From Planctomycetota bacterium (GTDB lineage Bacteria; Planctomycetota; UBA8108; SXIK01), in assembly GCA_965223845.1 (NCBI GenBank), contig CBDCXR010000004.1:3744001-3808000 (forward strand): a DNA stretch of 64,000 nt. Direction: 5' to 3'. The notes under the pieces were generated by a model. The model searched no databases. It saw nothing but the letters and a program-made list of their open reading frames with translations, and had not been told where the DNA came from. This document shows, piece after piece, positions 1-64,000 of the stretch; within the stretch, counting starts at the first letter, position 1, and each line of letters starts with the position of its first letter. The translations under genes and the position numbers were made by a program.

Positions 1-1470
1 CTCTCCTCCGTGATCCACATGAACGTGCAGAAGCTGTTCCCGGGGATGAAAGTCCGGGGCTGCTACCAGTTTCGCGTGACACGAAACAGCGATCTCTGGA
101 TCGACGAAGAGGAGGTGGAAGACCTCCTCCGGGCCCTCAAGGACGAGCTTCCGGGCCGGCGATTCGGCGGGGCCTCGCGTCTCGAGGTCGCCGAGAACTG
201 CAGCGAGAGTATGTGCGAGTTTCTCCTCACGGAGTTCGACCTCGCGCGGGACGATCTCTATCAGGTGCGCGGTCCGGTCAATCTCCATCGGCTGAGCGCA
301 CTCTACGATCAAGTGGATCGCCCCGACCTCAAGTATCGACCGTTCCTCCCCGGTCGGGTCAGCCCGCCGCGTTCGGACGTGGGAATCTTCGATCGATTGC
401 GACAAGGCGACGTGCTGCTCCACCATCCGTTTCAAACGTTCGCGACCGTCGTCGAGTTTCTCCGCGCCGCCGCACAGGACCCGGATGTACTTGCGATCAA
501 GCAGACGGTCTACCGCACCGAGGCGGATTCGCCGCTCGTCGAGGCGCTCATCGACGCTGCGCGTGCGGGCAAGGAAGTGACCGCGGTCGTCGAGCTGCGC
601 GCTCGCTTCGACGAGGCCGCGAACATCGATCTCGCGACGCGGCTTCAGGAGGCCGGCGCCAAGGTCGTCTACGGCGTCGTCGGCTACAAGACACACTGCA
701 AGCTCCTCCTCGTCGTCCGCCGCGAAGGGAACCGGCTTCGGCGCTACGCTCACCTCGGCACGGGCAACTACCATAGCGGTACGGCCCGGGCGTACACAGA
801 CCTCGGGATTATCACGCACGACCCGAAGATGACCGAAGACGTGCACCACGTCTTTCAGCAGCTCACCGGGCTCGGCAAGGTCAAAGGTCTCGACAAGCTC
901 CTCCAGGCACCGTTCACGCTCCACACGACGTTTCTCGAGCTCATCGACTTCGAAATCGACCAGGCCCGAGCCGGGAAGAAAGCGCGAATCATCGCGAAGA
1001 TGAATTCGCTCGTCGAGCCGGAAATCATCCGCGCTCTCTATCGCGCGTCGCAGGCCGGCGTCCGCATCGACCTGATCGTCCGCGGTATCTGCAGTCTCCG
1101 CCCGGGAGTCCCGGGTCTCTCGGAGACGATCCGGGTTCGATCGGTTCTCGGTCGATTCCTCGAACATCCGCGGGTGGTCTACTTTCACCACGGCGGTCGC
1201 GACGTGACCTACTGCGGCAGCGCTGACTGGATGCCGCGAAATTTCTTCAGCCGGGTCGAAATCTGTTTCCCGATTGAGGACAAGAGCCTCCGCCGGCGCG
1301 TCGTCGACGAGACGCTCTCCGCGTACCTCCGCGATACGCGCAGTACGTGGGAACTTCAAAGCGACGGCAGCTATCGTCGCGTCCGGCCGAAGCCCGATGT
1401 GGCTCCGTTCAGCGCGCAGGAGCACCTCCTCGAGACTCTGTCCGACACGCCGCGCCTCCACGAGCAGTAG
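1..1470 (+). CDS. ppk1: Polyphosphate kinase 1, 5'-truncated by the window edge
   Basis: Motifs FRVTRNSD, LLHHPF, AIKQTVYRT, ELRARFDEAANI, KTHCK, HLGTGNY, GRFLEH, GSADWMPRN. The frame is open back to position 1. Confidence 0.97.
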   Translation, partial: LSSVIHMNVQKLFPGMKVRGCYQFRVTRNSDLWIDEEEVEDLLRALKDELPGRRFGGASRLEVAENCSESMCEFLLTEFDLARDDLYQVRGPVNLHRLSALYDQVDRPDLKYRPFLPGRVSPPRSDVGIFDRLRQGDVLLHHPFQTFATVVEFLRAAAQDPDVLAIKQTVYRTEADSPLVEALIDAARAGKEVTAVVELRARFDEAANIDLATRLQEAGAKVVYGVVGYKTHCKLLLVVRREGNRLRRYAHLGTGNYHSGTARAYTDLGIITHDPKMTEDVHHVFQQLTGLGKVKGLDKLLQAPFTLHTTFLELIDFEIDQARAGKKARIIAKMNSLVEPEIIRALYRASQAGVRIDLIVRGICSLRPGVPGLSETIRVRSVLGRFLEHPRVVYFHHGGRDVTYCGSADWMPRNFFSRVEICFPIEDKSLRRRVVDETLSAYLRDTRSTWELQSDGSYRRVRPKPDVAPFSAQEHLLETLSDTPRLHEQ

Positions 1471-1476
1471 CCAATC

Positions 1477-2370
1477 TTGTTCGAAGCTCTCGACAGCCCG
1501 TATCTCGTCCCGTCGAGCGGCTCGTTTCGCGTCGCCGACGCGCCGACCGCACCGGACGACGACGCCCCGTCGAAGAAGAAGAGCCGTAAGCTCCTCGACG
1601 AGATCATCGGACGACTGCGAGAGGCTCAGCGACGGCTCTACGCGCAGGACAAGTACTCGCTCCTCCTCGTGTTTCAGGCGATGGACGCAGCGGGAAAAGA
1701 CGGGACCATCCGCGCCGTCATGAGCGGCGTCAATCCCGCCGGCTGTCAGGTCTTCTCGTTCAAGAAGCCGTCGACGAAGGAGCTCGATCACGATTTCCTC
1801 TGGCGTTCGAGCCTCTGCCTCCCCGAACGTGGGCGCATCGGGATCTTCAACCGGAGCTACTACGAGGAGGTGCTGGTCGTTCGTGTGCACCCCGAGTTTC
1901 TCGAGGCGCAGCGACTCCCCGAGACGCCTCCGCTCGGCGCGCTGTGGAACGAGCGCTTCGAGTCGATTCGCGATCACGAAAAGCACCTCGCACGAAACGG
2001 AACGATCATCCTCAAGTTTTGGCTCAACGTATCGCGCGACGAGCAGCGTCGACGCTTCCTCGCGCGCATCGAGAATCCGGAGAAGAACTGGAAGTTCTCC
2101 GCGCGAGACGTACGGGAGAGCGAGCGCTGGGAATCGTACATGGAAGCCTACGAGGAGGCGCTCAACGCGACCTCGCGTCCGTGGGCACCGTGGTACGCGA
2201 TTCCCGCAGACAACAAGCCCTTCATGCGTCTCACCGTGGCGCGCATCATCGACGAGACGCTCGAGAGCCTCCCGCTCGACTATCCCGACGTCGATCCCGA
2301 GGACCAGGCCGAACTCGATGCGATGCGAGTCCGCTTGAAGTCGGAACTGGGAGAGCGCGAGTCCGAGTAG
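1477..2370 (+). CDS. ppk2: Polyphosphate kinase 2 family (class III-like polyphosphate:nucleotide phosphotransferase)
   Basis: QAMDAAGKDG Walker A, SFKKPS, ELDHDFLWR, IFNRSYYEEVL, PWYAIPADNK. Starts 6 nt after ppk1. Confidence 0.95.
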   Translation: MFEALDSPYLVPSSGSFRVADAPTAPDDDAPSKKKSRKLLDEIIGRLREAQRRLYAQDKYSLLLVFQAMDAAGKDGTIRAVMSGVNPAGCQVFSFKKPSTKELDHDFLWRSSLCLPERGRIGIFNRSYYEEVLVVRVHPEFLEAQRLPETPPLGALWNERFESIRDHEKHLARNGTIILKFWLNVSRDEQRRRFLARIENPEKNWKFSARDVRESERWESYMEAYEEALNATSRPWAPWYAIPADNKPFMRLTVARIIDETLESLPLDYPDVDPEDQAELDAMRVRLKSELGERESE

Positions 2371-2410
2371 GGCGACAGCCCGACTTGAGGTTCGGCCCCT
2401 TCGCGTCGAT

Positions 2411-5400
2411 TCAATCGAGGAGGAGCGCCTTCAGGTCGTCGAGCCCGATTCCCGCGAGCGGGTCCTCCCCATCCTTCGCGAGGAGCCGATCGGCGAGGTC
2501 GCGCTTCGCGTCCTGGAGGTCTTGGATACGCTCCTCGATGCTGTCGCGCACGATCAAGCGGTGCACGTGAACCGGCAGCTCTTGGCCCATCCGGTGCGCG
2601 CGGGCGACCGCCTGCTCCTCGGTCTGCGGATTCCACCACGGATCGTAGAGAATCACCGTGTCCGCGCCGGTGAGATTGAGCCCGTGTCCGCCCGCCTTGA
2701 GGCTGATGAGAAACACCGGGATCGACGCGTCCGACTCGAACCGCCGCACCTCCGCTTCCCGGTCTCGCGTCGAGCCGTCGAGTCGACAACGCGGCATGCC
2801 GATCTCATCGAGGCGTTCTTCGATCAGATCGAGCATCGAGGTGAACTGACTGAAAACGAGCGCACGATGCTCTTCCTCGACGCACTCTTCGAGGAGCTCG
2901 AAGAGGAGCTCGAATTTTCCGCTCGACGCCGCAGCGCCGTCGCCGACGGACGCGGCGAGCTCGCCGAGAGTCCCTTCGTCGGCGACGAGACGCGGGTGAC
3001 AGCAGACCTGACGGAGTCGAGTCAGCGCCGCGAGGATCGCAAACCGGCCCCGCTGACCGTCGGCCTGTTCGGCCGCGGCGCGCGCTTCGACCAGCTGCGC
3101 CTCGTAAAGCCCCCGCTGCAGATCGAGCATCGGAACTCGCTCGGTCTGCTCGATTCGAGGCGGCAACTCGGCGAGGACCTGATCCTTCGTTCGCCGAAGG
3201 ACGAAGGGCCGCACGCGCCGGCGCAGGCGCTCGACGGCGCCGGTGTCGCCGCGGTCGGCCGGATCGCGAAACTCGTCCTGAAACTCGCGTCGCGAACCGA
3301 GAACCTCCGGCGACACGAAACGAAAGACACTCCACAGCTCGCCGAGATGGTTCTCGACTGGAGTGCCGGTGAGCGCCCAGCGCTCGTCGGCCGAGAGCGA
3401 GTACGCCGCCTTAGCGGTCTGGCTCTCCGGGTTTTTTATGTGGTGAGCCTCGTCGAGCACGACGCCGCGAAACGAACGCGCTTCGTAACACTCGCGGTCG
3501 CGACGCAGGAGCGCGTAGGAAGTGACGAGGAGATCGTACTCTCCTCCCGCGATCCTCTCCTCGCGTTCGCGGGCGCGCAGTCCCTGAACGCCCGCGGCAC
3601 GCACACGGGGAAAGAACCGATTGCATTCATCCAGCCAGTTGAACGCGAGGCTCGTCGGACAGACGACGAGGATGGGCGCGCGCAGATCCGCATCCGCGCG
3701 CCCGAAGAAATGCGCGAGCGCCATCACGGTCTTCCCGAGACCCATCTCGTCGGCGAGGATTCCACCGAGGCCCCAAGCGGCGAGGTCACCGAACCACTCG
3801 ACCGCCGCCCGTTGGTACGGACGGAGAAGAGACTCGGTCGCGCCCTCGAGAGTCTGCACTCGTTCACCGCCGCCGGGAGTCGAGCGACGAAGCCGCGCGA
3901 AGAGCGACTCTACGCTCGCGGTCGCTTCGATCTCGACATCCTCGCCCGAATCGAGCACGGCTCCGATCGAGTAGGCCGGAACTCGAACCGGGCCGTCGTG
4001 AGAGATTTCGTTTCCCGCGGCCCGGGCCGAGCGGAGGATCTCGATCACGTCCCGAAGCGCCGTGTGATCGAGCGAGAGAACGGTTTCGTCGGCGAGGCGG
4101 AGCACGCCGTTCGATCCCGATCGCTCGAACGCGTCGACGAGCTCGCCCCCATCGACGTCGAGGCGGCGGCCTCCGTCGGAGAGCTCGAACGAAACCTCGA
4201 GCCACCCCGCTCCACCCGATTCGGGAGGCTCGCCATCGATGCGCAACGCGACTCGCGGTGCACGGTGCACGAGATCGAAGGCTCGCACCTCGTCGGGCCA
4301 CTCGATGCGCGTTTGACCGCGAAACGTGAGCGCACGCGCGAACGCGTCCTCACCCCGGAGCGTCCACGCGGCGCCGGCTTTCTCGAAGCCGGCGCTTTCG
4401 AGCTCTCGGCGCGCGCGGGCGAGCGACTGACCCGCCGCAGGGAAGCGGCGCACCGTCCCGTCGCGTCGCAGCGTCCACGGAGTCGGACTTTCGGGCGCGT
4501 CGACCCACTCCCCCGCGTAGGCGAACTGAAGCGTGCCGCTGAGCTCTCCGGGGGGGCGCCCGACGACGACGAGTCGAACTTCGTCGACGCCCTCCACCTC
4601 TTCGATGAGCCCGTCCTCGACGACGAGCTCGCTCGGAGTGAGACGCTCGAGTGTTTCCATCCCCGAGACGAGAAAACGATCGAGCTCCTCGCCGTCCGTG
4701 ACGACGAACTCGCTCTCCTGAATCTCGGCGAGGTACGGTCCGGCCGCACCCGCGGCGAGGGGGCGAAACGCGCCGTCCTCGAGCTGTAGCCACGGCGCAA
4801 TCGAAGGCACGAGGATCACTTCATCGAAGGGGACTTCTCGCTCGGACGGCGACACGCAGGCCCAGCGGACGCGGATCACGGCGTCGTCGTCCGCATCGTC
4901 CCCCGCCCGCTCTACCCGCGTGCGAAGGCGCCACGGCTCGCGCTCGACACGAAGCGCTCGTCCGGCGCGGTCGACGAGCGCCTCCGTCCCGGCGCAAAGC
5001 TGAAGCAAGTATCCGAGCGTCTCGGCGTCGAGCTCGCTCCGAAGCTCTCCCGCGCCGGCGATCACGCCTCGAAGCGCTGCGTCGCGCGGGTGCACGCCGA
5101 CTCGTCCGCGTCCGATCCAGCGTTCTAGATCGGGCGTTCGCACTTCGCCCCAACCGTTTTCGCTGCGAAGCTGAAGCGCGACGCGACTCGGAGTCGAGAG
5201 CGACCCGAGCGACAAGAGGAGGACGCGGAGAACGGATCCGTCCGGCGCCGTCGCGATCTCGCTTGCGCCGCCGAAGAGACGCTCGAGGATCGGCCCCTCC
5301 CCGAGGTCGAGCGCTCCGAGATCGAGGGAGGCCGTCTCGCGAGAGCTTCCGCTCGCTTCGCTCGGCTGCGCGCTCTCCCGCCTCGCATCGTTCGATCTCG

Positions 5401-5743
5401 CGCTGCGCGGTTCGTCGGCATCGGGCACCGACTCTCCCGCGGCGATGCGCTTCAAGTACTCGAGGGCGACGACTTGATGGCGACAGAAGCCGTCCAAGCG
5501 GTACGGGCAAGCGCAGCGGGACTGGACGCGCCCGTCGAATTCCTTCCTCACGTTCACGAAGAACTTCCGCGCATCGCGCGGATCGAGAACGATCACGCGA
5601 ACCGTCGAATCCTGCCCCATGGCGATGTCCTGCACGGCACCGCGCCGGAAGAGCTCCTGGCCTTGGTCCCATATGTAGGGATCGAGCCTCGCCTGGAGCA
5701 CGCGGAGCGCTTCGTCGACTTTCCACGGGACGTCGTCGTTCAC
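2411..5743 (-). CDS. SNF2-family helicase with an N-terminal SWIM zinc finger
   Basis: CACPYRLDGFCRH (SWIM); LRPYQ, LADEMGLGKT, LDEAHHIKN, LTGTPVEN, FSQFTSML, SLKAGGHGLNL, DPWWNP, RAHRMGQ. Confidence 0.95.
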   Translation of the reverse strand: MNDDVPWKVDEALRVLQARLDPYIWDQGQELFRRGAVQDIAMGQDSTVRVIVLDPRDARKFFVNVRKEFDGRVQSRCACPYRLDGFCRHQVVALEYLKRIAAGESVPDADEPRSARSNDARRESAQPSEASGSSRETASLDLGALDLGEGPILERLFGGASEIATAPDGSVLRVLLLSLGSLSTPSRVALQLRSENGWGEVRTPDLERWIGRGRVGVHPRDAALRGVIAGAGELRSELDAETLGYLLQLCAGTEALVDRAGRALRVEREPWRLRTRVERAGDDADDDAVIRVRWACVSPSEREVPFDEVILVPSIAPWLQLEDGAFRPLAAGAAGPYLAEIQESEFVVTDGEELDRFLVSGMETLERLTPSELVVEDGLIEEVEGVDEVRLVVVGRPPGELSGTLQFAYAGEWVDAPESPTPWTLRRDGTVRRFPAAGQSLARARRELESAGFEKAGAAWTLRGEDAFARALTFRGQTRIEWPDEVRAFDLVHRAPRVALRIDGEPPESGGAGWLEVSFELSDGGRRLDVDGGELVDAFERSGSNGVLRLADETVLSLDHTALRDVIEILRSARAAGNEISHDGPVRVPAYSIGAVLDSGEDVEIEATASVESLFARLRRSTPGGGERVQTLEGATESLLRPYQRAAVEWFGDLAAWGLGGILADEMGLGKTVMALAHFFGRADADLRAPILVVCPTSLAFNWLDECNRFFPRVRAAGVQGLRAREREERIAGGEYDLLVTSYALLRRDRECYEARSFRGVVLDEAHHIKNPESQTAKAAYSLSADERWALTGTPVENHLGELWSVFRFVSPEVLGSRREFQDEFRDPADRGDTGAVERLRRRVRPFVLRRTKDQVLAELPPRIEQTERVPMLDLQRGLYEAQLVEARAAAEQADGQRGRFAILAALTRLRQVCCHPRLVADEGTLGELAASVGDGAAASSGKFELLFELLEECVEEEHRALVFSQFTSMLDLIEERLDEIGMPRCRLDGSTRDREAEVRRFESDASIPVFLISLKAGGHGLNLTGADTVILYDPWWNPQTEEQAVARAHRMGQELPVHVHRLIVRDSIEERIQDLQDAKRDLADRLLAKDGEDPLAGIGLDDLKALLLD

Positions 5744-5992
5744 CGCGCGAGCCCCCGAGTGCGACTCCGCGGATCAGAACGCGAAGAACGAGGGGGAGTC
5801 GCGAGCGCAAACTCGTTTCCGATGCCGTTCCCGACACTCACTACGACTCTCGCCAAAACCATCAATTCGGGGATGACCTGATTCGCATCGCGGTATTCGC
5901 CGACGGTCCGACCGGCCCGGCGTTTCCTCGCGCGCGAAAGCGCAAACGATCTTGAGGAAGCGACGTCGGCCGAGCGCATTCGAGGCGACGAT

Positions 5993-6409
5993 TCAGAACA
6001 CCGATACAAGGATCCGCCGCGCCGAAGGATGGTCGCGGTGCTCCCACAGATAGATGCCCTGCCACGTCCCTAGCGCGAGTCGACCGCGCGCGACGGGCAC
6101 GGAGAGACTCACGTCCGTCAACACCGACTTAATGTGCGACGGCATGTCATCCGGCCCCTCGGCCGTGTGACGATAGTACGGCTCGTTCTCCGGCGCGATG
6201 CGGTCGAAGAACCGCTCGAGATCGCCTCTCGCGCTCGGATCCGCGTTCTCGTTGATGATGAGACTCGCGGAGGTGTGTTGGACGAAGACGTTGCACATCC
6301 CGTCGGACACTCCGCTCGCTCCGACGACGGCGCTGACCGATGACGTGATCTCGTGGAGGCCGCGGCGCGGCGCTCGCACCTCGATCACATCGCGATGGAC
6401 GGTGTTCAT
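5993..6409 (-). CDS. yjbQ: YjbQ/UPF0047 family (secondary thiamine-phosphate synthase)
   Basis: HTSASLIINENADP, HTAEGPDDMPSHIKS, LGTWQGIYLWEHR. Confidence 0.95.
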   Translation of the reverse strand: MNTVHRDVIEVRAPRRGLHEITSSVSAVVGASGVSDGMCNVFVQHTSASLIINENADPSARGDLERFFDRIAPENEPYYRHTAEGPDDMPSHIKSVLTDVSLSVPVARGRLALGTWQGIYLWEHRDHPSARRILVSVF

Positions 6410-6689
6410 GGCGCTGCATTATGGCGAGTCGCGAGCCGGATTCAAAGGCGGCGCCGGACCGAGGTCGAGCGAGCTCGTCCCCGCGGCCCCGAAGCCGGCG
6501 ACCCGGTCGGATCGCTCGAGATTCCACGGCGCGGCCGAATGCGAGGCAGACTCTGAACGAACGTCTCCCGGTCGCGAGCGGCGAAAGCGGAGCGTCCCGA
6601 AAGTCCGCCGTTGCAAGCGCGACGAGAGCCCCTCAGACTGAACATCGAACCTCGAAAAACTGCTCGTACTCGACCACGGAGCCCGGTTC

Positions 6690-9600
6690 GTGCAGGCCCG
6701 AATCGCGTCGTCTTCCCTCGCCGCCGGGATCGTCCCGAGCGGCTCAGCTCGGGACCGCTCGCACCGGCGGTTGCCTAGCGCGGCGTCGTGGCTCGTGTTC
6801 GTCGCCTTGGCCGCGGGTTTGCCGTCCCTCAACGCCGCGCCGTGGGTCGTCGTCACGGAGATTCACTACCATCCGGCCGAAGGCGACGCTCTCGAGTTCG
6901 TCGAGATCCTCAATCGCGAGCCGCCGCGGGTGCGGCTCGGCGGTTGGAGTCTGGACGGAGAGGTGACGTTTCTCTTTCCGGACGACACTCTCGTCCTTCC
7001 GGGCGAGCGCATCGTCGTCGCGCGCAATCCCGCGGCGTTCCGCCTCCGCTACCCCGGTGCTCGCAAGGTCTACGGCCCCTACCGCGGGAAGCTGGACAAC
7101 AACGGCGGCCGGCTCGTCCTTCGCAACCGCACCGGCGCGAAGATGAGCGAAGCGCGCTACCGTCGGGGCGGGCGGTGGCCGAGCGCGCCGGACGGATTCG
7201 GCCACACCCTCAGCCTCGAGAGTCCGTACCTCGATCCCACGCTCGCGGAAAACTGGCAGAGCAGCTCTCGCATCGGAGGCACGCCCGGCGCACCGAACGG
7301 CTTCTCGGACGAATCCACCGGGGAGCTCATCGTCCGCGCGGGAGATACGTGGCGCTACTCGCACGGCGACGTCGCGCCGCGTCCGACTTGGTTCCGTTCG
7401 GACTTCGACGACTCCCGTTGGTCCGAAGGCCCCTCGGGCCTCGGCTACGGCGATGGAGACGACGCGACCGAGCTCCCGGCGATGCGCGGGAACTACGCGT
7501 CGCTCTTCACTCGGCACTCGTTCGAGGTCGACTCCCCGGAGAGCTTCGCGAGCCTCATCCTTCGGGTCGACTACGACGACGGGTTCGTCGCGTATCTCAA
7601 CGGTAAGGAAGTCGCGCGGGCGAATCTCGGTGTTCCAGGCGAGACGATCGACTTCGACCGTTTCGCCGACAGCGCGCACGAAGCAGGGTCGCCCGGTGAG
7701 TTTCTCATCGGTGCGGCGACCGACGTTTTAAAGGACGGGACGAATGTCCTCGCCGTGCAGGCTCACAACGACGATCTCTACTCGACCGACCTCACACTCA
7801 TCGTCGAGCTGGAGAGCCGTGAGGTCGAGTCGCGCGTCCGCCCGGTGCTCCCACCGCGTATCAACGAGGTTCGCCTCCCGCGCGCAGGCGGCGACCCGGG
7901 GTTCGTCGAGATTTACAACCCCTCGCACGTCCCACTCTCTCTCGCCGGCTACGCGCTCACCGACGATCCGTTCGCGCCGGCGAAGCTGCCGCTCGAGATC
8001 GAAAAGCGCGTTCCTCCGGGCACTTGGATCCGCGTCGACGAGATCGGCGGCTTATTCGCGCCCGAGAAAGACGGCGGAGAGCCGAAGAATCGGCTCTCTC
8101 TCGCCCTCACGCGCCCGGCCGACGGCGTCGTTACCGATGTCTTTCGCTTCGATCGACCGGAGGGGGAGCGGCAGTCGGCCGGACGCTTTCCGGACGGCGA
8201 CGGATCGATTTACACCCTCGAGAAGCCGTCTCCCGGCGAGCGCAATCGCGCCGAGGTGACGGACGCGCTGGTCATCAACGAGATCATGTACGCTCCACTC
8301 CACGGCGGGGACGAGCGAGAGTACATCGAGATCTACTGCCGCGGTCGATCCGCGCTGCCACTCGCTGGGTTTCGATTGAGCGGCGCCGTCAAGTTCGAGT
8401 TCGCTTCCGACGTGGTTGCGAAGCCTGGGGAGTATCTCCTCGTCGCGAAGAAGCCCGAGGAGATCGCTCGGGTGTACGGACTCTCGCGGTCCGCGGTCCT
8501 CGGGCCGTACAAGGGGAAACTCGGTGATCGTCGGGAGGAAGTGCGGCTCCGCGACTCCCGCGGGTTCGTCATCGACCGCGTCGCGTACGCCGATCGCTCT
8601 CCTTGGCCGCGCGCCGCGGACGGGATGGGGAGCAGTCTCGAGCTCATCCATCCGGAGTTGGACAATGCGCTCCCCGCAGCGTGGGCAGCGAGCACGGAGG
8701 GCGACAAGGCTCCGTGGCAGACGTTTCGGTACGCGAAGCCTCACTCTCCGGTGAACACCGGGATCCGAAGCCAGGAGCTGCAGCTCATGCTCCTAGCGGA
8801 GGGAGAGTGTTTCATCGACGGAGTGCGCTTCGGCGCACGCGGAAACATTCTCTCCGATGGCGATTTCAAGCGGGGAGGTGACGATTGGCAGGCGCTCGGC
8901 ACTCACGGCCGCTCACGCCCCGTCGACGCCGGCAGAAAGAGCCGAGACACGTATTTCCACCTCATCGCCGACGGCCGGGGGAACCCGCGCTACAACTACG
9001 TCACGCTCGCGCTCGACCCCACGCTCAAGCACGGTGCGAAGTACCAGATGGCGTTCTCCGCTCGCTGGCAGAGCGGGAGCCCTCTTCTGCTCACGCGCAT
9101 CGCCGGTCAGAGCGTCGCGCAGGTTCACCGGCTGAAGGTTCCCGAACGGCTCGGTACCCCGGGGAAGCCGAACAGTCGCTTTTCGGAGCGACCGATGCCG
9201 GTCGTCGGAATCCCCCGGCAGTTCCCGATCGTACCGACAACGGAACAGGAAGCGACGTTCGACGTAGCGATTTCGGCGCGCGATCGCGTGACGAGCGCCG
9301 CGCTCCACTTTCGTCCCGAAGGCGAGGCGAACTGGAACGCGCGGCCGCTCGCGGAAGTTCGACGGGGAAGCGGCATCTGGTCCGGATCGCTTCCGCGTCT
9401 CCCCGCCGGCAAGGTCGAGTTTTGGATCGGCGCGACGGACTCGCGCGGCGCGGTGGGCACGTTTCCCGCGAGCAGCGAGTCGGAGCGCGCGCTCGACGGC
9501 ACTCCGCACGACACCGCACTCTACGCGGTCGGCCTCATTCCGAGCTCCCGTCTGCCGACGATCACGCTTCTCGTGAGCGACGACGAATGGGGCGCGCTCC

Positions 9601-12047
9601 AAGGGCGCCAAACCCTGTCAAATCGCCTCGCGCGGGCGTCGCTCGTCTTCGGCGACCTGCGCATCTACCACGGAGTGGGATTCCGCCCTCGCGGCAGCCC
9701 CTTTACCCGACGGGGACGGAACAACTGGCGCGTGGTGATGGGTGCGGACTCGATCGATGGACGCCGGACGCTCACGCTCGACGCGCAACCCGGTGGCGGC
9801 GCGTCGAATCTGTCCGAGCGCCTGACGTTCTGGCTGATCGACGCGCTCGACGCGCCGAACTCCCGGATGCAGTACGTCGACTTTCGCATCGAGGGGCGGG
9901 GTGAAGCCGGGACGTTCGAGGACGTCGAAAAGATCGACCGGTCCTACCTCGACAATTGGTTCGGCCCCGATTCGGATCCGCCTTCCCGTCTGGCGGGAGA
10001 GACGGGCGTCGACAGACCCTCCCCGCAAGGATCGAGAACGACGTCGCGGAGACGCTCGTTTCGCCGGCGCAAACTCGGCGACCTCGACCCCCTCGGCCAT
10101 CTGCACAAGATCGACGACTACTGGGAGCTCTCGCTCTTCGGCGGACGCCACTATCAGGAGTCGTTCTTTCAGTACACTTCATCCGACATCGAAGATTACC
10201 GCTGGAACTTTCCTGCGCGCGCGAACAGCACCGACGAGAACTACGCTCCGCTCGTCGAGCTCGTTCAGTTCCTCGACCCCAATCACACCACCGACCGCGC
10301 GTTCGCGCGGGACCTCGACTCGATGCTCGACGTCGATGGTTGGATGCGCGTACTAGCGGTTCGCAATCTCGTCAACGACTGGGACACCATGGGCGGCTCC
10401 CGCGGAAAGAACTCGTTCCTCTTTCGTTCGACCGCGGACAACCGCTGGCACCTCCTCCCCTGGGACGCCGATCTCGCTTGGGGCGGACGCGATCGGATCG
10501 ACATGAGGAAGTTCCCGGCGATCGCACGGCTCGTCGGCACGCCCCGAAACTCGCGTCTCTTCCGCGGTTACCAGGAGTACCTCGGCGCGCGACTCCTCGA
10601 TCCGCAGTTCTTCGCGGACGTCCTCGACGACATCGAGCAGCACGCACGCATTTCCACGGGGAACTTCGCCGACGCCGGACGACGGTTCCGGGCAAAGGCC
10701 AGCGCGAACTCCTTCGGCCTTCGCTTCGCGGTAGGCAAGGCTCGGCGCGTCAAGCGCAGAGACCTCCCGGATGCGGCGGAGATTCAAGGCACCGCACCGG
10801 CGATCGTGATGCGATTCCGCCTCGACGGACGCGAGGGCGAAGTCGAGCTCGCGGGCGAGTCCGCGTGGCAGGCCACCTTCGACATCGGACCCGAGGGCGG
10901 CCGGCGAAAGCTCGAGGCGCTCGACTTCGGCGGCAACGTCATCGCGGCAGCGGAAATTTCCATCGCCGCGCGCCGAGGCGCGCCGGAGCTGCAGGATCCG
11001 GTGCGCGAGGCACCCACCGTCACACCGGAGCTCCGGGCGGCGATCGCGAAAGTCCACGCGCTCGAAGAGGCGCGGCGCGCGGCGGAAATCGAGTCGCCGG
11101 CGACGACCATCGCGGCGAAGACATCGAGCGATACGGACGCGAACACGGAATCCGTGGACTCGTCAACGCAGCCGAATAGCGGTGCCCGTCGGACAACGAT
11201 CGCGACGGCGCGGGGTCCGCGGGAAGGTCTCAACCACGAGGTCGACGACGACGGAGAGAGCCCGGCGACAGCGAGCTCGCGGCCCGCGCGCGATGCCCGA
11301 CTCGAGTCGCGCTCGCCGCTCGGGGACCAGCCTCGCCGCCGGGGCGGTAGCGAACTCGCGCCCGCCGTGTCGCGACTCGAGCCGGACGCGACTCCGCCGA
11401 CCGATGTTCCCTCGGCGCAGAAGCCCGGTCCACTCGAGCCGGCCGCGCCTTCGTCCGGCTCGCCGACGATGCGGATCGTCGTCTTCGTCATCGCGGTCTT
11501 GATCGCGGTTCAGATCGTCATCGTGGTCCGTTCGCGGCGGACGCGCAGCTCCGAGCGCGCGCCCGCTCAGGCGGAGCGCGCCCGCGCCGCGCCGGGAGCC
11601 CGAGCGGCCGCCGGACGGCGAGCCGCGGAAGGACGACGGGCGGCCGCCTCGCCACGCCGTCCCGAGCGGCGACCAGCGCGTGAGCGGCCGGAAGCGCCGT
11701 CGACCGAAGCCGCGGCCGGGGCGCCGAATCCGATCGGTCGGGCGATCGCACAGCTCGGATGCCCCGAGTTCGAGGTCGCGAGAGCTGCGCTTCGCTATCT
11801 CGAGAAGCACCTCGAGACCGACATCCCCGCCGTACTCCAATCGCTCGGGGACAGCCGAACGACCGTCATCCGCAAGGTACGGAGCTCCTCGACGGGGTCG
11901 CTGAGCGCCGTGGCGGCTCGCCCGGGCGAGCCGGGCCTACGAGTCCGCCAGCTCCTCGCACTGCTGCTCGAGCGAAGCATCGGGCGACCGGACGCGGAAC
12001 GTCCGACGCTCGAGGACTGGGTGAAGCACTGGCGGAGCCAGGGCTAG
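6690..12047 (+). CDS. Large exported protein: lamin-tail domains, beta-sandwich modules, CotH kinase domain, C-terminal TM helix and tail
   Basis: Three LTD starts (VVTEIHYHP..EFVEI, INEVRL..FVEIYN, INEIMYAP..EYIEI); WP..DG.G..LEL; CotH-type RPRGS and NDWDT..KNSFL..LLPWDADLAWG; hydrophobic MRIVVFVIAVLIAVQIVIVV. Start codon uncertain. Confidence 0.88.
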   Translation: MQARIASSSLAAGIVPSGSARDRSHRRLPSAASWLVFVALAAGLPSLNAAPWVVVTEIHYHPAEGDALEFVEILNREPPRVRLGGWSLDGEVTFLFPDDTLVLPGERIVVARNPAAFRLRYPGARKVYGPYRGKLDNNGGRLVLRNRTGAKMSEARYRRGGRWPSAPDGFGHTLSLESPYLDPTLAENWQSSSRIGGTPGAPNGFSDESTGELIVRAGDTWRYSHGDVAPRPTWFRSDFDDSRWSEGPSGLGYGDGDDATELPAMRGNYASLFTRHSFEVDSPESFASLILRVDYDDGFVAYLNGKEVARANLGVPGETIDFDRFADSAHEAGSPGEFLIGAATDVLKDGTNVLAVQAHNDDLYSTDLTLIVELESREVESRVRPVLPPRINEVRLPRAGGDPGFVEIYNPSHVPLSLAGYALTDDPFAPAKLPLEIEKRVPPGTWIRVDEIGGLFAPEKDGGEPKNRLSLALTRPADGVVTDVFRFDRPEGERQSAGRFPDGDGSIYTLEKPSPGERNRAEVTDALVINEIMYAPLHGGDEREYIEIYCRGRSALPLAGFRLSGAVKFEFASDVVAKPGEYLLVAKKPEEIARVYGLSRSAVLGPYKGKLGDRREEVRLRDSRGFVIDRVAYADRSPWPRAADGMGSSLELIHPELDNALPAAWAASTEGDKAPWQTFRYAKPHSPVNTGIRSQELQLMLLAEGECFIDGVRFGARGNILSDGDFKRGGDDWQALGTHGRSRPVDAGRKSRDTYFHLIADGRGNPRYNYVTLALDPTLKHGAKYQMAFSARWQSGSPLLLTRIAGQSVAQVHRLKVPERLGTPGKPNSRFSERPMPVVGIPRQFPIVPTTEQEATFDVAISARDRVTSAALHFRPEGEANWNARPLAEVRRGSGIWSGSLPRLPAGKVEFWIGATDSRGAVGTFPASSESERALDGTPHDTALYAVGLIPSSRLPTITLLVSDDEWGALQGRQTLSNRLARASLVFGDLRIYHGVGFRPRGSPFTRRGRNNWRVVMGADSIDGRRTLTLDAQPGGGASNLSERLTFWLIDALDAPNSRMQYVDFRIEGRGEAGTFEDVEKIDRSYLDNWFGPDSDPPSRLAGETGVDRPSPQGSRTTSRRRSFRRRKLGDLDPLGHLHKIDDYWELSLFGGRHYQESFFQYTSSDIEDYRWNFPARANSTDENYAPLVELVQFLDPNHTTDRAFARDLDSMLDVDGWMRVLAVRNLVNDWDTMGGSRGKNSFLFRSTADNRWHLLPWDADLAWGGRDRIDMRKFPAIARLVGTPRNSRLFRGYQEYLGARLLDPQFFADVLDDIEQHARISTGNFADAGRRFRAKASANSFGLRFAVGKARRVKRRDLPDAAEIQGTAPAIVMRFRLDGREGEVELAGESAWQATFDIGPEGGRRKLEALDFGGNVIAAAEISIAARRGAPELQDPVREAPTVTPELRAAIAKVHALEEARRAAEIESPATTIAAKTSSDTDANTESVDSSTQPNSGARRTTIATARGPREGLNHEVDDDGESPATASSRPARDARLESRSPLGDQPRRRGGSELAPAVSRLEPDATPPTDVPSAQKPGPLEPAAPSSGSPTMRIVVFVIAVLIAVQIVIVVRSRRTRSSERAPAQAERARAAPGARAAAGRRAAEGRRAAASPRRPERRPARERPEAPSTEAAAGAPNPIGRAIAQLGCPEFEVARAALRYLEKHLETDIPAVLQSLGDSRTTVIRKVRSSSTGSLSAVAARPGEPGLRVRQLLALLLERSIGRPDAERPTLEDWVKHWRSQG

Positions 12048-12196
12048 GCGACGGCGGAGGAAACCGGATCCGACCCGTCGCGGCGATGCCGCTCGAGGTA
12101 CCGCCTTCTCCGGATTCGCCGCTTGTCCGGCTCACCGCGCGGACCTAGCGTTCGAACGGCGCCTCAGCGAACGGCCGAAGCTCGCGAGGTTTCTTG

Positions 12197-13069
12197 CTAC
12201 GGCAGGACGACCGCGCGCCGGACGTAATCGAGCTCGGGAAACTGCGACTCGAGGTACGCATTTCCCTGCGACTGGATCTTCGACTGCTCAGGTCCGCTTC
12301 CTCGCGGTGGACCGTCCTCGTATCCGGAATAGAGCGCGTCGACGACGTCCATACCGTCGACAACCTCTCCGAACGGAGCGAATCCATCTCTATCGAGGAA
12401 CGCGTTCGTGTTCGCGAGATTGACGAACACTTGCGTCGTGCGCGATGCGGGCGTGGACGACTTGGCAAACGATACGTAGCCGCGCTTGTTCGATTCGACC
12501 ACCGGATCGTCCTCGATCGTGGCCTCGCGCCAGGCGGCGTTCACGACGGGTTCGCCGTGAATTCCGAACTGGACGACGAAACCCTTGAGAACGCGGAAAA
12601 ACGCGACGTTGTCGTAGTAGCCAACGCGGACGAGGTTGTAGAACCGATCGGCGCCTTCGGCGGCCCACTTGCGATGCACGCGAACGACGAAGTCTCCGCG
12701 TGTCGTATCGAACTTGACGTCGAACGTCTCCGGCGCCTCCTCTTTCAGCGTCGCCGGCTGAAGAAGATTCGGATGGTGATCGCGCAGCGACTCCGGGATC
12801 TCGGGCGGCTCACCATTCGGCGGGCTCGTCGTCACTCCCGAGTTCGTCCCCGAGGGACCGTGCTCCGGTGAAGTCTGCCCGGAGCCGACGGCCGGCTGTC
12901 CGCTCGCATCCCCGGACGACTCCGTGGAAGTTCCCGCACCGTCGGTCGCTTCGTCGTCGAGGTTCACCTTCGGCTGAACGCCCGAGCAACCGGCGCCGAA
13001 GCCGAGCCCGCAGAATCCGAGCGCGACGACGGTCCAAACCTCCCACGGGGAACGCACCCTGCTGCGCAT
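12197..13069 (-). CDS. Cyclophilin-type peptidyl-prolyl isomerase, probable lipoprotein
   Basis: FFRVLKGFVVQFG, RTTQVFVNL, FAPFGEVVDGMDVVD; lipobox-like LGFGAGC; ATG at 13069 preceded by GAGG. Confidence 0.93.
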   Translation of the reverse strand: MRSRVRSPWEVWTVVALGFCGLGFGAGCSGVQPKVNLDDEATDGAGTSTESSGDASGQPAVGSGQTSPEHGPSGTNSGVTTSPPNGEPPEIPESLRDHHPNLLQPATLKEEAPETFDVKFDTTRGDFVVRVHRKWAAEGADRFYNLVRVGYYDNVAFFRVLKGFVVQFGIHGEPVVNAAWREATIEDDPVVESNKRGYVSFAKSSTPASRTTQVFVNLANTNAFLDRDGFAPFGEVVDGMDVVDALYSGYEDGPPRGSGPEQSKIQSQGNAYLESQFPELDYVRRAVVLP

Positions 13070-13249
13070 ATTCCTCACTCCCGAGCTGCGACACGCACAT
13101 CCCACCGAGGACACCGAAAGACAGGATAGCGGAATCGCGCTCCCGCTTCAAATGAACGCGAGCCGGAGGAGACGCGCGGGGAGCCGGCGGGACTCGAGTT
13201 CGCTCCAGGGGCTCGCGAAGCGTCCGATTTGCGTACAATCTCGCCCGCG

Positions 13250-14170
13250 ATGACTCCCGACTCTTCACCGATCTCGTCCCCGGCGCGCGGCCGGTGTTTT
13301 CTCGTCGCCGCGGCCGTTCTCTGGAGCAGCGCCGGACTGTTCGCCAAGGCGCCGACGTTCGCGGACTGGCCCATCGAGTCCCGCGGAATGGTCCTCGCGT
13401 TCTGGCGCGCCCTGTTCGCGGGCGCGCTCCTCCTCCCGATCGTTCGGAAACCACGCTGGGACTACCGGCTCGTTCCGCTCGTCGCCATCTTCGCCGTGAT
13501 GAACGTGACCTACCTCACCGCGCTCACGCGGACGACCGGGGCGAACGCGATCTGGCTGCAAAACACCGCGCCACTGTGGGTGTTCTTCCTCGGGGTCGCG
13601 TTTCTCGGGGAGAGGGTCACCGGGCGACACGTCGCCGCACTCATGCTCGGGGCGACGGGAATCGCGACCATCCTCGCTTACGAGCTCCGCGGCGCCGAAG
13701 CCGTGGGCACGCAGTGCGCACTCGCCTCGGGATTTACCTACGCGTGCGTCATCGTCTTTCTGCGCGCGCTCCGCACGCTCGACGCGTCGTGGCTGATAGC
13801 CCTCAACCTCATCGCGACCGCGGTCATCGTCGCGCCGTTTGCACTCACTTCCGGCGTGGTCCCATCCGCAGGCCAACTCGGTCTGCTCGCGGTGTTCGGC
13901 CTTCTCCAAATGGGTCTTCCGTACGTACTCTTCGCTCGCGGGCTCCGCGAAGTCTCGTCTCAGGAGGGATCGCTCATCGCCCTTCTCGAACCCGTCCTCC
14001 TCCCCGTGTGGGTGTTTCTCGCCGTCGGAGAAGCGCCCGCACCCTGGACCTACGTCGGGGCGGCCCTCATCCTGGCGGGACTGATCGTTCGCTTCGGTTG
14101 CTCCGGCCGCGGCCGCGGCCGGAGCAACCGGACCGAGGCGGATCCGACGGCGATCGATGCGCCGGAGTAG
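13250..14170 (+). CDS. EamA/DMT family transporter
   Basis: About 10 hydrophobic segments in two repeats; LWSSAG, NAIWLQNTAP, LLEPVL, GAALILAG. Confidence 0.92.
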   Translation: MTPDSSPISSPARGRCFLVAAAVLWSSAGLFAKAPTFADWPIESRGMVLAFWRALFAGALLLPIVRKPRWDYRLVPLVAIFAVMNVTYLTALTRTTGANAIWLQNTAPLWVFFLGVAFLGERVTGRHVAALMLGATGIATILAYELRGAEAVGTQCALASGFTYACVIVFLRALRTLDASWLIALNLIATAVIVAPFALTSGVVPSAGQLGLLAVFGLLQMGLPYVLFARGLREVSSQEGSLIALLEPVLLPVWVFLAVGEAPAPWTYVGAALILAGLIVRFGCSGRGRGRSNRTEADPTAIDAPE

Positions 14171-14174
14171 CCCG

Positions 14175-15218
14175 ATGGAAACGACGCCCCTGCCCGAGCT
14201 CGTCGATTCGACGGAGCAGCTCGAGGATCTCCTCAGCGAGCCGACCGCCGCCGCCGTCGACGCTCTCCGTGAAGTGCCCGGCGATATCGTCGTTCTCGGC
14301 GCCGGGGGAAAAATGGGACCCTCACTCGCGCGAATGGCGCGCCGCGCGAGCGACGCCGCCGGGATCTCGAGACGCGTGATCGCGGTGTCGCGCTTCGGCG
14401 ACGCCGAGGCGCGGCGCGCCCTCGAGTCCTCGGGCGTCGAGACCATCGCCGCGGATCTTCTCAATCTCGAGGCTTGGGACCGACTTCCCGATGCCGGTGG
14501 TGTCCTCTCCGCGCTCGGCCGAAAATTCGGCTCGACCGGAGACGAAGCCGCGACGTGGGCGACGAATGCGGTCCTCGCCGCTCGCGTCGGCGAGCGCTAT
14601 TCCGGGAGTCGCGTGGTCGCGTTCTCTACGGGAAACGTCTACGGACCCGTGTCGATCGCGGGCACCGGATCGCGCGAGGACGACCCGCTCCGCCCCGTCG
14701 GCGAGTACGCGATGAGCTGCGTCGGCCGCGAGCGCGTGCTCGAGTTCAACTCACGCCACCTAGGAACGAGGACGTCGATTCTTCGGCTCAACTACGCGGT
14801 CGAGCTCCGCTACGGAGTCCTCGTCGACATCGCGCGTCGCGTTTGGGCGAATCGTCCCGTCGAGATCACCGTTCCGGCCGTGAACGTGATCTGGCAAGGC
14901 GATGCGTCCGCCGCCGCGATCGCGGCGCTGGCATCGGCATCGTCGCCGCCCTGCGTGCTCAATCTCGCCGGCCCGGAGATCCTGCGGGTCCACGACACGG
15001 CACTCGCGTTCGGCGAGCGGTTCGAAAAAAAAGTCGCCTTCGAAGGAGTCGAAGGCGAGACGGCGCTCCTCAGCGATGGCCGGCGCGCTCGCGATCAGTT
15101 CGGCGAGCCGCGCGTACCGGCGGCCCGCCTGATTCGCTGGACTGCTCATTGGATCGCGAGTGGCGGAAGCGATCTCGGAAAGCCGACGCACTTCGAAAAC
15201 GTCGACGGCCGGTTCTAG
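14175..15218 (+). CDS. NAD-dependent epimerase/dehydratase family protein
   Basis: VLGAGGKMG Rossmann motif; GRKFG, FSTGNVY, GEYAMSC, LRLNYA, NVIWQGDA, KPTHFE. Confidence 0.88.
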   Translation: METTPLPELVDSTEQLEDLLSEPTAAAVDALREVPGDIVVLGAGGKMGPSLARMARRASDAAGISRRVIAVSRFGDAEARRALESSGVETIAADLLNLEAWDRLPDAGGVLSALGRKFGSTGDEAATWATNAVLAARVGERYSGSRVVAFSTGNVYGPVSIAGTGSREDDPLRPVGEYAMSCVGRERVLEFNSRHLGTRTSILRLNYAVELRYGVLVDIARRVWANRPVEITVPAVNVIWQGDASAAAIAALASASSPPCVLNLAGPEILRVHDTALAFGERFEKKVAFEGVEGETALLSDGRRARDQFGEPRVPAARLIRWTAHWIASGGSDLGKPTHFENVDGRF

Positions 15219-15272
15219 TCGCGAAGGAGTTTGCCGAGCCGCTTCGCTCGAAGCGGCGCCCTCGCTCGTTCG

Positions 15273-16418
15273 TCAGTGGAGCTCGTCGTGATCCGCCAGC
15301 CGATCGAGCCACCACGCGAGCTCGCGGTCGTACTCGGTATCGAGATCCTGCTTGACGAGATGGCGGTGGAAGCTCACCGCGCCGACGCGTCCGAACTCCG
15401 CCGCGTCCGCGTCGGCAAACCGCTTGTCGGCGTCCGGCGCGATCATCCGGTCGATCAGGCCGTGAAGGAGAGCGTCGTCGCGCACCTCCCGCGGAAGAAG
15501 CGCATCGAGCCGCTCGGGAAGACGCTTCTTTTGCGCGAGAAGCTCGTCGAACGTCGTCGCCGAGCGGAACAGCTTCTGTCCGGTGAGCATCTCGATGAGG
15601 ATGTACCCGAGGCTCGCGACGTCCGAGCGGAGGCGGACCGATCGACCGCGGTGCTGCTCCGGGGCCATGTAGTAAGGCGTCCCGCGGAGTCCGGCCGGGA
15701 CTTCGTCCACGTGGCACGAGCTGTCCATGTCGATGATCTTCTTCGTCCCGGTACGCTTGACCATGATGTTCGATGGCTTCAGGTCGCAGTGGGCGATTCC
15801 AAAGTGGTGAAGCGAAGCGAGGCCGGCAAGGCAGCCGCGGAGGATGTCGACGGCGACGCCGGACTTGAGTCGGCAGTGATCCTTGCCCTCGGTCACGATG
15901 ACATCGTTCAGGCGCTCCCAGAGGTCCCGCGGCGCCTTCTCGCAGAATCGCCGGTAGCGGTCGCGATCGAGAAGCTGTGACAGATCGAGCCCGTCGACCC
16001 ACTCGGCCACCATCACTCGCGTGTCGGAAATCGAGACAAAGTCGCGGATCGAGATGATGTTGTCGTGCTGAATCCGGCTGACGAGCTGAGCCTGACGGGC
16101 GATGCGCTCCATCTCGCGGCGGTACTCATCCTCCGACATGCTCTTCGGACGGAAGAACATCTTGAGCGCGACCATGGTGTCGTAACCGTCGACACCTTCG
16201 CGCCGGGCGAGGTAGACGACGCCTTGGCCGCCGCTCCCGAGAAGGCGCTGGACGTCGTAGCGAGCCGTCCAGCAGAGCTCCTTCGGTGGATCGGCCGGAG
16301 GCTTGGGCGCCTCCGCGGGCTTCCCGTCCGACGACAATCGACTGAGGAGCGCTTCGACGCTCCACGTAGTTTCGGGTGAGCTCGGGTCGAACGGAGTCGG
16401 AGTCGGATCGGCGGACAT
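15273..16418 (-). CDS. Stand-alone Hanks-type Ser/Thr protein kinase
   Basis: LGSGGQGVVY, VALK, HCDLKPSNIM, GTPYYMAPE, SDVASLG; the DFG position reads DMD. Confidence 0.92.
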   Translation of the reverse strand: MSADPTPTPFDPSSPETTWSVEALLSRLSSDGKPAEAPKPPADPPKELCWTARYDVQRLLGSGGQGVVYLARREGVDGYDTMVALKMFFRPKSMSEDEYRREMERIARQAQLVSRIQHDNIISIRDFVSISDTRVMVAEWVDGLDLSQLLDRDRYRRFCEKAPRDLWERLNDVIVTEGKDHCRLKSGVAVDILRGCLAGLASLHHFGIAHCDLKPSNIMVKRTGTKKIIDMDSSCHVDEVPAGLRGTPYYMAPEQHRGRSVRLRSDVASLGYILIEMLTGQKLFRSATTFDELLAQKKRLPERLDALLPREVRDDALLHGLIDRMIAPDADKRFADADAAEFGRVGAVSFHRHLVKQDLDTEYDRELAWWLDRLADHDELH

Positions 16419-16614
16419 CGGAGATCTCGAGCAAGCGCGGAGACGAAAACGAAGGAGAGAGTCTACCGCCATTCCGCCTTGCGCGCGGCGCGATTGCGCG
16501 CGGGAATCGCCAGGGGGTAGGATCGGAGCCGGCTCGCGGGGGTGACGCTGCGAGCCGAGAACCGGTCACGCCTACGTACGATCACTTCTCCCGATATCTC
16601 TATCGAGGTTTCCC

Positions 16615-17433
16615 TTGGGCTATCCCTTCGCCATCTGCAGCGAGCTTTTCTCGACTCCGATCGACGAAACCATCCGGACAGTCGCGGCGCTCGGGTTCGC
16701 GGGCATCGAGATCGCGCCCTTCAACATCGCCGAAGACGTGCGCGAGGTCTCCGCCTCGCGGCGGCGCGAAATTCGCAGCATCGCTGACGGCGAGGGAATC
16801 GAGATCGTCGGGCTCCACTGGCTTCTCGTCTCGCCGAAAGGCCTCCACCTCACGTCGGCGGATGCTTCGATCCGCGAGCGGACCGCCGAGTATTTGAGCG
16901 CCCTCGCTCACTTCTGCGCGGATCTCGGCGGGAGGGTCATGATCCTCGGGTCGCCGCAGCAGCGAAACCTCTCGCCGGCGGACGACCGCCCGAGCGCCGT
17001 CAAGCGCGCGGCCGACGTGCTCGCTACCGCGGGAGAGGCCTGCGCGGAGCGTGAGGTCCGCCTCCTCGTCGAGGCGCTTCACCCAGCCGAGACGAACTTC
17101 CTTCAGACGATCGAGGAGGTGCTCGCGCTGAACGCGGAGCACGGCCACCCCGCGATCGGATACATGCTCGACTGTAAAGCGATGTCGGGAATGCCCGACG
17201 GCGTCGTCGGCACGATCGAAAAGCACGGACGCGATGCCGGCCACTTCCACACGAACGATCCGAGCGGCGCCGGGCCCGGAATGGGCGAGCTCCAGTTCGG
17301 CCCCGTCATGTCCGCTCTTTCTCGGAGCGGCTACGAGGGATGGGTCTCGTCGGAGCCGTTCATCTACGAGCCGGATCCCGCGACGGTCGCGCGCACGGCG
17401 CTCGCGACGCTGCGGCAGGCGGAAACCGCCTGA
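16615..17433 (+). CDS. Sugar phosphate isomerase/epimerase (xylose isomerase-like TIM barrel)
   Basis: FAICSE, GIEIAPF, GLHWLL, LGSPQQR, EAL..ETNF, LDCKAM, HFHTND, WVSSEPF; TTG start after GAGG. Confidence 0.9.
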   Translation: MGYPFAICSELFSTPIDETIRTVAALGFAGIEIAPFNIAEDVREVSASRRREIRSIADGEGIEIVGLHWLLVSPKGLHLTSADASIRERTAEYLSALAHFCADLGGRVMILGSPQQRNLSPADDRPSAVKRAADVLATAGEACAEREVRLLVEALHPAETNFLQTIEEVLALNAEHGHPAIGYMLDCKAMSGMPDGVVGTIEKHGRDAGHFHTNDPSGAGPGMGELQFGPVMSALSRSGYEGWVSSEPFIYEPDPATVARTALATLRQAETA

Positions 17434-17545
17434 TCGCGACCACTCCGCGGGTCGATCGGTCCTTACCGGAAGGAATCCGCCGCGCTGACGGCGCCCGACG
17501 GCCGCCGGGTCGGCCGGTCGCGAGGCTGCCGACGGACGGCCACGG

Positions 17546-17575
17546 TTGCGGGAGAGACCGAAACGACGGTACAAT
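17546..17575 (+). promoter_or_regulatory. Putative sigma70 promoter of the small basic ORF
   Basis: TTGCGG (17546-17551), 18-nt spacer, TACAAT (17570-17575). Confidence 0.5.
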
Positions 17576-17617
17576 CCGGCCCTTTGTCCCGCCGCCCCGT
17601 CGAGGAGCAGACGCAGA

Positions 17618-17698
17618 ATGCGCAAGAAGCACCGAGGCCGTCGCAAGATGGGCCAGAAGAAACGCCGCGCTCGGAAGAAGCGGCGCATGAAGAAGTAG
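17618..17698 (+). CDS. 26-aa Lys/Arg-rich peptide MRKKHRGRRKMGQKKRRARKKRRMKK, candidate small ribosomal or nucleic-acid-binding protein
   Basis: ATG..TAG in an intergenic gap, GAGGAG SD at 17602-17607, upstream promoter, downstream hairpins. Below the ORF-track length cutoff. Confidence 0.75.
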   Translation: MRKKHRGRRKMGQKKRRARKKRRMKK

Positions 17699-17705
17699 AG
17701 TTGTC

Positions 17706-17758
17706 GCGGCGTCCCTTCGCCCGCGGAGCGCGAGGGGCCGCACGAGAGAGACTCTCGT
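17706..17758 (+). terminator. Tandem hairpins after the small ORF (possible terminator or stabiliser)
   Basis: GCGG..CCCTTCGC / GCGAGGGG.CCGC stem, then ACGAGAG-AGA-CTCTCGT. No U-tract. Confidence 0.4.
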
Positions 17759-17824
17759 AGATCGCGCGACTCCTCAGCGCAGCGGGGCAGGTCGCTCCGC
17801 CGCGAACACTGCGATCGAACGTAA

Positions 17825-18868
17825 GTGACGACACCGCCTCTCGGCCGAATGACGTTCGAGCTTCCGCAGTCGCCCTCTGCGTCCGTGCGTCGGAGCCAGT
17901 TCCGGAATGCGCTCGACGTCGGCTGGGAAAAGGCCCGCGCGAACGCCCGGTCGGCGGAAGGTCTCGAGTACGATCCCGCCGACTCCCGCGTCGTTGTGAG
18001 GGGCGCATTCCGGTACCGATACCTGCCCGGACGCGCCGCGCGGCCGCGGTCTCGTGCCCGCGGACAGCCGGGCGATCTCTTCCTCGAGCACTCCGCGTGC
18101 GCGTTCGACGAGGACGACTTCCTCCGCCGAATCTTCCTCACCGTCGAGCGACGAGGCCGGGCTTACGGGTTGACCGCGAATCGCTACCCCGTCGTCTCCC
18201 GGCATTTTCTCATCGCGCGCGATCGCGGTGCGAATGAAGCCGAGCTCAGTCAACGCCTCTACGGGCCGGACGAGCTCGCAGACATGATTCTCCTCCTCGT
18301 CGCGATCGGTCCACCGCTCCGCTTTTTCTTCAACTCGAACCCGGCGAGCGATGGCTCGGTGAGCGGTTCGAGCGTGAATCACTGGCACTTTCAGTGCTTC
18401 GCGGAGGACGTCGGGGCGTCGGGCCCGATCTTCGACGACACCTCGGCGGCGGTGACCATCGCCCCGGGGGTCACCGCCGGTCGCGTACCCGACTGGCGGG
18501 CTCACCACGCGTTCGTCGACGGCGACGCTCGATCGGTCGACGCGGCCGCGCGCGCGCTCTGGTCACTCGTCGATTCGGTCCACGAGATCGGCGCCGCCTA
18601 CAACGTCGAGATCGCCGCGCGGAAGGACGCGACATTCCGCGCTCTCGTGTTCCCGCGCGCGCCGGCGGCGGATCGCACGCTCCCGACGGGCGGTCTTCTC
18701 CGCGCGAGCTTCGGCGGCTGCGAGCTGACCGGAGACCTCGTCATCGACGATGTCAAAGCGTTCGACTGGATCGCCGAGAACGCCCAAGCCGCCGACACGC
18801 TCACCGAGGTTCGCTACGAAGAGACCACGCGGCCGGTACCCGGTCTCTCCCGCATCGCACCGCCCTGA
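17825..18868 (+). CDS. HIT-superfamily nucleotide-sugar/Ap4A phosphorylase-like protein (GDPGP1/VTC2/Apa1/DUF4922-like)
   Basis: ANRYPVVSRHFLI, QRL, FFFNS..GSSVNHWHFQ (HxHxQ), YNV, VFPR, GGCELTG. Confidence 0.7.
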   Translation: MTTPPLGRMTFELPQSPSASVRRSQFRNALDVGWEKARANARSAEGLEYDPADSRVVVRGAFRYRYLPGRAARPRSRARGQPGDLFLEHSACAFDEDDFLRRIFLTVERRGRAYGLTANRYPVVSRHFLIARDRGANEAELSQRLYGPDELADMILLLVAIGPPLRFFFNSNPASDGSVSGSSVNHWHFQCFAEDVGASGPIFDDTSAAVTIAPGVTAGRVPDWRAHHAFVDGDARSVDAAARALWSLVDSVHEIGAAYNVEIAARKDATFRALVFPRAPAADRTLPTGGLLRASFGGCELTGDLVIDDVKAFDWIAENAQAADTLTEVRYEETTRPVPGLSRIAPP

Positions 18869-18878
18869 TCGGGCGACT

Positions 18879-19901
18879 TCACCGCGAGCGGCGGCGGAGC
18901 TGATCCGCGGCGACGGCGGCGATGATGATGACGCCGATGAAGATCTCCTGGACGAACGTCGGGATCTGATAGATGTCGCAGCCGTTGCGGAGGATCCCCA
19001 TCACAAAGGCGCCGATGATCGTCCCGAGGATGCTCCCCTTACCGCCGCTCAGGCTCGCCCCTCCGATCACGACGCCCGCGATGATGTCGAGCTCGCGTCC
19101 GACGGCGACCGTGGGATCACCGACGGTGAGCTGAGAGAACTGAAGAAGTCCCGCGACGCCGGTAAAGAATCCCGCGGCGGAGTAGATGATGACCTTCTGA
19201 CGCGCGACGTTGACGCCGCAGAGCCGCGCTGTCGCCTCGTTCGATCCGATCGCGAACACGTACCGGCCGAACACGCTGTAACGAAGGATGCAGTGCACGC
19301 CGACAGCGAGGACGACGAGGAGCACGACGCCGATCGGGAGCTTCCACACCGGAACGTGAGCCCCGCGCTCCAGACGGAGAAGGTCGTTCAACCACGTGAC
19401 GGGAACGGTCACGCGCTGCTCGTCGCCGAGATACTTCGCGACGCCGCGCGCGACGCCCATCATTCCGAGCGTCACGATGAACGGAACGATGCGAAGCGCC
19501 GTGATCGCGAGGCCGTTCAGGAAGCCGACGAAGGCGCCGCACGCGAGCCCCGCGGCGAGCGCCACGACAGGAGGCGCTCCCGCGCGGACGACGACGGCGA
19601 TCACCACCGTCGTGAGCGCGATCGACGAACCGGGGCTGAGGTCGATTCCCCCGCTGATGATGACGAGCGTCATCCCGAGTGCCGCGATCGCGACGATCGC
19701 GGTCTGCGCGGCGACGAGCTTTAGATTGTCCTTCGTGAAGAGGAGCGCGAAGTCGTCGAACGAGCCGTCGCGCGAGAGATCGTAGACGGCAAAAAACGTG
19801 TAGATGATCGCGATCCCGAGAAACGGCGCGAGCACCGAGAGGTAGCTCGTCCAGAGCCTCGGCGGCGGCGATTCGTGATCGGTTGCTGCTCCCTGCGTCA
19901 T
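18879..19901 (-). CDS. Sugar ABC transporter permease (RbsC-like)
   Basis: GMTLVIISGGIDLS, PFIVTLG, FGRYVFAIGSNE, ELDIIAGVVIGGASLSGGKG; ATGA overlap with the ATPase gene. Confidence 0.95.
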   Translation of the reverse strand: MTQGAATDHESPPPRLWTSYLSVLAPFLGIAIIYTFFAVYDLSRDGSFDDFALLFTKDNLKLVAAQTAIVAIAALGMTLVIISGGIDLSPGSSIALTTVVIAVVVRAGAPPVVALAAGLACGAFVGFLNGLAITALRIVPFIVTLGMMGVARGVAKYLGDEQRVTVPVTWLNDLLRLERGAHVPVWKLPIGVVLLVVLAVGVHCILRYSVFGRYVFAIGSNEATARLCGVNVARQKVIIYSAAGFFTGVAGLLQFSQLTVGDPTVAVGRELDIIAGVVIGGASLSGGKGSILGTIIGAFVMGILRNGCDIYQIPTFVQEIFIGVIIIAAVAADQLRRRSR

Positions 19902-21424
19902 GTGACTCCGTCCTGCGGCCCCATCGTCGCGTAGGCCATGATGCTCTTCTCGTCCCACTCGGCCGCCGGGCGGATCGCGCTGAGGCGACCCCGAGCCATC
20001 ACCGCGACGCGGTCGCAAACGCCGAGGAGCTCCGGCAAGTAGGAGCTGACGAAGAGCACGGCTTTGCCCTGCTGCGCAAGCAAACCGATCTGGCGATAGA
20101 CTTCGACCTTGCTCCCGACGTCGATGCCGCGCGTCGGCTCGTCGAGGAGGACGACGTCTGCCTCCTGGTGCGTGAGCCGTGCGAGTGCGACCTTCTGCTG
20201 GTTTCCGCCCGAGAGATCTTCCACGGGCTGCGTCACCGCGCGGCAGACGACACCGAGCGCGCCCGCGCAGTTCGCCACGCGGCTCCGGTGGCGGCGTGGC
20301 GACACCCAGCCCGCGGTCGCCACCGTCGAGAAGCGCGAGAGCGTCACGTTGTCGGCGATCGACATGCCGAGCGCGAGCCCTTCGTCTTTCCGATTCTCGC
20401 TGAGAAGACCGACGCCTTGGCGCACGCGGCGTCGCGGAGTTCCGACTCCCGCATCGGAGCCAGAAATGCGCACAAGGCCGCTCACGACGGGATCGAGCCC
20501 GTACACTGCGCGCACGAGCTCGGTGCGACCCGCGCCGACGAGGCCGGCGATCCCGAGAATCTCGCCGCGGTGAAGATCGAGATCGACTCCGAGGAGTCGC
20601 GTCTCGCCGGCGAGTTGGTCGAGCTCGAGGACGACCTCGCCGCGCTCGTGGGGAACGCGCGGAAAAAACTCGTCGAGTGAGCGACCGACCATGAGCTCGA
20701 TGATCGAATCGATCGGCGTGTCCGCGACGACGCCCGTTCCGACCGTACGACCTTCGCGAAGGACGGTGAAGCGATCACAGCTGCGCTTCACCTCCTCGAG
20801 GAAGTGGCTGATGTAGACGATGCTCACGCCGCGCTCCTTGAGTCGCGCGATCACGTCGAAGAGCCGCTCGGTGTCTACGGCAGTGAGGGAGCTCGTCGGT
20901 TCGTCGAGGACGATCAGTCGCGCATCCGCGACGATCGCGCGCGCGATTTCGACGATCTGCTGCTCGGCGACGGCGAGCCGTCCCACCGGCGTCCGTGGAT
21001 CCACTCGCGAGTGACCGAGCGTCGCGAGAGCGTCCCGGACGCGCTCCTCGTGCTCCGCGCGCCGCACAAATCCCCAGCGCGCCCGCTCGACGCCGAGGAA
21101 GATGTTCTCCTCCGCGCTCAGATCCGGCGCGAGATTGAGCTCCTGGTAGATCATGCTCACCCCGCGCGCGAGCGAGCTCTGCGGCCCGCTCGGCGCGTAG
21201 ACCTCGCCATCGAGCCGCATGGTTCCACCGTCCGGGTCGACCGCCCCGGAGAGAACCTTCATGAGCGTGCTTTTCCCGGCGCCGTTCTCGCCGATCAGGG
21301 CGTGCACTTCCCCGGCGCGCACCGACAGATCGACGCCTCGAAGCGCGTGGGTCGGACCGAAGCTGCGGCGGATTCCCCGCATTTCGAGGATCGGCACCTC
21401 GCTCGCCCGGGCGGCGTCCTCCAC
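19898..21424 (-). CDS. Sugar ABC transporter ATP-binding protein (RbsA-like, two ABC domains)
   Basis: GENGAGKST, LDEPT, YISH, GLVGAGRTE, LSGGNQQK, DEPTRGIDVG. Confidence 0.96.
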   Translation of the reverse strand: MEDAARASEVPILEMRGIRRSFGPTHALRGVDLSVRAGEVHALIGENGAGKSTLMKVLSGAVDPDGGTMRLDGEVYAPSGPQSSLARGVSMIYQELNLAPDLSAEENIFLGVERARWGFVRRAEHEERVRDALATLGHSRVDPRTPVGRLAVAEQQIVEIARAIVADARLIVLDEPTSSLTAVDTERLFDVIARLKERGVSIVYISHFLEEVKRSCDRFTVLREGRTVGTGVVADTPIDSIIELMVGRSLDEFFPRVPHERGEVVLELDQLAGETRLLGVDLDLHRGEILGIAGLVGAGRTELVRAVYGLDPVVSGLVRISGSDAGVGTPRRRVRQGVGLLSENRKDEGLALGMSIADNVTLSRFSTVATAGWVSPRRHRSRVANCAGALGVVCRAVTQPVEDLSGGNQQKVALARLTHQEADVVLLDEPTRGIDVGSKVEVYRQIGLLAQQGKAVLFVSSYLPELLGVCDRVAVMARGRLSAIRPAAEWDEKSIMAYATMGPQDGVT

Positions 21425-21428
21425 GCCG

Positions 21429-22502
21429 TCACTCCCCGAGCCAGGGCGAGAGATCCGGCGAGTGGAGGAGCTTCATATCGGGCTCGTCCATGTTCGCCTT
21501 CGTGACGACGGTGACGCCGGTGTCGATCCTCGTCTCGAACGGAGTGCCCTGGATCGCCGCGTACACCGTCTTGAGCGCGGTGTAGCCCATCTTGATCGGG
21601 TTCTGCAGGACGAGACCGTGGATCTTTCCGTCGCGAATCGCCTGAACGAGGGTCTCGCTTGCGTCGAACCCGACGAACTGAATCTTTCCCGCGGCACCGT
21701 GATCTTCGAGGGCGCGCAGCATCCCGAACGTGACCGATTCGTTCGGGCAGAAGATCCCGTTCGTTTCCGCCGCGAGCCGCGTGAGGAGATTCTGCGCCTT
21801 CTGGTAGGCCGATTCGGCGGTCGCGCCGGCGTAGAGGTCGGAGCTGATGAGCTGGATGTCGGCGAACTCCTTCGCGAGCGTGTCGACGAACCCCTTCTCG
21901 CGCTGCATCGTGCTCTCCGATCCTTCCTGGTAGCGGAGCAGGATCACATTTCCCTTGCCGCCGAGAAGCTCGCCGAGCCGCCGCGCGCCGAGCACGCCGC
22001 CGTGATAGTTGTCGGTGGCTACATACGCGAGGTAATCCTCGCCGACGGTCCCCTGGAGCCCGCTGTCGAAAACGACGACGGGGATCTTTGCCTTCATCGC
22101 GTCCTGTACGGGCCGGAGAAGGGCGGCGTCGTCGAGAGGCGCGAGGCACATCCCGGCGACCTCGAGCGAGATGAAATTGTCGACGACCTGGATCTGCTGC
22201 GCGCGATCGTCTTCCTTCTGGGGTCCCTTCCAGATGGCTTCGATCGCCGGTCCGCCGGCCGCGTTGATCTCACGCTCGGCCTTGATCACGCCGGCGTGAA
22301 CCATCTTCCAGAACTCGTGCGTCGTCCCCTTCGGAACGACGGCGATGCGGAGGGCGCCGCCGGAGGCTTTGGGCGAGCAGCCGGTGAGCAGGCTCGCGAC
22401 GACCACGGCTCCGAGCAGGAGCACGCCGCACGCCGCGACCGCGCGTGCGTATCCGGACGAGACGGTATCGGAACTTGGAACACTCCCGAGTGAGCACTGC
22501 AT
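21429..22502 (-). CDS. Sugar ABC transporter substrate-binding lipoprotein (RbsB-like)
   Basis: LLTGC lipobox, VPKGTTHEFW, ATDNY.GG, STMQRE.GF, GFD, QNPIKMGY. The true start may be further downstream. Confidence 0.93.
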   Translation of the reverse strand: MQCSLGSVPSSDTVSSGYARAVAACGVLLLGAVVVASLLTGCSPKASGGALRIAVVPKGTTHEFWKMVHAGVIKAEREINAAGGPAIEAIWKGPQKEDDRAQQIQVVDNFISLEVAGMCLAPLDDAALLRPVQDAMKAKIPVVVFDSGLQGTVGEDYLAYVATDNYHGGVLGARRLGELLGGKGNVILLRYQEGSESTMQREKGFVDTLAKEFADIQLISSDLYAGATAESAYQKAQNLLTRLAAETNGIFCPNESVTFGMLRALEDHGAAGKIQFVGFDASETLVQAIRDGKIHGLVLQNPIKMGYTALKTVYAAIQGTPFETRIDTGVTVVTKANMDEPDMKLLHSPDLSPWLGE

Positions 22503-22958
22503 GGCGAGTCTCTCCGCCGGAGCTCGCGCGGGCGGCGAACGGCCACCGCGTGCGAGGCGTCGAATAGCGATCCGCGATGATGAGCACGGATCAGTAACGT
22601 CGACCGAAGAGCGCTGTCCGATTCTCTGACACCGCGCGCGGACCCCGGGCCTGCACTCGTACGAGTCGACGACGAAATCGTCGAAGAAAGATCGCGCAGC
22701 TTAACGAAAAGTTAGCACGGTTGCGAGCGGCTGGAGACCGCCGCACACCCGCGCGTCGCCAGCACCCGGGACGGACGGATTTGCTGGGAAATCGTCGATG
22801 CGCCTGTCTACAATGTGACCTCAAGCTGACAAGGACGTAGGGCAGGGCGGGGTCACCGGCTCCGCAGCTCGGCGAGACGGTGTCTCGTCAACGTCCTCTC
22901 CGTCCCGCCCGACTCTCGTGCTCGACGCTCGGTTCCCCAGAGTCACTCGACGAGATCC

Positions 22959-24941
22959 ATGAGACGAATCACCGTTTGCTTCGTGACGGCCGTGCTCATC
23001 GCCGGCGGTACGCTCCGGGCCGATGACCCGGTCTCCAAAGCCATCGATCGCGGCATCGACTATCTCCTCGCGGAATCGAAGGCCGAGTTTCAAAAGCTCC
23101 GCGGGAAGTACGGATCGCGCAAGGTCCCGCCGCAGATCGACGTCGGAGCGTTCGCGATGCAGCTCTACGGGCTCGTCGTGGCCGGTGTCTCGGTGGATGA
23201 TCCTCTCGTCCGTTCCGGACTCAAGTTCCTCGAACGACTGTCCTTTCGCGGGCACCGCGCCACCTATGTCACGGCGGTCTACGTGTTCCTTCTCGATGCC
23301 GCGATCGCGCAGCTCGAGAACGACATGATGATGCTGAATCCCAAGCTCGCGGGAAAACGCTTCAAGGACGACCCGCGGATCGGCCGTCAGTTCCGCGGTC
23401 GACTGAAGGCGGCGGTCGACGCTCTCTCGGCGTCGCAGAACGGCCGCGGCTCATGGCGCTACGACTACGGCGCCCAGGACTTCGACAACTCGAACGTTCA
23501 GTTTGCGGTACTCGCCCTCGGGATCGGCGCGAAGCGAAGCATTCCGATCCGCCGCGCGGTGTGGCAAAAGACGATGGATCACTTCCTCCGCACCCAAGAG
23601 AAGAAAGGCCCGAAGACCTCGAAGCGCCTCGAGCTCGAGGAGACGGACGAAGACCGACGCAATCGCGTCAACGTGGTCTCCAGGGACGGAAGTCCAGTCG
23701 AGGAAGAAGAAAAGGAATCCAAGGAAAAACGGAAATCCGATCGCCGCGGAAAGACGACCAGCAAGCAGCGGCGCGTGATCGACGTCCCCGATCCGATCGT
23801 CGGCACGGAGGATGTCGACGTGCACTCGCGCGGATGGGCGTATCTCTCCGCGAGCGGGGGAAAAGAAGGACACAACCGCGCGAAGTGGGCGATGACGTGT
23901 GCCGGCGTCTCGTCGATGCTCCTCGTCCGCGCCAATCTTCCGCTCAAGGGGAGCGCGAAGGCCGAACTCGACAAGTCGATCCGCGACGGCTACGGCTGGA
24001 TGATGGATCACTTCAACGGCGGCGGGAACGGCTACCAGATGTACAGTCTCGAAAAGGTGGGCGACATCGGCCGCGTCAAGCTGTTCGCCGGAAACGATTG
24101 GTACAGTCAACTCGAGAAGCACATCCTCGGCCGCCAACGCGGGAACGGCTCGTTCGACATCGACACGCACGCGAAGGGCGAGCACCCCGGGCTGGGCTCG
24201 GCGTACGCACTCCTCATTCTCAACCGCGCAACGAGCCTGCTCAGCCAGAGTCCCGCGACGCGCATCATCGTCTCGGGACGCACCGCGCCCAAAGGCGACC
24301 TGAGCGATCGCAGCTGGGTGTACGTTCCCGTCCTCGACACGACACTCCATTACCCGTCCCTGCTTCGGGCGATCCGTCTCCGACCCTCGCCCAAACTGAT
24401 CAAGTTCCTGCGCAACATCATCGACAACTACGCGGACGAGTGGAAAGGCGAGCTCATTCCCGGACTCGCGCGCATCCGCGACGAAGTGACGAACCGAGCC
24501 GCGCGCGGGATCATCGACGAGTACCTGACGGACATCACCGGTTTCCACTACGAGGACCCGGAAAAATACATGACCTGGTTCCGGCGCTGGAGCCGTGTCG
24601 TCAAGATGGCGGAGTCCGGCGACTCGGCCTACCGCAAGCAGCTCATGACGTATTACGAGAGCACGAGTCGCAGCGTGCCCCTCCGAAAGACGGTCATGTG
24701 GGCGCTCACTCGCGTGAAGGCGCGCGAATCGATCCCGCTACTCCTCAAGGACCTCGCGCACGAAGACCCGGTGGTGCGCCTCGCGGCGTACACAAATCTG
24801 CGCGCGTTCTACGTCGAGTTCCCACCGCCGTTCGACCCGAACGGCGATCCGGCCACGCGCTCGAGCCAAGTACGCGCGATCCGCACCTGGCAGCAGGAAG
24901 AGGAAGACAAGCGCCGGGCCCGTGGGAAGCGACGGAGCTGA
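22959..24941 (+). CDS. Exported prenyltransferase/squalene-cyclase-repeat (alpha/alpha barrel) protein with C-terminal HEAT repeats
   Basis: Signal peptide; AIDRGIDYL, Q..GSWRY, DNSNVQFAVLAL, MTCAGVSS, YSLEKVG, DWY, Q..NGSF; HEAT-like SIPLLLKDLAHEDPVVRLAA. Confidence 0.7.
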   Translation: MRRITVCFVTAVLIAGGTLRADDPVSKAIDRGIDYLLAESKAEFQKLRGKYGSRKVPPQIDVGAFAMQLYGLVVAGVSVDDPLVRSGLKFLERLSFRGHRATYVTAVYVFLLDAAIAQLENDMMMLNPKLAGKRFKDDPRIGRQFRGRLKAAVDALSASQNGRGSWRYDYGAQDFDNSNVQFAVLALGIGAKRSIPIRRAVWQKTMDHFLRTQEKKGPKTSKRLELEETDEDRRNRVNVVSRDGSPVEEEEKESKEKRKSDRRGKTTSKQRRVIDVPDPIVGTEDVDVHSRGWAYLSASGGKEGHNRAKWAMTCAGVSSMLLVRANLPLKGSAKAELDKSIRDGYGWMMDHFNGGGNGYQMYSLEKVGDIGRVKLFAGNDWYSQLEKHILGRQRGNGSFDIDTHAKGEHPGLGSAYALLILNRATSLLSQSPATRIIVSGRTAPKGDLSDRSWVYVPVLDTTLHYPSLLRAIRLRPSPKLIKFLRNIIDNYADEWKGELIPGLARIRDEVTNRAARGIIDEYLTDITGFHYEDPEKYMTWFRRWSRVVKMAESGDSAYRKQLMTYYESTSRSVPLRKTVMWALTRVKARESIPLLLKDLAHEDPVVRLAAYTNLRAFYVEFPPPFDPNGDPATRSSQVRAIRTWQQEEEDKRRARGKRRS

Positions 24942-24954
24942 CGTCGTCGCGAGG

Positions 24955-25881
24955 GTGCGAATCGCGGTTCATCTGACGCACCCCCGGGTCGAGGCCTGGA
25001 ACTTCACCCCGGCGCACGCGGACCGGCTCCGTGCCGCGTTCCCCGAAGCGGTGGTGACGCGCTGCGCGTCCGCCGACGCGTTCGCCGCGGCACTCACGGA
25101 GGCAGACGGCGGCATCGCTTGGCGATTCGAGCAAGGGTGGCTCGACGCGGCGCCCTCGCTCCGCTGGATCGCCACACCCGCCGCGGGTCGGGATTACTTC
25201 CGTGTGACGCCCCCCGCCGGGGTCGACGTCTACTACGGCGCGTTTCAGGGCGAGCTCATCGCCGAGACCGTCGTCGGAGCGATGCTCGGATTTCGGCGCG
25301 GCCTCTTCGACGCGATCGCTCTCGCCGAGGCGGAGTGGCCGCGCGGAGAGCTCAGCCGGAGGATGGGGACGCTCCGCGGCGACCACGTGGTCATCCTCGG
25401 ATTCGGCTCGATCGGCCGCTGGATCGGGAAACTCGTCAAGCCGTTCGGCGCCCGCATCACGGGAATCCGGCGCCGGAGCGATTCTCCGCCCCCCGACTAC
25501 TTCGACGGGGACGACCGGCAGCGACCACCGGAGGAGGTCGACGCCGTGCTACCGGATGCGGACCACCTCGTCCTCGCGCTTCCAGACGCCCCGTCGACGC
25601 GCCGGATCCTCGACGCGACGCGCCTCGCTCGGCTGCGGTCGAGCGCCTACGTCTACAATGTGGGGCGCGGGACGGCGATCGACGAGTCCGCGCTCGCCGA
25701 TGCCCTCGAGGGTGAGCGTCTCGCCGGGGCCGCGCTCGATGTCTACGAAGTCGAGCCTCTCCCCGCCGATTCGCGGCTTCGACGTTGCCCACGCCTCCTG
25801 CGACTCCCCCACGCCTCCGCGATCGCCCCGAACTACCTCGACCTCTTCGTCGACGAATTCGCGGCGCGCTTCCGCGGCTGA
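24955..25881 (+). CDS. D-2-hydroxyacid dehydrogenase family protein
   Basis: ILGFGSIG, LALP..T, NVGRG, AALDVYEVEPLP, PHAS. GTG at 24955 preferred over 24922. Confidence 0.9.
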   Translation: MRIAVHLTHPRVEAWNFTPAHADRLRAAFPEAVVTRCASADAFAAALTEADGGIAWRFEQGWLDAAPSLRWIATPAAGRDYFRVTPPAGVDVYYGAFQGELIAETVVGAMLGFRRGLFDAIALAEAEWPRGELSRRMGTLRGDHVVILGFGSIGRWIGKLVKPFGARITGIRRRSDSPPPDYFDGDDRQRPPEEVDAVLPDADHLVLALPDAPSTRRILDATRLARLRSSAYVYNVGRGTAIDESALADALEGERLAGAALDVYEVEPLPADSRLRRCPRLLRLPHASAIAPNYLDLFVDEFAARFRG

Positions 25882-25931
25882 GGCGAGCGCCCGAGCCGAC
25901 AACGCTCCGCCGGTTCAGAGCGAGCTTTCGA

Positions 25932-27224
25932 TCAGGCCGGCTCCTTCTCGACGATCTCTTCCTTCTCGCGATCCCAGAAGAGCACCTTGTTCTCGCGGTA
26001 CGCCTTCACGCTCATCGCGATGCAGACCATCGTGCGGTAGCCGAGGTCGGGGCCGCAATTGAGATCCTCCTCGCGGCGAGAGCGCACACAGCGGATGAAG
26101 TTGACCATGTGGTGGTCGCGAGGCAGCGCCGGGAGCTTCAGGAGGTCTTTGCCTCCGTGTCGATCGCGGAACTTCTTGCCGTAGGTTCGCTCGTCCGGCC
26201 GAATCTCGACTCCCCCACCGACGAAGTGGAGGCTCGCCTCGTGTCCGCGGATGAGGTCGGGCAGGCCCGAAGAGTTTGCCATGCTCGAGGCGAGAACGAT
26301 CGAATGTCGCTTCGGCATGTCGATCAGGGTCATGAACGTGTCTGGGACTTCTCTCGGGCTCTGGTGTCCGTCGTCGGCATGGACCCAGATTCCACCACCG
26401 CTCGTCACGCGGTGGGGAAAGTCCGCGCCGAGAGCGAGCAGGATCGGCGCGAGCTTGTGGTAGTGGAGATCGGTGGCGATACCCCCGGAGTAGTCCCAAT
26501 ACTTGCGGAAGCGGAAGAAGTGCTCACGGTTGAAAGACTTCTTGGACGCGGAGCCGAGAAACGCTTCCCAGTCGAGATTCTCCGGGCTCGCGCTCGACTC
26601 GATGCGGTAGTTCCACTCTCCGCGAACGCTGTTTCGCGAGTAGCTCGTCTGGCTCCAGACGAGCTTTCCGAGGAGTCCGTTCGCAACCGCCTCTTTCGCG
26701 GCCCAAAACCGTCCATCCGAAGTGTGCTGAGTGCCGATCTGGAGGATCTTCTTGTGCTCGCGAATCGCGTGGTAGACCTCCTTCGCTTCGTGCGCGTAGC
26801 GCGTCCAAGGCTTCTCGCAGTAGACGTCGCAGCCGGCGGCCATCGAGTCGAGACACATCTTCGCGTGCCAATGGTCGGGGGTCGCGATGATGACGCAGTC
26901 GGCCGTCTTGCTCTCGAGGAGCTTCCGGTAGTCGTGGTATCCGACCGCCCCGGATCGCTTCGCGGCGGCCTCGCGACGCGGGCGGTAGATGTCGCAAACG
27001 CCGGTCAGCTCGAGGTCGTGCTCGTCTGACATTTTGAGAATATCGCCCACGTGTCCACGCCCGCGTCCGCCGACGCCGATGACGGCGAAGCGCAGCTTTT
27101 CGTTGGGCGAGCCCGGACCGAGGACGGTCGGCGCGCCGAGAACACCGGGAGCTCCCAGAGCAGCAAACCCGGCCCCGGCTCTCTTGACGAATTCGCGGCG
27201 GGGAAGAGGATTCGGTCGCGTCAT
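25932..27224 (-). CDS. Gfo/Idh/MocA oxidoreductase with a Tat signal
   Basis: PRREFVK twin-arginine motif; IGVGGRG, IATPDHWH, VYCEKP, QIGTQ, FRKYWDYSGG. Confidence 0.93.
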   Translation of the reverse strand: MTRPNPLPRREFVKRAGAGFAALGAPGVLGAPTVLGPGSPNEKLRFAVIGVGGRGRGHVGDILKMSDEHDLELTGVCDIYRPRREAAAKRSGAVGYHDYRKLLESKTADCVIIATPDHWHAKMCLDSMAAGCDVYCEKPWTRYAHEAKEVYHAIREHKKILQIGTQHTSDGRFWAAKEAVANGLLGKLVWSQTSYSRNSVRGEWNYRIESSASPENLDWEAFLGSASKKSFNREHFFRFRKYWDYSGGIATDLHYHKLAPILLALGADFPHRVTSGGGIWVHADDGHQSPREVPDTFMTLIDMPKRHSIVLASSMANSSGLPDLIRGHEASLHFVGGGVEIRPDERTYGKKFRDRHGGKDLLKLPALPRDHHMVNFIRCVRSRREEDLNCGPDLGYRTMVCIAMSVKAYRENKVLFWDREKEEIVEKEPA

Positions 27225-27557
27225 GATGGATCACCTCTAGAATGAGCGCCCAGAGAAGGCCGGCGGCGACGGCGAGCGATCGGAAGCCCCGCTCCCCGTT
27301 CGAAGTGTCATTTCAACTCAATCGCCACCTGCCCCACAGCCGAAATCCGCAAAAAGCGCAGAGCATCGCCGGGCCGTACGTTCGCGCGCGGCCGAGAGAC
27401 GGTGAAACTCGCACGCCCGCCGCGCGACGTCTGGATGGCGAGCGTGCAATCGCACGGGTTCCGTGAGACGCTAGACGAGGTGCAGAACCCGAACGCTGAG
27501 TCGAGACGAACGCGACGGAGCGGTCGGGGAGACCGGCGGAAACGTTCTCAATTTCGC

Positions 27558-28460
27558 ATGAAGAAGCGCTGGATGGCATTGCTGACGGCAAGCGCGCTCG
27601 GGGGAGCGGCGGTAATCGCGTGGCGGGACGGAACGACGCGCGGCGGGGACTCCGTGCCGTCTCCTCGTTTGGACGCGTCGGGCGCACAAACCATTCAAGC
27701 GAGTCGAGCGGACTCAACCGGACTGGGGCGCTGGATCTCTCGCTACCTGAACGAAATCCTCGCCGCACGGATCGGCGCCCCGGGCGTCGCCGGCGATCCG
27801 GTCGTCACCATCCACCGCGAGCCGTTCAGTCAGGAGGAAGCCCGCCTTCAACTGAGCACGGAGGCGCGCGCAGCGCGCGAACGGATCGAAACCCAGGCGA
27901 TCGAGTCCCACGTGACGTTCGCGATTCCGACGGTCCCGCCGGAGCAGGCGCTGCTCTTCCTCCTGTTCAGCGACTTTCGCAGCCGGATCGAAGGGGTTGG
28001 CACACTCGAGCGGAAGCTGGAGCTGCGCGCGACCGACGCGACGAGTCCGCCACTCGAAACGCGCCCCGAGCTCGCTCCAAACGAAGTGCTCTGCTACGAG
28101 CGCCTCGTGCGACCCGAGCCTCTCGCACTTCCCACAGCGGCGTACTACGTCTTCGACGCGCGACGCGAAGGCGAGGCGTTCGTCCTTAGCTACGAGCTGT
28201 GGGAGAACACGGGCGACGATTCCCACGCGCCGATCCATCTCTCGTCGGGGCAGTTTCGCATCACGAGCGAGGGCGACGGCTCCCGCGTCCACTTGGCGTC
28301 ATTCTTCGCGGGTCAGTCTCTACCGTCCCTCTTCGACGGAATCGTCGAGAAGAAGACGATCGAGTTTCTCCGCGCCTTCGCGCAGCGAGCGAAGGACGAG
28401 GCGCCGGCCTGGCAGCCCGGGAAAGACGCGGACGCTTGGATCGAGTCCGCATCGCTCTAG
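27558..28460 (+). CDS. Hypothetical N-anchored or exported protein, possible START/SRPBCC-like C-terminal fold
   Basis: MKKRW plus a hydrophobic stretch; natural composition; beta strands ending in an amphipathic helix (weak inference). Confidence 0.65.
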   Translation: MKKRWMALLTASALGGAAVIAWRDGTTRGGDSVPSPRLDASGAQTIQASRADSTGLGRWISRYLNEILAARIGAPGVAGDPVVTIHREPFSQEEARLQLSTEARAARERIETQAIESHVTFAIPTVPPEQALLFLLFSDFRSRIEGVGTLERKLELRATDATSPPLETRPELAPNEVLCYERLVRPEPLALPTAAYYVFDARREGEAFVLSYELWENTGDDSHAPIHLSSGQFRITSEGDGSRVHLASFFAGQSLPSLFDGIVEKKTIEFLRAFAQRAKDEAPAWQPGKDADAWIESASL

Positions 28461-28547
28461 CGCGGCAACGCTCGCCGAGGCGCGAGCGGAGCTCCATCTC
28501 CGCCACCGCGGATCGACGAGCGTGTGATCCCGACGAGCCCCACCGGC

Positions 28548-28967
28548 TCACCGTCCGCGCGGATTCGTTCCTCGAGGGTTGGTCGAGCGCGGCGCCCCCG
28601 GCGAGCGTTCCGCACCTCCTCGCTGACCTCGCTCGTGCAGCGGCGGGACGTAGATGAGAAGCTTGTTGCTCGGGACGTGCGGAATCACGCGCACACCCGA
28701 ACCGTAGCGGGACTGGAACAGCGGCTCGAGCGTGAGTGCGAGATCTTCGACGGGCCCGTGCTGCACCGGATAGATCAGATACTCGTTGATCTGATACGGG
28801 TGCGTGTCGCTGATCGGCGGCGGCTGCGCGGGTGCGGCCGATACGCGGTGATCTCGAGCGGGTTCCTCGACCTCGGTCTCGACGCCGGCGCAGCCCGCGA
28901 GCGAGAGCAGGAACACGGCCGCAGGCACCGCTCCGCCAGGACCGCACCATCGAGCCAGTCTCCGCAT
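28548..28967 (-). CDS. Small lipoprotein with one secretin-N (NolW-like) domain
   Basis: LSLAGC lipobox; IYPVQHGPVEDLALTLEPLF..VRVIPHVPSNKLLIY; GGAG SD. Confidence 0.65.
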   Translation of the reverse strand: MRRLARWCGPGGAVPAAVFLLSLAGCAGVETEVEEPARDHRVSAAPAQPPPISDTHPYQINEYLIYPVQHGPVEDLALTLEPLFQSRYGSGVRVIPHVPSNKLLIYVPPLHERGQRGGAERSPGAPRSTNPRGTNPRGR

Positions 28968-29106
28968 CGCCTGTCTCCGCGAGCTCCGGGGGGAAGAACG
29001 AATCGTATCCCACGATTCTACCCCCGGAAATCGCCCGAGGCACGGGCGGCGCGGGAAGGCCACCGCCGTGCCGTCTCCGCCGGACGGCACAGCGACGGGT
29101 CCTCGA

Positions 29107-30192
29107 CTACGCGTCGAGCCGCATGAGCGGCTTGATCGCGTTCCCTTCGCGATCGCGGACTTTGCGGATCGATTCCGCGAGGTCCGTGAGCGGAAAGCGG
29201 TAGCTCTGAATCGGCTCGACACGCACCTTCCCGCTGTGCAGGAGCTCGACGGCCTCCGGCCACGTCGTCGGCGCGAGCCACGAGTAGCGGATCGTGCGAT
29301 CGTTGAGCATACAGTCGAGCGCGTTGAACGAGTGCACGTCGTTGTCGCCCGGGAGTCCGAAGATCACGACCGTTGACGCACGTCCCGTCGTCGAGACCGC
29401 CTGCTCGATCGCGGGGAGCGCACTGGTCGCCGCGATGGACCGATCCGCCAGCTCGCCGCCGTTCGCGTCGCGAATCGTCTGCGCGAGATCAGCGGAGTAG
29501 AAGGGCGAGCTCGAGTCCTTCGTGTTCACGACGAGGTCCGCGCCGAGCTCCTTCCCCGTCTCGAGGCGCGAATCGCGCGTTCCGACGAGGCACACCTTCC
29601 CGGCGCCGTAGATCTTCGCCATCTGAACCATCATCAGCCCGATCGGCCCCGGCCCGAAGATGCTGACGAAGTTGCCGTCCTCGATGTTGAGGTTCTTCAC
29701 GGCGTAGAGTCCACAAGCGAGCGGCTCGGTCGACGCGGCGACGTCGAGGTCCATGTCGGCTGGACACTTGACGGTCCAGTACCAATGCGAGGAGACGTAC
29801 TCGGCGAAGCCGCCGTTCACCGATACACCGGTGACCGATCCGAGATCGACGTTCGAGAGGCCGCGCTGCGTCCAGGGCGAGTCCACGCTCGACTGCACCG
29901 GATTGACGACAACGGGGTCACCCTCCTTGAATCCGCCCTTCTCCGCGGCGACGGGGCCCACCCGTGCGATCGTGCCCGACAGTTCGTGGCCGAGGACGAG
30001 AGGTCCCTTGCCGCTTTCGGTTCCGAGCGAGCTCTTTCCGAAATAGTACGCGACGTCCGAACCGCAGATCCCGGTCGCGTGCACCTTGACGAGCACTTCC
30101 TCCGGGGCGATCTCGGGAACCGCGATTTCCTCTAACTTCATCACTTCGGGTTCGTAGAAGACTTGCGCCTTCATCGTGCTCGGAACGGTCAT
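29107..30192 (-). CDS. Zinc-dependent MDR alcohol/polyol dehydrogenase (sorbitol/threonine DH-like)
   Basis: GICGSD, LGHE, GGFAEY, EPLAC, FGPGPIG; AAGGAGG SD. Confidence 0.93.
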   Translation of the reverse strand: MTVPSTMKAQVFYEPEVMKLEEIAVPEIAPEEVLVKVHATGICGSDVAYYFGKSSLGTESGKGPLVLGHELSGTIARVGPVAAEKGGFKEGDPVVVNPVQSSVDSPWTQRGLSNVDLGSVTGVSVNGGFAEYVSSHWYWTVKCPADMDLDVAASTEPLACGLYAVKNLNIEDGNFVSIFGPGPIGLMMVQMAKIYGAGKVCLVGTRDSRLETGKELGADLVVNTKDSSSPFYSADLAQTIRDANGGELADRSIAATSALPAIEQAVSTTGRASTVVIFGLPGDNDVHSFNALDCMLNDRTIRYSWLAPTTWPEAVELLHSGKVRVEPIQSYRFPLTDLAESIRKVRDREGNAIKPLMRLDA

Positions 30193-30480
30193 GATTCCTC
30201 CTTGGAATTGCGCAGACCGAGGCGATCGCGAGACGGAGACCGTCGCGTCGCTCTCCGCGCGAACGAGAGTGGTCGGCAGCGTCCGTCGGTCGATCCGCGG
30301 ATCGGATCGCGCCGCCGGTCGCGCGTCGTTCTAGCTGAGAATCTATCGAGCGTGGAGCCTGCGGGCCGACCGAATCGCGCCCGCTGCTCAGCGAGGCTGA
30401 TCATGGTACGACCAACCCGAGGACCGCTTCAAGCTCGCTCCAATCCCGCGGAAAGCACCGCCGTTCGCCGCGGACGGACC

Positions 30481-32763
30481 TCAGTGAAACTTCGTGACGA
30501 TTTCGCGCTCGACCTCGTAGCGACGTCCGCCGAGCTCGAGCGTCTTCGGACCGAAGCCGCGGTAGACGTTCACGCGCTCGGCGCGAAACACCATCTTTCC
30601 TTCGAGCGAGCGGATGACGAAAAACGCCGGGGAGTCATACGACACGTCGTTCGCTCGAAGCGCGTGGAAGGCGAGAAGAAAGGGATAGCGGACGTAGAAG
30701 CCGTAGGGAGGGAGAACGAGGCCCTCCGCCTCGTCTTCGTAGTCGCCCGGACCGAAGTTGACGACGATGCGCATGTCAGGGCCGAAGTAGGTTTCGAACG
30801 CCGTTCCGGCCGGATTGAGCTTCTGCGTGAAGAGCATCACCGTTCGGCTGCGGTGGCGCGCGACGTGCGAGAGGACCTCGTAGGTATTGCGTAGGAAGAC
30901 GTCATCGGCCGACCAGCCTCGCCCTCCGGCCCACCCGTCGTCGCGCGCGAACACCCACTCGCGATTCGTTTCGCTCGCGGGAGGAGCGGGGCGCGCGTCA
31001 CCGGCGGGAAGGGCGTAGCGCGGCATCTCGCCGACGAGAAGATGCACGAGGAAAGCCGCCGGATCGTTCGGGCGGAGCGGCACCCCGCCGGCGGCGTCGA
31101 TCCGTGCGGTGTGACCGAACGTCGCGTGAACGAAAGGGACGAAGGTCGCTCCCGGAGGAGTCGCGATTCTCGTTCCCATCCCGCCGGCGAAGACGACATG
31201 CGGGAGATCTGCCGCGAGGGCCGGAGTGACTCCGATGATGCGGAAGCGCTCCTTCGCGGCCGCGAAGAACCCCGCTCGGGCCGCCGACGTCTGGGCATTC
31301 AACGGGGAAGCGTCGACTCCGGGCGGGAGGACAAAGATCGGGAGATCGTAGTCGGCGCCCTCGTCGGCCGACAAGGCGACGGCCTCGCGACCGCGGAGGG
31401 CGGCGGCTCGCCGTTCCCAGGCGACTTCTCCGTCGGGCGCGCCGGCGACATCGAGAAGCGTGTCGACCCTCGCGAGGGGAATACGAGCGCCGGTGAGGTA
31501 ACCGCGGTCTCGGAGCGATGCGAGAAGCTCGGCGCGCGCGTCCGAGGGCGGCGGCGCGGTCTCTTCGTCCCCGAGGGTGGCCGCCGCGCCATCGAACACG
31601 AAGATCGCGCGATCGATTCCGAGCTCGCCGGAAAGCCGACCCGCGTACTCCGAGAGGCGCCCGTGTTCCTCGGCGGTCTTCGGCGCCGCTCGAAACCAAG
31701 CGGCCCCGATCAGCGATCGATGACGAGGCTCGACGCCGGTCTTGTAGCGGAGGGACGCGAGCGGAGCTTCGAGAGCCTCGCGGTGGGCGCGCGCGACATC
31801 GACGACGTGCAGGTTCGATCGTCCGAGCGTCGATACGTCGACGTGACCCGAGGTCGCCGACGATTCGAGTCGTACCGAGAGTGCTCGACGACCCGGAAAC
31901 GCGTCTCCCCCGGGACGTTCCCGCGCCACTTCGACCACGATCGCGGGATCCTCCCACGAAATGAGGAGAGGACACTCGACCATCTCGCCGCTGATCAGTG
32001 TCTCTCGACGGAGGACGCCGAGGCACGGCAAGCTGAGATGCGCGTCGGCACCCGTCGCGCCTTCCTCGCCGTACGCGCGTAGCCGCACCGTTCCCGACGG
32101 TGCCACGTCCGCGGCATCGAACCAACGGCCCGCGCCGCTCGGCACGACGACCCCGCCGCCGCCCGCATCGGCGAGCCAGAAGCAGCCGTCGAGCACACGC
32201 ACGGCGGCGGTGCGAGAGCGCGCGCGCTCCGGGACGTCGTAGCGGATACGGAACCCGCGCTCGCCGCGGATTTCGACGACGAGATCGAGAGCGAGCTCCG
32301 GCGCGGTCGGCGTGCCGACGGAAAGCCGGATTCGATGGCTGTCGGCGACGAGACGCGTCACCTGATCGAGCGCGACCCAGCGCCCGCGAGGCGTCTCCTC
32401 GTCGTCGACGCGAACGGCGGCGAAGCCCTTGTGAGCCCAAGAGGAGTACCACCGGACAGCGGATTCGCGATCGCGGATGAAGAAACGGCTCGTGCGCCGA
32501 TCCAGCAAGAAGCGAGCAGCGGACGCCTCGAGCGCGACGGGTTCGAACGCCCACTTGTCGAGCTGCGCGCGGCGGCGGGCGAGTTCCTCGGGAGCGAGCG
32601 GGTCTCCCACCGACGATGACGGCTCCTGCGCGGCGCTTTCGTTCGGCAACGCCGCGAGGGGACCGATCGCGAACATCGCCAACGCGGCGATTCGCACGAG
32701 AACGCGGCTGAAGCTCCGGGGGGCGCGAGCGGGTGCTGCCGCCGGACGATGGATTCGGGTCAC
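30481..32763 (-). CDS. Exported glycoside-hydrolase-like protein (GH129/DUF5696-like), central catalytic region apparently degenerate
   Basis: Signal peptide; C-terminal RNTYEVLS..TYFG..VNFG..LPPYGF..AFHA..FVIRSLEGK..VYRGFG resembles this family as I recall it. Confidence 0.6.
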   Translation of the reverse strand: MTRIHRPAAAPARAPRSFSRVLVRIAALAMFAIGPLAALPNESAAQEPSSSVGDPLAPEELARRRAQLDKWAFEPVALEASAARFLLDRRTSRFFIRDRESAVRWYSSWAHKGFAAVRVDDEETPRGRWVALDQVTRLVADSHRIRLSVGTPTAPELALDLVVEIRGERGFRIRYDVPERARSRTAAVRVLDGCFWLADAGGGGVVVPSGAGRWFDAADVAPSGTVRLRAYGEEGATGADAHLSLPCLGVLRRETLISGEMVECPLLISWEDPAIVVEVARERPGGDAFPGRRALSVRLESSATSGHVDVSTLGRSNLHVVDVARAHREALEAPLASLRYKTGVEPRHRSLIGAAWFRAAPKTAEEHGRLSEYAGRLSGELGIDRAIFVFDGAAATLGDEETAPPPSDARAELLASLRDRGYLTGARIPLARVDTLLDVAGAPDGEVAWERRAAALRGREAVALSADEGADYDLPIFVLPPGVDASPLNAQTSAARAGFFAAAKERFRIIGVTPALAADLPHVVFAGGMGTRIATPPGATFVPFVHATFGHTARIDAAGGVPLRPNDPAAFLVHLLVGEMPRYALPAGDARPAPPASETNREWVFARDDGWAGGRGWSADDVFLRNTYEVLSHVARHRSRTVMLFTQKLNPAGTAFETYFGPDMRIVVNFGPGDYEDEAEGLVLPPYGFYVRYPFLLAFHALRANDVSYDSPAFFVIRSLEGKMVFRAERVNVYRGFGPKTLELGGRRYEVEREIVTKFH

Positions 32764-32770
32764 GCTGGTC

Positions 32771-33349
32771 TCAGTTCACAGGTTCGGCGGCGGCGACACT
32801 CGGCGGCTCGACGTTCGCGCGCCGAGCTCGTTCGTCGAGTGGCGAGGCATCGAGTGGGTCGCCGGTTTCTACGGAATCGTCTCCCGGCGCCGAGAACGCG
32901 CCGTAGCGGACGAACGCTCGAGCCTGACGGTCCGCCTCGCGCCGGAGCACGCGATCGAGGCGACAGTAGAGCTCGCAGAGCACTTGCGAGAGGCGGCCGA
33001 CGTTCGCGTCCGCATCGTTCGCACTTCGTTCGCGCTCGCGCTCGACCTCCGCGACGATCGCGCCCAGCTCACGGCGAATCCGTTCGTCGAAAAGCCAGTG
33101 CGAGATTCGGTACTCACGGCAGAACGCGTCCATCTGCCGCCACGCCTGCGCGAGAACGGCGGGGTCCCCCGGAGCCCGGCGGAGCTCGCGGTCGAGATCG
33201 CCGAGGCACTCGCGATACTCGGCGCAAGCGCGGAGCCGCCGCTCGACGATATCGCGGTCCCCCCGGCGCCGGTAGACGGAGCTCGAGATCACCATCGCGA
33301 TCGCGGCGCCGACGATCACACCGGCGAGGGCGACGAGGGCAAATTCCAT
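32771..33349 (-). CDS. Hypothetical protein with an N-terminal TM helix and helical body
   Basis: MEFALVALAGVIVGAAIAMVI; GGAG SD; 7 nt upstream of the next gene. Confidence 0.75.
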   Translation of the reverse strand: MEFALVALAGVIVGAAIAMVISSSVYRRRGDRDIVERRLRACAEYRECLGDLDRELRRAPGDPAVLAQAWRQMDAFCREYRISHWLFDERIRRELGAIVAEVERERERSANDADANVGRLSQVLCELYCRLDRVLRREADRQARAFVRYGAFSAPGDDSVETGDPLDASPLDERARRANVEPPSVAAAEPVN

Positions 33350-33770
33350 GAACGACTCCAGAGAAACGAGAACGGGCGGCGGGTCGAGCGAAGCCTCTAC
33401 GACGAACCCGCGCCTCGTCGATCATACCGCCGAGCCGGGATCGCTCACCAGGTTCGGCAGCGGCTCACAGCGCGGCCTACCTGGTTTCGAAATGATGCAC
33501 CGGACAAGGTTATCTGAACATCGCGGCGCCGAAGCATCCGGTAACACGCGGGGACAAAAACGCCGCGACGTCTGATGCCACCGTCACTTACGAAGCACCG
33601 CACGCACGCGAGAGGCAGGGCATTTGACGGCCGCTCGACCGCGGACTATAGGAACGGATTCGAACGAGGATCCGGGCGGTGCGGCACCCGCGCCTCCTTC
33701 CACAGTACGGAAGGGGAGCCGTCCGGACGGGGCGAGCTGAAATCGCACGGAGCGGAGAAGGAGACCTACC

Positions 33771-34640
33771 GTGAAGAAGCTGCCGTCCGGAGGGCGAGCC
33801 GACCGGCTACGCGACGAATCGTTCGGAACTCCCGCTGCGATCGCGACGGACACATTCCTCGGCGTTGTGCGCCGGTCGCCGATGTTTCAGGCCGCGATGG
33901 ATCTACGCCCCGATCGCGTCCAGCGCGAGCTTCAGGGGCTCGCGCGCGGCTGGGACCTCCAGATCGACATCGACACGGCGTCGTTTCTCGATGTTCTCGT
34001 CTCGACGGACTCGGACACGATCTCGGGGGACGGGCACACGCGCTGGAGACTAAAGACGGACGCGAGTGAGTCCGATGCGCACCGCCGCGCCCTCGCGATT
34101 CACGTCGAGGAAGAGGAATCGGAGCGCTCGGTCTCGGTGGCCCCGCCGGATCTCGAAGAGCTCGATTTCGAGACCATTCAACGCATCTGCGTGCGCCATC
34201 CGCTCCGCCAGCTCGTGCCCCAGTTCGCCGCACGGGGAAAGCCCCTCACGGAGGTCATAGCGGATCTCGCGCGCATCGCCGACGCGGACTTCGCGATCCA
34301 GAGCAACGCGGCGAGCGCGATCGAGATCGACGTGTTCCTGCGAAATCGACCCGTCTGCGAGTGCCTCCGCACCGCCGCCGCGGCGGCGAACTGGCACGTC
34401 CTCATCGACGGAGAGCTGAACTGGACGGGAAGAGACGAGACGTTTGGCCTCCAGCAGGTCGCCGACGCGCTGTCGACGACCTGGCACACCCCGTCTTCCG
34501 GTCTCCTCGGAAACGAGCCTAGCGCGGGAACACCGTTCGGCGCACTGCGCGAGATGCTCGAGTGCAGCGCGGCCCGACTGAAGCGCGACACTCACCTCAT
34601 CGTCGTTCGATCCGAGCCGGCGGCCGCAACCAAGGCTTGA
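33771..34640 (+). CDS. Hypothetical protein with a possible STN (secretin/TonB short N-terminal)-like segment
   Basis: AAGGAG SD before GTG; FAARGKPLTEVIADLARIADADFAI..IDVFLRNRPV..L pattern. Confidence 0.6.
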   Translation: MKKLPSGGRADRLRDESFGTPAAIATDTFLGVVRRSPMFQAAMDLRPDRVQRELQGLARGWDLQIDIDTASFLDVLVSTDSDTISGDGHTRWRLKTDASESDAHRRALAIHVEEEESERSVSVAPPDLEELDFETIQRICVRHPLRQLVPQFAARGKPLTEVIADLARIADADFAIQSNAASAIEIDVFLRNRPVCECLRTAAAAANWHVLIDGELNWTGRDETFGLQQVADALSTTWHTPSSGLLGNEPSAGTPFGALREMLECSAARLKRDTHLIVVRSEPAAATKA

Positions 34641-34647
34641 GCGAGCC

Positions 34648-36078
34648 TCAGGGACGCTCGGCTCCTCCGGCGCGGCTAGGAGCGTCTCCGGGCGTCGAAT
34701 CGCCGCTCGGGTCCGCGAGCACGGTATCGAGGATGCGGTCGGGATCGTCCCAGCCCGTCTCGTCTTGAAGGTCGCGACAGGCAGTGAGCACGCGACCGAA
34801 CCACGGTGACGGCTCGAATCCGCGCGCGATGAGATGGCGTCCGAGGACGACATCTCGCGGCGCCTCGTCCGCGACCTCGAGTTCCTCCATCCGCGCGAGG
34901 AACTCGTCTCCCGCGGGAAACTCGCGGCGCAGAGCGTCCGGCGTCGTTCGCCCAAAATGATCGGCGGTCGCGACACGATGCAAGAGATGCGCATCGAGCC
35001 CTGCCGCCGCAAGGCGACGCGCGAGACGACGGTAGCCGCGCCCGGTCGCGCCACTCCGAATAAAGTTCGCCGGCGCGAGGTGGTGTCGAACGAGCCCGCA
35101 GACTTGAGTCGATAGGTCGTGCCCGATGCGCAGTCGACCGAGGAACGACTCAGCGATCGGGACGCCGCGTTCCTCGTGCTCCGGCGAACGGATGCGTCCG
35201 TCCACTTCGATCGTGGTCACGGGCTTACCGAGATCGTGGCAGAGCGCGCCGAACAGTAGTGCGAGCTGTCGCTGTTCCTCGTCTTCTTCACCCCGGAGCT
35301 TCGCCGCCTCGTCGACGACGAGCATCGTGTGCTCCCAGACCGTGCCCTCCGGATGCCAGATCGCATCCTGCGGGACGCCCACCATCGATTCGAGCTCCGG
35401 GAAGAACCGGAGAAGGCCCGTTTCGCGCAGAAACTCGAATCCGAGCGACGGACGCCGAGCCTTGAGGAGGAGTTTCTTCAGCTCCTCGAAGAGCCGCTCG
35501 CCGGGCAGGTCCGAGAGATCGAGGCCGGCGCAGATCTCGCGCAACTCCGCGTCCGGCGCCATTTCGAAGCGCGCGTGAAACTGAGCGACGCGGAGGCCAC
35601 GCAGCGAGTCCTCGGCGAATTTCTCGGCGTCTGCAGCGCGCAAGACTCCGTCCTCGAGATCGCGTCGACCACCACACGAGTCGAGGACTTCCGCCGAAAT
35701 CGGATCGTACGCGAGGCTGTTGATCGTCAGGTCGCGACGTTTCGCGGCCTCAGCGAATTCGAGACCCGGGTCGAGCTCGACCATGAAGCCGCGGTGTCCG
35801 CGCCCCGTTTTCGAATCGCGGCGCGGCAGCGAAAAGTCGACCTCGAGTCCCTTCACCTTGAGGACACCGAACGCGCGCCCGACCGCGATGACTTCCCCGA
35901 ACTCGGCGAGAACTCGCTCGAGCGCGTCGAGCTCGAGGCCGTACACCTCGAAGTCGAAGTCTTTGCTCGCGTTTCCGAGGAGCTGGTCCCGCACCCAGCC
36001 TCCGACGAGGAGTGCACGTCCGCCCTTCTTCGCGATCGTCCGCGCGAGCTCGCGGATGTTCTCGGGAACGTCGAACAT
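34648..36078 (-). CDS. cca: CCA tRNA nucleotidyltransferase with HD domain
   Basis: VGGWVRD, KDFDFEV, RRDLTINS, EDSLRGLR, WHPEG.VWEH, ALCHDLGKP, GRHLI. Confidence 0.9.
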   Translation of the reverse strand: MFDVPENIRELARTIAKKGGRALLVGGWVRDQLLGNASKDFDFEVYGLELDALERVLAEFGEVIAVGRAFGVLKVKGLEVDFSLPRRDSKTGRGHRGFMVELDPGLEFAEAAKRRDLTINSLAYDPISAEVLDSCGGRRDLEDGVLRAADAEKFAEDSLRGLRVAQFHARFEMAPDAELREICAGLDLSDLPGERLFEELKKLLLKARRPSLGFEFLRETGLLRFFPELESMVGVPQDAIWHPEGTVWEHTMLVVDEAAKLRGEEDEEQRQLALLFGALCHDLGKPVTTIEVDGRIRSPEHEERGVPIAESFLGRLRIGHDLSTQVCGLVRHHLAPANFIRSGATGRGYRRLARRLAAAGLDAHLLHRVATADHFGRTTPDALRREFPAGDEFLARMEELEVADEAPRDVVLGRHLIARGFEPSPWFGRVLTACRDLQDETGWDDPDRILDTVLADPSGDSTPGDAPSRAGGAERP

Positions 36079-36079
36079 G

Positions 36080-36499
36080 TCAGATCCCTTCGACTCGCCG
36101 CTTGATCGCGACGGTGGCGCCGACCCACACCCGGCGCGCGTACGCAGCGAACTGGTCGGCCGCCGCGCCGGTCCCGATCTCCGAATGCCGGACCGAGAGC
36201 CAGACACCGCCGTCGGCCTCCCGCAGCGAAAACTCGACGCGAGATGGACCGTGCTGCTCGCCGCCGATCTCCCACACGCACTCGCGGAGGCGGAGCCCCT
36301 CGGGAGTGACGGAGTCGACGACAGCCGTGACCCGGCTGCCGTCTTCTCGGAGCGCCGTGAACTCGCCGTCGGGCCACGCGCCGATGACCGCCTCGATCGC
36401 GTCGAACCACTCGAGGATCTCGTGCGGGCTACAGAGCGCTGCGTGAACGGCCGACGCCGGCGCGTCGACGAAGATCAGATCTGCGACGAGGTCGTCCAT
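36080..36499 (-). CDS. SRPBCC/AHA1-like domain protein
   Basis: IFVDAPASAVHAAL..ILEWF..SRVEFSL..LSVRHS, then a C-terminal helix containing W. Confidence 0.8.
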   Translation of the reverse strand: MDDLVADLIFVDAPASAVHAALCSPHEILEWFDAIEAVIGAWPDGEFTALREDGSRVTAVVDSVTPEGLRLRECVWEIGGEQHGPSRVEFSLREADGGVWLSVRHSEIGTGAAADQFAAYARRVWVGATVAIKRRVEGI

Positions 36500-36672
36500 G
36501 AATACCTGGCGCGTAGACGCTCGACATCGAGCTCCATCCCCGAGCGACATTCTGTCACGCACCGCCGCGTTCGTCGTCGCAAACTTTCGCTCTCCTCGCG
36601 CCGACACGGTGGATGCGTCTCGTCCCTCCGCCGACAATGCCCTTACCTTCATTCATTCACGGACGGAAACCG

Positions 36673-37878
36673 ATGACGCAACGACCTCGGGTCTCGCGCG
36701 AGGGAGCTCCCCTCGGCGCGAGTACACGCGCGGTGCACGCCGGCGCCGAGCACAACCGAACGAACGCCGTTTCGAGCCCGATCTGGCAATCGTCGACCTA
36801 CCGACTCGAGTCCGCCGCACGCGGCGCGGAATTCGCGCAGGCGAGCGCGCCGGCCGAGTTCTACACGCGCTGGGGCAGCCCGAACGTCAAGCAGCTCGAG
36901 GCTGCCGTGGCCTCGCTCGAGGGCACACCGGCCGCACTCGCGGTGTCCTCGGGCATGGCGGCGGTCAGTCTCGCGATGCTGACCGAGCTCAAGGCGGGCG
37001 ATCACATCGTGGCGGGGCGCTCGGTCTACTCGGGGAGCGTCGAGCTGGTGAACAGCGTACTTCCCGAATTCGGGATCGATGGCGACCTAGTCGACGCGAC
37101 GAACCTCGACGCGGTGCGGGCGGCGCTCACCGAGTCGACGCGCCTCATCCTCATCGAATCCCCCACCAACCCGAGGCTCGAGCTCTGTGACCTCCGCCGC
37201 GTCGCAGAGCTCGGCCGCGAGCGCGGCGTCACGACGGCGATCGACAACACGTTCGCGACGCCGATCCTCCAGCGCCCCTACGAGCTGGGTTTCGACATCG
37301 TGATTCACTCGGCGACGAAGGGGATCAGCGGCCACTCCGACGCCACGGGAGGCGTCATCTGCTCCGACGACGAACGGATCCAGCGCGCCTGGTACCTCAT
37401 GAAATTGTTCGGAAACTGTCTGAGCCCATTCGAAGCGTGGCTCATTCGGCGTGGACTCAAGACTCTACCTCTCCGCATCGAGCGTCAGAGCACGACCGCG
37501 CTCGCGCTCGCGCGTGCGCTCGAGAGCTCGCCAAAGGTAAAGCGCGTCCACTTTCCCGGGTTGGAATCCCACCCGCAGCACGCGATCGCGTGCGAACAGA
37601 TGGCGGGCTTCGGGGGGATGCTCGCAGTCGAAGTCGACGCCGACGAGGAACGGACGGCGAGGTTCGTCGAGTCTCTCGAGGTCGCTACGCTCGCGGTGAG
37701 CCTCGGGGGACCCGAGACGCTCGTCGAGCACCCCGCATCGATGACGCACGCGACGATGTCAGCGGAGGAACGCGCGGCCGCGGGGGTCGATGCCGGGCTG
37801 CTCCGGATCTCGGTCGGACTCGAAGACCCGGACGATCTCATCCGCGACTTCGAGCTCGCGATCGCGCGAGAGCTGTAG
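36673..37878 (+). CDS. Cys/Met metabolism PLP enzyme (cystathionine gamma-synthase/lyase or methionine gamma-lyase)
   Basis: PIWQSSTY, YTRWGSP, SSGMAA, ESPTNP, DNTFATP, HSATK, RGLKTL, AVSLGG.ETL, RISVGLED. Confidence 0.95.
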   Translation: MTQRPRVSREGAPLGASTRAVHAGAEHNRTNAVSSPIWQSSTYRLESAARGAEFAQASAPAEFYTRWGSPNVKQLEAAVASLEGTPAALAVSSGMAAVSLAMLTELKAGDHIVAGRSVYSGSVELVNSVLPEFGIDGDLVDATNLDAVRAALTESTRLILIESPTNPRLELCDLRRVAELGRERGVTTAIDNTFATPILQRPYELGFDIVIHSATKGISGHSDATGGVICSDDERIQRAWYLMKLFGNCLSPFEAWLIRRGLKTLPLRIERQSTTALALARALESSPKVKRVHFPGLESHPQHAIACEQMAGFGGMLAVEVDADEERTARFVESLEVATLAVSLGGPETLVEHPASMTHATMSAEERAAAGVDAGLLRISVGLEDPDDLIRDFELAIAREL

Positions 37879-37903
37879 TCGACGTTCCCCTCGCCGAATC
37901 GAC

Positions 37904-38710
37904 CTACTGGCAGGAAACGGTTCCGACTTGCACGCGCAGCTCGTCGAACCAGCCTTGCGTAGCTTCCGTAGTCGCGACGGGACCGTCGACGAAGACGCGC
38001 GCGACAGCGTCGATGACCGCGAAATCCTCGGGAAGCGAGAGGCCTTCGACCGAGACGAGGAGCGTCCCGTCGACGCGCAGCTCGGTCGAACTCCCGAGAT
38101 CGTCTCGACGGTGGGCGACCGTAAAGCAGTACCAGCTTCCGGCCTCGAACCCACGAAAGCTCTCGGCGTTCCCTTCGAGCGCCGCCACGATCCCGCGGAT
38201 CCGGACGATCTGCTCGGGCGAGAGCTCGTCGGCGTGCTCGTAGATCTCCGCTTCGACGTAGCTGCGCAGGAGCGAGAAATCGAACGAGACCGGCGCGTTC
38301 CACTTTTGGTACCACCGCGCGCCGATCGTGCTCGATTCGGCAAACGGCGCGACGATCGGAGCCGCGAGTGCCACGACGGCGTCGAAGAGGGATCTCGCGG
38401 CGACCGATACCTTGAGCGATCCGCGCCCGGAATACGCGTGCGCGATCGCCTTCGAGTGCGAAAAACCTTCGGGGAGATCGCTCGGAGCGCGCTCGAAGTC
38501 GACGACGATCGCCGAGAGGACTCCGCCGTCGTCGTCCGGCTCGGGAGCGGGTTCCGTCGGTGGCTCGGTCGGGGCGGGGTCCTTGTTCTTGTTTCCTCCG
38601 CGCTCGGCTCGAATCGAGCTGCTCAACACCAGCGCCGCGACGACCGTCCAGATCAAGAGTCGGTCGCCCCGTTCCCCGTGCGCGCATTCCGTCGATCTAC
38701 GATGGGTCAT
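37904..38710 (-). CDS. Hypothetical exported beta-rich protein (possibly LamG-like) with a Pro/Glu linker
   Basis: GAGGAG SD; hydrophobic LLIWTVVAALVLS; PAPTEPPTEPAPEP; GSWYCFTV..ELRVDG..WFDELRV. Confidence 0.65.
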   Translation of the reverse strand: MTHRRSTECAHGERGDRLLIWTVVAALVLSSSIRAERGGNKNKDPAPTEPPTEPAPEPDDDGGVLSAIVVDFERAPSDLPEGFSHSKAIAHAYSGRGSLKVSVAARSLFDAVVALAAPIVAPFAESSTIGARWYQKWNAPVSFDFSLLRSYVEAEIYEHADELSPEQIVRIRGIVAALEGNAESFRGFEAGSWYCFTVAHRRDDLGSSTELRVDGTLLVSVEGLSLPEDFAVIDAVARVFVDGPVATTEATQGWFDELRVQVGTVSCQ

Positions 38711-38801
38711 GGAATTCTCCTCGACTGAGCCGAGACCCTCACCAGCTTCCACCGCCCCTCCGCTCGCGGCCGCCGCATCTGGTGAGAAATCCGCACCGCG
38801 C

Positions 38802-38867
38802 CGCAAGTTCTGCCGACGTGGGCAACGCAAGTCACGCACCCGACGTATCCCGATCGACGCAAGTCAC
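38802..38867. repeat. Direct repeats ACGCAAGTCAC x2 plus a partial CGCAAGT
   Basis: Copies at 38825-38835 and 38857-38867 (32-bp period); partial copy at 38802-38808. Confidence 0.6.
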
Positions 38868-39061
38868 CTCGAACGACCGAACTACGTTCGAACGGCGACG
38901 CCGAGCCTCGCCGCCGCGGTCGAGAAGAAAGCGGGTCGGAGAGGAAAAACCCGGTCGATTCCTCGTGTTCGAGCGTCGAGATCGACCACCGAACGGAAGC
39001 CAAACCTCGGCCCGCGTCTCCGCCGGCTCAACCCGCTGGTGCCGCCGAGGGCGCATGCGGA

Positions 39062-40420
39062 TCAATGGCCGGTGCCGAGCACGGCAAAGTGGATCGCGAA
39101 CCAGGCCGCCAGCGCGTACACGATCCAGTGCACTTCGCGCGCCCGTCCGGCAGCGACCTTCATGACCGTGTAGGTGACGAATCCCGCTGCGAGGCCGTTC
39201 GCGATGCTGAATGTGAACGGCATCACCACGATGGTGACGAACGCCGGGAAGGCCTCGGTGATGTCACCCCACGCGATGCGCTCGATACTCCGCGACATGA
39301 GAAGCCCGACCGCGACGAGCGCGGGCGCGGTCAGCGGATGGAACACGGTCCCCCCGATCTCGACCCCAGCGCCGATCGCCTCGACGAGCGGAGAGAACGC
39401 GATCGCAAGGGCGAAGAGGACACCGGTGACGACGCTGGCGAGACCCGTCCGAGCCCCGACGTTCACTCCGGTGGCGCTCTCGATATAGCAAGTCACGGAC
39501 GACGTCCCGAGCAAACCGCCGGCGAGTGAGCCGGTCGCGTCGACGAGGAGGGCCCGTCCGAGCTGAGGAAAGTTTCCGCGGTCGTCGAGCAGCTTCGCTT
39601 CGGCGCCTACGGCATACAGCGTTCCCATCGCGTCGAACAGGGCGAAGAAGAGAAGCGTCAATCCGAGGACGATCGATTCGGGACGCAACGCGCTGGCGAT
39701 GTCGAGCTCCGCTCCGGGCAGCTCCCACGTCGGCGAACGGACCCATGACTCCCCGAACGAGACGAGCCCGGACATCCATCCCGCGGCGACCGTGACCGCG
39801 ACGCCCCAAAAGATCGCGGTTTGAACGCGTCGGGCGATGAGGACGAGCGTGACGGCGATTCCGCCGAGGGCGACGCGCGCGTGCGTCGAGCTCAGATCGC
39901 CGATCGTGACGAGCGTCACGGGATGCTCGACGACGATTCCGCCGTCCTTGAGCCCGATGAACGCGATGAAGAGACCGATCCCAACCGCGGCGGCGAATCG
40001 GAGAGACGTGGGAACGGCCCGCGTGAGCGCCGCGCGCACGCGCCCGATCGTGAGCGCGACAAACACGATGGAGACGAGGACGACGAGTCCGAGTCCGGCC
40101 TCCCAGGGAAGAACGGCGCCGATCGTGAACGCGAAGAACGCGTTCAGCCCCATGCCGGGCGCAAGCGCGACCGGGAGTCCGGCGACGAGCCCCATGAGCA
40201 CCGTCGCAAACGCGCTCGCGAGCGCCGTCGCGAGAAACGCACCACCCGTCGGCACGCCAGCCTCGGAGAGGATGACGGGATTCACGACGAGGATGTACGC
40301 CATCGTGAGAAACGTGGTGAATCCGCCGAGACACTCCCGCCCGATCGTAGAATCGCGCTCGCGGATCCGAAAAAACCGCTCTAGCGGGTTCGATCCGCGA
40401 CCCGACATCGCTTCGGGCAT
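39062..40420 (-). CDS. NCS2/AzgA family nucleobase (purine) permease
   Basis: TTFLTMAYILVVNP, APGMGLNAFF, GIGLFIAFIG, FDAMGT, YIESATG..GARTG, PFTFSIANG. Confidence 0.95.
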   Translation of the reverse strand: MPEAMSGRGSNPLERFFRIRERDSTIGRECLGGFTTFLTMAYILVVNPVILSEAGVPTGGAFLATALASAFATVLMGLVAGLPVALAPGMGLNAFFAFTIGAVLPWEAGLGLVVLVSIVFVALTIGRVRAALTRAVPTSLRFAAAVGIGLFIAFIGLKDGGIVVEHPVTLVTIGDLSSTHARVALGGIAVTLVLIARRVQTAIFWGVAVTVAAGWMSGLVSFGESWVRSPTWELPGAELDIASALRPESIVLGLTLLFFALFDAMGTLYAVGAEAKLLDDRGNFPQLGRALLVDATGSLAGGLLGTSSVTCYIESATGVNVGARTGLASVVTGVLFALAIAFSPLVEAIGAGVEIGGTVFHPLTAPALVAVGLLMSRSIERIAWGDITEAFPAFVTIVVMPFTFSIANGLAAGFVTYTVMKVAAGRAREVHWIVYALAAWFAIHFAVLGTGH

Positions 40421-40839
40421 CAGATCTCCTTCCAGACCTTCGCGAGGCTCTCACCGTAGACGCCGAGGTCCCACTCGCAAAAGTACCCGAAGGGAGTGTT
40501 CTCGACCTCGTACCCGGTCGAGCGAAGTCGTTCCGCGAGATCGCTCATGAATGAGCTCGCGAACTCGGGCGACGAGTTCGTGCCCCCGAGATGCGTGAAG
40601 GAATGGAGCACGACGCGCTTCAGCTCGCGCTTTCCCGCGATCCACTTGATTTGCTTGAGCGTTTTACGGAAAACGCTGGCGGATCTCTCAGGGTCTTCGT
40701 CGCGCTCCTCGGCGTGAAAAAAGACGACGACGGCGTCCTCGACACGCCGTTCGTCGCCGGGAACGTCATCGACCTCGTCGAGAGTCTTACTGAAGGCGCG
40801 CCAAGTGAACCGCTTCGCCTGAAAGAGGAGGAGCTTCAT
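40420..40839 (-). CDS. Free-standing archaeal-type threonyl-tRNA synthetase editing domain (tRNA-Thr_ED, DTD-like fold)
   Basis: MKLLLF, AVVVFFHAEERD, VVLHSFTHL, GYEV..TPFGY, GESLAKVWKEI match the Pab-NTD-type pattern. Confidence 0.88.
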   Translation of the reverse strand: MKLLLFQAKRFTWRAFSKTLDEVDDVPGDERRVEDAVVVFFHAEERDEDPERSASVFRKTLKQIKWIAGKRELKRVVLHSFTHLGGTNSSPEFASSFMSDLAERLRSTGYEVENTPFGYFCEWDLGVYGESLAKVWKEI

Positions 40840-40921
40840 CGGCCGCGTATCATAGCGGCGGAGTCAGCCCTTGGAAACCGGTCGAGACGACGTCGGCATC
40901 GCTCGCGGTGATCTGCGCGAT

Positions 40922-41938
40922 CTACACGGCGCTCGCCGCTCGGCGTCGACCGTCCGCCTGGGCGATGACCTGTTCCGCCTCGCCGACGTCCACCGCGCTT
41001 CCGATGAAGAGCGGAGTCCGCTCGTGCAGGGCGTCCGGCTCAGCATCGAGAACACGGCTCGTGCCGGTCGACGCTCGACCGCCGGCCTGCTCGACCAAGA
41101 AGCCTAGAGGGTTTCCTTCGTAGAGAAGGCGCAGCTTGCCGCGCTCGTTCTTGTCGTCGGCCGGATAGAGGAACACACCGCCGTAGAGGAGGTTGCGATG
41201 GAAGTCCGCAACGAGTGAGCCGACGTAGCGGAGGCTGTACGGCATCGCGCCGTCCGCACCGGTGAGACGATCGACGTACGTCCTCACTGCAAGCGGGAAG
41301 CGGTGATAGTTGCCGACATTGACACTGAAGACCTTGCCGCGCTGCGGCGTCCGGATATCGGCGTGCGAAAGGAAGAACTCACCCCGGCCGGGGTCGAGCG
41401 TGAAGCCGTCGACACCGCTCCCGACCGTGTAGACGAACATCGTCGAAGAGCCGTAGAGGATATAGCCGGCGGCGACCTGCTCGACTCCCGCCTGGAGGAA
41501 CTCGCGCTCTTCGAGCGCACCGCTCTCGGTCCGGCGAAGGATGCTGAAGATCGTTCCGACGCTCACGTTGGCGTCGATGTTCGAGGAGCCGTCGAGAGGA
41601 TCGAAGAGGACGAGAAACTCGCCGGAGTCGGCGTGAGGCGTCGCGATGACGTGCTCCTCCTCTTCCGACGCCAAACCGGCGACGCAGGAGATCCCGCTCA
41701 ACGTCTCGACGAGGACGTCGTGGGCATGGACGTCCAGCTTCTTCACTTCTTCGCCCTGCACGTTCGTCCCCCCGGCCGTACCGAGAAGCCCGACGAGACC
41801 AGCGCGGCGAACCTCCGACGCGATCTCGATCCCCGCGTCAGCCAGCGAGGTGAGGACGCGAGCGAGATCCGACGACGAATTCAGCGCTGCAGTTCGCACG
41901 CGGAGGTGTTCGGCGAGAGAGCTCAGTGCGTGGGCCAT
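40922..41938 (-). CDS. fbp: Fructose-1,6-bisphosphatase class 1
   Basis: NVQGEEVKKLD, ASEE, FDPLDGSSN, RYVGSLVADFHR, GKLRLLYE. Confidence 0.97.
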   Translation of the reverse strand: MAHALSSLAEHLRVRTAALNSSSDLARVLTSLADAGIEIASEVRRAGLVGLLGTAGGTNVQGEEVKKLDVHAHDVLVETLSGISCVAGLASEEEEHVIATPHADSGEFLVLFDPLDGSSNIDANVSVGTIFSILRRTESGALEEREFLQAGVEQVAAGYILYGSSTMFVYTVGSGVDGFTLDPGRGEFFLSHADIRTPQRGKVFSVNVGNYHRFPLAVRTYVDRLTGADGAMPYSLRYVGSLVADFHRNLLYGGVFLYPADDKNERGKLRLLYEGNPLGFLVEQAGGRASTGTSRVLDAEPDALHERTPLFIGSAVDVGEAEQVIAQADGRRRAASAV

Positions 41939-42492
41939 AGGGACGTCTCTCTTACTTTCGTGATTGCGATGCGATCGGGGGGGAGGACGACGAACGCCGA
42001 TAGGCGAATGATCGTGCACGCGCAACACCTGTGCCGGAGCGCGTCGAGAGTGGTCTCGCGCGTCGCCTCCGAGGCGACAGGGAAGCGCGGGACGGGTGGA
42101 CGAATTCTCTCGGGCGGGCGCACGCTCCGACCTCGCGGAGACGCGTAGATGGCGCCGATTTCAGGAGCTGCGGGCGAGCCGCGCGGCGCCGCGCACGACG
42201 CGGGCTCCGGGCGCACGCGGGCGCTCGCGCGACGATTCGGCCCTCTCGTTCCACCGCCCGGAGGCTGGTCCAAAGCGCCGCGCGAATGCCCAAGCGAGAG
42301 ACACCGCCCGGACGATCGCGGTCCGAAAACCGCCGGCAGTAGGCCGGGAATCCGCTCTTCGCCGAATTTCTGAACGCGCACGGCGGCCCGGTGCGAAGGA
42401 CGAGATGGGTGCCGCCCCATCGACGACGTTTCCCCGGCTTCGAAGCGTCGACGGCATCACGGAACCTCCCCACAACCGACGAGGAAGCAGCC

Positions 42493-44031
42493 GTGCGCAT
42501 TCCCCGACTTCAGCTCGCACTCTTCGCCGCGCTCGCCGCGGCCGCTCCGGTTTCGACCGCCACCGCGCAGACCACCGAACCGCCGGCTCTCGTCGCGGCA
42601 GTCACCGTGCGGAGCCTCGCGGACTACACGAAGGCCGCGCAGAAATTCGGAGAGCTCGCCGGTCAGCCCCAGCTCGGCACGCTCGCGGCCGGTCTCCTGT
42701 CGCAGGCGACGGGCGGCCGCGAGATTCAGGGCATCGACGCGCGTTCCCCCCTCGGGATCGCCTTCTTCGCCGCGGGCGGAAGCGTTCAGCCCGCGGTGTT
42801 TGTGCGAGTCTCCGACAAGCGAAAGTTCGGCGCCTTCTTCCAAAGCGTTGCGCCGGCGATCCAGCAGCGCTTCGGCCGAGTTCCGTTCAAGCTCAAGAAT
42901 GACTTCTTCTTCATCGGTCCAGCGCTTCAGTTCCTCCGCGAGACCGATCTCCCGGCCGAGGGTCGACTTCTAAACTCGCGCGCGCGATCCGATCTCGTGA
43001 GTGCGGTTCTCCACGCCGACCGCATCCCCGAGTCGGCCCTCACTTCGATCGAGCGGATGCTCCGGCCGCTCATGAAACCCGCCGCGCGAATCCCGGGCTC
43101 GGGGCCGGAGGCGCTCATGGATTCCCTCCGCGTCGCCAAGCGATTCGAGCTCGGAGTGCGATTCGACGCGGGCGAGCGAAACATCGTCTTCGAAATGTTC
43201 TACGCGCCGCGGGCACACACCGAAGAAGCGACGGTCCTCCGAACGCTCGGACGCTCCCCGGCGAAATTCGCCGGCCTCGTCGACTCGGCCGCGATCGGTT
43301 CGCTTCTCGTCCACTCGCGCCTCACGACGGAAGCTCGGGCGAATCTGCTCGCCATTATTCCGACGAGCGTTGGCGGCTCGAAGCCGAACGTACTCGCTAG
43401 CGGCGACGCGCTTCCGTCGCCGCAGCAGCGTCTCCTCGACACCCTTCGGGCGGAGGTGGAGCGCGGCGAGCTCGAAGGCGCTTTCAGTATCCGCGGCATG
43501 CCTCCCGGCCCCCTGAGCGCCGTACTCGCCTGGGGCGTCGCCGAACCCAGTCGCGTCGAGCAGGCGCTCGTCGACCTGTTCGAGTCCGCCAAGAAGTATG
43601 GCGCCGGCTCGTTCTCGTCCACCGTGACTCGCTTCCGGGATCGACCCGTCCATCGCGTTCAGTTCGGAAACGAGGATCCCAAGGTCGAGCGAATCTTCGG
43701 GCGTGGAGCCGCCGTCCACTGGACGACGACGAAGGACGCCGTGCTCTTCGCGTACGGAGCGAAGAGTCTCGAGGCTCTCAAATGGAGCCTCGAGAGGAAG
43801 TCAACTCCCCGACGCAGCAAGCATCTCTACGCGCCGGCGTTGTTCACGACGCGCGTCCGCCCGTGGCTCGATATTTTCGGTCCGCTCGATCGACGCGTCG
43901 AAAGCATGAAGTCGGCGGTTCGGCCGACGGACCGTCTGTTCATGGAATCCAGCCTGAACGGCGACGGGATGCTCACGCGGTTCGAGATCCCCACGGGACT
44001 CATCCGCGCGCTGGTGAAAGCCGCGAAGTAG
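42493..44031 (+). CDS. Hypothetical exported protein
   Basis: GAGG SD before GTG; Sec signal ending ATA-Q; about 512 aa of natural composition. Confidence 0.75.
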   Translation: MRIPRLQLALFAALAAAAPVSTATAQTTEPPALVAAVTVRSLADYTKAAQKFGELAGQPQLGTLAAGLLSQATGGREIQGIDARSPLGIAFFAAGGSVQPAVFVRVSDKRKFGAFFQSVAPAIQQRFGRVPFKLKNDFFFIGPALQFLRETDLPAEGRLLNSRARSDLVSAVLHADRIPESALTSIERMLRPLMKPAARIPGSGPEALMDSLRVAKRFELGVRFDAGERNIVFEMFYAPRAHTEEATVLRTLGRSPAKFAGLVDSAAIGSLLVHSRLTTEARANLLAIIPTSVGGSKPNVLASGDALPSPQQRLLDTLRAEVERGELEGAFSIRGMPPGPLSAVLAWGVAEPSRVEQALVDLFESAKKYGAGSFSSTVTRFRDRPVHRVQFGNEDPKVERIFGRGAAVHWTTTKDAVLFAYGAKSLEALKWSLERKSTPRRSKHLYAPALFTTRVRPWLDIFGPLDRRVESMKSAVRPTDRLFMESSLNGDGMLTRFEIPTGLIRALVKAAK

Positions 44032-44081
44032 CGGGCTCGGAGCGCTCAGGGGTCGGAAAAGAGCTCGCGCGGTTCGATCCG

Positions 44082-45245
44082 TTATCGGGATTGGGCAGCG
44101 TCGGGCCCGTGAACGAGTGGGCCCGCACCCGCGCCTTCGATCGAGTGCGCACCGGCGGGCGTCAGTCGAACGGCGGTCCTCACACGCTCGACGAGATTCC
44201 GCGCCGCGAGGCGACGCACGACGCGCTCGACGCGCTTCGGGCTCCAGTTGAAGCGCGCCGCGAGCGAGGCGGGGTCGACCGCTTCGCTTCCGCCGCTCAA
44301 ATGCAGCAGAAACAGTTGTTCGCGGAGACGCCGCGCCAGCCGGAGTCGAAACAGCGCTCGCGCCACGAGCCCGTACCGCGGCGAGAGGACGAGGGCGAGA
44401 AGGAAGAACACGCCCGCCATCGTCGCCATCGCAGCTGCGATCGAGCAGTCGATCGCGTAGGCGAGTGCGTATCCGGTCGCCGTGGATGCGATTCCGAACG
44501 CGACCGCGAGCGCGATCATGGAGCGCAGTCGATCGGTGAGGAGGTACGCGGTCGCCGGAGGAACGACGAGCATCGCGACGACGAGGATCGCACCGACCGA
44601 TTCGAACGAGCCGACGACGGTCACCGACACGGCGGACATGAGGAGGTAGTGAACGACGACGGGTGAGATTCCGAGCGCGGCGGCGAGCTGCGGATCGAAG
44701 CTGGCGACCTTGAGCTCCTTGTAGAACACGATGACGACGAGCAGATCGAGGATGAGGATGGCGAGCGAAACCCAGATCGCCTTCGGGCCGAACTCGGGTC
44801 GCCCGGGGATCAAGGGATCGATCGGTGCGAGACCGATCTCGCCGTAGAGAACGCAGTCGACATCGATGTGAACCGACGACAGATAGCGACTGAGAAGAAT
44901 GACGCCGATCGAGAAGAGGGCCGGAAAAACGACTCCGATCGAGGCATCCTCCTTGAGACGGCGGGTCCGAACGAGGAGCCCGACGAGAAAGACCGTCAAG
45001 ACGCCGCACGCGCCGGCTCCGATGAGCGTCAGAATCGGTGCGTGGGCTCCAGCGACGAGATACGCGATCGCGATCCCCGGCAGCACGGAGTGGCTGATCG
45101 CGTCCCCGAGAAGCGCCATGCGGCGGAGAACCAGGAACGAACCGACCAGCGCGCAACTCGACGCGACGGCGCTCCCGACGATGAGGATCACCCAGCGATC
45201 GGAGTCGAGGCCGAGGAACGAGCTGAGTCCGAGAACGAAGCTCAC
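44082..45245 (-). CDS. Mn/Zn/Fe ABC permease (TroD/MntD-like) with a C-terminal winged-HTH-like extension
   Basis: LRRMALLGDAISHSVLPG, EDASIG, YKELK..FD, VGAILV, PPATAY; tail VRLTPAG. Confidence 0.92.
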   Translation of the reverse strand: MSFVLGLSSFLGLDSDRWVILIVGSAVASSCALVGSFLVLRRMALLGDAISHSVLPGIAIAYLVAGAHAPILTLIGAGACGVLTVFLVGLLVRTRRLKEDASIGVVFPALFSIGVILLSRYLSSVHIDVDCVLYGEIGLAPIDPLIPGRPEFGPKAIWVSLAILILDLLVVIVFYKELKVASFDPQLAAALGISPVVVHYLLMSAVSVTVVGSFESVGAILVVAMLVVPPATAYLLTDRLRSMIALAVAFGIASTATGYALAYAIDCSIAAAMATMAGVFFLLALVLSPRYGLVARALFRLRLARRLREQLFLLHLSGGSEAVDPASLAARFNWSPKRVERVVRRLAARNLVERVRTAVRLTPAGAHSIEGAGAGPLVHGPDAAQSR

Positions 45246-46561
45246 CTTGCACCTCGTCCACTCGTCGTCTCGGCGTCGTTTCCCTCCCCGTCGGGGTTCG
45301 GGATCGCTCGGCCGTGCGGGTCGTGCGTCGGATGCCCCAGAATGCGCGCGAACTCACGCACGGCTTCGTCGCTGAGCGCGTGCTCCATCTCCTCGGCGTC
45401 GCGGTGGACGTGATCGGCGGGAAGGTCGAGTCTTCGCGTGAGATAGAGCTCCCAGAGCCGGTGCTTGCGGACGACGCGCTGCGCGGCAACGAGCCCGGAA
45501 GGAGTTAGGCGCAGTCCATCGGCAACGGTTTCGACGAGCCTCCGCGCTGCGAGCGCCTGCGCGGTTCGATCGACGACGCCGCCTCTCTGTCCGCGAAATC
45601 CCATCAGAACGGAACGAGGTACGGCTTCCTCCCAACTGCCGGTGCTCTCACCGCAGCGGTAGAGGTCGTTGAGCAGGTTTTCGCGGCGGATGCGCCGGGC
45701 GAGGCGACGGTGGCGCACGAACGCCCAAACCACCCCGCGCCGCGGCGCGAGCGCGGTCGAAAGCGCGAGAATCGCGCTCGCGACGACAACGATCGTGGGT
45801 CCCGTCGGCATGCGATCGATCGTTCCGCTCAGCGTCGCGCCGGCAGCGCTCGAAAACGCGCCGATGGTAGCGGCGAGAAGAAGCATGATGCTGAAACGGT
45901 CCGTCCACTGCCGCGCGGCCGCCGCCGGCGTGACGAGGGCGGCGACGGTGAGGACGACGCCGACGGTTTGCAGTCCGACGACGACGACTGCGACGAGGAC
46001 CACCGTGAGGAGGACCTCGAGAAAACGCGTCGGCAGACCGATGCTCGCGGCGAACTCGCGATCGAAGCAGAGGAGCTTGAGTTCCTTGTAGAAAAGGAGG
46101 ATGCAGGCGAGGACGGCGGCGCCGACGACCGCGAAGAGTACGAGGTCGCTCCCGAGCAAGGTGACGGCCTGTCCGAACAGGAATCGATCGAGTCCCGCCT
46201 GATTTCCGTGCGCCGTCTTTTGAATGTACGTGAGAAGAACAATTCCCACGCCGAAGAACACCGAGAGCACGATGCCCATCGCGGAGTCTTCCTTGACCCG
46301 GCTCCCGCGAGCGACCGCGAGCATGACGAGCGCCCCCAGAAGTCCCGTGGCCGCCGCACCCGCGAGAATCGCCGGAGAGCTCTTCGCGCCGACGAGCAGA
46401 TACGCGAGGCAGACCCCGGGGAGCGCCGCGTGAGCCAGAGCATCGCCGAGGAGGCTCTGCCGCCGAAGCACGGCGAAAACGCCCGTCGCACCACCGATCG
46501 TCCCGAGGAGGGACGTCCCGATGAGCACGTTTCGGAAAGTGGAAGATGTCAGCCAGTCCAT
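45242..46561 (-). CDS. Mn/Zn/Fe ABC permease fused to a DtxR/TroR-type repressor domain (YtgCR-like)
   Basis: LRRQSLLGDALAHAALPG, EDSAMG, LFGQA; C-terminal LTPSG..VVRKHRLWELYL..HVHRDAEEMEH..DPHG. Confidence 0.93.
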   Translation of the reverse strand: MDWLTSSTFRNVLIGTSLLGTIGGATGVFAVLRRQSLLGDALAHAALPGVCLAYLLVGAKSSPAILAGAAATGLLGALVMLAVARGSRVKEDSAMGIVLSVFFGVGIVLLTYIQKTAHGNQAGLDRFLFGQAVTLLGSDLVLFAVVGAAVLACILLFYKELKLLCFDREFAASIGLPTRFLEVLLTVVLVAVVVVGLQTVGVVLTVAALVTPAAAARQWTDRFSIMLLLAATIGAFSSAAGATLSGTIDRMPTGPTIVVVASAILALSTALAPRRGVVWAFVRHRRLARRIRRENLLNDLYRCGESTGSWEEAVPRSVLMGFRGQRGGVVDRTAQALAARRLVETVADGLRLTPSGLVAAQRVVRKHRLWELYLTRRLDLPADHVHRDAEEMEHALSDEAVREFARILGHPTHDPHGRAIPNPDGEGNDAETTSGRGAR

Positions 46562-46601
46562 CGCCTTCGCCCCGTCGCTCCCGCATCGTCCGAGCGACGG
46601 A

Positions 46602-46768
46602 TCAACAGCCCGTTGAGAAAGTGCTTCGAGTCGACAGCCGGCTCGTGTGCGTTCCGATCGGCCGCGGCAAATGCGGACGATCTTACGGGTTTTCGAGAAT
46701 GGGCGCGGCCGATTGGAGCGTGAACGCGCCGGTCGTTCGGCCGAACGAGTTTTTGGGCGGACGGTTAA
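46602..46768. repeat. About 165-bp imperfect palindrome (MITE/REPIN-like) inside the tro operon
   Basis: Inner arms 46649-46666 / 46704-46721 (15 Watson-Crick + 3 G-T pairs); ends AACAGCCCGTTGAGAAA / TTTTTGGGCGGACGGTT. Confidence 0.6.
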
Positions 46769-47655
46769 CCCGAGCTTCGCGGCGGCCGCGCGCGAAGAAG
46801 AGATTCCGCCGCCTTCGACAGCGCGGTCAATCGGCCGCCGTACGTCATTTGGATGTTCTCTTCGTTGAACGTCGTCGGCACGGGTCCCGCCGCGACGAGT
46901 CGCATGTTGAGAAAGATCACGTCGTCGAAGTACGCCGCGACGGTTTGTAGGTCGTGGTGGACGGCGACGACCGTCCGACCCTCCGCGCGCAGCTTCTTCA
47001 GCAGGCCGAGAACCGCCTCCTCGGTCGCGGCGTCGACGCCCGCGAACGGCTCGTCCATCAGATAGAGCCGCGCGTCCTGCGCAAGCGCGCGAGCGAGGAA
47101 CACGCGCTGCTGCTGGCCGCCGGAGAGCTGGTTGATCTGCCGCCGGGCGAACTCCTCCATGCCGACCTCGGCGAGGCAGCGCATCGCACGGTCACGATGC
47201 CGGCGAGTCGGCCACCGAATCCATCCCAGCTCGCCGTAGAGTCCCATCGTAACGACGTCGAGCGCCGTGGTCGGAAAATCCCAGTCGACGGTCTCTCGCT
47301 GCGGCACGTACGCGACCCACGATCGCCGCTCGGCGTACGGCGCGCCGAACACCTTGACCCAACCGGTCAGCGGACGCACGAGTCCGAGGATTCCCTTGAG
47401 CAGCGTACTCTTTCCTGCTCCGTTCGGTCCGACGATGGCGATGAGCCGCCCGGGAGGAAAGGTGACGTCGACGTCCCAGAGGACGGGGTGCACGCCGTAC
47501 GCGACGGTCATGTCGTGCACTTCCACCGCTGCCGGTGCGTTCTCGTCGGAGGACGAGGACGCCGCTGCGGTCGGCGCCTCATCGGCGCTAGGCTCCGCGC
47601 GCACCAAGCGAGCTTCTGCGTTGGGGCGATTCTCCTCGCGCTCCGCGCCGCTCAT
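46765..47655 (-). CDS. Mn/Zn/Fe ABC transporter ATP-binding protein (TroB)
   Basis: GPNGAGKST, YVPQR..VDWDFP, LSGGQQQR, MDEPFAGVD, VHHDL. ATG at 47655 overlaps the troA stop. Confidence 0.95.
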   Translation of the reverse strand: MSGAEREENRPNAEARLVRAEPSADEAPTAAASSSSDENAPAAVEVHDMTVAYGVHPVLWDVDVTFPPGRLIAIVGPNGAGKSTLLKGILGLVRPLTGWVKVFGAPYAERRSWVAYVPQRETVDWDFPTTALDVVTMGLYGELGWIRWPTRRHRDRAMRCLAEVGMEEFARRQINQLSGGQQQRVFLARALAQDARLYLMDEPFAGVDAATEEAVLGLLKKLRAEGRTVVAVHHDLQTVAAYFDDVIFLNMRLVAAGPVPTTFNEENIQMTYGGRLTALSKAAESLLRARPPRSSG

Positions 47656-48608
47656 CGCAGCGACTCCACGAGCGTCGTCACGTTGTGGCGAACCATCGTC
47701 GCGTAGGTGTCGGCGCCGCTCTCGGCCGGCCCCAAGGAGTCCGAGTAGAGCTCGCCCCCGACGGCGACCTCGTGGCCGCGGTCGCGGCACGCGGCCTGTA
47801 CGGCCTCGATGCTCTTTCGCGGCACGCTGCTTTCGACGAAGATCGCTTTCAATTGTCGATCGATGATCACCTCGGTGACGCGCGCGATGTCGCGTAGACC
47901 GGCCTCCGCCGCCGTGTTGATGCCCTGGAGTCCGACGACCTCGACGCCGTAACGGTCTCCGAAGTAGCCGAATGCGTCGTGCGCCGTGACGAGAACGCGC
48001 GAGGATTCGGGGATCTTCCCGATTTCCTCCTTCACCCACGCGTCGAGAGCCAGCAACTCGGCCGCGACCGCGCGGTAGCGCTCGTCGATCGCTTCCGCGT
48101 CCTCCGGCGACAGGGCTTTCAACTCCGTAGCGACCGCACCGCAGACGATCGTCCACAGGGAGACGTCGAACCACACGTGCGGATCGACCGCCCCGTCCTC
48201 TCGGCGGACGCGATCCTCCGGCAGCGTCTCGGCAACCGCGACGACACGCCGGCCGGCGCCGGCGATGCGCTCGAGCACCGAGCCCATCTTCCCCTCGAGA
48301 TGGAAGCCGTTGTAGAGAACGAGATCCGCGGCGCCGAGCCGGCGCACGTCGCTCTCCGTCGGATTGTAGAGGTGAGGATCGATCCCCGGGCGCATCAAGC
48401 CGACCACCTCGACCCCGTCCGGTGCGAGACGCTCGGCGATCTCTGCGATCATTCCCGTCGTCGCGACGACAACCGGACCGATGCGTTCCGCCCCGGGGGA
48501 GCAAGCGACGCCCGCCGCGAGCGCGAGACCGGCGAGCGCGCCCCGCCACCAGCGCCCGCGCGCACGTTCCGTGGATGCACCGAGCCGTCGAGTTCGCGCG
48601 TCGATCAT
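47652..48608 (-). CDS. Mn/Zn/Fe ABC substrate-binding lipoprotein (TroA)
   Basis: GVAC lipobox; GIDPHLY, NGFHLEG, DPHVWFD, TAHDAFGYF, FVESS, LYSDSLG. Confidence 0.95.
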   Translation of the reverse strand: MIDARTRRLGASTERARGRWWRGALAGLALAAGVACSPGAERIGPVVVATTGMIAEIAERLAPDGVEVVGLMRPGIDPHLYNPTESDVRRLGAADLVLYNGFHLEGKMGSVLERIAGAGRRVVAVAETLPEDRVRREDGAVDPHVWFDVSLWTIVCGAVATELKALSPEDAEAIDERYRAVAAELLALDAWVKEEIGKIPESSRVLVTAHDAFGYFGDRYGVEVVGLQGINTAAEAGLRDIARVTEVIIDRQLKAIFVESSVPRKSIEAVQAACRDRGHEVAVGGELYSDSLGPAESGADTYATMVRHNVTTLVESLR

Positions 48609-48724
48609 AGAGAAGACTCTAACCGAGACGCGAGCTCGAGAACATGCCGCGCCTTCGGCTCGACGTTAACGCAGCGCCCGATGGCCCCGAACCGAGAACG
48701 TGGTCCCAAACCTCTCGGCGATCC

Positions 48725-50017
48725 TCACGGAGTCTCGTTCGTGCTCGGCTCCGTTGGCGGGGACGAGCCACCGTCCGCGGGAGCATCGGGAGCCGACTCG
48801 GCCGCCGCCGATTCCTTCGTCTTTCGGGGGAACCGGCCGTTCTGCAGGAAATGAAGCGTGCGGCGGATCACCTCCGGCTCCGACGCCATGAATGTGTGGC
48901 CCACCGGAAGGACGCAAAAGTCGCGCGCACCGGGAAGCCGCGTGTTGTCGACGCGGACGACTCCGTCGTTGTCGCCGAGAAGAAACGGGTTGTAGCCTCG
49001 GCCCCCGGTTCCCCCCGCGATGATCCCGAATTCGCAGTCGGGAACGGGACGTGCGTCGACTTCATCCGGGGTCAGCTCCGGTCCCGACGGGCCCGCGAGC
49101 GCCCGAAAGATCGGGAACGACTCGAGCCGATTCGCGATGACGCTCCCCTGGTTGGGCGGCCCGAGCATCACGAGACGATGAGTCTGGATTCGCTGCCGCC
49201 AAGCCGCTGGCCGCGCGAGCAGCTCACGAACGACGATGCCGCCGAGACTGTGCGTGACGAAGGAGACTTCCCGAATCTCGGACGCGGCGTCGAGCACTCT
49301 CTCGATCCCGTCGGCGTGGTCGTCGATCGAGCGCCGCGTGCTCGGGTATCCGACCGCAGCAGTTTCGTAACCGGCGGCGGCGAGTGCTTCCTCAAACTGC
49401 CGGAACATTCCCCTCGTTCTCCCGAGGCCGTGAACGAGGACGACGAGATGGTCGCTCCGAGGACAGAGATCGCGTTCGCGCGCCTCGCGTTCGAAGCTCG
49501 TTCGGCACGCAGCGAACGAGCCCCACGCGCGCCGCACGTTGCCCGCGTCGAGAAGACGAAAGTGACCGAAGTGAACGTGCTCCTGAATGCGCCAGCCGCG
49601 ACGCACAAAGCGATCCGCCCAGAGCTGAGCTCCCCCGAGTGTGCGGATCGGAAGATTCGGTCTCCCGACTCCGTGACGGCGCACGAGCTCACGGCTTCGG
49701 GCGGCGGCACACTCGTCCCAGCTGCCCGCGGCGACGACTCGGGCACCGCGGATGTCGACGACGCGGTACCTCTCCTCGTCCGGAACACGCTCGATGCGAA
49801 GATCGAGTACGAGGCGATCAGCGCAGCGATCCGAGTTCGCGCGGTTCGCCGGGCGGGGCGGGGCTTTCGGCTTCGTTTCCTGAGCTCCTGCCCCGGCGCA
49901 AGCGAGCAGAACCGAGACGAACGCCGCCGCGATGCGAGCCGCTCCCCCCAACCGAAAGACAAACGCTCCGCGTGGCGGCTTCGAGTCGCCCCGCGACTCG
50001 GGTGGATCGTTCGGCAT
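48725..50017 (-). CDS. Exported alpha/beta hydrolase (lipase/PGAP1-like)
   Basis: LVHGLGR, YPST, VTHSLGG nucleophile elbow, LGPPNQGS, DNDGVV, GHTF; GAGG SD before ATG 50017. Confidence 0.88.
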   Translation of the reverse strand: MPNDPPESRGDSKPPRGAFVFRLGGAARIAAAFVSVLLACAGAGAQETKPKAPPRPANRANSDRCADRLVLDLRIERVPDEERYRVVDIRGARVVAAGSWDECAAARSRELVRRHGVGRPNLPIRTLGGAQLWADRFVRRGWRIQEHVHFGHFRLLDAGNVRRAWGSFAACRTSFEREARERDLCPRSDHLVVLVHGLGRTRGMFRQFEEALAAAGYETAAVGYPSTRRSIDDHADGIERVLDAASEIREVSFVTHSLGGIVVRELLARPAAWRQRIQTHRLVMLGPPNQGSVIANRLESFPIFRALAGPSGPELTPDEVDARPVPDCEFGIIAGGTGGRGYNPFLLGDNDGVVRVDNTRLPGARDFCVLPVGHTFMASEPEVIRRTLHFLQNGRFPRKTKESAAAESAPDAPADGGSSPPTEPSTNETP

Positions 50018-50315
50018 CGAGTCTTCCTCTCTGCGGCACGGACCGCTTCGAGCCAAAGTCCCGCGCCCGCCGTTCTCGTCTGAAGATGATTGTGGCGTGC
50101 TCGAGCGGGATCTCAAGCGTTCACCTCGAGGAACGTCGACCCAAGTCCGGCGAGCGCCGCCGCGCGGAGAAGTCCGTTCCCTCGATGCCTCGATGTTCTC
50201 GCTTTGAGATCCCCGAGGAACCCAGTACATCTGGGAACTTCCGAAGGAAACGCCGGCGCGTCTTCTTCGCTCCGGTGTCCGCAGCCCGCTCCCGAGAGTA
50301 CATCCGAGGAATGAG

Positions 50316-51791
50316 ATGAGACCAATCGCCAAGATCTCCCTGCTGCTCCTAGCGCTTGCGTGTACCCCTCAGGCGATGTCCGCGCCGAAGAAGATTCTTC
50401 TCGTCGGCACGCATCCGAGTCACGGGTACAACCAGCACGAATACCTCCACGGGAATCGCATTCTCGCGCACTGCCTGCGGCAGAACGGCGTCGACGCCGT
50501 GTCCTACAACGGCTTTCCTCCGGCGGAGGAGATCAATGAGGCGGCGCACTTCCACCTCTTCTGCTCCTGGGGCGGCGACTTCGTGCTAAAGGATGCGGAC
50601 CGCCGGGCAATCTTCCTCGCAAACATTCGCCGCGGCATGGGCTTCTCGACGCTTCACTTTGCGTGCGATATCACCCCCGACCTCGAAGACAAGGGACTCG
50701 GCGACGTCTACATGGAGGCGCTCGGGGCGTTTTACGACACCGGGTTCTCGCGCAACCCGCACAATACGGTCACTCTTCGTCCGGCGAACGTCGGGCATCC
50801 GATTCTGAGCGGCGTGAGCGAGCTGACGCAGCACGACGAGATCTACTTCAACCTGCGGTTCATGCCGTACACGCGTCCGGTCCTCGTCGGACGAATCAAG
50901 GATCGCGACGGCGACTTCGATCGCTGGGTCTCGTGGTGTTACGAACGTCCCGACGGCGGGCGCTCGTTCGGCTACACGGGAGCGCACTTCCACAAGACCT
51001 TCGAAGCGGAGAGTTTCCGGCGCCACCTCGTAAACGGGATTCTCTGGTCGGCGAAAGTCGAGCTTCCCGAAGGAGGGGCGAAGGTCGACTTCGATCCCGC
51101 GTGGCTCGTTCCGCCGCGCCGGAAGGCACCGGCTGGTCGCCCCCCCGCGGGAAAGCTCCTTCCGCTGGACCGGGCGGGAGGCGACGCGGAGTGGGTGAAC
51201 ATCCTCACGGCCGAATCCTTTCCGCGGTGGACGCAGAAAGGTAAGGCGAACTGGAAGCTCGAAGACGGAGTGCTCACCGGAACGGGGCCGGTCGGTCACG
51301 TCTTCAGCCCGCGCGGCGACTACGCCAACTTCGAGTACGAGGCCGAGGTGAAGATCAGCAACGATTCGAACAGCGGCATGTACTTTCGTGCGGAGCTCGG
51401 CGACTCGTGGCCGAATGGCTACGAAGCGCAGGTGAACGCCTCGCACGGCGATCCCGTACGCTCCGGCAGCCTCTATCACTTCGAGAAGGTGTTCGAGAAA
51501 TATACGAAAAACGACGAGTGGTTCACGCAGCGCATCGTCGCCGCCGGAAACCGGATCACCATTTCGATCAACGGTGCTCCCGTCGTCGACGTCGATATGG
51601 ACGAGAAGCTCGCCCGAGTTCAGACTCAGCTCGCCGCGGAGACGGACGCGAGAAAGAAGCGTCAGCTCGGCCGGCTCGCACAGCAGATCGACAGCTTTCG
51701 CAAGCTCGAACGAGGCCACTTCGCGTTCCAGCAGCATCACGACGGTAGCGTGGTTCAGTACCGGAACGTCCGCGTGCGCGAATTGCCCTAG
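50316..51791 (+). CDS. Exported ThuA-like plus DUF1080 (3-keto-disaccharide hydrolase) protein
   Basis: SHG..HEY, HPI..GV, DEIY, WCYERPDGGRSFGYTGAHFH, NGILW; NSGMYFR, GYEAQV, GSLY, GHFAFQQH, YRNVRVREL. Confidence 0.88.
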   Translation: MRPIAKISLLLLALACTPQAMSAPKKILLVGTHPSHGYNQHEYLHGNRILAHCLRQNGVDAVSYNGFPPAEEINEAAHFHLFCSWGGDFVLKDADRRAIFLANIRRGMGFSTLHFACDITPDLEDKGLGDVYMEALGAFYDTGFSRNPHNTVTLRPANVGHPILSGVSELTQHDEIYFNLRFMPYTRPVLVGRIKDRDGDFDRWVSWCYERPDGGRSFGYTGAHFHKTFEAESFRRHLVNGILWSAKVELPEGGAKVDFDPAWLVPPRRKAPAGRPPAGKLLPLDRAGGDAEWVNILTAESFPRWTQKGKANWKLEDGVLTGTGPVGHVFSPRGDYANFEYEAEVKISNDSNSGMYFRAELGDSWPNGYEAQVNASHGDPVRSGSLYHFEKVFEKYTKNDEWFTQRIVAAGNRITISINGAPVVDVDMDEKLARVQTQLAAETDARKKRQLGRLAQQIDSFRKLERGHFAFQQHHDGSVVQYRNVRVRELP

Positions 51792-51841
51792 TCCTGCACG
51801 GGAAAACGAGGCGACGGCTCTCAAGCTCGAGTGCGTCGCCC

Positions 51842-52591
51842 CTAGTCTCGCCGCCGCAGATTCGAACGAACGAACTCGCGATTGAGTCGCGCGATGTTTT
51901 CGACGCGGATCGACTTCGGGCACGCGGCCTCGCACTCGCTCTCGTTCGTGCAGTTGCCGAAGCCTTCATCGTCCATCGCTTCGATCATCGCGCGTGCACG
52001 GCGAGCTCGCTCCGGCTGTCCCTGCGGGAGAAGCGCGAGCTGCGAGACCTTCGCGGAAACGAACAGCATCGCAGAGGCGTTCTTGCACGAGGCCACGCAG
52101 GCGCCGCAACCGATGCACGCCGCTGCGTCCATCGCGAGGTCGGCGTTTTCCTTCGGAATCGCGATCGCGTTCGCGTCGGGAGCCGCCCCCGTCCGCACCG
52201 ACACGTAGCCACCGGCGCGGATGATTCGGTCGAAGCTCGAACGGTCGACAACGAGATCCTTCACCACCGGGAACGCGCCCGCGCGCCACGGCTCGATCTC
52301 GATCGTGTCGCCGCTCCGAAAGTGCCGCATGTGGAGCTGACAGACCGTCGTCCCGCGCTCGGGTCCGTGGGCGCGCCCGTCGATGACGAGGCTGCACATT
52401 CCACAGATTCCTTCGCGGCAATCGTGGTCGAATGCGACCGGATCCTCGCCGCGACGCTCGAGATCTTCGTTGAGGACGTCCAGCATTTCGAGGAACGACG
52501 CCTCTTCCGAGATCCCGCTCACCTCGTACGTGACCATACGACCGGGATCTTGCGCGTTCTTCTGCCGCCAGATCTTGAGCGTCAACTCCAT
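51842..52591 (-). CDS. sdhB: Succinate dehydrogenase/fumarate reductase iron-sulfur subunit
   Basis: [47 protein letters not shown]. Confidence 0.96.
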
Positions 52592-52602
52592 CGCGCCGCT
52601 CG

Positions 52603-54512
<1,910 letters not shown>

Positions 54513-54516
<4 letters not shown>

Positions 54517-55166
54517 TGCGCGCCCTCCGCGAAGAAGTACGCGTAGAGAGGAAGAGACGCGTACCCGACCGCCACGAAGATCGCGAACAGACGACCCGCG
54601 ATGCGGACGAGCGCAACGCACTTCGGCTGCGACAGGCCGAGACTTCGAAACGCGCTTTGAAACCCGTGGCTCACGTGGAGCGCGACGACGCAGGATGCGA
54701 AGACGTACCAAATCACGTAGTAGGACCCGTGGAACTTGTCGATCACGAGATCGTACAGCGACGCGCCTTCTGCCTTCGCGAACCGGAAGTCCTTGAGGTG
54801 GAGAACGAGGAAAACGAGGACGATGATCCCCGAATAGATCATGGTCGAGCTCGCGATCGTTCGCTCTCCGGCCGAGGCCCGAGCGACGTAGCGTACGGGG
54901 CGCGCACGACGGTTTTCGATCGTCACCCACACGGCGAAGACGATGTGGACGAGAAAGAGCGCGGCGAGGATCGCTTCCGCCGGGTAGTAGAAGAGGAGGT
55001 TCGACGTCATCGCCTCGGCGTAGGCGTCGAAGGCGTCCTTCCCGAAGAAGAGAAGAAAGTTCCCGAGGAGATGGAGAACCAAGAAGCCGCACAAGAGAAG
55101 GCCGCTCACCGCGACGCACTGCTTCTTGCCGATGGACGAACAGAGCGTCCGAAACATCCAGGTCAT
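54513..55166 (-). CDS. sdhC: Succinate dehydrogenase cytochrome b558 subunit
   Basis: SSIGKK, five TM helices with His ligands (HLLGN, VHI, LHL, HVSHG), QSAFRSLG. Confidence 0.94.
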
Positions 55167-55372
55167 GAAGGTGATCGAACCTCTCTCATCGTCACCGATT
55201 CGGGGTAGACGCCGAACAAGAGCGTTGCTGCCGAAGCGCGCGTGGGGAGCGGCATACGGGCGAACGCCGCGGGAAGAACCCAGATACTGTAGTCTTCGCA
55301 TCCGCGCCATCAAGCCCCAACGTCGAGGCGATCGATCGCCGCCGCAAGCGCGGGCATTCGCCCGGTTGGAGG

Positions 55373-56287
55373 TCAGTTTTCAAGGATACTCTCGGCGGCG
55401 ACGCTCTCGCGCGACGTGGGAGGCGTCGCGCCGGCTCGAGCGGCCACGTAGGCGCCGCAGCGACAGCTCCATTCGAGCCACTCGGCGGGAGGGACGCCCC
55501 GGAAGTACGCGTCGAGGAACCCAGCGAGAAACGCGTCGCCGGCGCCGACCGTATCTCCGACTCGAACGCGAAACCCCGGGTGCGCGAAAAATGACCCGGC
55601 ATTGAGAAGGACGGCCCCGTGCGCTCCCCGAGTCACGCAGAGCGCAGCGAGCTCGAGCTGATCGGCGAGGCGCGCAAGAGCCGACCGAGCGGCGTCCGGA
55701 TCCGCGAGATCCTTCGGCCCGGCCTCGCCGGTCGTCCATTCGTACACCCGCGCAAACTCGTCGTCGTTCATCTTCACGAAATCCGCGACGGCTAGCGAGT
55801 CCTTCACGATCGCCGCATCGTCGTACGGGGGGCGGAGATTGACGTCGAAACATCGGATCGCATCGCGCGCCCAAAGCTCCCGCACCGCGAGCCGCGAGCG
55901 CTCGGATCTCTGGGCGAGCGAACCGTAGAGAACGAGATCCGCGGCGGGGAGGTCGGGGACGGCCATCCGATCCCACGCCGCGGGCGCCAAGATGTCGTAG
56001 GCGGGGATGCCGTCCTCGTCCGTCCGGACGAGGACGCGCCCGGTCGGCAGCTCGGGGTGAACCGCGATCCCCGCGGTCGACATGCCGAACGCTTCCATGC
56101 GGGAGCGCAGCTCCTCGCCGAGCACGTCGTCGCCGACCGACGAGACGAGCGTCGCTCCGTGCCCGAGTGCGGTCAGGTGGTAACAGACGTTGAAGACCGC
56201 TCCTCCGGGGAAGAGGCCGGCCGGCAGCGAGTCCCAGAGAACCTCGCCGATCGCGACGATCTCCCCCCGACGCGGTGTCCCGCTCAA
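55373..56287 (-). CDS. PfkB carbohydrate kinase (fructokinase-like)
   Basis: GEVLWD, PGGA..NV, GSLAQR, FDVNLR, VKMNDDE, DTVGAGDAF. Confidence 0.93.
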   Translation of the reverse strand: MSGTPRRGEIVAIGEVLWDSLPAGLFPGGAVFNVCYHLTALGHGATLVSSVGDDVLGEELRSRMEAFGMSTAGIAVHPELPTGRVLVRTDEDGIPAYDILAPAAWDRMAVPDLPAADLVLYGSLAQRSERSRLAVRELWARDAIRCFDVNLRPPYDDAAIVKDSLAVADFVKMNDDEFARVYEWTTGEAGPKDLADPDAARSALARLADQLELAALCVTRGAHGAVLLNAGSFFAHPGFRVRVGDTVGAGDAFLAGFLDAYFRGVPPAEWLEWSCRCGAYVAARAGATPPTSRESVAAESILEN

Positions 56288-57639
56288 CGCTGCCCTCCGT
56301 CCGTGCCCGATTCGCGCTCGGAGCGGGACGGCTTGGCCTCACCCCGCTTCGTCCGCAGATCGAACGCGATCAGCTTCCGCTCGTCGCGGACGTAGAGGCG
56401 ACCGCCGGAAAACGTGGGGACCGCCCACGCCGGCCAATCGAGGACGTCCGGAACCTCCGCGACGATCTTGTGTCCCTCGGGAGTCAAGCGAAGGAGATAG
56501 AGCTGACCGCGCTCGCCGAGAGCGATGAAATGGCCGTCGCCGTAGATGAACGTTCCCCGGCCGAGCGGGCTCCGCCACCGCCACTTCACGCGGCCCGTCG
56601 CGAGCTCGACGCAGTGGAGCTGAGCTTGACCTTCGTGCCGCCCGGCGAATCCGTACACGTGATCGTCCACGCAAACGATCGTCGACCAGTGGCTGTCGAG
56701 GATCTTCTCGCGCGAGAGGAGGTCGTCTTTCCACAAGACGTCGTAGTCGTCTGCTCGAAGCCGAAGCGCGACCGCGCCGGTACCGTAGGTCGCCGAGAAC
56801 AGCAGCTTGTCGCCGACGACGAGCGGCGTCGAAGCATTGACGGATTCGTGCTTCCTCGAACGCCAGGGAAAGTCCCATTTTCGTCGCCCAGCGACCGGGT
56901 CGAAGCACGCCATTCCCCCGCGGTGAAAGACGAAGAGTCGATCGACGCCAGCGACGGGGACCACGCGCGCGGCGGCGTAGCTTCCGCCTGCGGTCTTCTC
57001 CTTCCACACCGTCTCCCCCGTCCGCGCCTCCAGCGCGAGAGTGAGACCCGAGACTCCCATCGTCCCGCCCAAGTTGACGTAAAGGCGCCCACCGTGAAGC
57101 GCCGGGGCGGCGCCGACGCCGAAAAAATTTTGCGTCAGCGAGTACTCGCCGAGGAGATCGCGCCTCCACGCTTTTCGCCCGCTCTCGAGCTCGATCGCGT
57201 GGAGGATTCCGTTCGGGCCCAGTGTGTAAACGAGCTTCTTCTCCGCTGTGACGTCGACCTGGGGGCAGCAACGCGGCCCCCCGCTATACCCCCACGCGTC
57301 GACGTAGTCGGTGTCGTAGCTAAACCTCCAGCGACGATCGCCGGTCTCCGGGTCGAGGTCGTCCACGTGCATCTGACCGCGGACGCGATGGAAGAAGATC
57401 AGATGCTCGCCGACGACGATCACCGAGCTGTATCCCTCGCCGCCAGGGATGCGGAAGAGCTCGGGCGGACCGGTCTCGGGCCAGTCCTTCAGCCAGCCCG
57501 TCTCATCGAACGTAGCATCTTGCCGAGGGCCGAGCCAAAGGGCCCAATCGGTCGCGCTCACGCGCGAAGGGAGCGCGGTTCCGACGATCGCCGCCAGCAC
57601 TGCGAGCCAACGCCCGTCCCATCGAAGGTTTCGACGCAT
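56284..57639 (-). CDS. Exported PQQ-binding-like (BamB-type) beta-propeller protein
   Basis: DW..LGP, GEGYSS, repeated G..W motifs, GPRCCP, FFGVGAAP, WAVP..GRLYVRD. Confidence 0.88.
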   Translation of the reverse strand: MRRNLRWDGRWLAVLAAIVGTALPSRVSATDWALWLGPRQDATFDETGWLKDWPETGPPELFRIPGGEGYSSVIVVGEHLIFFHRVRGQMHVDDLDPETGDRRWRFSYDTDYVDAWGYSGGPRCCPQVDVTAEKKLVYTLGPNGILHAIELESGRKAWRRDLLGEYSLTQNFFGVGAAPALHGGRLYVNLGGTMGVSGLTLALEARTGETVWKEKTAGGSYAAARVVPVAGVDRLFVFHRGGMACFDPVAGRRKWDFPWRSRKHESVNASTPLVVGDKLLFSATYGTGAVALRLRADDYDVLWKDDLLSREKILDSHWSTIVCVDDHVYGFAGRHEGQAQLHCVELATGRVKWRWRSPLGRGTFIYGDGHFIALGERGQLYLLRLTPEGHKIVAEVPDVLDWPAWAVPTFSGGRLYVRDERKLIAFDLRTKRGEAKPSRSERESGTDGGQR

Positions 57640-57849
57640 CGATCTCTGCCTTTCCCCCGAGCGCGATCCACCACCGGCGACGAGACGCGCTCGCAGCGAG
57701 GTCATCGCGCGCGCACCTCGCCCGCGATCACGCGACGGCGTATTCTCCGCGGATGGCACGCGCCCCGCAACTTTCGTGCGGGTGTGCCCTCGTCCGCGGG
57801 ACTCGCAGCTCCGGCTGAACGACGTCGCGCCCGGGAGGGCAAAAGGGAA

Positions 57850-58014
57850 TCGGAAGGGGTCGACCTGGTCGCGTCGAGCGCGACTTCACTCTCGGGGTGC
57901 ACACTTGGAACACCCCCACGTCCGCGGTCCAAACGGTCCCCGGAGGCCGGTGACCACGAGAGCGCGCGGGCAGTCCGAGGTTCTTCTGTCCGCGTCTCGT
58001 CAAACCCCTTCCGA
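57850..58014. ncRNA. Candidate structured RNA or palindromic element (rod with internal bubble)
   Basis: Perfect 11-bp closing inverted repeat TCGGAAGGGGT / ACCCCTTCCGA; inner CTCTCG.GGT.CAC / GTG.ACC.CGAGAG and TTGGA / TCCAA. Confidence 0.35.
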
Positions 58015-58184
58015 ACCGATGAGCCTGTCTAGACTCGCGCTCTACCATGCCTCAGAACAGTGCAAATGGCACGCGAAAAAAACCACCGAGGGGAAGACTT
58101 TCCGCCGAGCCTCACGGGCCCCGAACATCGCGGCTGAACCGCCCGCGAACTCGGAGAGCGGAGCGAGAAACACGGCGACTCGAC

Positions 58185-59330
58185 TCAAGAAAGTCGACGT
58201 CGATAGTCGTCGTAGTCGAATTCTCGGACGACGCGGAGACGATCGGTCTCGGGATCGAAGAGCGCGATCGAGGGGAGCCGAACGCCATTGAACGTCGTCG
58301 TCTTCACCATCGTGTAGTGGATCATGTCCTCGAAGACGACCCGATCTCCCACCCCGAGCGGCTCGTCGAACGAATAGTCGCCGATCACGTCTCCCGCGAG
58401 ACAAGTCAGTCCGCCGAGACGATACGAGTACGGTTTCTCGCCCGGGCGTCCCGCGCCGCGAACCTCCGGTCGGTAGGGCATCTCGAGCACGTCCGGCATG
58501 TGCGCCGTCGCAGAAGTATCGAGAATCGCGATGTCGATGACGTTTCGAACGACGTCGAGAACCGACGCGACGAGAACGCCGGTCTCCCACCCGATGGCCT
58601 CCCCCGGCTCGAGGTAGACGTCGACTCCGTACCGCTCGCGAAAGCGGGAGATCAGTGCGCAGAGTCGCTCGACGTCGTACCCCGCGCGGGTAATGTGGTG
58701 ACCGCCGCCGAAGTTCACCCACTCGACCCGCTCGAGCGCCGGGCCGAACCCTTCCTCGACTGCGACCAGAGCGCGCTCGAGAACGTCGGCGCCCTGACCG
58801 CAAAGCGCGTGGAAGTGGAGTCCCCGAATCGGCCCGAGAGCGTCCGCCGAGAAGTCGAACTCGCGGCGCGGAATTCCGAGCCGCGACTGCGGCGCGCACG
58901 GATCGTAGAGCGCGACCTCGACCTCGGAGTGCTCGGGATTGACGCGGAGGCCGGGAGACACGCGACCATCGGTCGCCTCTACGGCCCCGCGAAACCGCCG
59001 CCACTGCGCGAACGAGTTGAAGCTCACGTGATCGGCGATCTCGAGGATCGCCGGAAACTCCGCGTCCGAGTAGGCCGGGGCGTAGACGTGGAGCTCACCG
59101 CCGAACTCCTCGGCCCCGAGGCGCGCCTCGTGGAGGCTGCTCGCCGCCGTGCCCGCGAGATAGCGCGCGCAGAGCGGAGCCGCGGCGTGGAGCGCGAATC
59201 CCTTGAGCGCGAGAAGCACTCGCGCTCCGCTGGACTCGCTGACTCCGCGCAAGACGCGTAGGTTTCGCTCGAGGCGCTTCTCGTTGCAGACGAAGCAGGG
59301 CGAGGGCGCCCGAGCGGGATCGAAGGTCAA
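58185..59330 (-). CDS. nspC: Carboxynorspermidine decarboxylase
   Basis: PSPCFV, LALKGF, ASSLHEA, HVYAPAY, GLRVNP, LYDPC, GLHFH.LC, NFGGGHHIT, EPGEA, HMPDVLEMPY, CLAGD, HYTMVK..FNG. TTG start overlaps the upstream TGA. Confidence 0.96.
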   Translation of the reverse strand: MTFDPARAPSPCFVCNEKRLERNLRVLRGVSESSGARVLLALKGFALHAAAPLCARYLAGTAASSLHEARLGAEEFGGELHVYAPAYSDAEFPAILEIADHVSFNSFAQWRRFRGAVEATDGRVSPGLRVNPEHSEVEVALYDPCAPQSRLGIPRREFDFSADALGPIRGLHFHALCGQGADVLERALVAVEEGFGPALERVEWVNFGGGHHITRAGYDVERLCALISRFRERYGVDVYLEPGEAIGWETGVLVASVLDVVRNVIDIAILDTSATAHMPDVLEMPYRPEVRGAGRPGEKPYSYRLGGLTCLAGDVIGDYSFDEPLGVGDRVVFEDMIHYTMVKTTTFNGVRLPSIALFDPETDRLRVVREFDYDDYRRRLS

Positions 59331-60502
59331 AGATCTCGCTCCACCCAGGGGAGCCCGTACGTCGGGAGAAGCTCCATGAACGGAGACGGGTCGAGTTGCT
59401 CGACATTGAACACGCCCTCGCCGCGCCAGATTCCGCGGAGCAGAAGCTGGGCCCCGATCATCGCCGGCACTCCCGTCGTGTACGAAACCGCCTGCGCGCC
59501 GACCTCGCGGTAGCACTCCGCGTGGTCGCACACGTTGTAGATGTACATCTTCCGCGGACGCCCGCCCGAATCTCCCTCGACGATGCACCCGATGCACGTC
59601 TTCCCGGCGTAAGTCTCACCCAGACGCCCCGGATCGGGGAGGACGGCCTTCAGAAACTGCAGCGGAACGATCGAGTGGCCCTCGTACTCGACTGGGTCGA
59701 TGCGCGTCATGCCGACGTTCTGAAGGACGCGAAGATGCGTGAGGTACTCGTCGCCGAACGTCATCCAAAAGCGGATGCGTTCGACCCCCGGAATGAACTT
59801 CGCGAGCGACTCCAGCTCCTCGTGGTAGAGGAGATACATCCGCCGCGGTCCGATCTCCGGAAAGTCGAACGTCTCTGAGACGGACAGCGGCTCCGTCTCG
59901 ACCCAGGCGCCGTTCTCGTAGTACTTCCCTCGCTGCGTGATCTCCCGGACGTTGATCTCCGGATTGAAATTCGTCGCGAACGGGTGGCCGTGGTCGCCGC
60001 CGTTGCAGTCGAGGATATCGATGGTTCGAATGGAGTCGAAGCGCTCCTTCGCGAGGTGAGCACAGAAGATGCTCGTCACGCCGGGATCGAATCCGCAGCC
60101 GAGGAGCGCCATGATGCCGCGCTCGCGAAAGCGATCGTGATACTCCCATTGCCAGCGATAGCAGAACTTCGCCTCGTCCGGCGGCTCGTAGTTCGCCGTG
60201 TCGAGGTAGTGGACGCCAGTCGCGAGGCACGCGTCCATGATCGCGAGATCTTGATAGGGAAGTGCGACGTTGACGACGAGGTCGGGACCGAAGTCTTCGA
60301 TCAGGCTCACGGTCTCGTCGACGTGATCCGCGTTCACCTGGGCCGTACGGATCGGGCGGTCGATCGCCGCTGCGATGCGATCACACTTCTCGAGCGTACG
60401 GCTCGCGAGACAGATCTCCTCGAACACCTCCGGCACCGCCGCGCACTTCCGCGCGACGACGTTTCCCACTCCGCCCGCCCCGATGATGAGTACTCTCGGC
60501 AT
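59327..60502 (-). CDS. Carboxy(nor)spermidine dehydrogenase (saccharopine dehydrogenase family)
   Basis: IIGAGGVG, NVALPYQDL, YLDTANYE, GFDPGVT, DCNGGDHG.PFATNFNPEIN, QAVSYTTGVPA; directly upstream of nspC. Confidence 0.95.
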   Translation of the reverse strand: MPRVLIIGAGGVGNVVARKCAAVPEVFEEICLASRTLEKCDRIAAAIDRPIRTAQVNADHVDETVSLIEDFGPDLVVNVALPYQDLAIMDACLATGVHYLDTANYEPPDEAKFCYRWQWEYHDRFRERGIMALLGCGFDPGVTSIFCAHLAKERFDSIRTIDILDCNGGDHGHPFATNFNPEINVREITQRGKYYENGAWVETEPLSVSETFDFPEIGPRRMYLLYHEELESLAKFIPGVERIRFWMTFGDEYLTHLRVLQNVGMTRIDPVEYEGHSIVPLQFLKAVLPDPGRLGETYAGKTCIGCIVEGDSGGRPRKMYIYNVCDHAECYREVGAQAVSYTTGVPAMIGAQLLLRGIWRGEGVFNVEQLDPSPFMELLPTYGLPWVERDL

Positions 60503-60642
60503 CCCGACCTCCGGCACGGACCTCGCCGCGCCGAACGGATCGCGGGCGACAGCTCGGAGCCAGGATGTACCCGATGGACCGGGGCGGGAACAGAGCTAAT
60601 TCACCGCGCGAAAACGCCTTCGCGGGCGTGTCGACGTCGGGG

Positions 60643-61833
60643 TCAACAAGAGCCGTAGACACACTCCGTGTGCTCGTCGTCGACGGTCGGGTCCGGGCCG
60701 CAAGTCTCGAGACCCGGCGGAGCCGGAGGCGCCTCACCCTGAAAGAGGCTCCCGAGAAGATGGAGCGGGTCGTTCAGATTGATCCCGCCGTCGTCGTTCA
60801 CATCGGAGGCATCGGGACAGGGGGATGGATCCGCGCTCTTGAAGAGGTGGTTCAGGAGAGAAATCGCATCCGAAATATTGACCGATCCGTCGGTGTCGAA
60901 GTCGCCGCGGCGAAAGTCGACGGCCGGTGCGTCGCCGATGATCGCCGTACAGGTGAGGCTACCGTCCTCGCCGCAAGCGATGTCGCAGACGGACGCGACG
61001 AGCGTGTAGACATTCTCTCCGGCAACCGGCTCGGAATCGGTGTACCCCGTCGACGTGACGCGCGGTTGGTTCTCGAGCGGCACTCCGTTTCGCGAGAGCT
61101 CGATGCTCGTGTACGCGGTCCCCGCCGGACGCGTCCAGCGAACGCGAACCGAGCCGTTGTCGCGGACTTCGCAGGTGATCTCGGTCGGGCAGGGATCCGC
61201 ATCGTCGACGAAAAGCTCCGGCTCGAGAACGAAATCCGAGCTGTCGAGCGACGTATTGTGTCCCTGAATCGCGATGACGTTTTCGCCCGCTTGAAGCGAA
61301 GCGATCGCCTCGCAGTTGCTGATCACTATGCTCTGAAACTGATTCTCGCTCGCCCGATTCGTCGCCGTGGCGTCGAACGGAACTGGATCGCCGGGGTTCC
61401 CCGGGAGACCGACGCGCGCGGCCTCGATTCCGTTGATGTACGCCACGAAGCCGTCGTCGTAGCGAATGAAGAGCCTCAGCTTCGAGACCGCACTCGGATC
61501 GTCGATAGTAAAGATGCTGCGGATGTAGAGGCTCCAGAACCCGGTGTTGCCTCCACCGCCCTGCATCCCGTCGATCATGGTGTTGATCCAGGCCTCGCCG
61601 TACCCGAGCGCACTCGGACCGAGATCCCAGCGCCGATCGTCGTACTCGGCGGTGAACCAATCGGGATCGGGCTCTTCCACGCCGGGAAAGTACGTCCAGA
61701 GGTCACCGGATTGGATCAGCTGGACTTCTTCCGTCTTCGCCGGGGCCGCGAACACGAACGCGACGACGAACGGGACCGCAGACCGAGCGAAGCGCTTCGC
61801 TCCCACAAGCCTCTTCGGATGAACAGCGCGCAT
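60643..61833 (-). CDS. Exported protein with a beta-sandwich module, an FN3-like segment and a C-terminal dockerin-like domain
   Basis: W..YDDRRW..GPSALGYG, YDDGFVAYING, GENVIAIQGHN; RRGDFDTDGSVNISDAI..DVNDDGGINLNDP..CGPDPT. Confidence 0.85.
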   Translation of the reverse strand: MRAVHPKRLVGAKRFARSAVPFVVAFVFAAPAKTEEVQLIQSGDLWTYFPGVEEPDPDWFTAEYDDRRWDLGPSALGYGEAWINTMIDGMQGGGGNTGFWSLYIRSIFTIDDPSAVSKLRLFIRYDDGFVAYINGIEAARVGLPGNPGDPVPFDATATNRASENQFQSIVISNCEAIASLQAGENVIAIQGHNTSLDSSDFVLEPELFVDDADPCPTEITCEVRDNGSVRVRWTRPAGTAYTSIELSRNGVPLENQPRVTSTGYTDSEPVAGENVYTLVASVCDIACGEDGSLTCTAIIGDAPAVDFRRGDFDTDGSVNISDAISLLNHLFKSADPSPCPDASDVNDDGGINLNDPLHLLGSLFQGEAPPAPPGLETCGPDPTVDDEHTECVYGSC

Positions 61834-62168
61834 CACACCCTCCCTCACGAACGTTCGCGACGCATCGGCCGCCGGATCGTAGCGAATCGAATCTCAAACC
61901 GGACGGCTTTGCGAGACCACAGTCGCGCCGCTCAGCGAGCGGCTCCGACCGAGCGGCGCCTCCGAGACCCCTGGAGATCCGCCGCAGGCAAGCGTCCGAG
62001 CGCCTTCCATTTAATGAGCGCTCGCCTCCCCTGTAAAGAACGGCGACGTGTCGACGCCGACTTCACTTGCCGCTCGGCGACGAATCGGTCAACATTCCCA
62101 GCCCGCGGGCGAGAGCCATCTACGATGAGGAGCCCGCCGCGAGTCCACTACCGCAAGGCGAACACCGC

Positions 62169-63473
62169 GTGAGCTCGACGCACAACACCTTCGTGGGATT
62201 CGGCTTCGGTGCAATTCAGGCCGGGCTCTTCGCGCTCGAGGCCCAGCGCTCCGGACGCTTCGAGCGGATCGTGCTGGTCGAGGTCATCCCGGAGCTGGTC
62301 CACGCCGTTCGAGCGGCCGAAGGACGCTTTCGCGTCAACGTCGCCCACCTCGACCGGGTCGAGGACGTCGGCGTCGGTCCCGTCGAGATCTACGATCCCG
62401 CCGACGCGAGCGATCGCAGCCGGATCGTTCGCGCGATCGGCGAGGCCGCCGAGCTCGCCACGGCCGTTCCGAGCGTCGGCGCCTACTCGACCGGCGAACC
62501 CTCGAGCATCGACCGGCTGCTCGCGGACGGACTCGCCGCGCGACACGGGTCGGATCGCTCCGCGCCGCCACTCGTCGTCTACGCCGCGGAAAACCAGCTC
62601 GAAGCCGCAGCGATCCTCCGCGGAAAAGTCGCGAGCGCACTCGCGGGGACACCGCACCGCGACGCGGTTCTCTCCGGCGCCTGCTTTCTCGATACGGTGA
62701 TCGGGAAAATGAGCGCGGTCGTGAGTGATCCTCGCCGTATCGCGGCGGAAACGCTCGCTCCGATCGCTCCAGGGATCGACCGCGCGTTCCTCGTCGAAGC
62801 GTTTCGCCACATTCTCGTCTCGCGGGTAGAGCGCGCCGACGGAACGCGCATCGATCGCTGCCTCGACATCTTCGAGGAGAAGGTCGACCTCACGCCTTTC
62901 GAGGAAGCGAAGCTCTTCGGTCACAACGCGACGCACGCGCTCGCCGGCTACCTTGCGGCGGCGCTCGGAATCGGTCGGATGGCGGAAATCGCAAGCGTTC
63001 CGGGGGCAATCGAGTTTCTTCGCGACGCGTTCACCACGGAGTCTTGGCCCGCGCTCGCAGCTCGTTGGGCGGACGTCGATCCGCTCTTCACCACGTCCGG
63101 CTACGCGCGCTACGGCGACGAGCTCATCGACCGGATGCTCAATCCGTTCCTCGGCGATCCGGTCGCCCGCATCACCCGCGATCCCGAGCGCAAGCTCGGC
63201 TGGGATGATCGACTCGTCGGCGTGGTGCGACGGGCGCGCGCAGCCGGGGTGCCCGCACGGCGCTACGCGCTCGGGACGGTCGCGGCTCTCGATGCGAATT
63301 CCCCGGCGCTCCTCTCGAGCTGGTCCGAAGCCGAGACGTTCCTCCGAAACCTCTGGCCCGCGAGCGCGCCCGCCGGCGAAGTCGAGGCGATCCTCGATCT
63401 CGTTCGCGACGCAACGGGGGCGTTTCTCCGGTGGCGGAGCTCGGCGAGCCGAACATTTCCCTCGGTCGAGTAG
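62169..63473 (+). CDS. Mannitol-1-phosphate/altronate dehydrogenase-like protein
   Basis: GFGFGAIQAG, ATAVPS, YAAEN, DTVIGKMS, FEEAKLFGHNATH, RDPERKLGWDDRL. Confidence 0.85.
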   Translation: MSSTHNTFVGFGFGAIQAGLFALEAQRSGRFERIVLVEVIPELVHAVRAAEGRFRVNVAHLDRVEDVGVGPVEIYDPADASDRSRIVRAIGEAAELATAVPSVGAYSTGEPSSIDRLLADGLAARHGSDRSAPPLVVYAAENQLEAAAILRGKVASALAGTPHRDAVLSGACFLDTVIGKMSAVVSDPRRIAAETLAPIAPGIDRAFLVEAFRHILVSRVERADGTRIDRCLDIFEEKVDLTPFEEAKLFGHNATHALAGYLAAALGIGRMAEIASVPGAIEFLRDAFTTESWPALAARWADVDPLFTTSGYARYGDELIDRMLNPFLGDPVARITRDPERKLGWDDRLVGVVRRARAAGVPARRYALGTVAALDANSPALLSSWSEAETFLRNLWPASAPAGEVEAILDLVRDATGAFLRWRSSASRTFPSVE

Positions 63474-63691
63474 CGGGACCGCGCCGCCCGTCCGGTGAGC
63501 GGGGCCACGCGGCGGTCTCCCACCGTCCCGCTCGACGCCGCCGGCGCCCGGGCTCGATCGCGAGCGAAGGGCTGCCACGGAACGGTGAATTTGAGAGAAT
63601 GGCCGGCCGGCTCCGCGCGCGACGCGGGTGGACGCAGCGGACGGACGAGCAACGACACCGAACGACCGAGAGGAATCCCCAGAAGTCTACG

Positions 63692-64000
63692 ATGGCACAC
63701 GCAATCCAGATGCCCCGAGCGGGACAGAGCATGATCGAGGGCCGGGTCGTCGCGTGGCTCAAGAAGGAAGGCGAGGCCGTCGAGCGCGGCGAGCCTCTGC
63801 TCGAGATCGAGACCGACAAGGCGAATCTCGAAGTCGAAGCACTCGAGGCGGGCATCCTCCGCAAGGTGCTGGCGAAAGAAGGCGACGTCGTCCCCGTGCT
63901 GTCCGTGGTCGGCGTGATCGGCGCGGCGGACGAAGCGATCGACTACGATGCTCTCGTATCTGCCGCCGCCGAAGCGGCGGAGGAGTCTAAGCCGACCACC
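63692..64000 (+). CDS. Lipoyl domain of a 2-oxoacid/acetoin dehydrogenase E2 subunit, 3'-truncated
   Basis: MAHAIQMPRAGQSMIEGRVVAWLKKEGEAVERGEPLLEIETDKANLEVEA, containing the lipoyl DKA motif. Absent from the ORF track because it has no stop in the window. Confidence 0.93.
   Translation, partial: MAHAIQMPRAGQSMIEGRVVAWLKKEGEAVERGEPLLEIETDKANLEVEALEAGILRKVLAKEGDVVPVLSVVGVIGAADEAIDYDALVSAAAEAAEESKPTT

Follow-up and report, generated by a model that had tools for sequence, protein, structure and literature searches.

The window, that is, the whole 64,000-nt stretch of planctomycete DNA analyzed in this study, contains a 391-nt gap between two larger open reading frames (ORFs), and within this gap lies a short frame whose translation consists largely of lysine and arginine. 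The original prediction described this frame as a hidden 26-aa gene that might encode a lineage-specific small ribosomal protein. We therefore asked whether the gene is real, how widely it is distributed and whether its product can be placed among the known tiny basic peptides of the ribosome.

Structure of the mini-gene and its expression signals

Direct reading of the sequence placed the start codon ATG at 17618 and the stop codon TAG at 17696–17698. The coding sequence (17618–17698, plus strand) thus comprises 26 codons followed by TAG, and its product, MRKKHRGRRKMGQKKRRARKKRRMKK, contains 9 lysines and 9 arginines among 26 residues (69% Lys/Arg) and neither aspartate nor glutamate. Length and charge bear out the likeness to the eL41/bS22/mS38 class to which the peptide had been compared. 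An in-frame TTG at 17546, which would give a 50-aa frame, was considered as the start and rejected: the open frames of relatives are only 27 codons at their shortest, which identifies the ATG, and not the upstream TTG, as the start codon. The mini-gene is single-copy, with one profile match in its own genome.

Upstream of the coding sequence, on the same strand, a Shine-Dalgarno sequence, GAGGAG (17602–17607), is located 10 nt before the start codon. A −10 box, TACAAT (17570–17575), was read directly and is preceded, at a distance of 18 nt, by a −35-like hexamer, TTGCGG (17546–17551), which agrees with TTGACA at three of six positions. The same TACAAT hexamer was found in relatives: within the window's order and class it lies 48–63 nt upstream of the ATG at 15 of 20 loci, compared with 21 of 3515 background stretches of 70 nt, and TTGNNN-type hexamers were seen by eye at a similar distance. 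An SD-like word (GGAG, GAGG or AGGA) is present within 20 nt upstream of the start codon at 42 of 45 distinct family loci.

Downstream of the stop codon, a GC-rich hairpin on the plus strand (17709–17741), with no T-tract after it, appeared in both the centroid and the MFE structure, and a second plus-strand hairpin (ACGAGAGAGACUCUCGU, 17742–17758) was predicted by RNA folding. The 105-nt downstream stretch folds weakly better than its shuffles (z = −1.8), 9 of 200 of which fold equally well. A hairpin followed by a T-tract within 110 nt downstream occurs at 12 of 34 family loci, the window being without such a T-tract. A consensus scan of 17300–18000 returned no promoter and no terminator at its thresholds, TTGCGG falling below threshold, and an Rfam search of the locus gave as its best match a chance-level SorY (17.4 bits; gathering score 111). 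The claim that the gene carries its own expression signals stands, with a conserved TACAAT box and Shine-Dalgarno sequence; the weak −35 hexamer, the empty scan and the modest z score of the hairpins are caveats on the individual signals. These elements suggest a stand-alone, single-copy mini-gene that would be transcribed from a sigma-70-type promoter with a weak −35 and a conserved TACAAT −10 element; the transcript would carry a leader of about 40 nt that includes a strong Shine-Dalgarno sequence, then the 26 codons, and then the GC-rich hairpins past the stop.

The ORF is conserved and its peptide is under purifying selection

A six-frame search of related genomes recovered a full-length ORF in 22 of 41, at 72–100% identity. 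The matches were distributed over four families (3/3 genomes in f1, 13/14 plus one weak match in f2, 2/3 in f3 and 3/4 in f5). The same search found none in the two genomes of f4 and just one weak, chance-level match (E 2.6) among 14 genomes of the nearest outgroup, f6; in the 301-genome sample described below, the nine f6 genomes gave no strong match to any of the three peptide types. G017, the one f2 genome that lacks a strong match, is 80% complete and has an open frame of 26 codons at C33:1826–1897 (46% identity, E 0.88), possibly a diverged copy.

An ATG-to-stop ORF of 26–28 codons was present at all 20 loci fetched, which represent 17 distinct nucleotide sequences. Within codons 1–23 of these loci, the numbers of variable columns at codon positions 1, 2 and 3 were 8, 5 and 22, respectively, and the mean pS was 0.63 compared with a mean pN of 0.07. 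The conserved peptide has 17 invariant residues. Comparison of nucleotide identity between the ORF and its flanks did not discriminate between them. These data show strong purifying selection acting on the amino-acid sequence, and that 17618–17698 is almost certainly a real gene. The hidden gene is thereby confirmed by one of the checks that had been proposed for it, namely conservation of the ORF together with synonymous divergence, in which third-position variation proved dominant.

Membership in an unnamed Planctomycetota family

Judged by its sequence, the window peptide is a member of an unnamed Planctomycetota family of stand-alone ORFs of 25–31 codons with the core R-R-K-[ILMV]-G-x-K-K-R (the RRKxGxKKR family). 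Members were accepted as stand-alone ORFs within this length range that carried the RRK-[ILMV]-G-x-KKR core and showed order-specific similarity to other members. In the family alignment A4, residues R8, R9, K10, G12, K14, K15, R16 and R19 are invariant, and the family profile matches the window ORF at E 2e-8. When the window clade was aligned with the forms of other families, none of 2000 shuffles reached the real alignment score, and the two groups are therefore clearly homologous.

Iterated profile searches of 301 sampled Planctomycetota genomes gave 46 matches at E ≤ 0.05, of which 42 were full-length and came from 12 families. The gene is thus not lineage-specific in the narrow sense in which it had been presented. 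Forms from other families include MGTKKTGKGRRKIGRKKRRARAKIRHRKG (f9, 16/16), MAFKPRRRRKIGSKKRR... (f59), MAKPRRRRKIGSKKRRARWKVR... (f85) and MASGKKTGRGRRKIGSKKRRARRRRRKKRGK (f19). A pattern search yielded 74 matches, 12 of which were confirmed; 11 of these are titled Planctomycetota or Planctomycetia, and one is titled 'uncultured bacterium'. When ten exact peptides were sought in a collection of about 15 billion proteins, eight, including that of the window, were absent, one was present without a name and a 29-aa form was listed as 'hypothetical protein'. The 50-aa in-frame extension of the window peptide, used as a query, retrieved only four annotated proteins, unnamed or 'hypothetical', in which the same peptide had been called with too long an N-terminus.

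The 29-aa form, QDT98137.1 of Gimesia aquarii ('hypothetical protein'), belongs to the same family and has an identical core, GRRK[IL]GxKKRR. It differs from the 26-residue window peptide in its length, in its N-terminus MGTKKTGKG and in its C-terminal RH[RK]K, which is missing from the window clade. At another locus (L034, minus strand), about a dozen heptamer repeats (GTACCAA or GAACCAA) begin approximately 15 nt past the stop codon of a 31-aa form.

bS22 reference sets

The passages on bS22 in three reports (PMC10618245, PMC7797042, PMC12123416) describe it as a polybasic helix of 30–33 aa that occupies an h44/h45 pocket and is often unannotated. In those passages it is a component of Flavobacterium, Porphyromonas, Borrelia and Mycobacterium ribosomes, and the mycobacterial protein shares merely 19% identity with that of Flavobacterium and Borrelia. 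The Borrelia paper predicts further unannotated bS22 genes and places eL41/eS32, a very basic helix of 25 aa, in the equivalent small-subunit pocket (PMC10618245). In Supplementary Note 4 of the same paper, the sequence printed as the Flavobacterium bL38 query is identical in every letter to the mycobacterial bS22 of Note 1, apparently through a copying error.

As a reference for the Bacteroidota/Borrelia type, a 9-residue motif taken from the printed sequences was used to collect 118 loci, all of which are ORFs of 28–31 codons. Most are from Bacteroidota; Ignavibacteria, Chlorobiaceae, Treponema, Borreliella, Omnitrophota and Neomarinimicrobiota contributed one or a few loci each. Their 59 distinct peptides constitute profile A3, in which M1 P2 G4 ... 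T14 H15 K16 R17 K18 K19 ... R25 are invariant. As a control, A3 recovered the ribosome chains 7jil_5, 9i5v_10 and 8fmw_V.

Neither the window peptide nor its sister forms matched an NCBIfam or Pfam family at E ≤ 10. The same libraries were evaluated with the 59 true members of the Bacteroidota/Borrelia type: NCBIfam named none of them, and PF08213 reached 14, weakly (best E 0.019). Because true bS22 proteins of this type are also missed, the blank results for the window peptide carry no weight.

Direct comparison with known ribosomal peptides

The Bacteroidota/Borrelia type of bS22 (Fjoh_1533; bb0822; chains 7jil_5, 9i5v_10 and 8fmw_V) is likewise encoded by a stand-alone gene and, in the descriptions given by two of the reports, often missed by annotation (PMC10618245, PMC7797042). 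With 28–31 residues, about 57–61% Lys/Arg and a central stretch of basic, hydrophobic and small residues, it resembles the window peptide, which is 3–5 residues shorter and lacks the signature MP[SCN]G...K[IMV][AS]THKRKK...NRHK; P2, G4, T14 and H15, all invariant in A3, were not found in register. Mycobacterial-type bS22 and the C-terminus of mS38 (PF08213 COX24_C, AURKAIP1) agree with the window peptide in size, charge and stand-alone layout, whereas their N-terminal M[GS]S[VL][VIL]KK is absent from it. The likeness to eL41/eS32 (25 aa), which is one strongly basic helix of comparable length, was drawn by size and description.

Sequence comparisons of the window peptide with the Bacteroidota/Borrelia type gave no support for homology at the level of residue order. 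Searched against the genome of the window, A3 did not report the window ORF at E ≤ 10. In tests against composition-matched shuffles of the window peptide, 825 of 1000 scored at least as well with the Bacteroidota/Borrelia-type HMM, and 148 of 400 shuffles did at least as well in global alignment. Profile–profile comparison with hhalign paired KHRGRRKMGQKKRR with KKRKRHKVATHKRK over 14 columns at P 0.019, which speaks for a link, but at a probability of only 2.5%. In the reverse direction, the family profile found nothing in five genomes that carry Bacteroidota/Borrelia-type bS22.

The other models behaved similarly. The ORF was not matched by PF08213 COX24_C (cut-off 23 bits), which in a six-frame search of the window's genome scored 10.6 bits, at another place only, and 993 of 1000 shuffles aligned with the PF08213-type peptides of Planctomycetota at least as well as the window peptide did. 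The Thx model PF17070 (cut-off 29.7 bits) matched no peptide locus in five family-carrying genomes, its best score anywhere being 17.6 bits. No match among PDB sequences was obtained with profile A1, which represents the window's own order, or with either of two sister forms. The profile comparison with bS22 and COX24_C models, which had also been proposed as a check, was thus negative for the window peptide.

Some sister forms gave a different picture. Their resemblance to the bS22 types is suggestive, in tests that are interdependent and uncorrected for multiple testing: in alignment with the Bacteroidota/Borrelia type, the real score was reached by 2/400 shuffles for the f19 form, by 3/400 and 21/400 for f59 forms and by 9/400 to 48/400 for f85 forms; with the HMM of that type it was reached by 2–6/1000 shuffles, and for f9 forms aligned with the PF08213 type by 27–76/1000. 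A ten-residue motif, [KR][KRH][KR]-hydrophobic-[GAS]-x-[KH]K[KRH][KR], was dropped as a common signature. It had been derived after seeing the data, arose in 133 of 20,000 shuffles of the window peptide and failed among PF08213-type (0 of 11) and Planctomycetota Bacteroidota/Borrelia-type (1 of 12) peptides.

Three peptide types do not co-occur in the sampled Planctomycetota

The distribution of the three peptide types was determined in one sample of 301 Planctomycetota genomes. Bacteroidota/Borrelia-type bS22 was found in 14 genomes of five families (f18, f21, f51, f75 and f82), PF08213-type bS22 above the Pfam cut-off in 15 genomes of 13 families, and the RRKxGxKKR family in 42 genomes of 12 families. 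Two further weak matches of the Bacteroidota/Borrelia type were rejected as spurious, since they are not peptide genes. In all three types the genes are stand-alone ORFs of 22–37 codons whose products are 56–63% Lys/Arg.

No two types were found together in any of the 71 carrier genomes or 30 carrier families, and 230 of the 301 genomes had none of the types, in a sample whose genomes are related and not independent. Under independence, with kinship ignored, only about 4.7 double carriers would be expected among the 301 genomes. Mutual exclusivity is the pattern expected of one ribosomal site served by alternative peptides, and we regard it as modest evidence for such a site.

Canonical bS22 genes of both known types are accordingly present in Planctomycetota (loci L196–L209 and L212–L223), in genomes other than that of the window. 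Many of the planctomycete Bacteroidota/Borrelia-type genes start with GTG or TTG (VPCG.../LPCG...), as the Borrelia gene does, and several planctomycete PF08213 matches extend beyond the stop codon.

A bS22 counterpart is the best reading

Among the roles considered, the window peptide would most likely be the bS22-equivalent 16S rRNA pocket peptide of Planctomycetota, a reading that we favor with moderate confidence. It is the best reading because the types exclude one another and because size, charge and the single-copy, stand-alone layout agree with those of bS22. In terms of descent, the peptide would probably be a fast-diverged bS22 homologue. The ribosomal role originally suggested for it thus gains from the lack of co-occurrence and from the bS22-like residue order of some sister forms, while the direct sequence tests on the peptide itself fail to bear it out. 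Within the literature library searched, no paper linked bS22 with Planctomycetes, and no planctomycete ribosome structure was found. By analogy with bS22, the peptide would adopt its fold, a short helix that may be kinked, only once embedded in a 16S rRNA pocket formed by helices h2, h27, h44 and h45 at the subunit interface, where it would neutralize phosphate charge, stabilize h44 near the decoding center and contact 23S rRNA.

An alternative with a smaller but appreciable chance of being correct is that the product is a real polybasic microprotein and not a bS22 equivalent, acting elsewhere on the ribosome (like bL37 or Thx), on another structured RNA or in protamine-like, nucleoid-compacting binding of DNA. 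Planctomycetes have condensed nucleoids, which counts in favor of the protamine-like version. The failed matches to bS22 models and profiles, and an order-specific similarity of the window peptide to both bS22 types no better than that of shuffles, also agree with this alternative, as do the location of the gene amid metabolic genes and the 230 genomes without any type, which imply that none of the three is indispensable. It leaves unexplained, however, why the family is never found in one genome with a proven bS22 type, why length, charge and gene layout are those of bS22 and why the residue order of sister forms resembles that of the Bacteroidota/Borrelia type. Thx in particular is disfavored by the lack of a match to its model. 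Moreover, to our knowledge, the conserved bacterial peptides of such size and charge whose target is known are ribosomal.

It also seems doubtful, although conceivable, that the RRKxGxKKR peptides arose independently as a third family and replaced canonical bS22 in some Planctomycetota. If this were true, three mutually exclusive, sequence-unrelated peptides would occupy one rRNA pocket within a single phylum, and tiny basic peptides would have been re-invented at the bS22/eL41/mS38 site again and again, instead of being inherited.

If instead the family is the planctomycete bS22, as we favor, this protein would be far more widespread, and would evolve far faster, than is apparent from the three structural reports, and Planctomycetota, with their three exclusive types, would provide a natural experiment in peptide replacement near the decoding center and the aminoglycoside site. 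More generally, tiny basic ribosomal peptides lie below the limits of gene callers and outside curated models. Because they escape both, and because NCBIfam names none of the 59 members of a proven bS22 type, ribosome parts lists are incomplete for whole phyla. A concrete target sequence is now available for planctomycete ribosome maps or top-down proteomes.

Genomic neighborhood

The upstream neighbor of the mini-gene (16615–17433) is a xylose-isomerase-like TIM-barrel gene (PF01261, E 2e-35). The downstream neighbor (17825–18868, plus strand) is a co-directional ORF of 347 aa that begins 127 nt from the mini-gene; it has no Pfam or NCBIfam family, its only matches being DUF4922 (E 0.11) and a chance-level NCBIfam one. 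The neighbors differ between families: the TIM-barrel isomerase is seen in the window, and other families have MBL-fold, DHDPS (downstream in f2) or aldo/keto reductase genes. No gene with a ribosomal or translation function was found next to the mini-gene. Clustering of the flanking ORFs of 69 loci by blastp, which is made noisy by shadow ORFs, gave clusters within families only and none joining peptide types. The expression signals of the mini-gene are thus conserved while its neighbors change.

The close spacing to a co-directional gene, with GC-rich hairpins in between, raised the possibility that the frame encodes a regulatory leader peptide, or acts as an upstream ORF, and controls 17825–18868. 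We consider this very unlikely, since the amino-acid sequence is itself under strong purifying selection and the supposedly controlled gene is not constant, being a 347-aa protein without a family here, DHDPS in f2 and others elsewhere. The terminator-like hairpins with T-tracts that follow the ORF at some family loci, and the lack of an Rfam element at this locus, also argue against a leader. Variation of the neighbors between families argues that the mini-gene is an independent transcription unit.

That there is no gene at all, and the frame arose by chance in an AAG-rich patch or owes its conservation to a non-coding RNA or the opposite strand, would fit an ORF below gene-caller length limits, an exact peptide missing from the protein collections and the overlap with long opposite-strand shadow ORFs, but is effectively refuted by the codon-position pattern and the excess of pS over pN, and further opposed by the start and stop codons retained at every fetched locus, the SD-like words and the chance-level Rfam score. 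The frames that overlap the mini-gene and its neighbors in the window, 16600–18141 (minus strand, 513 aa), 17463–18008 (minus strand, 181 aa) and 17340–17690 (plus strand, 116 aa), look like GC-rich shadow ORFs that could potentially mislead gene callers.
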